NCBI GenBank assembly: GCA_963635575.1
Contig: CAVHFU010000023.1
Coordinates: 1 to 22,292, forward strand
Direction of reading: 5' to 3'
Source of the DNA: a bacterium
GTDB taxonomy: Bacteria; Bacillota; Clostridia; TANB77; RGIG9151
DNA length: 22,292 nucleotides
This document shows, in pieces, positions 1 to 22,292 of this stretch (the first letter of the stretch is position 1; every line of letters begins with the position of its first letter). The position numbers and the translations under genes were made by a program. A model generated the notes under the pieces. It had not been told where the DNA came from, made no database searches, and worked only from the letters and a program-made list of their open reading frames with translations.

Positions 1-56
1 ATACAGTAATTTAAACTGTTCGAAAAATTGTGTCTAAAAACTTGACATAAATCCAG

Positions 57-85
57 TTGACCATAATCAAAAAATATGATATACT
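57..85 (+). promoter_or_regulatory. sigma-A-type promoter for the small membrane protein gene
   Basis: TTGACC (57-62), 17-nt spacer, TGa-TATACT extended -10 (80-85), about 55 nt upstream of ATG 142. Confidence 0.4.
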
Positions 86-141
86 TACTTCGTTAGATTA
101 ATATTAAAAGAATCCAAAATTTATTTATTATGGAGGAAACC

Positions 142-369
142 ATGCTTAGTATTTTTACACTCAGTGTTCTCACAATTTTATTAATTGCGTTAGTTTACAT
201 TGTTATTAACATAACCATGTTTCGTTTGTTAAGAATTATATCAGTTTGCGTTTTTGTTGCAGCATTGGCACTTTTTATAAGTGTTCTTGTAGATGCAATT
301 GCCACAACAGTAGCCGTGTTATGTACGGGAATTTTATTTGTGTACATAATTGTGCTAATAATGATTTGA
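142..369 (+). CDS. small hydrophobic membrane protein (75 aa), unknown function
   Basis: ORF track 130..369. GGAGG at 132-136 overlaps the first ATG, so ATG 142 is the likelier start. The product is almost entirely hydrophobic (2-3 TM segments). A terminator follows directly. Confidence 0.5.
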   Translation: MLSIFTLSVLTILLIALVYIVINITMFRLLRIISVCVFVAALALFISVLVDAIATTVAVLCTGILFVYIIVLIMI

Positions 370-372
370 GCC

Positions 373-419
373 AAAAAATGATTTGAATCTTTTTTAGGTT
401 CAAATCATTTTTTGTTTTT
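373..419. terminator. bidirectional rho-independent terminator
   Basis: 11-bp stem AATGATTTGAA (377-387) / TTCAAATCATT (399-409) with an A-run before and a T-run after. It lies between convergent genes. Confidence 0.7.
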
Positions 420-436
420 ATCTTAACCTTTTTTAT

Positions 437-1375
437 TTATAATTCACCTTCTGACGTCCAAACTGAAAATGTATAATATACATTTTGAAGTTCTCTCTGA
501 TAACTAATAAATTTTGAATAATCGCCTAATTCAACATCAGTATTTACCCTACTACATAAGTCAATTAAATTATCCATTGTGCTAATTAATTGATTATACT
601 CTCCCTTTTTATTATATCCTTCTAGAGTAATTTTTGTTGAATTAATAAAATCCATCTCAATTTTCTCAGGTTTCTCCAATTCATAGTAATTGTAAAATAC
701 AGACGCATCTGCACTCATTATGCTATTATATATCTGACTTACCACTCCATTTTCTGCCAAAAGGTTATATTGTTTTATCGCAGCGGACAGTTTGTCAACA
801 TCTGCCTTGTTTACTGTTACGTTATTTAATCTCACGCCATATTCATATCCAAAGTCATCTACAAAGTTTCCTGTTTCTAATGTGCCAACTACTGTAACAG
901 GTTGATCAGTGAACTTAATCTTGCTTTTATTACCGGCATAAATAGCCAATGTGTTGCTTATTTCAGATGTCCCAGGCACGCAAAATGGGCAACTTTGATA
1001 CGGCATATTCATCAAATAAGCAAATTCGCCATTTAATGGTGATAAGGTAGAAATATATCCCGTAATAGACACCTGTTTTCCATTTAACGCATTAATTGTT
1101 TCATTTGAATTTGTATTTTTAAACTTTAATACTGTAATCTCATTATCACCTTCTTTAGAGATACTTACATTCTTATCTTCTTTTACATTAATAATAGGTG
1201 ATTGCTGTTCTTTGACTTCATCCTCATTTTTAGTTTCTTGATTATCACTTACCTTTACTTCCTCGCCTTTATTATCTTGCAAAACAGTTGGACTTTGCTC
1301 CGGCCCTGATTTAGTATCATTTTGGGCACACCCCACCAGGCAAAGTAAACAAATTATGAATAAAAGTTTTTTCAT
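437..1375 (-). CDS. lipoprotein, last gene of the MacB-type ABC operon (DUF3299-like core plus helical C-terminal half)
   Basis: MKKLLFIICLLCLVGC signal peptide with an LVGC lipobox. GAGGAG SD upstream, 19 nt after the permease stop. The segment GEFAYLMNMPYQSCPFCVPG resembles, from memory, the DUF3299 signature (xFLLVPYxGACxHxPPP). Confidence 0.75.
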   Translation of the reverse strand: MKKLLFIICLLCLVGCAQNDTKSGPEQSPTVLQDNKGEEVKVSDNQETKNEDEVKEQQSPIINVKEDKNVSISKEGDNEITVLKFKNTNSNETINALNGKQVSITGYISTLSPLNGEFAYLMNMPYQSCPFCVPGTSEISNTLAIYAGNKSKIKFTDQPVTVVGTLETGNFVDDFGYEYGVRLNNVTVNKADVDKLSAAIKQYNLLAENGVVSQIYNSIMSADASVFYNYYELEKPEKIEMDFINSTKITLEGYNKKGEYNQLISTMDNLIDLCSRVNTDVELGDYSKFISYQRELQNVYYTFSVWTSEGEL

Positions 1376-1394
1376 CTATTTCACTCCTCGTATC

Positions 1395-2585
1395 TTAATC
1401 ATTAATTGGGTCTCTACTAAAAGATTTCAAATTTGCAATAAATGATGGTATCAAACTAGCAATAATAATTCCCACAATTATTGCAATTTCCTCATTATAG
1501 AACTTCAAACAATTAATAACAATTCCCATCCCAGATGTAAATTCATTTACCGCAAGTAACAATAACCTGCAAAGCATCAGCGATAAGAGAATTGAAACCA
1601 ATGTAACAGTTAAATTTTGAATAACCAAAATTCCATTAATCTTACCTTTAGAAATACCAAGCAATCGCATTAACTTTATATCTTTTTTAGCATCATACAT
1701 ATTAAGTACAGCAATTATATAAATAATCAAAAATGCCATAATTCCTATGACAAAACATAGTACATATACAATTTGTTTACTTAAATCTATGTTTTCCATT
1801 ATTTCTCTTACAACAGTTGTCGGATTTATAGCTTGAACACCTGAAATCTTATTTAGTTCTGAAGATAAATTTGCTTGGAATCCCGGATTTTTAGTTTTTA
1901 GTAAAATCGCCGTAACTCCACCTTTCTCTTCTTCATTATGTTCCTCTTCATGATTTTCAGCTTCGTTTTCATCATGATGCTCATGAACATGCCATACATC
2001 TTCGATATTTATAAACACAACATTATCATAAGCTGTATTTGTCTTGGCTAAAACCCCTGAAACCGTATAAGGCTCATTATGCTGATGTCCTGTCTCTCCA
2101 CTTTCAGAAATCCCGTGAGAACTTAAAAAGGTATCTCCAACATTAAGCTTATTTTCCTTAGCAACATTGTATCCTAAAACTGCCTCAAATTTATTTTCAA
2201 AAAGCTTTCCATCTTTTAACTTATAATTTTTTAGATATCTTGACTCTGTTCCTATAAGTTTTGCTCCCTTAAAACTATCTCCCATAGCGAAAGGAATTGC
2301 ATCATTTACCCTATAATCTTTTTTTAATTTTTCATAATTTTCATACTCTATAGTCCCAACGGGTGAACCGGTAAAAAACAAAGTATTTAGTGCCAGTTGT
2401 GTTTCGCTTCCGCTAGGTCCTACTAAAGTATCATAATATGTAACTGTCGTGATAATCCCATCTTCAACTTGCTTTGAAATGTTAAAAGCAAGCAATCCTA
2501 TTGTTGTAGCCATTATTATAGAAATAGCCGACAAAATTGCTTTAGACTTTCTTGTCCATAAATTCTTCAGTGCAAAGTTAAACAT
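1395..2585 (-). CDS. ABC transporter permease, FtsX/MacB type, with a His/Glu-rich extracytoplasmic insertion
   Basis: Topology is TM1, a ~230-aa external domain, then 3 C-terminal TMs. I moved the start from the ORF-track 2639 to ATG 2583-2585 (MFNFALKNLW...). That ATG has GGAGG (2594-2598) 8 nt upstream and an 8-nt overlap with the ATPase stop (ATGTTTAA). Confidence 0.85.
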   Translation of the reverse strand: MFNFALKNLWTRKSKAILSAISIIMATTIGLLAFNISKQVEDGIITTVTYYDTLVGPSGSETQLALNTLFFTGSPVGTIEYENYEKLKKDYRVNDAIPFAMGDSFKGAKLIGTESRYLKNYKLKDGKLFENKFEAVLGYNVAKENKLNVGDTFLSSHGISESGETGHQHNEPYTVSGVLAKTNTAYDNVVFINIEDVWHVHEHHDENEAENHEEEHNEEEKGGVTAILLKTKNPGFQANLSSELNKISGVQAINPTTVVREIMENIDLSKQIVYVLCFVIGIMAFLIIYIIAVLNMYDAKKDIKLMRLLGISKGKINGILVIQNLTVTLVSILLSLMLCRLLLLAVNEFTSGMGIVINCLKFYNEEIAIIVGIIIASLIPSFIANLKSFSRDPIND

Positions 2586-3234
2586 TTTCGTTACCTCCTT
2601 CTTTAACAAGCATATCTTCGAAATGTACCGCCTCGTCAAAATACTTAACTAGCCTATCATCATGAGTTACAACAATCATAGTATTAGAAAACTTCTTTCC
2701 GGCATTCATAAGCAGTTCAACAACCCTCTTGCCATTTTCAAAATTCAAATTACCGGTAGGTTCATCAGCAATTATAATCTTAGGTTGCTTTATCAATGCT
2801 CTTGCAATAGCAACTCTCTGCCTTTCTCCGCCTGACAGATGTTTTACTTTGTTTTTTCGCTTTCCTCTTATTCCAACACTTTCTAATACCTCGTCAATTG
2901 ATAGGCAATCCACATCACCTAATTTTAATAAATTCAAGTTATCTTCAACTGTCATATCATCTATTAATTTAAAATCTTGAAAAATGTATCCAATATTTCT
3001 TAGTCTATATGCATCTTTTTCTTGTTGAGTAAGCTTTGAAATTTCAGTGTCATCAATCAACACACTACCGGTTGTAGGTGTTATAACACCTGTAATCATA
3101 TTAAGCATAGTAGACTTTCCACATCCCGAAGGCCCTAATAATACATAAGATGTCTTATCCTTAAATACAGTATTCTTTATTTTTATATTACACTCTTCAT
3201 CAAATTTCTTTGACAAATTATTGATTTTAATCAT
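2578..3234 (-). CDS. ABC transporter ATP-binding protein (MacB/LolD-like)
   Basis: Walker A GPSGCGKST, signature LSGGERQR, Walker B IIIADEPT, H-loop VTHD. SD AGAGGGA upstream. Confidence 0.92.
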   Translation of the reverse strand: MIKINNLSKKFDEECNIKIKNTVFKDKTSYVLLGPSGCGKSTMLNMITGVITPTTGSVLIDDTEISKLTQQEKDAYRLRNIGYIFQDFKLIDDMTVEDNLNLLKLGDVDCLSIDEVLESVGIRGKRKNKVKHLSGGERQRVAIARALIKQPKIIIADEPTGNLNFENGKRVVELLMNAGKKFSNTMIVVTHDDRLVKYFDEAVHFEDMLVKEGGNENV

Positions 3235-3319
3235 ATATAAATTCCCTCTTTTCGCTTATTTTTTGTACGACAAAAAGACATTCTGAAAATACAGAACATC
3301 TATCATAAAAAAGAGAGAA

Positions 3320-3613
3320 CTATTCCGAAATCTTTACTTTTAATTCAATTGGAGTTAAATGATAATAGAAAACAACATTATTTTTTAAATACCTAATAGA
3401 ATCAATAATGACTTTAGAAAAAATAAATAATAAAGCTAAAATTAGTAAATTGCTAAAAATATTTTTTGCCAAGTTTATTTCATAACAAATAGTACATCCT
3501 TCTCCTATACACTCATGAGTAGTTGAACAAAAGATTAATGCACTAGTTAAAACTATTGATAATATAAATAATACTAAAAGTACCTTTGACAAAAAACTTC
3601 TATTTCTTAGCAT
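3320..3613 (-). CDS. small two-TM membrane protein with an H-x-C-x4-C-x2-C loop, first gene of the ABC operon
   Basis: ORF track 3320..3634 starts at a TTG that lies inside the -10 box. ATG 3613 (MLRNRSF...) has AAAGGAG 8 nt upstream. Two hydrophobic helices flank TTHECIGEGCTICYE. Confidence 0.6.
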   Translation of the reverse strand: MLRNRSFLSKVLLVLFILSIVLTSALIFCSTTHECIGEGCTICYEINLAKNIFSNLLILALLFIFSKVIIDSIRYLKNNVVFYYHLTPIELKVKISE

Positions 3614-3633
3614 TTCACAAACTCCTTTACTCA

Positions 3634-3662
3634 ATTTTATTATTTAAAATTTGCGATGTCAA
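3634..3662 (-). promoter_or_regulatory. sigma-A promoter of the 4-gene ABC operon
   Basis: On the minus strand: TTGACA (3657-3662), 17-nt spacer, TAAAAT (3634-3639). Confidence 0.55.
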
Positions 3663-3705
3663 TTTGTAATATGTGAAAATTAAGTGAAAGTTTGGATTGT
3701 AAGCT

Positions 3706-4926
3706 TTATTCAAGCTTATCCCTCTTTGGCTTAAACTTCACATCATTATTTAAATCCGTAGCCCTTGTTATACTTTTATATCCATATTTACTTCTAAGTA
3801 AATCAATAGTATCATCAATTTTCTTTTGCTTTTCATTTAGCTTATTATCAAACAATGAAAGCTGCCCCTTATCCTTCTCTTCTAATTTATCAACTCTAAC
3901 TCCGACAAGTCTTATAGGCACATTATTTTTATACATTTCATCAAGTAGCTCCCTAGCTTTTTTAGCAATATCTTGTGTGTTACAAGTAGCTATCACTAGC
4001 TTACCTTGATGTGAAAAATCTCTAAAATCTTTAGTCCTTAATTGAACATTTATACTAGATGCTTTTAATCCTTCTTTTCTAAGTCTGTATGCCACTTGCT
4101 CAACCAAAGAAAAAATTATGTCATACAGTTCCTCTTTATTATTTACATCAATCGGTAAAGTAATCGAGTTACCTATTCCCTTAGGCTTCTCTGGTAAATA
4201 AATCACTTCCGATTCATCAATTCCGTTTGCATATTCCCACATCATTTTTCCGTGTTTTCCAAACATTCTTATAAGTCTATTCTTATCTGTTTTGGCTAGT
4301 TCCCCTATAGTTCTTATTCCGATATTATTTAATTTCGGAACAGTTTTTCTACCTAGCATAAATAAATCTGAAATAGGAAGTGGCCACATTTTAGTAGTAA
4401 TTTCTTCTTTATATAAAGTATGGACTTTATCTGGTTTTGAAAAATCCGAAGCCATTTTAGCCAAAAGCTTATTGTTTGCAATTCCTACATTAACAGTAAA
4501 TTTTAGTTCTTCTCTTACACGCCTATTTATTTCGTTTGCGACCTCTTCTATTTTCCTCTTTCCTAAAAACTCAGTCATATCAAGAAAACATTCATCAACA
4601 CTAAATCTCTCTATCTTATCCGTATATTCTAAAAGCAAGTTATATAGCTTATTTGAACATTCTGCATAAAATTTATAATTACTCGGAAACAGTCTAATAT
4701 TAGGACATTTCTTCCTCGCTTGATATATTGTTTCGCCGGTTACTACTCCACACGCTTTTGCTTTCATACTTTTGGCTAAAATAATTCCCGAACGTCTTTC
4801 CTCATCACCTGCAATTGCTGATGGAATTGTTCGTATATCTATATCCCCACCATTATTTAAAATATCTATCGCAGACCAACTTAAAAAAGCATTATTCACA
4901 TCAACATGTAAAATTTTCCGTTCCAT
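3706..4926 (-). CDS. Y-family translesion DNA polymerase (ImpB/UmuC/DinB family)
   Basis: N-terminal ILHVDVNNAF (UmuC-like D-V-N rather than the DinB D-M-D). Catalytic SVDECFLDMT motif. 406 aa. GGTGG SD. An SOS box lies in its promoter. Confidence 0.9.
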   Translation of the reverse strand: MERKILHVDVNNAFLSWSAIDILNNGGDIDIRTIPSAIAGDEERRSGIILAKSMKAKACGVVTGETIYQARKKCPNIRLFPSNYKFYAECSNKLYNLLLEYTDKIERFSVDECFLDMTEFLGKRKIEEVANEINRRVREELKFTVNVGIANNKLLAKMASDFSKPDKVHTLYKEEITTKMWPLPISDLFMLGRKTVPKLNNIGIRTIGELAKTDKNRLIRMFGKHGKMMWEYANGIDESEVIYLPEKPKGIGNSITLPIDVNNKEELYDIIFSLVEQVAYRLRKEGLKASSINVQLRTKDFRDFSHQGKLVIATCNTQDIAKKARELLDEMYKNNVPIRLVGVRVDKLEEKDKGQLSLFDNKLNEKQKKIDDTIDLLRSKYGYKSITRATDLNNDVKFKPKRDKLE

Positions 4927-4943
4927 CTACACCACCTAACAGG

Positions 4944-4972
4944 ATTATAAAACATATGTTCGTCAAAGTCAA
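4944..4972 (-). promoter_or_regulatory. sigma-A promoter with an embedded LexA (Cheo/SOS) box
   Basis: On the minus strand: TTGACT (4967-4972), 17-nt spacer, TATAAT (4944-4949). The spacer/-10 region contains CGAACATATGTTTT (4949-4962), a 12/14 match to the Firmicute LexA consensus CGAACATATGTTCG. Confidence 0.8.
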
Positions 4973-4984
4973 TAAATTTGCAAC

Positions 4985-5023
4985 AAAAAAGAGACCGTAA
5001 AGGTTTAATTTTTACAGTCTCTC
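4985..5023 (-). terminator. rho-independent terminator of the trpS-DUF362 operon
   Basis: Minus strand GAGACTGTAAA / TTTACGGTCTC stem (one mismatch) followed by TTTTTT (plus 4985-4990). Confidence 0.7.
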
Positions 5024-5037
5024 TTCCAAATACATTA

Positions 5038-5928
5038 TTAATCTAAATTTATAAGTTCATACTCTTTTGTACCAAACCCAAGCTCCACTGCACTATCAAT
5101 TGTATGTGTACCATGTCTTGAATTAACTCGCTCTAAGAAATGTTCCTTTCCCGGGTCTGTACTATTTTTTACTAAATCTATACAAGCTTGGTCAATAGCA
5201 ATAGGGTCTAATGATGCAAGTATTCCAATATCTTTCATACAAGGATCTTCAGCAACAGCACAACAGTCGCAATCCACACTCATATTACACATAACATTGA
5301 CAAAAGCCATTCCACCCTTATCATCAAAATACTTAACGACTGATTCAGCAGCGTCTGCCATTGATTCTAAGAACTTATCTTGCTCAGGTAGATTGTCCCA
5401 AAGCTTTTCTTGGTCTTTCTCTTTTCCGGCAGAATGAATCCATGCCTTTCCGGCTGATGAACCACAGCCAATTGACAATTGTTTTAACGCACCGCCATAT
5501 CCCCCCATAGGATGACCTTTAAAATGCGATAAAACTAACATTGAATCATATTTAGCCATATTCTTTCCTACATAATTTTCCTTTAATATATGTCCATTTT
5601 CTATCGGTAAAACCATATCAGGTCCTACCTCATCCATAAGGTCAACTGTGAAGCATTTACTCCAACCATTTTCTTTAAGTAACTTTAAATGTTTTTCAGA
5701 AGAATTTCTCTCTCCACCATAAGCAGTATTACATTCAACAATTGTGCCATTTACATATTCAACCATTGGTTTCATGAATTCAGGTTTAAGATAATTTTGA
5801 TTTCCTTTCTCTCCAGAGTGAACCTTTACAGCAACTTTTCCAGGTAATTTCTTACCTAAAGCAAGATATGCCTTAATAACATTTTCAGGAGTAATCTCCT
5901 TTATAAAATAAACTTTTGCCTTTTCCAT
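5038..5928 (-). CDS. DUF362 domain protein (COG2768-type uncharacterised Fe-S protein)
   Basis: VYFIKEI...VAVKVHSGE N-terminus and the Cys cluster CNMSVDCDCCAVAEDPC are typical of DUF362. SD AAGGAGAGG. It starts 44 nt after the trpS stop. Confidence 0.75.
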   Translation of the reverse strand: MEKAKVYFIKEITPENVIKAYLALGKKLPGKVAVKVHSGEKGNQNYLKPEFMKPMVEYVNGTIVECNTAYGGERNSSEKHLKLLKENGWSKCFTVDLMDEVGPDMVLPIENGHILKENYVGKNMAKYDSMLVLSHFKGHPMGGYGGALKQLSIGCGSSAGKAWIHSAGKEKDQEKLWDNLPEQDKFLESMADAAESVVKYFDDKGGMAFVNVMCNMSVDCDCCAVAEDPCMKDIGILASLDPIAIDQACIDLVKNSTDPGKEHFLERVNSRHGTHTIDSAVELGFGTKEYELINLD

Positions 5929-5972
5929 AAAACAATCCTCTCCTTTTTATAGTATACCTCATTAATTAATAA

Positions 5973-7034
5973 CTATTTCAAAAGATTTTTATCATTAAAG
6001 TAATCTATACGCATTGAATGACGAACATTATTTAATGTTTCAGCCGCAACTTTCTCAGCCTTTTCGCTTCCTTCACGTAATATTTCATAAACTTCAGGTA
6101 TGCGTTTTTCCCACTCTTTCCTACTTTCTCTAATTGGACGTAACTCTTCTTGGATAACATTATTTAAAAATTTCTTTACAGTTACATCGCCAAGACCACC
6201 TCTTTGATAATGAGCCTTAAGTTCAGCAAGATTAGCATATTCAGGTAAAAATTCAGCAAAATGTTCGTCTTGACAAAACGCATCTAAATATATAAATACA
6301 GGATTTCCTTCTGTATGTCCGGGATCATCTTTTCTTAAATGAGTAGGGTCTGTAAACATAGACATAATCTTCTTTTGAATGTCCTCCGGTTCATCGGATA
6401 AGTAAATACAGTTTCCAAGAGATTTACTCATCTTCGCCTTTCCGTCGATTCCAGGCAAACGTAAACAAGCTTGGTTTGAAGGCAAAACAATTTTAGGTTC
6501 TACCAAAGTTTCACCATAAACCTCATTAAATTTATGTACAATCTCACGAGTTTGCTCTATCATAGGCATTTGGTCCTCACCAACCGGCACATCAGTAGCA
6601 CAAAATGCTGTAATGTCAGCAGCCTGGCTAATTGGATAACAAAAAAATCCAACAGGAATACTAGCCTCAAAATTTCTCATCTTTATTTCTGATTTTACTG
6701 TTGGATTACGTTGAACACGTGAAACAGTAACCAAATTCATATAATAAAATGTTAATTCAGTTAATTCCGGAACCATTGACTGAATAAAAATACATGTTCT
6801 TTTAGGGTCAATTCCACAAGCAAGGTAATCTAGTGCCACTTGCATAATGTTTTGACGCACTTTTTCAGGATGCTCAGCATTATCAGTTAAAGCCTGAGCA
6901 TCAGCAATCATAATATATATATCATCATAACTACCGGAATTTTGTAACTTAACTCTTTCTCTTAATGAACCAACATAGTGGCCAACATGTAGTCTACCTG
7001 TCGGACGGTCACCGGTCAAAATTACTTTCTTCAT
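5973..7034 (-). CDS. trpS: tryptophan--tRNA ligase
   Basis: Class I motifs HVGH (TGRLHVGHYVG) and KMSKS, with TrpRS size. The ORF-track start 7049 is a TTG inside the SD. ATG 7032-7034 follows GGGAGGAAG. Confidence 0.88.
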   Translation of the reverse strand: MKKVILTGDRPTGRLHVGHYVGSLRERVKLQNSGSYDDIYIMIADAQALTDNAEHPEKVRQNIMQVALDYLACGIDPKRTCIFIQSMVPELTELTFYYMNLVTVSRVQRNPTVKSEIKMRNFEASIPVGFFCYPISQAADITAFCATDVPVGEDQMPMIEQTREIVHKFNEVYGETLVEPKIVLPSNQACLRLPGIDGKAKMSKSLGNCIYLSDEPEDIQKKIMSMFTDPTHLRKDDPGHTEGNPVFIYLDAFCQDEHFAEFLPEYANLAELKAHYQRGGLGDVTVKKFLNNVIQEELRPIRESRKEWEKRIPEVYEILREGSEKAEKVAAETLNNVRHSMRIDYFNDKNLLK

Positions 7035-7071
7035 AAAACTTCCTCCCAACTACACAAAAACTCATGGATAT

Positions 7072-7100
7072 ATTATATGTTTTAATGTAGTTACTGTCAA
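7072..7100 (-). promoter_or_regulatory. consensus sigma-A promoter of trpS
   Basis: On the minus strand: TTGACA (7095-7100), 17-nt spacer, TATAAT (7072-7077). The leader is only ~35 nt. Confidence 0.7.
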
Positions 7101-7165
7101 TATTTAACTAAGTGCAATAATCCTAGATTTATAGTCAAAAGGCTACATATATATTTTCACTAGCT

Positions 7166-7217
7166 TAAGAAAAAAACAAACAAGAAACCCATAAAAATAA
7201 GGATTTCTTGTTTGTTT
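7166..7217 (-). terminator. rho-independent terminator of ssrA
   Basis: 17-bp stem AAACAAACAAGAAATCC / GGGTTTCTTGTTTGTTT (one mismatch) followed by a T-run on the minus strand, immediately 3' of the tmRNA CCA end. Confidence 0.8.
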
Positions 7218-7221
7218 CTTT

Positions 7222-7573
7222 TGGTGGAGGCGAGGAGAATCGAACTCCTGTCCATAAACCTATCCATATAAGCTTCTCCGAGTGCAGTTTGTAGTTTTAC
7301 ATTCCCTCTGCTATTCGCCTACAAACAGGCTAATAGTTTTAGTAGCTTCATAAAATACCCCTCAACTCAAAGCTTTGTTGACTTCGTGGTCACCTGTCGA
7401 CGCCGAACTCTAAGCCGGTGACACTCTTAGGTCGACGTAGCCGCGCTTAGGCAGCTAAAGCTAATTCATTATTATTAGCGTTTAATTTTAATTTCCCGCT
7501 TTTTTAAGTGGCCAGCAGGACCCACTACTCGCTACCTATACTTCAAAATAAATGTCGATACCTTTACGCCCCC
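7222..7573 (-). ncRNA. ssrA: tmRNA (SsrA), 352 nt
   Basis: On the minus strand the 5' end is GGGGGCGTAAAGGTATCGACA and the 3' end is GGACAGGAGTTCGATTCTCCTCGCCTCCACCA (tRNA-Ala-like T-arm, acceptor and CCA). Internal tag ORF GCT AAT AAT AAT GAA TTA GCT TTA GCT GCC TAA gives ANNNELALAA. Confidence 0.97.
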
Positions 7574-7578
7574 ATATT

Positions 7579-8046
7579 CTATGCTTGATTCTTTTCTTTG
7601 AATCTCATAGCCATTTCCTTTTGAGCACTTTTTTTAGCTATATCTTGACGTTTGTCATATAATTTCTTACCCTTTCCAATGCCAATGGTTAGCTTTGCCC
7701 ATTTACCCTTTAAATATAGTTCTGTTGGTACAAGTGTTATGCCTTCTCTTTTTATCAAACCTATTAACTTATTAATTTCCTTTTTAGTAACAAGCAATCT
7801 ACGTTTTCGAATAGGATCTACATTAAAAATATTTCCTTTTTCATAAGGACTTATATGCATACTGCTAATAAACATTTCACCTTTATCTATATATGCATAA
7901 CTATCTTTTAAATTAACATTTCCCATTTTAATTGATTTTATTTCAGTCCCTGTAAGCTCTATTCCGGCTTCAAACGTATCATTAATAAAATAATCGTGAT
8001 ATGCTTTCTTATTAGAAGCAATTTTTTTAATAGGATAATTCGGCAT
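7579..8046 (-). CDS. smpB: SsrA-binding protein SmpB
   Basis: NKKAYHDYFI...EAGIELTGTEIKS...LVPT..Y signature. ATG 8046 follows AAGGTGGTGA. The ORF-track start 8067 lacks an SD. Its stop is 5 nt from the ssrA 5' end. Confidence 0.93.
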   Translation of the reverse strand: MPNYPIKKIASNKKAYHDYFINDTFEAGIELTGTEIKSIKMGNVNLKDSYAYIDKGEMFISSMHISPYEKGNIFNVDPIRKRRLLVTKKEINKLIGLIKREGITLVPTELYLKGKWAKLTIGIGKGKKLYDKRQDIAKKSAQKEMAMRFKEKNQA

Positions 8047-8146
8047 CTTTTTCACCACCTTCAACACTCATTGATTATACACCAAAAAGTGATATTATAC
8101 AATACCGCAATTATTTTTTACTGATGTTTACAATAATTTTTTTATG

Positions 8147-8175
8147 TTGACAAATCCTTCCACATATAGTATAAT
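8147..8175 (+). promoter_or_regulatory. consensus sigma-A promoter of the beta-lactamase-fold gene
   Basis: TTGACA (8147-8152), 17-nt spacer, TATAAT (8170-8175). Confidence 0.7.
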
Positions 8176-8233
8176 CAGACTTGTAATTAAATTTATAAAT
8201 ATCCAATTATATTTTTAAATGGAGGGAAATTTC

Positions 8234-9475
8234 ATGAAAAAGGTTTTATCTCTTGTTGTAGCATTCATCCTTTGCTTCAGCATATTTACCAGTTACGTAA
8301 TGGCAAACGACCCTGAACTCGAAACCGTCAAAGTCGAAACAGAATCTGAAGAAAATTCCCTTGCACCCAAAGCAATTTCTGTTGATAATCCAACAAGAAC
8401 TACCAATCAAGGCAGCGTACCATATGTTCCTACTCAAGTATTTGTTACTTATGATGATGGGACGAAGAAGCTCGTAAATGTTAACTGGAACCCAATTAGC
8501 AAGTATTCTTACCAAATTGCTAAGGACTTCTATATCCATGGCACCGTAGAAGGAACCGATCTCGAAGTAAAATGCTTAATTAAAGTTAATCCGACTCGCG
8601 ATCTTGGTCATGCAATTATTAGAGATGACACCTATGTCCAAAATACAATTACGGTGAATAACAACCCAACATACATAGTTCCCGAAGAACTCAGGAAGAA
8701 AATTTACGATACTTTGGGTTACTATAAAAACACATACGGAATACAAGCAAGTTTTACAGCCATTTCGCTAAAGGATTACACAACAATATCCTATAACGCA
8801 GATGAAGAATATCCCCCTGCAAGTACACTTAAAGCTCCATATTCCCTGTACATGTACAAAGAAATTGCTAACAAACGCTTTACACTTGACACCGCTATGG
8901 CATATCAAGAGTGCTACTGGGAAATAAGCTGTGGTGTAATTAAATACTCCGCTCCCGGGACTCTTTGGTCACTGAGAAATATCCTATTTCAGACTCTTAA
9001 TATTTCCGACAATACGGGATATTATATGCTAAGAGCGATGGGTGGATGCGAAGGTTATAAAGAAATGCTAAATTCTCTCGGTTGTACGACACCCGATCCA
9101 TACAGAGCTTGGGCAAACGTAACACCACATGACCTTTCGGTTCTTTGGAATGAAATTTATAATTTCTCGTTCACATGTCCCGAAGGAGAATTACTTATGG
9201 ACACATTAGTAAATGCACAATATAACTTCATAAAAGAAGGATTGGGCACTTACACAAAAGTCGCACACAAGTCCGGTTTCAATGCAAAAGGATACCACGA
9301 TTCTGCTATCATCTTTGGTGACTCTGATCCTAATGCAGAATTTGCAACAAACGATTATATCTTGACTATAATGACAAAGACGTACAGTCAATACGTTAAC
9401 AACGCTTTGCTTACTTCTTTGGCAAAAAGTATCGATGAAGTCATGAAAGACTTAACTTCATTTCAGAACAAGTAA
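8234..9475 (+). CDS. secreted class-A beta-lactamase-fold serine hydrolase with an N-terminal Ig-like (Big_4-type) domain
   Basis: Signal peptide MKKVLSLVVAFILCFSIFTSYVMA. Motifs S-x-x-K (ASTLK), S-D-N (NISDNTG) and K-S-G (AHKSGF) occur in class-A order. Big_4-like VFVTYDDGTKKLVNVNW...GTVEG. ATG 8234 follows GGAGGG, whereas ORF-track start 8219 overlaps the SD. Confidence 0.8.
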   Translation: MKKVLSLVVAFILCFSIFTSYVMANDPELETVKVETESEENSLAPKAISVDNPTRTTNQGSVPYVPTQVFVTYDDGTKKLVNVNWNPISKYSYQIAKDFYIHGTVEGTDLEVKCLIKVNPTRDLGHAIIRDDTYVQNTITVNNNPTYIVPEELRKKIYDTLGYYKNTYGIQASFTAISLKDYTTISYNADEEYPPASTLKAPYSLYMYKEIANKRFTLDTAMAYQECYWEISCGVIKYSAPGTLWSLRNILFQTLNISDNTGYYMLRAMGGCEGYKEMLNSLGCTTPDPYRAWANVTPHDLSVLWNEIYNFSFTCPEGELLMDTLVNAQYNFIKEGLGTYTKVAHKSGFNAKGYHDSAIIFGDSDPNAEFATNDYILTIMTKTYSQYVNNALLTSLAKSIDEVMKDLTSFQNK

Positions 9476-9476
9476 C

Positions 9477-9506
9477 TAAAAAGACCACTTCGGTGGTCTT
9501 TTTTCT
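9477..9506. terminator. bidirectional rho-independent terminator
   Basis: AAGACCAC-TTCG-GTGGTCTT (9481-9500) with an A-run before and a T-run after, between convergent genes. Confidence 0.85.
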
Positions 9507-9513
9507 TAACGTT

Positions 9514-11166
9514 TTATTCCTCCTGGAAACAACTTCCGCCTATAAACTCCCTGATAATAGAATTTTCAGGCACTTTCTCAGAGCCAACAGGTTCAAAATA
9601 TTGTAAGAAATCAAGCAAACTTTTAGCCTTGCTATAATAAATAGAATCTTTCCCGATTTCTTTAAGAAGTGGTTCAGCCACTACTTTTAGAACACATATC
9701 TCATAAAACATCGAGGAGTTAAACATAGCATCAGCATCTTCTTGGTAAGGAAAAATATTTCTCTCTTCTCCTCTTCTTACAGCATCCCAAAGTTCTAAAG
9801 TCCTTTCAGGCGAATGTCCTCTATACTTATAATCTCTAACCATTCGTCTAAGCAGTCTTGCATCAGTAGTAGGAATAGAATTATGGTCATCAATATTTAT
9901 AGACGTCAAAGCACTTATATATATCTTAAACTTATTCTCTCTTGGTATTTCCTTCGTAAGTTCTTCGTTTAGTGCATGTATTCCCTCAAAAATTAAAACT
10001 TCATTCTCTTCTAATTTTATCTTTCTACCATTATAATGTCTTGTACCGGTTACAAAGTCAAAAGTAGGTAACTCAACTTCTTCTCCGGCTAGTAACTTTG
10101 TCAAATGCTCATTAAATAACTTCAAATCAACAGCATATAAACTCTCAAAATCAGGCTTCCCATCCTCACCCATCGGAGTATGTTTCCTATCAACAAAATA
10201 ATCATCCAGAGCTATTGGCACAGCCTTAATTCCATTAACCATAAGTTGAATCGCTAGTCTGTGTGACGAAGTGGTTTTACCGGAAGATGACGGACCGGCA
10301 ATAAGTACAATTTTCTTTTTAGGGTCATCCTTTATTTTATCCGCAATTACGCCATACTTCTTTTCTTGAAGAGCCTCGGCAATTCTCATATATTCTTCCA
10401 TTCTGCCTTGTCTTACAATATCATTTAGCATAGAAACATTTTCAACACCCAAAATCTTATTCCATTTCTTAAACTCTCTAAATATTTCAAAAAGTTTCTT
10501 TTGATCATTATAAGAAGGAAGATTGTAAAAATTTCCCTTCTCGGGATATCTTAGTATAAAACCTCCTTCATATAATCTTAGTTCAAACATAGTCAAATAG
10601 CCGGAATTAGGTACTAAATATCCATAAAAGTAATCGTTCCAATCGCCAAACGAATAAATTGTTACCATATCCATATCTAGCGTGTCCAATACTCCAACTT
10701 TATCAGGTTGCTCTAAACTCATATAGATATTTTTAGCTTCCTCTTTAGAAACTTTTCTCTTTATAAAAGGAATTTTCTCAACAACAAGTTCCCTCATTCT
10801 TTCTTCAATTTTCTTGCGTAATTCCTCATTAATCGAAACAGGACAATTATGGAGTTCACAATACACCCCTTTATTAATAGAATGCTCAACTACAACATCA
10901 GATTCCGGATATAATTCCTCGCAAACTCTTATAAACAAGAACAACAAACTTCTTCTGTAAATGCTTACACCTTCAGAGGTAGTATAATCAATTAAACTAA
11001 CAACAGCATCTTCATCTAATTTATGTCTTAAACTTCTAGATTCGTTATTAACAATCGCACCTAGTACAGGCGAAGGATTACTTATTCCATAAGAGTTCAT
11101 AAAATCAATTATTCTCGTATCTTTTTCTACTTCAAAAACTTTATCTCCTAACGTTATTTTTACCAT
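9514..11166 (-). CDS. TGS/ThrRS-N-terminal-like domain fused to a uridine kinase/phosphoribulokinase-family P-loop nucleoside kinase
   Basis: 550 aa. Central P-loop IAGPSSSGKTTSS. The C-terminal half resembles Udk/PRK. SD AAAGGAGG. It starts 13 nt after the upstream stop. Confidence 0.75.
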   Translation of the reverse strand: MVKITLGDKVFEVEKDTRIIDFMNSYGISNPSPVLGAIVNNESRSLRHKLDEDAVVSLIDYTTSEGVSIYRRSLLFLFIRVCEELYPESDVVVEHSINKGVYCELHNCPVSINEELRKKIEERMRELVVEKIPFIKRKVSKEEAKNIYMSLEQPDKVGVLDTLDMDMVTIYSFGDWNDYFYGYLVPNSGYLTMFELRLYEGGFILRYPEKGNFYNLPSYNDQKKLFEIFREFKKWNKILGVENVSMLNDIVRQGRMEEYMRIAEALQEKKYGVIADKIKDDPKKKIVLIAGPSSSGKTTSSHRLAIQLMVNGIKAVPIALDDYFVDRKHTPMGEDGKPDFESLYAVDLKLFNEHLTKLLAGEEVELPTFDFVTGTRHYNGRKIKLEENEVLIFEGIHALNEELTKEIPRENKFKIYISALTSINIDDHNSIPTTDARLLRRMVRDYKYRGHSPERTLELWDAVRRGEERNIFPYQEDADAMFNSSMFYEICVLKVVAEPLLKEIGKDSIYYSKAKSLLDFLQYFEPVGSEKVPENSIIREFIGGSCFQEE

Positions 11167-11179
11167 TTTAACGCCTCCT

Positions 11180-12877
11180 TTAGCATCTTTTTATCTTATG
11201 CGTAGTTGTCTTATTAAATTCTTTTTCTTGTATTTCAAATTCTTTTACATACTTATAAGACGGCATCTTCTTATTAGCCTTTTTAACTTCTACCTCTATC
11301 AGTTTTCTTAATTCTTCTTCAGACATATTAAAACGTTCTGTATCTCTTCTTATCGCATCATAATCAGGAACAATAATAGCACATACTTTAGGCTCAATCT
11401 CATTTTCAACCTCTTTGCCATAAACGACACATTCCTTTATGTATTCACTTTCACTTAAGTATGCTTCTACCTCTTCAGGGAAAATATTTTTCCCATTCTT
11501 AGTTACAATAACATTCTTTTTTCTTCCTGTTATATAATAATAACCTTCTTTATCCTTATAGCCTAAATCTCCCGTATTTAGCCAACCATCTTTTAATGCC
11601 TTATCAGTTGCTTCTTTGTTTTCAAAGTATCCCTTCATAACCATAGGACCTTTTACCCAAATTTCACCTACTCCATTAGCATCAGGCTCAACTATTTTTA
11701 CTTCAACTCCAGGCAATGGTAAACCAATAGAATCATTTTTATATTTTTGAACATGATTAACAAACACAATCGGGGACGCCTCAGTAAGCCCATATCCTTG
11801 CATTACAAAAAAGCCTAAGTCTTGTAATCCCTTCAAAACTTCCGGTTTACTAGCTGCTCCACCTGCAATAGCAATTCTCATTCTATCTCCGCCAAAAGCC
11901 TCTAATACTTCTTTAAATAGCTTTTTACGAATATCTACATTCACCATTCTAGCCATTTTACTAATTTTTAGGCCTGTTTTTAACTTTCCTTCTTTCCCAT
12001 TTTTTCTAGCTGTTTCCCAAAGCTTTTTATAGATATTTTCATAAATTAATGGTACAGCTAACATTACAGTAGGACGCACTTCTTTTAAGTTTTGAACCAT
12101 ATGTTTTAGTCCTTCACAGAAAGAAGTTGTGACTCCGTTATATAGCATCAATAAGAAACTTACAGTACATTCATATGTATGATGCAATGGCAAAATAGAT
12201 AAATTAATATCATCTTCCGTAACATTTACCACCATAGACGTAGCAACTATATCGGAGCATACATTTCTTTGAGAAAGCATAACACCTTTTGCAAGACCGG
12301 TTGTTCCAGACGTAAACAATAAAATAGTAGGTTCATCTGGATTAACCTTTGCGTTAATAAATTTCTTATCACCTATTCTAATTAAGTCATTTCCCTTCTT
12401 CATTAGCTTCTCAAAAGACAAGCACCCTTCCGCGTCATCAGGAATATCCATATTTATAAAATATTTAATATCTTTTAACCCAACAACAGCCTCAGCCAAC
12501 TTATCCTTCATTTTATTAGAGAAAATTATCGCTTTTACTTTTGAGACTTCAAGCAAATATCTTAATTCATTTACAGGCAATTCCTTATCTAATGGCACAA
12601 TAGTACCCGTACCACAAGTAACAGCCAAATATGTAAGACACCATTCATATCTGTTTTCACCAATAACAGCTATTTTTTCGTGCTTTAGTCCCATATTTAC
12701 AAACTCAGTTCCTACAGCATCTATATCTTTCTTTAATTCTCTATACTTTATTCCTGTATATTCTCCCATAATTCCTTTAACGGAGAAAGCATTTTTATTT
12801 CCATATATACTTACACTTTGATTTATTAAATCCTTAAAATCTGTAATTTCTCTCTTTTCGTAATACGGCTTTGTCAA
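11180..12877 (-). CDS. AMP-dependent acyl-CoA synthetase (long-chain fatty-acid--CoA ligase family)
   Basis: AMP-binding motif LLFTSGTTGLAKGVMLSQRN, plus GYGLTE and TGDLGY motifs. TTG start (12875-12877) 8 nt after GGAGGGA. Confidence 0.88.
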   Translation of the reverse strand: MTKPYYEKREITDFKDLINQSVSIYGNKNAFSVKGIMGEYTGIKYRELKKDIDAVGTEFVNMGLKHEKIAVIGENRYEWCLTYLAVTCGTGTIVPLDKELPVNELRYLLEVSKVKAIIFSNKMKDKLAEAVVGLKDIKYFINMDIPDDAEGCLSFEKLMKKGNDLIRIGDKKFINAKVNPDEPTILLFTSGTTGLAKGVMLSQRNVCSDIVATSMVVNVTEDDINLSILPLHHTYECTVSFLLMLYNGVTTSFCEGLKHMVQNLKEVRPTVMLAVPLIYENIYKKLWETARKNGKEGKLKTGLKISKMARMVNVDIRKKLFKEVLEAFGGDRMRIAIAGGAASKPEVLKGLQDLGFFVMQGYGLTEASPIVFVNHVQKYKNDSIGLPLPGVEVKIVEPDANGVGEIWVKGPMVMKGYFENKEATDKALKDGWLNTGDLGYKDKEGYYYITGRKKNVIVTKNGKNIFPEEVEAYLSESEYIKECVVYGKEVENEIEPKVCAIIVPDYDAIRRDTERFNMSEEELRKLIEVEVKKANKKMPSYKYVKEFEIQEKEFNKTTTHKIKRC

Positions 12878-12937
12878 AAAAAATCCCTCCTACTCTATAT
12901 GACATCCTATCATAATTTTAAAAAATAAACAACTTTT

Positions 12938-13810
12938 TTAAAAATCTTTAACTGTCACTCCTATATTACTCATGACTATAATCTTCTTAAAAAGCCCATG
13001 TTCTATAAGTTTTTTTAGTCCTTCGCTCCTGTTTAAATCTTGAATATTTTTTCCATGTGCCGTTGCAATCACCTTAACTCCGGAATTTATTGCATACATT
13101 ATAGCCTCTGCATCATCATCTGTGCCAATCTCATCAGTCGCAACAAAATCCGGCCGCATAGAGCGTACCATCATCCTAATTCCGTCATTCTTGTTCACTC
13201 CGTCCATCACATCAGTTCGTTTACCAACATCGTTTTGAGGAATCCCATTAAAACAAGCCGCAATTTCAGTTCTCTCGTCAATAAGACTTACTTCATATCC
13301 ACTATTACTTATCTGACGTACAATATCCCTAAGCACAGTCGTTTTTCCTACTCCAGGTGGAGATATAATCAAAGTATTTTCAAAAAGCCCATTTTTCTTT
13401 ATTAAATTTATTATCTTATCTCCGGCACCAATAACTTGTCGTGCCATTCTAAAATTAAGACTAGACACATCTTTTATATTATAAATCTTTCCATCCTTAT
13501 ATAGAGGTTTCCCCGAAATACCTACTCTATGTCCGCCAAATATAGTAACAAAACCATTAGATATTTCGTCAGTAAATGCATATATTGAATTCCCACATAT
13601 ACATTCAAAAATCTTATTAATAGTTTCTTTATCTATATTTACATTATCAATAACTATATCATTAGAAAAAGTCTTTAAAATAATAGGCTTATTAACTCTT
13701 ATTCTTATTTCTCTTATATCTTTTAACTTGCAATTCGCATTTTTTATTATAGAGTCTCTAATTTGCATAGGAAAATATTTTAAAATTTCATTTTTTATTC
13801 TTTCTTCCAT
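12938..13810 (-). CDS. spoIIIAA: stage III sporulation protein AA-like AAA ATPase
   Basis: Collinear with B. subtilis SpoIIIAA as I recall it: EIRIRVNKP, VTIFGGHRVGISG, Walker A SPPGVGKTTVLRD, IDERTEIAA, Walker B ATDEIG. GGAGG SD. Confidence 0.85.
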   Translation of the reverse strand: MEERIKNEILKYFPMQIRDSIIKNANCKLKDIREIRIRVNKPIILKTFSNDIVIDNVNIDKETINKIFECICGNSIYAFTDEISNGFVTIFGGHRVGISGKPLYKDGKIYNIKDVSSLNFRMARQVIGAGDKIINLIKKNGLFENTLIISPPGVGKTTVLRDIVRQISNSGYEVSLIDERTEIAACFNGIPQNDVGKRTDVMDGVNKNDGIRMMVRSMRPDFVATDEIGTDDDAEAIMYAINSGVKVIATAHGKNIQDLNRSEGLKKLIEHGLFKKIIVMSNIGVTVKDF

Positions 13811-13836
13811 TTTTTAATCCTCCATGCAATTATTTT

Positions 13837-13864
13837 ATTGTATGAAATATTCATTTTCAAGCAA
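13837..13864 (-). promoter_or_regulatory. putative promoter of spoIIIAA
   Basis: On the minus strand: TTGCTT (13859-13864), 16-nt spacer, TACAAT (13837-13842). The same -10 reads CATACAAT (13837-13844), which also fits the sigma-E -10 consensus CATACAnT. Confidence 0.35.
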
Positions 13865-13884
13865 AACATTTAGACGATTTTCGA

Positions 13885-13922
13885 CACAAAAATAACGGAC
13901 AACTAAATTAATTGTCCGTTAA
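13885..13922 (-). terminator. rho-independent terminator of the nfeD-SPFH operon
   Basis: AACGGACAA (13894-13902) / TTGTCCGTT (13912-13920), followed by ATTTTT on the minus strand. Confidence 0.75.
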
Positions 13923-13933
13923 AAATATCATGT

Positions 13934-14869
13934 CTACTTAGCTTCAAATAATGCACTTACAGAAGCCAATGTCTTAGTAGCATCAAAAGGAATAAATACC
14001 TTGTTTGCTTGACCATCAGCAACTTTTTCAAGTGCTTCTAAAGACTTAATAGCAACAAGCTTTTCATCAGGTTTAGCCTCTCTTATTGCTCCATAAACTA
14101 GCTCTATTTCTCTAGCCTTCGCTTCAGCAATTTGACGAATCGCTTCTGATTCACCAGTAGCCTCTAGTATCTTAGCTTCCTTAATACCTTCAGCACGACG
14201 GATGTTAGATTCTTTTTCAGCCTCTGCTCTTAAAATTTGAGCTTCCTTTTCACCTTCTGCGCGAGTAATTGAACTTTGTCTTTCACCCTCAGCATCTAGA
14301 ATTTTAGCTCTCTTAGTTCTCTCAGCATTCATTTGCTTTTCCATCGCATCTCTGATATCCGGTGGAGGCGTAATATCCTTTACCTCAACTCTTTCAACTT
14401 TACAGCCCCATTGGTCCGTAGCTTCATCTAAGATCTGTCTTAATTGGTCATTAATCATGTCTCTTGAGCAGAACGTATCATCCAAGTCCATCTTACCAAT
14501 AATATCTCTTATAGTTGTTATCGCAATATTCGCAATACCTGTGCGTAAATTAGAACCAATTTGATAAACAGCTTTCTCTGGATCTGTAATCTTATAAAAA
14601 ACTACTGTATCAATTCTGATAGTAACATTATCCTTTGTAATAACCCCTTGAGGAGGTACATCCATAATTTGTTGCTTTAAGTCTACAACCTGAGATATTC
14701 TATCAGTCACAGGATTGATAAAATTAAGTCCTGCTGTTAATGTGTGACTATACTTACCAAACCTCTCAACAATTTTCACTTCAGATGTTCTTACCATCTT
14801 CACAGACTTGTGAAGAACCATATAACAAACAAATAATATAATAACTGTCCATACTAATATACTATCCAT
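13934..14869 (-). CDS. SPFH/band-7 (stomatin/prohibitin-like) membrane protein
   Basis: N-terminal TM, VITKDNVTIRIDTVVFYKITDP core, and an Ala/Glu/Lys-rich coiled-coil tail. ATG 14869 lies 7 nt after GGGAGAG, while the ORF-track GTG 14875 is too close to the SD. Confidence 0.9.
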   Translation of the reverse strand: MDSILVWTVIILFVCYMVLHKSVKMVRTSEVKIVERFGKYSHTLTAGLNFINPVTDRISQVVDLKQQIMDVPPQGVITKDNVTIRIDTVVFYKITDPEKAVYQIGSNLRTGIANIAITTIRDIIGKMDLDDTFCSRDMINDQLRQILDEATDQWGCKVERVEVKDITPPPDIRDAMEKQMNAERTKRAKILDAEGERQSSITRAEGEKEAQILRAEAEKESNIRRAEGIKEAKILEATGESEAIRQIAEAKAREIELVYGAIREAKPDEKLVAIKSLEALEKVADGQANKVFIPFDATKTLASVSALFEAK

Positions 14870-14885
14870 TTCCACACTCTCCCTG

Positions 14886-15338
14886 TTAATTATTTTTTTC
14901 TACCCCATTAGTAACTCTTCTTACAATAAGCTTTACGCCATCAATTTTAGCTATGCTGACAAGTTCATCAGTCAAAACAATTTCCTTTTCATTTTCATTT
15001 ACAGCTGTCCATATTTCGCCATTAATTTTTACTTTTCCTTTTCCGTTTATGTTATCAATAGATTCAATAACCTTAGCGGTTTTTCCTATTATTCCATTCA
15101 TATTCAATTCATCTCTTGCATCATTTTTAAAAACTTTAGTTGTGAGTGGTTTTATAAAAATAGCTGATATAACGGAAACAACTAAAAAAACTACTATCTG
15201 CACTGTAACGTTGGAGGTTATAAAAGATGTAACTAGGGCTACTAACGCACCAACAGAAAACCAGAACATAAAAAATATAGGGCATGCAAACTCACCAATA
15301 AGCATAATAACAGCAATAATTAGCCAAACAATAGCCAA
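14886..15338 (-). CDS. NfeD-family membrane protein
   Basis: Hydrophobic N-terminal half and a C-terminal OB-like segment (GKGKVKINGEIWTA), directly upstream of the SPFH gene, which is the classic pairing. The ORF-track GTG 15356 has no SD. GGAGG (15347-15351) lies inside that ORF and precedes TTG 15341 and TTG 15338, so the start is uncertain by 1-6 codons. Confidence 0.8.
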   Translation of the reverse strand: MAIVWLIIAVIMLIGEFACPIFFMFWFSVGALVALVTSFITSNVTVQIVVFLVVSVISAIFIKPLTTKVFKNDARDELNMNGIIGKTAKVIESIDNINGKGKVKINGEIWTAVNENEKEIVLTDELVSIAKIDGVKLIVRRVTNGVEKNN

Positions 15339-15424
15339 CAAAATCACCTCCCTCACTATTCAAGTGTATCAAAATTCGACAAAATCTTCAATACAAAAAA
15401 TAATAATTATTAATATAATATATA

Positions 15425-15453
15425 TTGACTTTATTTCCCAATTATGATAATAT
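15425..15453 (+). promoter_or_regulatory. sigma-A promoter of abrB
   Basis: TTGACT (15425-15430), 17-nt spacer, TGa-TAATAT extended -10 (15448-15453). Confidence 0.6.
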
Positions 15454-15479
15454 TGTCTAGTTAAAAGGGAGGAATTAAT

Positions 15480-15722
15480 ATGAAATCTACAGGTATAGTT
15501 AGAAAAGTTGATGAATTAGGTCGTGTTGTTTTACCTATCGAATTAAGACGTAATCTTGATATTGAAGAAAAAGATGCATTGGAAATTTATGTTGATGGAA
15601 ACACAGTAATACTAAAAAAATATGAGCCGGATTGCATCTTCTGTGGAAACGCAAAAGATATCGTTAATTTCAAAGGTAAAAACATTTGTGCTTCTTGCTT
15701 AAAGGAAATGAAAAAGGCATAG
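15480..15722 (+). CDS. abrB: AbrB-family transition-state regulator with a C-terminal CxxC...CxxC tail
   Basis: MKSTGIVRKVDELGRVVLPIELRRNLDI..DALEIYVD is near-identical to the AbrB SpoVT/AbrB swapped-hairpin domain. GGGAGG SD. The C-terminus is CIFCG-x14-CASC. Confidence 0.92.
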   Translation: MKSTGIVRKVDELGRVVLPIELRRNLDIEEKDALEIYVDGNTVILKKYEPDCIFCGNAKDIVNFKGKNICASCLKEMKKA

Positions 15723-15727
15723 TCATT

Positions 15728-15761
15728 AAAAAAGAATTCTGCTAATTCAGAATTCTTTTTT
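15728..15761. terminator. bidirectional rho-independent terminator
   Basis: AAAAAGAATTCTG / CAGAATTCTTTTT 13-bp stem. It overlaps the stop codon of the convergent YycI-like gene. Confidence 0.8.
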
Positions 15762-16281
15762 AATGCATTTTATTCATCTGCTCTCCTAAATATGCATTAT
15801 ATATGTACTCCGTTCCATCTTCTAACACTACCCTCCAAGCCGGTATGGCCTCTCCTGACAATACCGTTTTATCTATTTGACTCATCTCCGGATAATATCC
15901 CAAAACAATTTCTTTAATTGTTATATTTTCGAACTTCATATCTCTTATAAAATTAGTTAAGATTACAGGGAATGATAATACACTTCTATTTCTGCCAATA
16001 TATATATCTTTATCATTTATAATTTCACTTATGAAAATGAACTTAGGTTCAATATTCTCACTATTACTTATACTTATCTTTCTCATATATCCCCTAGTTT
16101 CCACTTTAGCCAAATCAAAATCACATTTTATATTTCTAGTCTCTAATATCGAACGTATTGACTCTATACTTTCAGCATTAACTGTACCAGCTTGATTTCT
16201 TTGATAAACTTTATACCCTAAAAAACAATTTAACATTATAAAAACAAAAATAAGAAAACTCTTTACCCATTTCCATTCCAC
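15760..16281 (-). CDS. YycI-like single-pass membrane protein
   Basis: N-terminus MEWKWVKSFLIFVFIMLNCFLGYKVY closely resembles the YycI N-terminal TM (MDW..K.IFI.AFL.LN.FLGYQ). GTG start 10 nt after AGGAGA. At 173 aa it is shorter than Bacillus YycI. Confidence 0.6.
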   Translation of the reverse strand: MEWKWVKSFLIFVFIMLNCFLGYKVYQRNQAGTVNAESIESIRSILETRNIKCDFDLAKVETRGYMRKISISNSENIEPKFIFISEIINDKDIYIGRNRSVLSFPVILTNFIRDMKFENITIKEIVLGYYPEMSQIDKTVLSGEAIPAWRVVLEDGTEYIYNAYLGEQMNKMH

Positions 16282-16298
16282 TTATAACACATCTCCTA

Positions 16299-17705
16299 TC
16301 ATTTATTAGTCACAGATATAATGCTAAGTTTGCTTTCTTCTTTATTCAAATTATACTCTGCTATCCAGCTAGGATAATAGCTTCCTTCATTTGTGACATC
16401 ATAAATAAGTTCCAATTCAGATATATTTATCTTGCTACTATTCTCCACTTCCTTTAGTAAATTGTCTAAAATATTATGAGTAATTTTAGAAACATAAGCT
16501 TTTTGATTCGTTACTTCTACATCTATAAGTTTACCCTTAAAATAACGAATTTCGCCATTTTGCACCTTTACTTCCATCATTGCATATCTGTTTCCTTCTA
16601 TAATCGGTTTGGAAAAAACTGCCATAACTCCATCAGTCGCTACATAAAAATCAAAAGTATACACTCCTTCATTCTCTCTTGCACTTAATAAAAAGAAATT
16701 TTCAAACACCCTCATACTATTAATAAAATCTAACGCAACATTAAAATCTTTACTAGCCGAAGAATCCTCCTCACTAACTTTTTCATTATTGATATATTCG
16801 ACAATTCCGTCGTTTTCTATCTTTATTGAGCTTTTATCATCATTTATATATATATTGCCATTATCGTTTGTAACGAACTTTGCAAAATCAGTGTTATTAA
16901 AAATATCTGTTACGAATTTCCCAATAGAATATTCATCTTCAGTATTAAAATGCTTTTTAACATTAATTTTTGTGACCATATCACGCTTGTCTTTTTGATT
17001 AGTAATTGGGAATAAAACATTTTTAGATCCTATAATACTTTTATCATTATAGAACTTACTAATTCCAAGAGTCTCAAGTGTAACATACTTTACATCCGCT
17101 TTCATATTTTCGCAACTTTGCATGAAAGTCTTTATTTCGTCATCTTCACCCTTTAATAATACTTTATACAAACTTTTTACACCATTATCATCTTGCATTA
17201 TATAAATTGTATTACCAGCTAAGGACTTAGTAATTGAAAACATCTCAACATTTTTAAAAGCTTCCGTATTTTTAGGTAAATTAGGAATAGCCAAAGCTAA
17301 AACCTCTTCATCAATAGGTCCACCAAATTCAAGTATTATTGATTTTCTATTAATTAAATCATCCCACTCCTTAATTTTACCGGTAATTATCTCCGTATCC
17401 TGAGGTAAATTAGAGATTCTATTTTTTAGTATATTCCACGCATCCTGATTCATCTTGTCAGAACTATATGCAATCCATTTATTTTCATCTGGATTAATGA
17501 CTGTAACTTTGTATGGCAAAATTATTTCATCATAAATCTTAGAATATTCTTCTTGATCTATCTCTTTTGAAAAGAAATCAGGAATTTTAGAGATAGCAAA
17601 AGAAAGTCCCTGGTAATTATCAAACCACAGACTTCCTGTTAAAATCAAACTAGATATTATTAATGCAGTCAAAATCATTGACTTTAAATTCTCAACCACA
17701 CGCAT
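16299..17705 (-). CDS. YycH-like single-pass membrane/extracytoplasmic protein
   Basis: 468 aa, the size of YycH. The N-terminus NLKSMILTALIISSLILTGSLWF resembles the YycH TM start. It sits immediately upstream of the YycI-like gene, as in yycH-yycI. Confidence 0.55.
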   Translation of the reverse strand: MRVVENLKSMILTALIISSLILTGSLWFDNYQGLSFAISKIPDFFSKEIDQEEYSKIYDEIILPYKVTVINPDENKWIAYSSDKMNQDAWNILKNRISNLPQDTEIITGKIKEWDDLINRKSIILEFGGPIDEEVLALAIPNLPKNTEAFKNVEMFSITKSLAGNTIYIMQDDNGVKSLYKVLLKGEDDEIKTFMQSCENMKADVKYVTLETLGISKFYNDKSIIGSKNVLFPITNQKDKRDMVTKINVKKHFNTEDEYSIGKFVTDIFNNTDFAKFVTNDNGNIYINDDKSSIKIENDGIVEYINNEKVSEEDSSASKDFNVALDFINSMRVFENFFLLSARENEGVYTFDFYVATDGVMAVFSKPIIEGNRYAMMEVKVQNGEIRYFKGKLIDVEVTNQKAYVSKITHNILDNLLKEVENSSKINISELELIYDVTNEGSYYPSWIAEYNLNKEESKLSIISVTNK

Positions 17706-17724
17706 ATTCTTTATTTATCTCCAT

Positions 17725-18192
17725 TTAAGGCTTTGTAACTACAAAATCTCTTATATTCATAACTTTATATTCGATAATCTCTTCCTCTTCCTTCTCTTTT
17801 ATGGATATCGTCCTAAATTCCGTTTGGTATTTTGTACCATTTTGTGCAAAAAACATAATTCTGTTTTTACTATTAGGCTTAAAGGTTAACGTGAACAAAA
17901 ACAATCCAGAATCTCCAACAATACTCGTTATCGCCTCATTATCTAGCATCATAGGTACATATAAAGTGTCATCATATTTCTCATATAATGTTATCTCAGT
18001 TCCCGGCTCAGCAATACAAGAAATAACATATGAATCAGAATAATTGATGCTATCCTTTTCTTCAGGATTTACAATTTCCATTATATCGGAATTACTACCT
18101 ATATCTTTAGGTAAACTTTCATAAAAAGCAAACGATGTATCATTTATGGAAAACATTATTAAAAATAATAACATAATAAATACTTTCTTCAT
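17725..18192 (-). CDS. small secreted protein, unknown function
   Basis: Signal peptide MKKVFIMLLFLIMFSINDTSFA. Beta-rich mature part and an acidic KEKEEEE tail. There is a 19-nt gap to the next gene. Confidence 0.6.
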   Translation of the reverse strand: MKKVFIMLLFLIMFSINDTSFAFYESLPKDIGSNSDIMEIVNPEEKDSINYSDSYVISCIAEPGTEITLYEKYDDTLYVPMMLDNEAITSIVGDSGLFLFTLTFKPNSKNRIMFFAQNGTKYQTEFRTISIKEKEEEEIIEYKVMNIRDFVVTKP

Positions 18193-18265
18193 AAAACTTC
18201 ATTCCTTCCCATATCATGATACATCATTATTGTTACAAAACAATTACACACATTTTAATATTAAG

Positions 18266-19045
18266 TTAATTTGTTACTGAAGCCTTATATTCTTCTAATG
18301 CTTTTACAAATTCATTTATTAATTCATTCAATTTTTCCTCATCTAATTCTATCTTGCTTAATTCTTCTTGCAAGTCTACTTTCTTATCTTCAAAATCAGC
18401 CGAATTAAATTTCTCTGCGTTATTTTGAGGTGATTTTGCCGGGGTCTCTACTTTTGGCTGCGTAAAAGAAGCTTTAGGTCTACTAGTACTGTATATTTGT
18501 TGCTTTACATTTTTTATCTCACTTATCGAGCCTGCCATCAGCTTTATAAGTCCAATCAAAATAAGAATAGCAATAGCAAGCAGTATGCATATTTTTGTTA
18601 TTACATCTTTTTTATCCAACTTAATTCTTTCTTCGTATTTGTTTCTAGTATATCTGTCTCCTGTATACGACGTATAATTTGTTTCAGCATATCCATAATT
18701 ATCGTAATATGTATTTGAATTATTCGGTCTATACTTTACGTTGTTATAATTTCGAGCGGTATTTGAACGATAACTTGATGTAGTACTATAACTATTATTT
18801 GTGCTTGCATTAATCTCGGGCTCTTTATATAAGCCAATCTTTTTATCATATTCTTTTCTAAGTTCCGTATCAGATAATGTATCATACGCTTCATTGATAA
18901 GTTGCATCTTCTCTTCTGCAAGCCCCTTATCGCCTTGGTACATATCCGGGTGATACTTTTTTGCAAGGTTCCTATAAGCTTTTTTTATCTCTTTTTCATT
19001 TGCATTCGTGGGTATATTTAGCAATTTATAATAGTTCAAATTCAC
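18266..19045 (-). CDS. membrane-anchored J-domain (DnaJ-like) protein with an N/Y/S/T-rich linker
   Basis: NYYKLLNIPTNANEKEIKKAYRNLAKKYHPD J-domain with an HPD motif, a low-complexity tract, one TM (ICILLAIAILILIGLIKLM) and a ~85-aa external tail. Non-ATG start (GTG 19045 or TTG 19039). Confidence 0.8.
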   Translation of the reverse strand: MNLNYYKLLNIPTNANEKEIKKAYRNLAKKYHPDMYQGDKGLAEEKMQLINEAYDTLSDTELRKEYDKKIGLYKEPEINASTNNSYSTTSSYRSNTARNYNNVKYRPNNSNTYYDNYGYAETNYTSYTGDRYTRNKYEERIKLDKKDVITKICILLAIAILILIGLIKLMAGSISEIKNVKQQIYSTSRPKASFTQPKVETPAKSPQNNAEKFNSADFEDKKVDLQEELSKIELDEEKLNELINEFVKALEEYKASVTN

Positions 19046-19093
19046 TCACTTCCTTTTAAAAAGTACTCACCAATATTATAACATATTTTTGAT

Positions 19094-20554
19094 TTACTCC
19101 TTCACAATAACTGTTCCGTCGTTTTCTACTTCTCTAATATTTATAATAGTAATCTTATTTTCTTCATTTACATATAGGTCATATATAATTGTCTTTAACG
19201 CAGGTTTTCCTGTTTCCCAACTACGCATATAAGAAAACTTAACCGTACAATTTCCTTTTCCAATACCTGTTATAACAAATTTATACTTTCCACCGGCACC
19301 AACAATGTTCTTATCTACATTCTCAGATACGTACTCACTTTCAACCTTAACAACTTCAGGGTCAGACTCAATAATTCCCCAATCGTATCCTGTTGTAGGA
19401 TTACCATCAAGTTCAAATTCAACTTTATCAAGGTTTGCACCAGATAAGTCTATTTTTACAATTCCATCAGAGCCAGTATATGGAATCGAGGCTGATGGTA
19501 CTCCCATAGCATACATCGCTATTTGATATCTATTAAAATATAATCCAAGTGAATCATCTGTCAACTGGAATTCTACATTATGTATTTCATCTTCTAGTTT
19601 TTTTCTTATTTCTGTTATTATATCTGTATCAACATTTTCCTCAATCATGGCATCAAACCATTGCTCAAAAGCATCTTTTACAATAGTGTCAACTTCATCT
19701 TGTTCGCAACCTAGTATATCTTGCAAAGATAGCTCCTTCTCCATTAACATTTGAAATGTTCGAGAGTTCATATATATATTAGGATGAGGTCCATTAGTAT
19801 AAGAGTAATCATAAGTAGTAATAGATAGCATATTATTTCTATTAAGTGTAACATCATAATAGAAGTTAAACGTTAATGGTTCAAAATATTCCTTACTCAT
19901 TTCCGAATATGTTTCTTTAGCATCCGATATCCACTGTTCTTCCACATCTTTTACATATTTTTCAGCCTGTTCTTTGTATTCTTTATTTATGTAATCACAG
20001 AATCCATTAGCACCATCATTTTCAATCACAGGATACGAACAGTCGATACTCATAATCATTGTGCCATCATCTGCTCTTATAACTTTTGTGATGTTTTGTG
20101 TTTTAATTTTATATTGACCCTGCTTTGACGAAATATCAACAGTTCTCGTCTCATCATCCCATTTTACTTTACAGTCAAGTGCTTCCGAGATAGCTCGTAG
20201 TGGGACTAATGTCCTCCCATTTATAATTTTAGGAGCAACATCCAGCTTTTTAGTTTCAAAATCTACCTCCATATCGTACTGACCAACTCTAAGACTAATT
20301 AAATCATTTCCTCGCCTAGCAGACACTATCATACCTTTGCTATCTTCTTGATAAGAAACCGCACAGCCAAGTTCTTCAAAAATCTTTCTAAATGGAACTA
20401 AAGTTCTCCCATTCTCAATTACCGGATTAACATCAAAAGTTAATGTATGATCATTTAACTTTACGATAACTTCATCAGTAGTTGCAAAAACAGGATTGCA
20501 AGATAAAACTATCATTGCACCTATAACCCCACAGCTTAGTTTTTTAATCTTCAT
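19094..20554 (-). CDS. exported multidomain protein: 2x copper-amine-oxidase N-terminal-like repeats + DUF4163/DUF3298 + chagasin-family (MEROPS I42) inhibitor domain
   Basis: Signal peptide ending VFA. NGRTLVPFRKIFEELGCAVSY and NGRTLVPLRAISEALDCKVKWD match CuAO_N. YSYTNGPHPN matches DUF3298. The C-terminal NPTTGYDW, VGAGG and YMRSWETG align with the chagasin NPTTGFAW, GAGG and YMRPW loops. ATG 20554 follows GGGGG. Confidence 0.85.
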   Translation of the reverse strand: MKIKKLSCGVIGAMIVLSCNPVFATTDEVIVKLNDHTLTFDVNPVIENGRTLVPFRKIFEELGCAVSYQEDSKGMIVSARRGNDLISLRVGQYDMEVDFETKKLDVAPKIINGRTLVPLRAISEALDCKVKWDDETRTVDISSKQGQYKIKTQNITKVIRADDGTMIMSIDCSYPVIENDGANGFCDYINKEYKEQAEKYVKDVEEQWISDAKETYSEMSKEYFEPLTFNFYYDVTLNRNNMLSITTYDYSYTNGPHPNIYMNSRTFQMLMEKELSLQDILGCEQDEVDTIVKDAFEQWFDAMIEENVDTDIITEIRKKLEDEIHNVEFQLTDDSLGLYFNRYQIAMYAMGVPSASIPYTGSDGIVKIDLSGANLDKVEFELDGNPTTGYDWGIIESDPEVVKVESEYVSENVDKNIVGAGGKYKFVITGIGKGNCTVKFSYMRSWETGKPALKTIIYDLYVNEENKITIINIREVENDGTVIVKE

Positions 20555-20599
20555 AAAGTAAACCCCCACTTTCTTATTTTGCATTTGTCTAACAAATTT

Positions 20600-20661
20600 A
20601 TTCTACAATTTTAAAATTAACAAGTCAATATGATTTTATGGTTTTTCCTAATTTATGTCAA
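20600..20661 (-). promoter_or_regulatory. two tandem sigma-A promoters for the envelope gene cluster
   Basis: On the minus strand, P-distal is TTGACA (20656-20661), 17 nt, TAAAAT (20633-20638). P-proximal is TTGACT (20623-20628), 17 nt, TAGAAT (20600-20605). Confidence 0.5.
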
Positions 20662-20682
20662 TTATATTTTTGAGAAAAAGGC

Positions 20683-20711
20683 TTGAATTTTAATAAAAAT
20701 TATTATATACT
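20683..20711 (+). promoter_or_regulatory. sigma-A promoter of tRNA-Leu
   Basis: TTGAAT (20683-20688), 17-nt spacer, TATACT (20706-20711), 12 nt before the tRNA 5' end. Confidence 0.55.
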
Positions 20712-20723
20712 TTCCTTGTACTT

Positions 20724-20808
20724 GCTGATGTGATGGAATTGGCAGACGTGCTTGACTCAAAATCAAGTTCCGAGAGGAGTGTGGGTTCGACTCCCACCAT
20801 CAGCACCA
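20724..20808 (+). tRNA. tRNA-Leu (anticodon CAA), type II with long variable arm, encoded CCA
   Basis: Acceptor GCTGATG/CATCAGC. Anticodon stem CTTGA/TCAAG with loop CTCAAAA. Variable arm TTCCGAGAGGAGT. T-arm GTGGGTTCGACTCCCAC. 3' end ACCA. Confidence 0.95.
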
Positions 20809-20814
20809 AAACCG

Positions 20815-20853
20815 AAAAAACGGATTACAAAATTACTTGTAATCCGTTTTTTT
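20815..20853 (+). terminator. rho-independent terminator of tRNA-Leu
   Basis: CGGATTACAA (20821-20830) / TTGTAATCCG (20837-20846) followed by seven T (20847-20853). Confidence 0.85.
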
Positions 20854-21151
20854 ATGCCATTTTTCATTCAAAATCAGTCTGCAATAGCCGATTAAAATAA
20901 CTCGAACTTGTCAACTAAAATAATATTATTGACACTATACACTACCCTAGTGAAACAAACTCAGAGACGCGGAGCAAAACAAGTGGTCAGCTCTCTTTCA
21001 AACGTGGCTTATATTAACCTTCTCGCATGGGTTGGGTGAATTAACTTGCGCGTTAATGGTGGGAGATTATTTACATATTGTAATTTATAAGTGTATATGT
21101 TATACCCTGACTTTTGGATAAAGCCTATAATGGCGAGTATGAACGGTTGAC

Positions 21152-21171
21152 CACTTCACGAAAGTGAGGTG
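21152..21171 (+). promoter_or_regulatory. SD-sequestering hairpin upstream of the 32-codon ORF
   Basis: CACTTCAC-GAAA-GTGAGGTG: 8 bp with one G-U and a GNRA loop. The 3' arm is the SD GAGGTG, 6 nt from ATG 21178. Confidence 0.6.
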
Positions 21172-21177
21172 ATTTTT

Positions 21178-21276
21178 ATGGATAATTTAACTTTGATTTT
21201 AACACTATTTATTATAGTTGCTATAAAAGAAGTAATGAAATACATAAAAAAAATAACTGTTCCTCGGCTAAGGTAA
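21178..21276 (+). CDS. 32-aa hydrophobic/basic peptide, candidate type I toxin-like small membrane protein
   Basis: ATG...TAA encodes MDNLTLILTLFIIVAIKEVMKYIKKITVPRLR. It is below the ORF-track length cutoff. It has a good SD at correct spacing, a hydrophobic helix plus a K/R tail, and a hairpin overlapping the stop codon. Confidence 0.45.
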   Translation: MDNLTLILTLFIIVAIKEVMKYIKKITVPRLR

Positions 21277-21288
21277 ACAGTTATTTTT
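21246..21288. terminator. asymmetric bidirectional terminator hairpin
   Basis: AATAACTGTT (21252-21261) / AACAGTTATT (21276-21285). There are 8 A on the plus strand before it (8 T after it on the minus strand) and only a short T-run after it on the plus strand. Confidence 0.55.
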
Positions 21289-21458
21289 ATAACTTAATAC
21301 TTTGGTCAACCGTTCATACGGCTTTATCTATTTATATTTTTTCTATAAGCAATTAACATTTCTTTATATTTTTTTAATTCTTTTATCTCCTATGATGTTA
21401 ATCCGCCCGTTAGATTTTTCGTTATTAGGGTTGTTAGTTTTTTTCATTATATGGTACA

Positions 21459-21495
21459 TAGAAACATTAAATATATAGATATCTTAATGTTTCTA
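21459..21495. other. 12-bp hairpin just downstream of the zinc-ribbon gene stop
   Basis: TAGAAACATTAA (21459-21470) / TTAATGTTTCTA (21484-21495). On the plus strand CCGTTTTATT follows. On the minus strand no U-tract follows, so its role as a terminator is ambiguous. Confidence 0.4.
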
Positions 21496-21503
21496 CCGTT
21501 TTA

Positions 21504-22292
21504 TTAAGGCTCAACCCATGCAATTCCTGAGCCATTACCATCATAAGTAACCTCACTAGTACCAAATTCCTCTAAATTTCCATTAAACGTCGCATAAAAA
21601 CTTTTATCCTTTTTTGGAACTTCATTTAACTCTTTCGGGCCTATTGCAATTACTACCTTGATTTGGGAAAGCTTATCTTCATTTATTATTGTAGCGTAAT
21701 ATGCGCCATCTTTTCCTATACTCTTCCCGTAGCATATTGGTTCATTATCCATAATATCCATATATTCTTCAAAACCCTCAATCTCATCTACTCGTACAAA
21801 ATCATTTTCCACATCTTCTACGTTAAAATTTAAATTAATAGGATCCATAGTAGCATCTGTGTGCCATATCCTTACTGCCTTGCCGATTTGAGCTGCCATA
21901 GCTTTATCAGCGCTTACCTGCATTCTATCTTGAACAGCCGAGAGATTATGAACTGCAATTAGTGATAATAAGGTGATAATGATAATGGTAAATATTAATC
22001 CTAACCAAAGGACAATTTTTATAGGTTTTTTTGCTTTATTAGCTGCAACAGCATCATCTTTATCGGCCGCAGGTTTCAATTTAGTAAACCATAAAATTAA
22101 AGCTATTATTCCGGCTGGAATATTAACACACAATAATTCTATAATGCTCCAAACCAATAGTCCCGTTGTTTTTATCGATTCTTTATTGTTTCCCCCGAAA
22201 TTAGTCTGAGAAACTCCTCCATAATTTGCACCACAGTTTGGGCATGTCGTATCGAAATCTCCCATTGGTGCCCCACAATTTTTACAAAACAT
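21504..22292 (-). CDS. zinc-ribbon membrane protein with a CD225-like TM pair and a pilin-like helix plus C-terminal domain (start at or beyond the window edge)
   Basis: CKNCGAPM...CPNCG zinc ribbon. LLVWSIIELLCVNIPAGIIALILWF resembles CD225/dispanin. A third TM is followed by NLSAVQDRMQVSADKAMAAQIGKAVRIW, which resembles the type IV pilin N-terminal helix region. The ORF reaches the window end. Confidence 0.6.
   Translation of the reverse strand: MFCKNCGAPMGDFDTTCPNCGANYGGVSQTNFGGNNKESIKTTGLLVWSIIELLCVNIPAGIIALILWFTKLKPAADKDDAVAANKAKKPIKIVLWLGLIFTIIIITLLSLIAVHNLSAVQDRMQVSADKAMAAQIGKAVRIWHTDATMDPINLNFNVEDVENDFVRVDEIEGFEEYMDIMDNEPICYGKSIGKDGAYYATIINEDKLSQIKVVIAIGPKELNEVPKKDKSFYATFNGNLEEFGTSEVTYDGNGSGIAWVEP

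What the first reader, a model, noticed from the sequence alone, without database searches (positions are those of the whole stretch)
21117..21330. Candidate type I toxin-antitoxin-like RNA cassette: 32-aa membrane peptide, occluded SD, split inverted repeat, asymmetric terminator
Seen directly:
1. An unannotated 32-codon ORF (21178-21276) encodes MDNLTLILTLFIIVAIKEVMKYIKKITVPRLR, a hydrophobic helix followed by a Lys/Arg tail.
2. Its SD GAGGTG is the 3' arm of the hairpin CACTTCAC-GAAA-GTGAGGTG (21152-21171).
3. A 17+9-nt perfect inverted repeat brackets the ORF (21117-21153 versus 21303-21328). The left copy alone carries an 11-nt insert containing TATAAT (21126-21131). A transcript started ~7 nt after that box would begin at the 17-mer, and its 5' end could pair with a 3' segment 150 nt away.
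4. The left repeat arm overlaps the first two bases (21152-21153) of the SD-hairpin 5' arm. The 5'-3' helix and the SD hairpin would therefore abut and could stack or compete.
5. The hairpin at the ORF stop (21252-21285) has 8 U downstream only on the minus strand. It looks like the terminator of a convergent antisense RNA that would overlap the 3' end of the ORF.

From established knowledge, these elements match type I TA loci. Translationally inert mRNA locked by a 5'-3' long-distance interaction occurs in hok/Sok and AapA1/IsoA1. 3'-overlapping antisense antitoxins occur in txpA/RatA and bsrG/SR4.

The locus sits next to a tRNA gene. The peptide does not obviously match Fst, TxpA, BsrG or PepA1 sequences as I remember them, so it may be a new family.
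Basis: partly seen in the sequence, partly recalled or inferred. Interest (0 to 1): 0.7.

Follow-up and report, generated by a model that had tools for sequence, protein, structure and literature searches.

The report
Candidate small toxin–antisense RNA cassette
A 290-base stretch next to a tRNA gene encodes a tiny, evolutionarily conserved membrane peptide inside a tightly folded mRNA. It is built like the known "type I toxin–antitoxin" modules but belongs to no described family, and neither toxicity nor transcripts have been tested.

Summary
There is a 32-codon ORF, its ribosome-binding site sits in a hairpin, a perfect 17+9-nt split inverted repeat brackets the ORF, and a hairpin with 8 U on the minus strand sits at the ORF end.

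The key new result is one homologous cassette, L056, from a metagenome. It lies in a different genomic place, downstream of recR.
- **Peptide:** across the 25 shared codons, dN/dS is 0.075 (p=1.4e-4), and only in the ORF frame.
- **Helices:** all six two-sided changes in the three helices keep the pairing. Two G·U pairs work only on the ORF-strand RNA.
- **Ribosome-binding site:** both copies have an unusually strong SD closed by an anti-SD-like arm.
- **Promoters:** in both copies a sense promoter would start the RNA at the first base of the 5'–3' helix. L056 also has a 12/12 consensus convergent promoter that would make a ~97-nt antisense RNA ending at the ORF-end hairpin.

This is therefore a real, conserved small-protein gene organised like a type I toxin–antitoxin module.

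- The TATAAT box in the repeat insert is not conserved.
- The 5'–3' helix does not control SD occlusion.
- The ORF-end hairpin is bidirectional.
- The window's own promoters look weak.

Toxicity and transcripts are untested.

The parts
21078..21106 (+). Sense promoter candidate: TTGTAA (21078-21083), 17 nt spacer, TG (21098-21099), t, TATACC (21101-21106). The predicted start is about 21113-21115, just before the outer arm.
   Evidence: 8/12 plus TG. L056 has the same layout, TTGTAA-17-TGgTAGAAT at 264-292. The window's -10 lacks the final T, so it is probably weak.
21117..21125 (+). Outer 5' arm of the terminal helix (GAUAAAGCC). It pairs with 21320-21328.
   Evidence: -11.3 kcal/mol. Three compensatory double changes against L056.
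21126..21136 (+). Left-only 11-nt insert (UAUAAUGGCGA). It forms an asymmetric internal loop of the terminal helix and contains TATAAT at 21126-21131.
   Evidence: L056 has a 12-nt insert at the same place with an unrelated sequence and no -10 box. Position and size are conserved; the sequence and the TATAAT are not.
21137..21153 (+). Inner 5' arm (GUAUGAACGGUUGACCA). It pairs with 21303-21319.
   Evidence: -28.5 kcal/mol. The core ACGGTTGACC is identical in L056. One compensatory change and two G·U-retaining changes.
21152..21173 (+). SD-sequestering hairpin CACUUCAC-GAAA-GUGAGGUG (21152-21171). The SD is GAAAG(U)GAGGUGAU (21160-21173).
   Evidence: L056 has an analogous hairpin, ACCACCU...GGGGUGGU, at -13.7 kcal/mol, with SD-anti-SD pairing of -17.2.
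21178..21276 (+). Small ORF of 32 codons plus stop. The conserved core is the first 25 codons (21178-21252), M(D/E)NLTL(I/T)L(T/I)LFIIVAIKEV(M/L)KYIKK. The tail ITVPRLR is specific to the window.
   Evidence: dN/dS is 0.075 with Fisher p=1.4e-4, in this frame only.
21246..21253 (+). A8 run inside the ORF, which reads as U8 on the minus strand. It is one base longer than the L056 equivalent (A6G), and this shifts the stop codon by 7 codons.
21251..21288 (.). ORF-end hairpin, a bidirectional terminator-like element. The minus strand has U8 (21253-21246) and the plus strand has U5 (21284-21288).
   Evidence: Two compensatory changes against L056 438-485.
21303..21328 (+). 3' arms of the terminal helix: inner 21303-21319 and outer 21320-21328, contiguous.
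21329..21342 (+). U-rich tract after the terminal helix (UAUUUAUAUUUUUU). UAUUUAUAU is shared with L056. It could be the sense 3' end, or the start region of the antisense RNA.
   Evidence: The function is inferred.
21331..21359 (-). Weak antisense promoter candidate, ATGTTA-17-TATAAA. It is the positional counterpart of the L056 TTGACA-18-TATAAT promoter.
   Evidence: (8/12), against (12/12 in L056).
21504..22292 (-). Convergent neighbour, a zinc-ribbon membrane protein gene. No terminator lies between its stop codon and the cassette hairpin, so its transcript probably reads antisense into the cassette.
20724..20852 (+). Left neighbour: tRNA-Leu(CAA) 20724-20808 and its terminator 20815-20852. 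This is context, not part of the cassette.

Best explanation
The region from about 21078 to about 21360 is a self-contained cassette of the type I toxin-antitoxin kind. It belongs to a family with two known copies so far.

**Shown by comparison with L056:**
- It encodes a conserved 25-residue core peptide with a hydrophobic helix and a Lys-rich end.
- The mRNA carries three conserved helices.

**Inferred mechanism:**
1. The sense RNA starts a few bases before 21117.
2. Its first bases pair with a segment about 190 nt downstream (21303-21328), forming a 9+17-bp terminal helix with an 11-nt one-sided loop. This helix buries the 5' end and probably stabilises the RNA. Termination may occur in the U-rich tract that follows.
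3. Translation is kept low because a very strong SD is closed in a local hairpin by an anti-SD-like arm.
4. An RNA from the opposite strand covers the 3' arm of the terminal helix, the 3' UTR and the last ~31 nt of the ORF, and stops at the U8 side of the ORF-end hairpin. In L056 this RNA comes from a consensus promoter. In the window it comes from a weak promoter and/or read-through of the convergent gene.
5. By analogy with txpA/RatA and bsrG/SR4, pairing at the 3' end would lead to RNase III cleavage and decay of the peptide mRNA.

That the peptide is toxic is an inference from its architecture alone. The window copy may be a weakly expressed or decaying copy.
For: **Coding**
- dN/dS is 0.075, with 8.5 synonymous against 4.5 nonsynonymous differences and Fisher p=1.4e-4. 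This holds only in the ORF frame. The antisense open frame gives p=0.17.
- The SD-anti-SD energies are -19.6 and -17.2 kcal/mol, beyond any gene in the window.
- The spacing from SD to ATG is 7-8 nt.

**Structure**
- Fold z-scores are -7.4 for the window and -7.4 for L056.
- All 6 two-sided changes in the outer helix, inner helix and ORF-end hairpin keep the pairing.
- Two one-sided changes give G·U pairs that exist only in the + strand RNA.
- The one-sided internal loop is kept in place and size, 11 against 12 nt.

**Transcription layout**
- In both loci the sense promoter sits so that the start falls 0-4 nt before the helix.
- L056 has TTGACA-18-TATAAT (12/12) on the opposite strand, starting 3 nt outside the 3' arm and running into the bidirectional hairpin, for about 97 nt.

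**Accessory nature**
- The cassette is absent from the orthologous tRNA-Leu / zinc-ribbon junction in L043. There the gap is about 135 nt, against about 650 nt in the window.
- In L056 it sits downstream of recR instead.

**Peptide architecture**
- The peptide resembles published type I toxins: hydrophobic N-terminus, Lys-rich C-terminus, and a strong RBS 7-8 nt upstream (PMC7699646; PMC6562991; PMC8309996).
Against: - There are no expression data and no toxicity test.
- Only two family members were found, so covariation rests on a single pairwise comparison.
- In the window the sense -10 is TATACC and the antisense promoter scores 8/12, so both promoters look weak.
- If the plus-strand U5 side of the ORF-end hairpin terminates the sense RNA efficiently, the 3' arm would be left out of the sense RNA.
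- The hydrophobic stretch is only about 13-16 residues before K17/E18.
- AT-rich DNA yields Ile/Leu/Lys-rich peptides anyway, so composition is weak evidence.
- The C-terminal 7 residues differ through a 1-nt shift in a poly-A run.
- 26 of 26 Watson-Crick pairs with no G·U in the window copy would also fit a young or DNA-level repeat.
Confidence: 0.58

Rival explanations
1. This is a conserved small membrane protein gene that is not a toxin. Its mRNA is simply very stable and tightly translated. The opposite-strand transcription is ordinary convergent transcription that shares a bidirectional terminator, with no antitoxin role.
For: - Purifying selection, the strong SD and the conserved helices show a real gene but say nothing about toxicity.
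- In both loci a convergent gene lacks a terminator of its own before the cassette hairpin: the zinc-ribbon gene in the window and recR in L056.
- The window's dedicated antisense promoter is weak.
Against: - L056 has a dedicated 12/12 consensus antisense promoter only 11 nt after the recR stop. It would make a discrete RNA of about 97 nt ending at the hairpin.
- A very strong SD that is permanently occluded is typical of genes whose product must be kept off (PMC6562991).
- The cassette occurs at unrelated loci and is absent from the nearest orthologous junction. This fits accessory modules better than housekeeping small proteins.
Confidence: 0.25
2. This is a DNA-level repeat element. It would be either a MITE-like transposable unit bounded by the inverted repeats, or an invertible segment (inverton) flipped by a recombinase acting on the repeats. 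The RNA helix would then be a by-product.
For: - Perfect 17+9-bp inverted repeats flank 149 bp. This is close to the 154-bp C. difficile flagellar switch with its flanking inverted repeats (PMC7446863).
- The cassette sits at two unrelated loci.
- Concerted change of both arms would also be expected if one protein recognised both arms.
Against: - No second copy of the 17-mer pair turned up in the metagenome, viral or genome scans.
- There is no target-site duplication at either locus.
- Promoter-like homology extends outside the repeats.
- No recombinase or transposase is in the 22-kb window.
- The same internal orientation is seen in the window, in the independent Logan contig L002 and in L056.
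- The G·U pairs in L056 keep pairing only as + strand RNA.
- In both loci the helix starts at the predicted transcription start.
Confidence: 0.1
3. This is a chance ORF and chance hairpins in lineage-specific junk DNA left between the tRNA terminator and the convergent gene.
For: - The peptide has no hit among 1.84 billion representative proteins except itself.
- The codon-usage score is only moderately gene-like: 19% of spurious short ORFs score as well.
Against: - A homologous cassette exists elsewhere (blastn E=7.5e-21).
- It shows frame-specific purifying selection and compensatory changes.
- The chance expectation for the 17-mer repeat is 0.01.
Confidence: 0.03

Closest known systems
txpA/RatA and bsrG/SR4 (Bacillus subtilis type I toxin-antitoxin systems)
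   Same: - A Firmicute-type small hydrophobic peptide.
- The toxin RBS is sequestered in a short GC-containing helix.
- The antisense RNA is transcribed convergently and is complementary to the 3' end of the toxin mRNA. Decay through RNase III is the expected outcome (PMC6562991, PMC3834814, PMC3531473).
- The L056 layout fits this directly.
   Different: - There is no sequence relationship: no Pfam or NCBIfam hit at E<=10.
- The peptide is shorter, at 25-32 aa.
- No phage genes lie in the 22-kb window, whereas type I toxin-antitoxin loci are often prophage-borne.
- The mRNA has a long 5'-3' terminal helix whose 3' arm is the antisense target. That review contrasts B. subtilis systems with the Gram-negative ones that use processing of long, inactive toxin mRNAs (PMC6562991).
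hok/Sok (plasmid R1) and aapA1/IsoA1 (Helicobacter pylori)
   Same: - The toxin mRNA has its 5' end paired to its 3' end over a long distance, giving a compact, stable RNA.
- The peptide is about 30 aa (AapA1 has 30 aa) (PMC5416894, PMC6733600).
   Different: - In AapA1 the long-distance helix itself hides the SD, and 3' trimming opens it. Here the SD hairpin is local and stays closed when the 3' arm is removed in silico.
- Their antitoxins pair with the 5' region, whereas here the antisense RNA covers the 3' region.
- There is no mok-like leader ORF.
- There is no HOK_GEF match.
- Those systems are from Proteobacteria and Campylobacterota, not Firmicutes.
Fst / RNA I-RNA II (par of pAD1, Enterococcus)
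   Same: - The peptide is about 33 aa with an N-terminal hydrophobic helix interrupted by a charged residue.
- Convergent RNAs share a bidirectional terminator.
- The 5' structure protects the toxin RNA and limits translation. This point rests on my own knowledge of the par literature.
   Different: - In par, direct repeats in the DNA make the 5' ends of the two RNAs complementary to each other. Here the repeats are inverted, so the two RNAs would carry the same sequence, not complementary ones.
- There is no Fst_toxin Pfam hit.
- Rfam fstAT scores 17 bits against a gathering score of 72.
Clostridioides difficile prophage and CRISPR-associated type I toxins (CD0956.2 family / RCd RNAs)
   Same: - Peptides of 34-47 aa from a member of the Clostridia.
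- A hydrophobic N-terminus and a Lys-rich positively charged tail.
- A consensus RBS 7-8 nt before the ATG, and antisense RNAs (PMC7699646).
   Different: - tblastn of the peptide against 50,697 phage records, with a Clostridioides phage among the DNA matches, finds nothing at E<=10.
- There is no prophage context.
- I know of no 5'-3' terminal helix reported for these systems.

Membership tests
Type I toxin-antitoxin system (generic kind) | Small (<60 aa) hydrophobic peptide with a predicted membrane helix, really encoded | tested here: met
   - The peptide is 25-32 aa, with a hydrophobic stretch L4-I16 and a Lys-rich end.
- Selection is frame-specific: dN/dS 0.075, p=1.4e-4.
- The SD is very strong.
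- The hydrophobic run is short, at 13-16 residues.
Type I toxin-antitoxin system (generic kind) | Cis-encoded antisense RNA overlapping the toxin mRNA | tested here: inconclusive
   - L056 has a 12/12 consensus convergent promoter plus a bidirectional hairpin, giving an RNA of about 97 nt.
- The window has only an 8/12 site, or read-through from the convergent gene.
- There are no transcript data.
Type I toxin-antitoxin system (generic kind) | Peptide is toxic when over-produced, and the RNA neutralises it | not testable with these tools
   This needs inducible expression, with and without the antisense region.
hok/Sok | Hok/Gef-family peptide | tested here: not met
   No Pfam hit at E<=10.
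hok/Sok | mok-like overlapping leader ORF | not tested
   No such ORF was noted in the ORF list of the region, but this was not checked specifically.
hok/Sok and aapA1/IsoA1 | 5'-3' long-distance pairing in the full-length toxin mRNA | tested here: met
   A 9+17-bp helix, conserved with 4 compensatory and 2 G·U-retaining changes.
hok/Sok and aapA1/IsoA1 | The long-distance pairing is what hides the SD, and removing the 3' end opens it | tested here: not met
   The predicted unpaired probability of the SD is 0.34 with the 3' arm and 0.21 without it in the window. In L056 it is 0.16 and 0.14. The local hairpin persists in all cases. This is in silico only.
hok/Sok and aapA1/IsoA1 | Antitoxin pairs with the 5' region of the toxin mRNA | tested here: not met
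   The only consensus antisense promoter (L056 564-535) lies beyond the 3' arm, and its RNA would end at the ORF-end hairpin.
txpA/RatA, bsrG/SR4 | Convergent antisense RNA complementary to the 3' end of the toxin mRNA | tested here: inconclusive
   Predicted clearly in L056 and weakly in the window. There are no RNA data.
txpA/RatA, bsrG/SR4 | RBS sequestered in a short GC-containing helix | tested here: met
   An 8-bp hairpin of -10.4 to -11.5 kcal/mol in the window, and a 7+3-bp hairpin of -13.7 in L056.
txpA/RatA, bsrG/SR4 | Sequence membership of the toxin families | tested here: not met
   No Pfam, NCBIfam or PADLOC hit at E<=10. Whether every B. subtilis toxin has a model in these libraries was not checked.
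Fst / par | Fst-family peptide and the RNA II (fstAT) antitoxin RNA | tested here: not met
   No Fst_toxin hit. fstAT scores 17.1 bits against a gathering score of 72, E=3.6.
Fst / par | Direct repeats that make the 5' ends of the two convergent RNAs complementary | tested here: not met
   The repeats here are inverted in the DNA. The two RNAs would therefore carry the same sequence, not complementary ones.
C. difficile CD0956.2-type toxins | Detectable similarity to the toxin family, found by its authors with tblastn/blastp | tested here: not met
   tblastn against phage and plasmid records gives no match at E<=10. BLAST's low-complexity filter may reduce sensitivity.
Inverton (invertible promoter/terminator segment) | Inverted repeats flanking a segment of roughly 100-300 bp | tested here: met
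   17-bp perfect repeats flank 149 bp.
Inverton (invertible promoter/terminator segment) | Both orientations present in populations; a recombinase acts on the repeats | tested here: inconclusive
   - Only one orientation is seen in the window, in Logan contig L002 and in L056.
- There is no recombinase in the window.
- Raw reads were not available.
MITE | Terminal inverted repeats with a target-site duplication, in many copies | tested here: not met
   - No duplication flanks either copy.
- There is no second 17-mer pair in the window or in three collection scans.
- The complete source genome was not available.

The most novel reading that the evidence does not exclude
The family would work by a mode not described for type I systems. 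The mRNA would be clamped end-to-end by a terminal helix that starts at +1 and, together with the following U-tract, may itself act as a long-range terminator. The antitoxin would be complementary to the 3' arm of that clamp. Antitoxin binding would then unzip the clamp by strand displacement, free the 5' end for 5'-dependent decay, and create an RNase III substrate. Translation would stay blocked independently by the local SD hairpin.

The cassette would also be a portable unit that supplies the terminator for whatever convergent gene it lands next to: recR in one genome, a zinc-ribbon membrane protein gene in the other.
Probability: 0.2. Interest if true: 0.6.

Novelty: new member of a known kind. 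Interest (0 to 1): 0.42.

Why it matters
If the peptide is toxic, this is a new type I toxin family from uncultured spore-forming Clostridia, recognisable only by its architecture. It would join, in a Firmicute-type organism, two control devices usually described in different lineages: a 5'-3' clamp, as in hok and AapA1, and a 3'-overlapping antisense RNA, as in RatA and SR4.

It is also a useful method example. A 32-aa orphan found nothing in a 1.84-billion-protein search, yet it gained a homologue once it was searched as a tandem duplicate. That one homologue was enough to show coding selection and helix covariation.

Practically, such compact toxin cassettes are used as counter-selection markers in Clostridia (PMC7699646).

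Tried and rejected
**Searches for known families and further copies**
- Rfam at gathering and at E<=10 on the window region, and at E<=1 on L056, found nothing relevant.
- Pfam, NCBIfam, PHROGs and PADLOC on the peptide gave nothing, apart from PHROG 8028 at E=0.03, which I treat as noise.
- A full HMMER search of the 32-aa peptide against 1.84 billion representatives returned only the peptide itself.
- The search for homologous proteins and the search for related loci refuse queries of 32 aa. Searching a tandem duplicate of the peptide got round this and found P0165.
- Exact 17-mer scans of the metagenome, viral and genome collections gave 19, 2 and 19 single chance hits, none extending beyond 17-25 nt. 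A better two-copy consensus pattern could then only be run on viral contigs, with 0 hits.
- blastn and tblastn against phages and plasmids, with both copies, gave chance-level hits or none.

**Synteny**
- Relatives of the zinc-ribbon protein (L043-L048, L053-L055) and of the Cu_amine_oxidN1 protein (L049-L052) carry no cassette.
- Only L043 keeps the tRNA-terminator junction.

**Ideas tested and dropped**
- The tRNA 3' end is not repeated in the window, so there is no att-type duplication.
- The region 20860-21180 is not a structured upstream RNA ending at the SD hairpin (z=-0.7).
- The antisense open frame (MYFITSF...) as the real gene is rejected: it shows no synonymous excess (p=0.17) and has no SD.
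- A par-like intermolecular pairing of the repeats is rejected, because the repeats are inverted rather than direct.
Full report
**1. The observation**

The window is low-GC chromosomal DNA from a spore-forming member of the Clostridia. It carries SmpB and tmRNA, a class I (Trp/Tyr-type) tRNA synthetase, DinB, SpoIIIAA and ABC transporter genes, and no phage or recombinase genes.

The finding lies in a 695-nt intergenic stretch. On the left are tRNA-Leu(CAA) at 20724-20808 (+) and its terminator at 20815-20852. On the right is a convergent zinc-ribbon membrane protein gene at 21504-22292 (-).

- The 32-codon ORF lies at 21178-21276.
- The hairpin CACTTCAC-GAAA-GTGAGGTG lies at 21152-21171.
- The 17-nt perfect inverted repeat is 21137-21153 / 21303-21319. 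It gives 2 matches in the window where 0.01 are expected.
- It is extended by the 9-nt pair 21117-21125 / 21320-21328, with an 11-nt insert in the left copy only.
- The hairpin at the ORF end is present.
- Folding energies are far below those of shuffled controls on both strands, at z = -7.4 and -8.9.

Three refinements apply:
- The SD is exceptional. GAAAG(U)GAGGUGAU gives -19.6 kcal/mol against the assumed Firmicute anti-SD. The best of 19 genes in the window gives -14.0, and the best of 64 spurious short ORFs gives -7.6.
- The ORF-end hairpin has U8 on the minus strand (21253-21246) but also U5 on the plus strand (21284-21288). It is bidirectional and asymmetric.
- The exact 32-aa product is already in the public protein collection as an unnamed NCBI prediction.

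**2. Looking for relatives**

Most searches found nothing:
- Rfam, Pfam, NCBIfam, PHROGs and PADLOC gave no relevant hit.
- Phage and plasmid DNA and tblastn searches gave nothing above chance level.
- A full HMMER search of 1.84 billion representative proteins returned only the peptide itself.
- Exact scans for the 17-mer in the metagenome, viral and genome collections gave only single chance hits.

The source genome is represented only by this contig and by two Logan contigs from SRR13434665. One of them, L002, spans the cassette in the same orientation.

In the closest available relative, L043, the zinc-ribbon protein is 73% identical. Its gene is followed after about 135 nt by the same tRNA-Leu terminator, which is 91% identical over 47 nt. 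Next comes a fragment of the tRNA 3' end abutting a phage-type integrase gene. Nothing in L043 resembles the cassette. Other relatives lack it too. The cassette is therefore accessory DNA.

**3. The second copy**

The protein tools refuse 32-aa queries, so I searched the peptide as a tandem duplicate. This returned P0165, a 45-aa gene call on an 844-nt ENA metagenome scaffold, L056. Its last 25 residues are MENLTLTLILFIIVAIKEVLKYIKK.

L056 holds a homologous cassette, with blastn E=7.5e-21. It sits in an unrelated place, between the end of an unknown gene with its own 25-nt perfect hairpin and a convergent recR.

*Coding.* Over the 25 shared codons there are 13 nucleotide differences, 8 of them at third positions.
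- Nei-Gojobori counts are 8.5 synonymous over 15 sites and 4.5 nonsynonymous over 60 sites. This gives dN/dS = 0.075 with Fisher p = 1.4e-4.
- None of the other five frames shows this. That includes the open antisense frame, which gives p=0.17 and has no SD.
- The four replacements are conservative: D2E, I7T, T9I and M20L.
- The window ORF runs 7 codons further (ITVPRLR) only because its poly-A run is A8 rather than A6G, which puts the shared TAA out of frame. The conserved product is therefore the 25-residue core.

*Structure.* I compared the helices base pair by base pair.
- Outer helix: 5 pairs unchanged, 3 compensatory double changes, 1 lost.
- Inner helix: 11 unchanged, including the identical core ACGGUUGACC/GGUCAACCGU. 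There is 1 compensatory change, 2 one-sided changes to G·U, and 3 lost at the ends.
- ORF-end hairpin: 9 unchanged and 2 compensatory.
- Every one of the six two-sided changes restores a pair. If each restored a pair with a chance of about 0.375, the probability of all six is about 0.003 (my estimate).
- The two G·U pairs would be C·A mismatches in a minus-strand RNA. They are simple imperfections if the repeat acts only as DNA, so they favour a helix in the ORF-strand RNA.
- L056 adds five more pairs (GAGGG/CCCUC) outside the outer helix.
- The one-sided loop is kept in position and size, at 11 against 12 nt, but not in sequence: UAUAAUGGCGA against GAAAAACGAAAA.
- The SD hairpin is kept as a structure with a different sequence and loop (ACCACCU...GGGGUGGU, -13.7 kcal/mol). 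The SD is again very strong, at -17.2.
- The whole L056 RNA folds with z = -7.4.

*Promoters.*
- L056 has a sense promoter, TTGTAA-17-TGgTAGAAT (264-292). Its expected start, near 300, is the first base of the terminal helix.
- On the other strand L056 has a perfect TTGACA-18-TATAAT (564-535). Its start, near 528, lies 3 nt outside the 3' arm. That RNA would run through the 3' arm and end at the U-rich side of the ORF-end hairpin. It would be about 97 nt long and would overlap the last 15 nt of the ORF.
- The window has the same sense layout, TTGTAA-17-TGtTATACC (21078-21106), with a start near 21113-21115 and the helix beginning at 21117. Its -10 is poor.
- The window's counterpart of the antisense promoter scores only 8/12 (ATGTTA-17-TATAAA, 21359-21331).
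- In both loci the convergent neighbour has no terminator of its own before the cassette hairpin. Antisense read-through is therefore likely.

**4. What it is and how it probably works**

*Shown:* this is a real, conserved small-protein gene embedded in a conserved RNA architecture. It is present at different loci in two organisms.

*Inferred:*
- The sense RNA begins at the outer arm and is clamped end-to-end by the 9+17-bp helix. The duplex energies are -11.3 and -28.5 kcal/mol.
- The U-rich tract after the 3' arm, with UAUUUAUAU shared by both copies, may be where the sense RNA ends. The weaker U5 side of the internal hairpin would let the sense RNA pass, while the U8 side stops the antisense RNA.
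- Translation is held down by the local SD hairpin, not by the long-distance helix. The SD stays paired in predicted ensembles with or without the 3' arm, in both copies.
- The antisense RNA pairs with the 3' arm, the 3' UTR and the ORF end. By analogy with txpA/RatA and bsrG/SR4, this would trigger RNase III-dependent decay (PMC6562991, PMC3834814, PMC3531473).

Toxicity of the peptide is inferred only from its resemblance to type I toxins. That resemblance consists of a hydrophobic N-terminus, a Lys-rich end, and a strong RBS 7-8 nt upstream (PMC7699646, PMC8309996). I put this reading at about 0.58.

**5. Rivals**

- **Non-toxic small membrane protein with incidental convergent transcription (0.25).** This cannot be excluded without an expression test. 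The dedicated consensus antisense promoter in L056 and the permanently occluded, very strong SD argue against it.
- **DNA-level element, MITE or inverton (0.10).** The repeat geometry resembles invertible switches, such as the 154-bp C. difficile flagellar switch (PMC7446863), and the cassette is found at two loci. Against this:
 - There is no target duplication and no further copy.
 - No recombinase is nearby.
 - All three sequences have the same orientation.
 - Promoter homology extends outside the repeats.
 - The helices begin at the predicted transcription starts.
 - The G·U pairs are strand-specific.
- **Chance (0.03).** This is refuted.

**6. Comparison with known systems**

The cassette works most like the B. 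subtilis 3'-overlap systems. It adds a 5'-3' terminal helix of the kind known from hok and aapA1 (PMC5416894), but that helix does not control the SD here.

It is not a member of the Hok, Fst, Ldr, TisB or Ibs families, nor of any other family with a Pfam or NCBIfam model. It does not match the fstAT RNA or the C. difficile phage toxins.

The par mechanism is excluded, because the repeats are inverted rather than direct.

**7. Verdict**

Three details need correcting:
- The TATAAT box in the insert is not conserved.
- The long-distance helix is not the translational lock.
- The hairpin at the ORF end is bidirectional.

This is a candidate new family within a well-known kind of system. It is supported by one pairwise comparison and no experiment. 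The window copy has weak promoters on both strands and a shifted C-terminus, so it may be a poorly expressed or decaying copy. Interest is moderate.

Noticed in passing
L043:1600-2626 (relative of the window's zinc-ribbon gene region): In the closest relative, the tRNA-Leu terminator and a 15-nt fragment of the tRNA 3' end (one mismatch) directly abut a 317-aa phage-type integrase gene and several small genes. An integrative element has therefore inserted into the 3' end of this tRNA-Leu gene in that organism. The window has the intact tRNA and no such element.
   Followed up: partly
window 20856-21077: About 220 nt lie between the tRNA terminator and the cassette promoter. GC is 38-39%, which is as high as in genes and well above other spacers at 19-25%. 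There is no convincing ORF, no database hit and no significant RNA structure (z=-0.7). Its origin is unexplained; it could be a decayed gene remnant.
   Followed up: partly
window 21246-21253: An A8 homopolymer lies inside the ORF and doubles as the U8 tract of the minus-strand terminator. A one-base length difference from L056 moves the stop codon by 7 codons. Slippage here could switch between a 25-aa and a 32-aa product.
   Followed up: partly
window 21067-21085: The independent Logan assembly of SRR13434665 breaks here. Contig L001 ends at 21085 and L002 starts at 21067, a 19-nt overlap just upstream of the cassette promoter. The cause is unknown; it could be low coverage or a variant branch.
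   Followed up: no
window 7222-8067: A tmRNA gene (tag ANNNELALAA, 165 bits) lies immediately next to smpB on the minus strand.
   Followed up: no
window 15724-15765: An 18-nt perfect palindrome (CATTAAAAAAGAATTCTG / CAGAATTCTTTTTTAATG) with a 6-nt loop overlaps the stop of the gene at 15760-16281. It looks like a bidirectional terminator.
   Followed up: no
window 4454-4467 and 4769-4782: A 14-nt perfect inverted repeat with arms 301 nt apart lies inside the DinB-type polymerase gene (3706-4926).
   Followed up: no
L049-L052 versus window 19080-20639: The Cu_amine_oxidN1/PdaC/DUF3298/Inhibitor_I42 gene has an 86.5%-identical copy in other metagenomes. The similarity stops about 55 nt upstream and about 14 nt downstream of the gene, and both flanks are unrelated to the window. 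This gene therefore sits in different neighbourhoods in close relatives.
   Followed up: partly
L056:184-237: A 25-nt perfect hairpin with a 4-nt loop, AT-rich and with A/T runs on both sides, follows the stop codon of the left neighbour. It is a strong bidirectional terminator that insulates the cassette's sense promoter.
   Followed up: no
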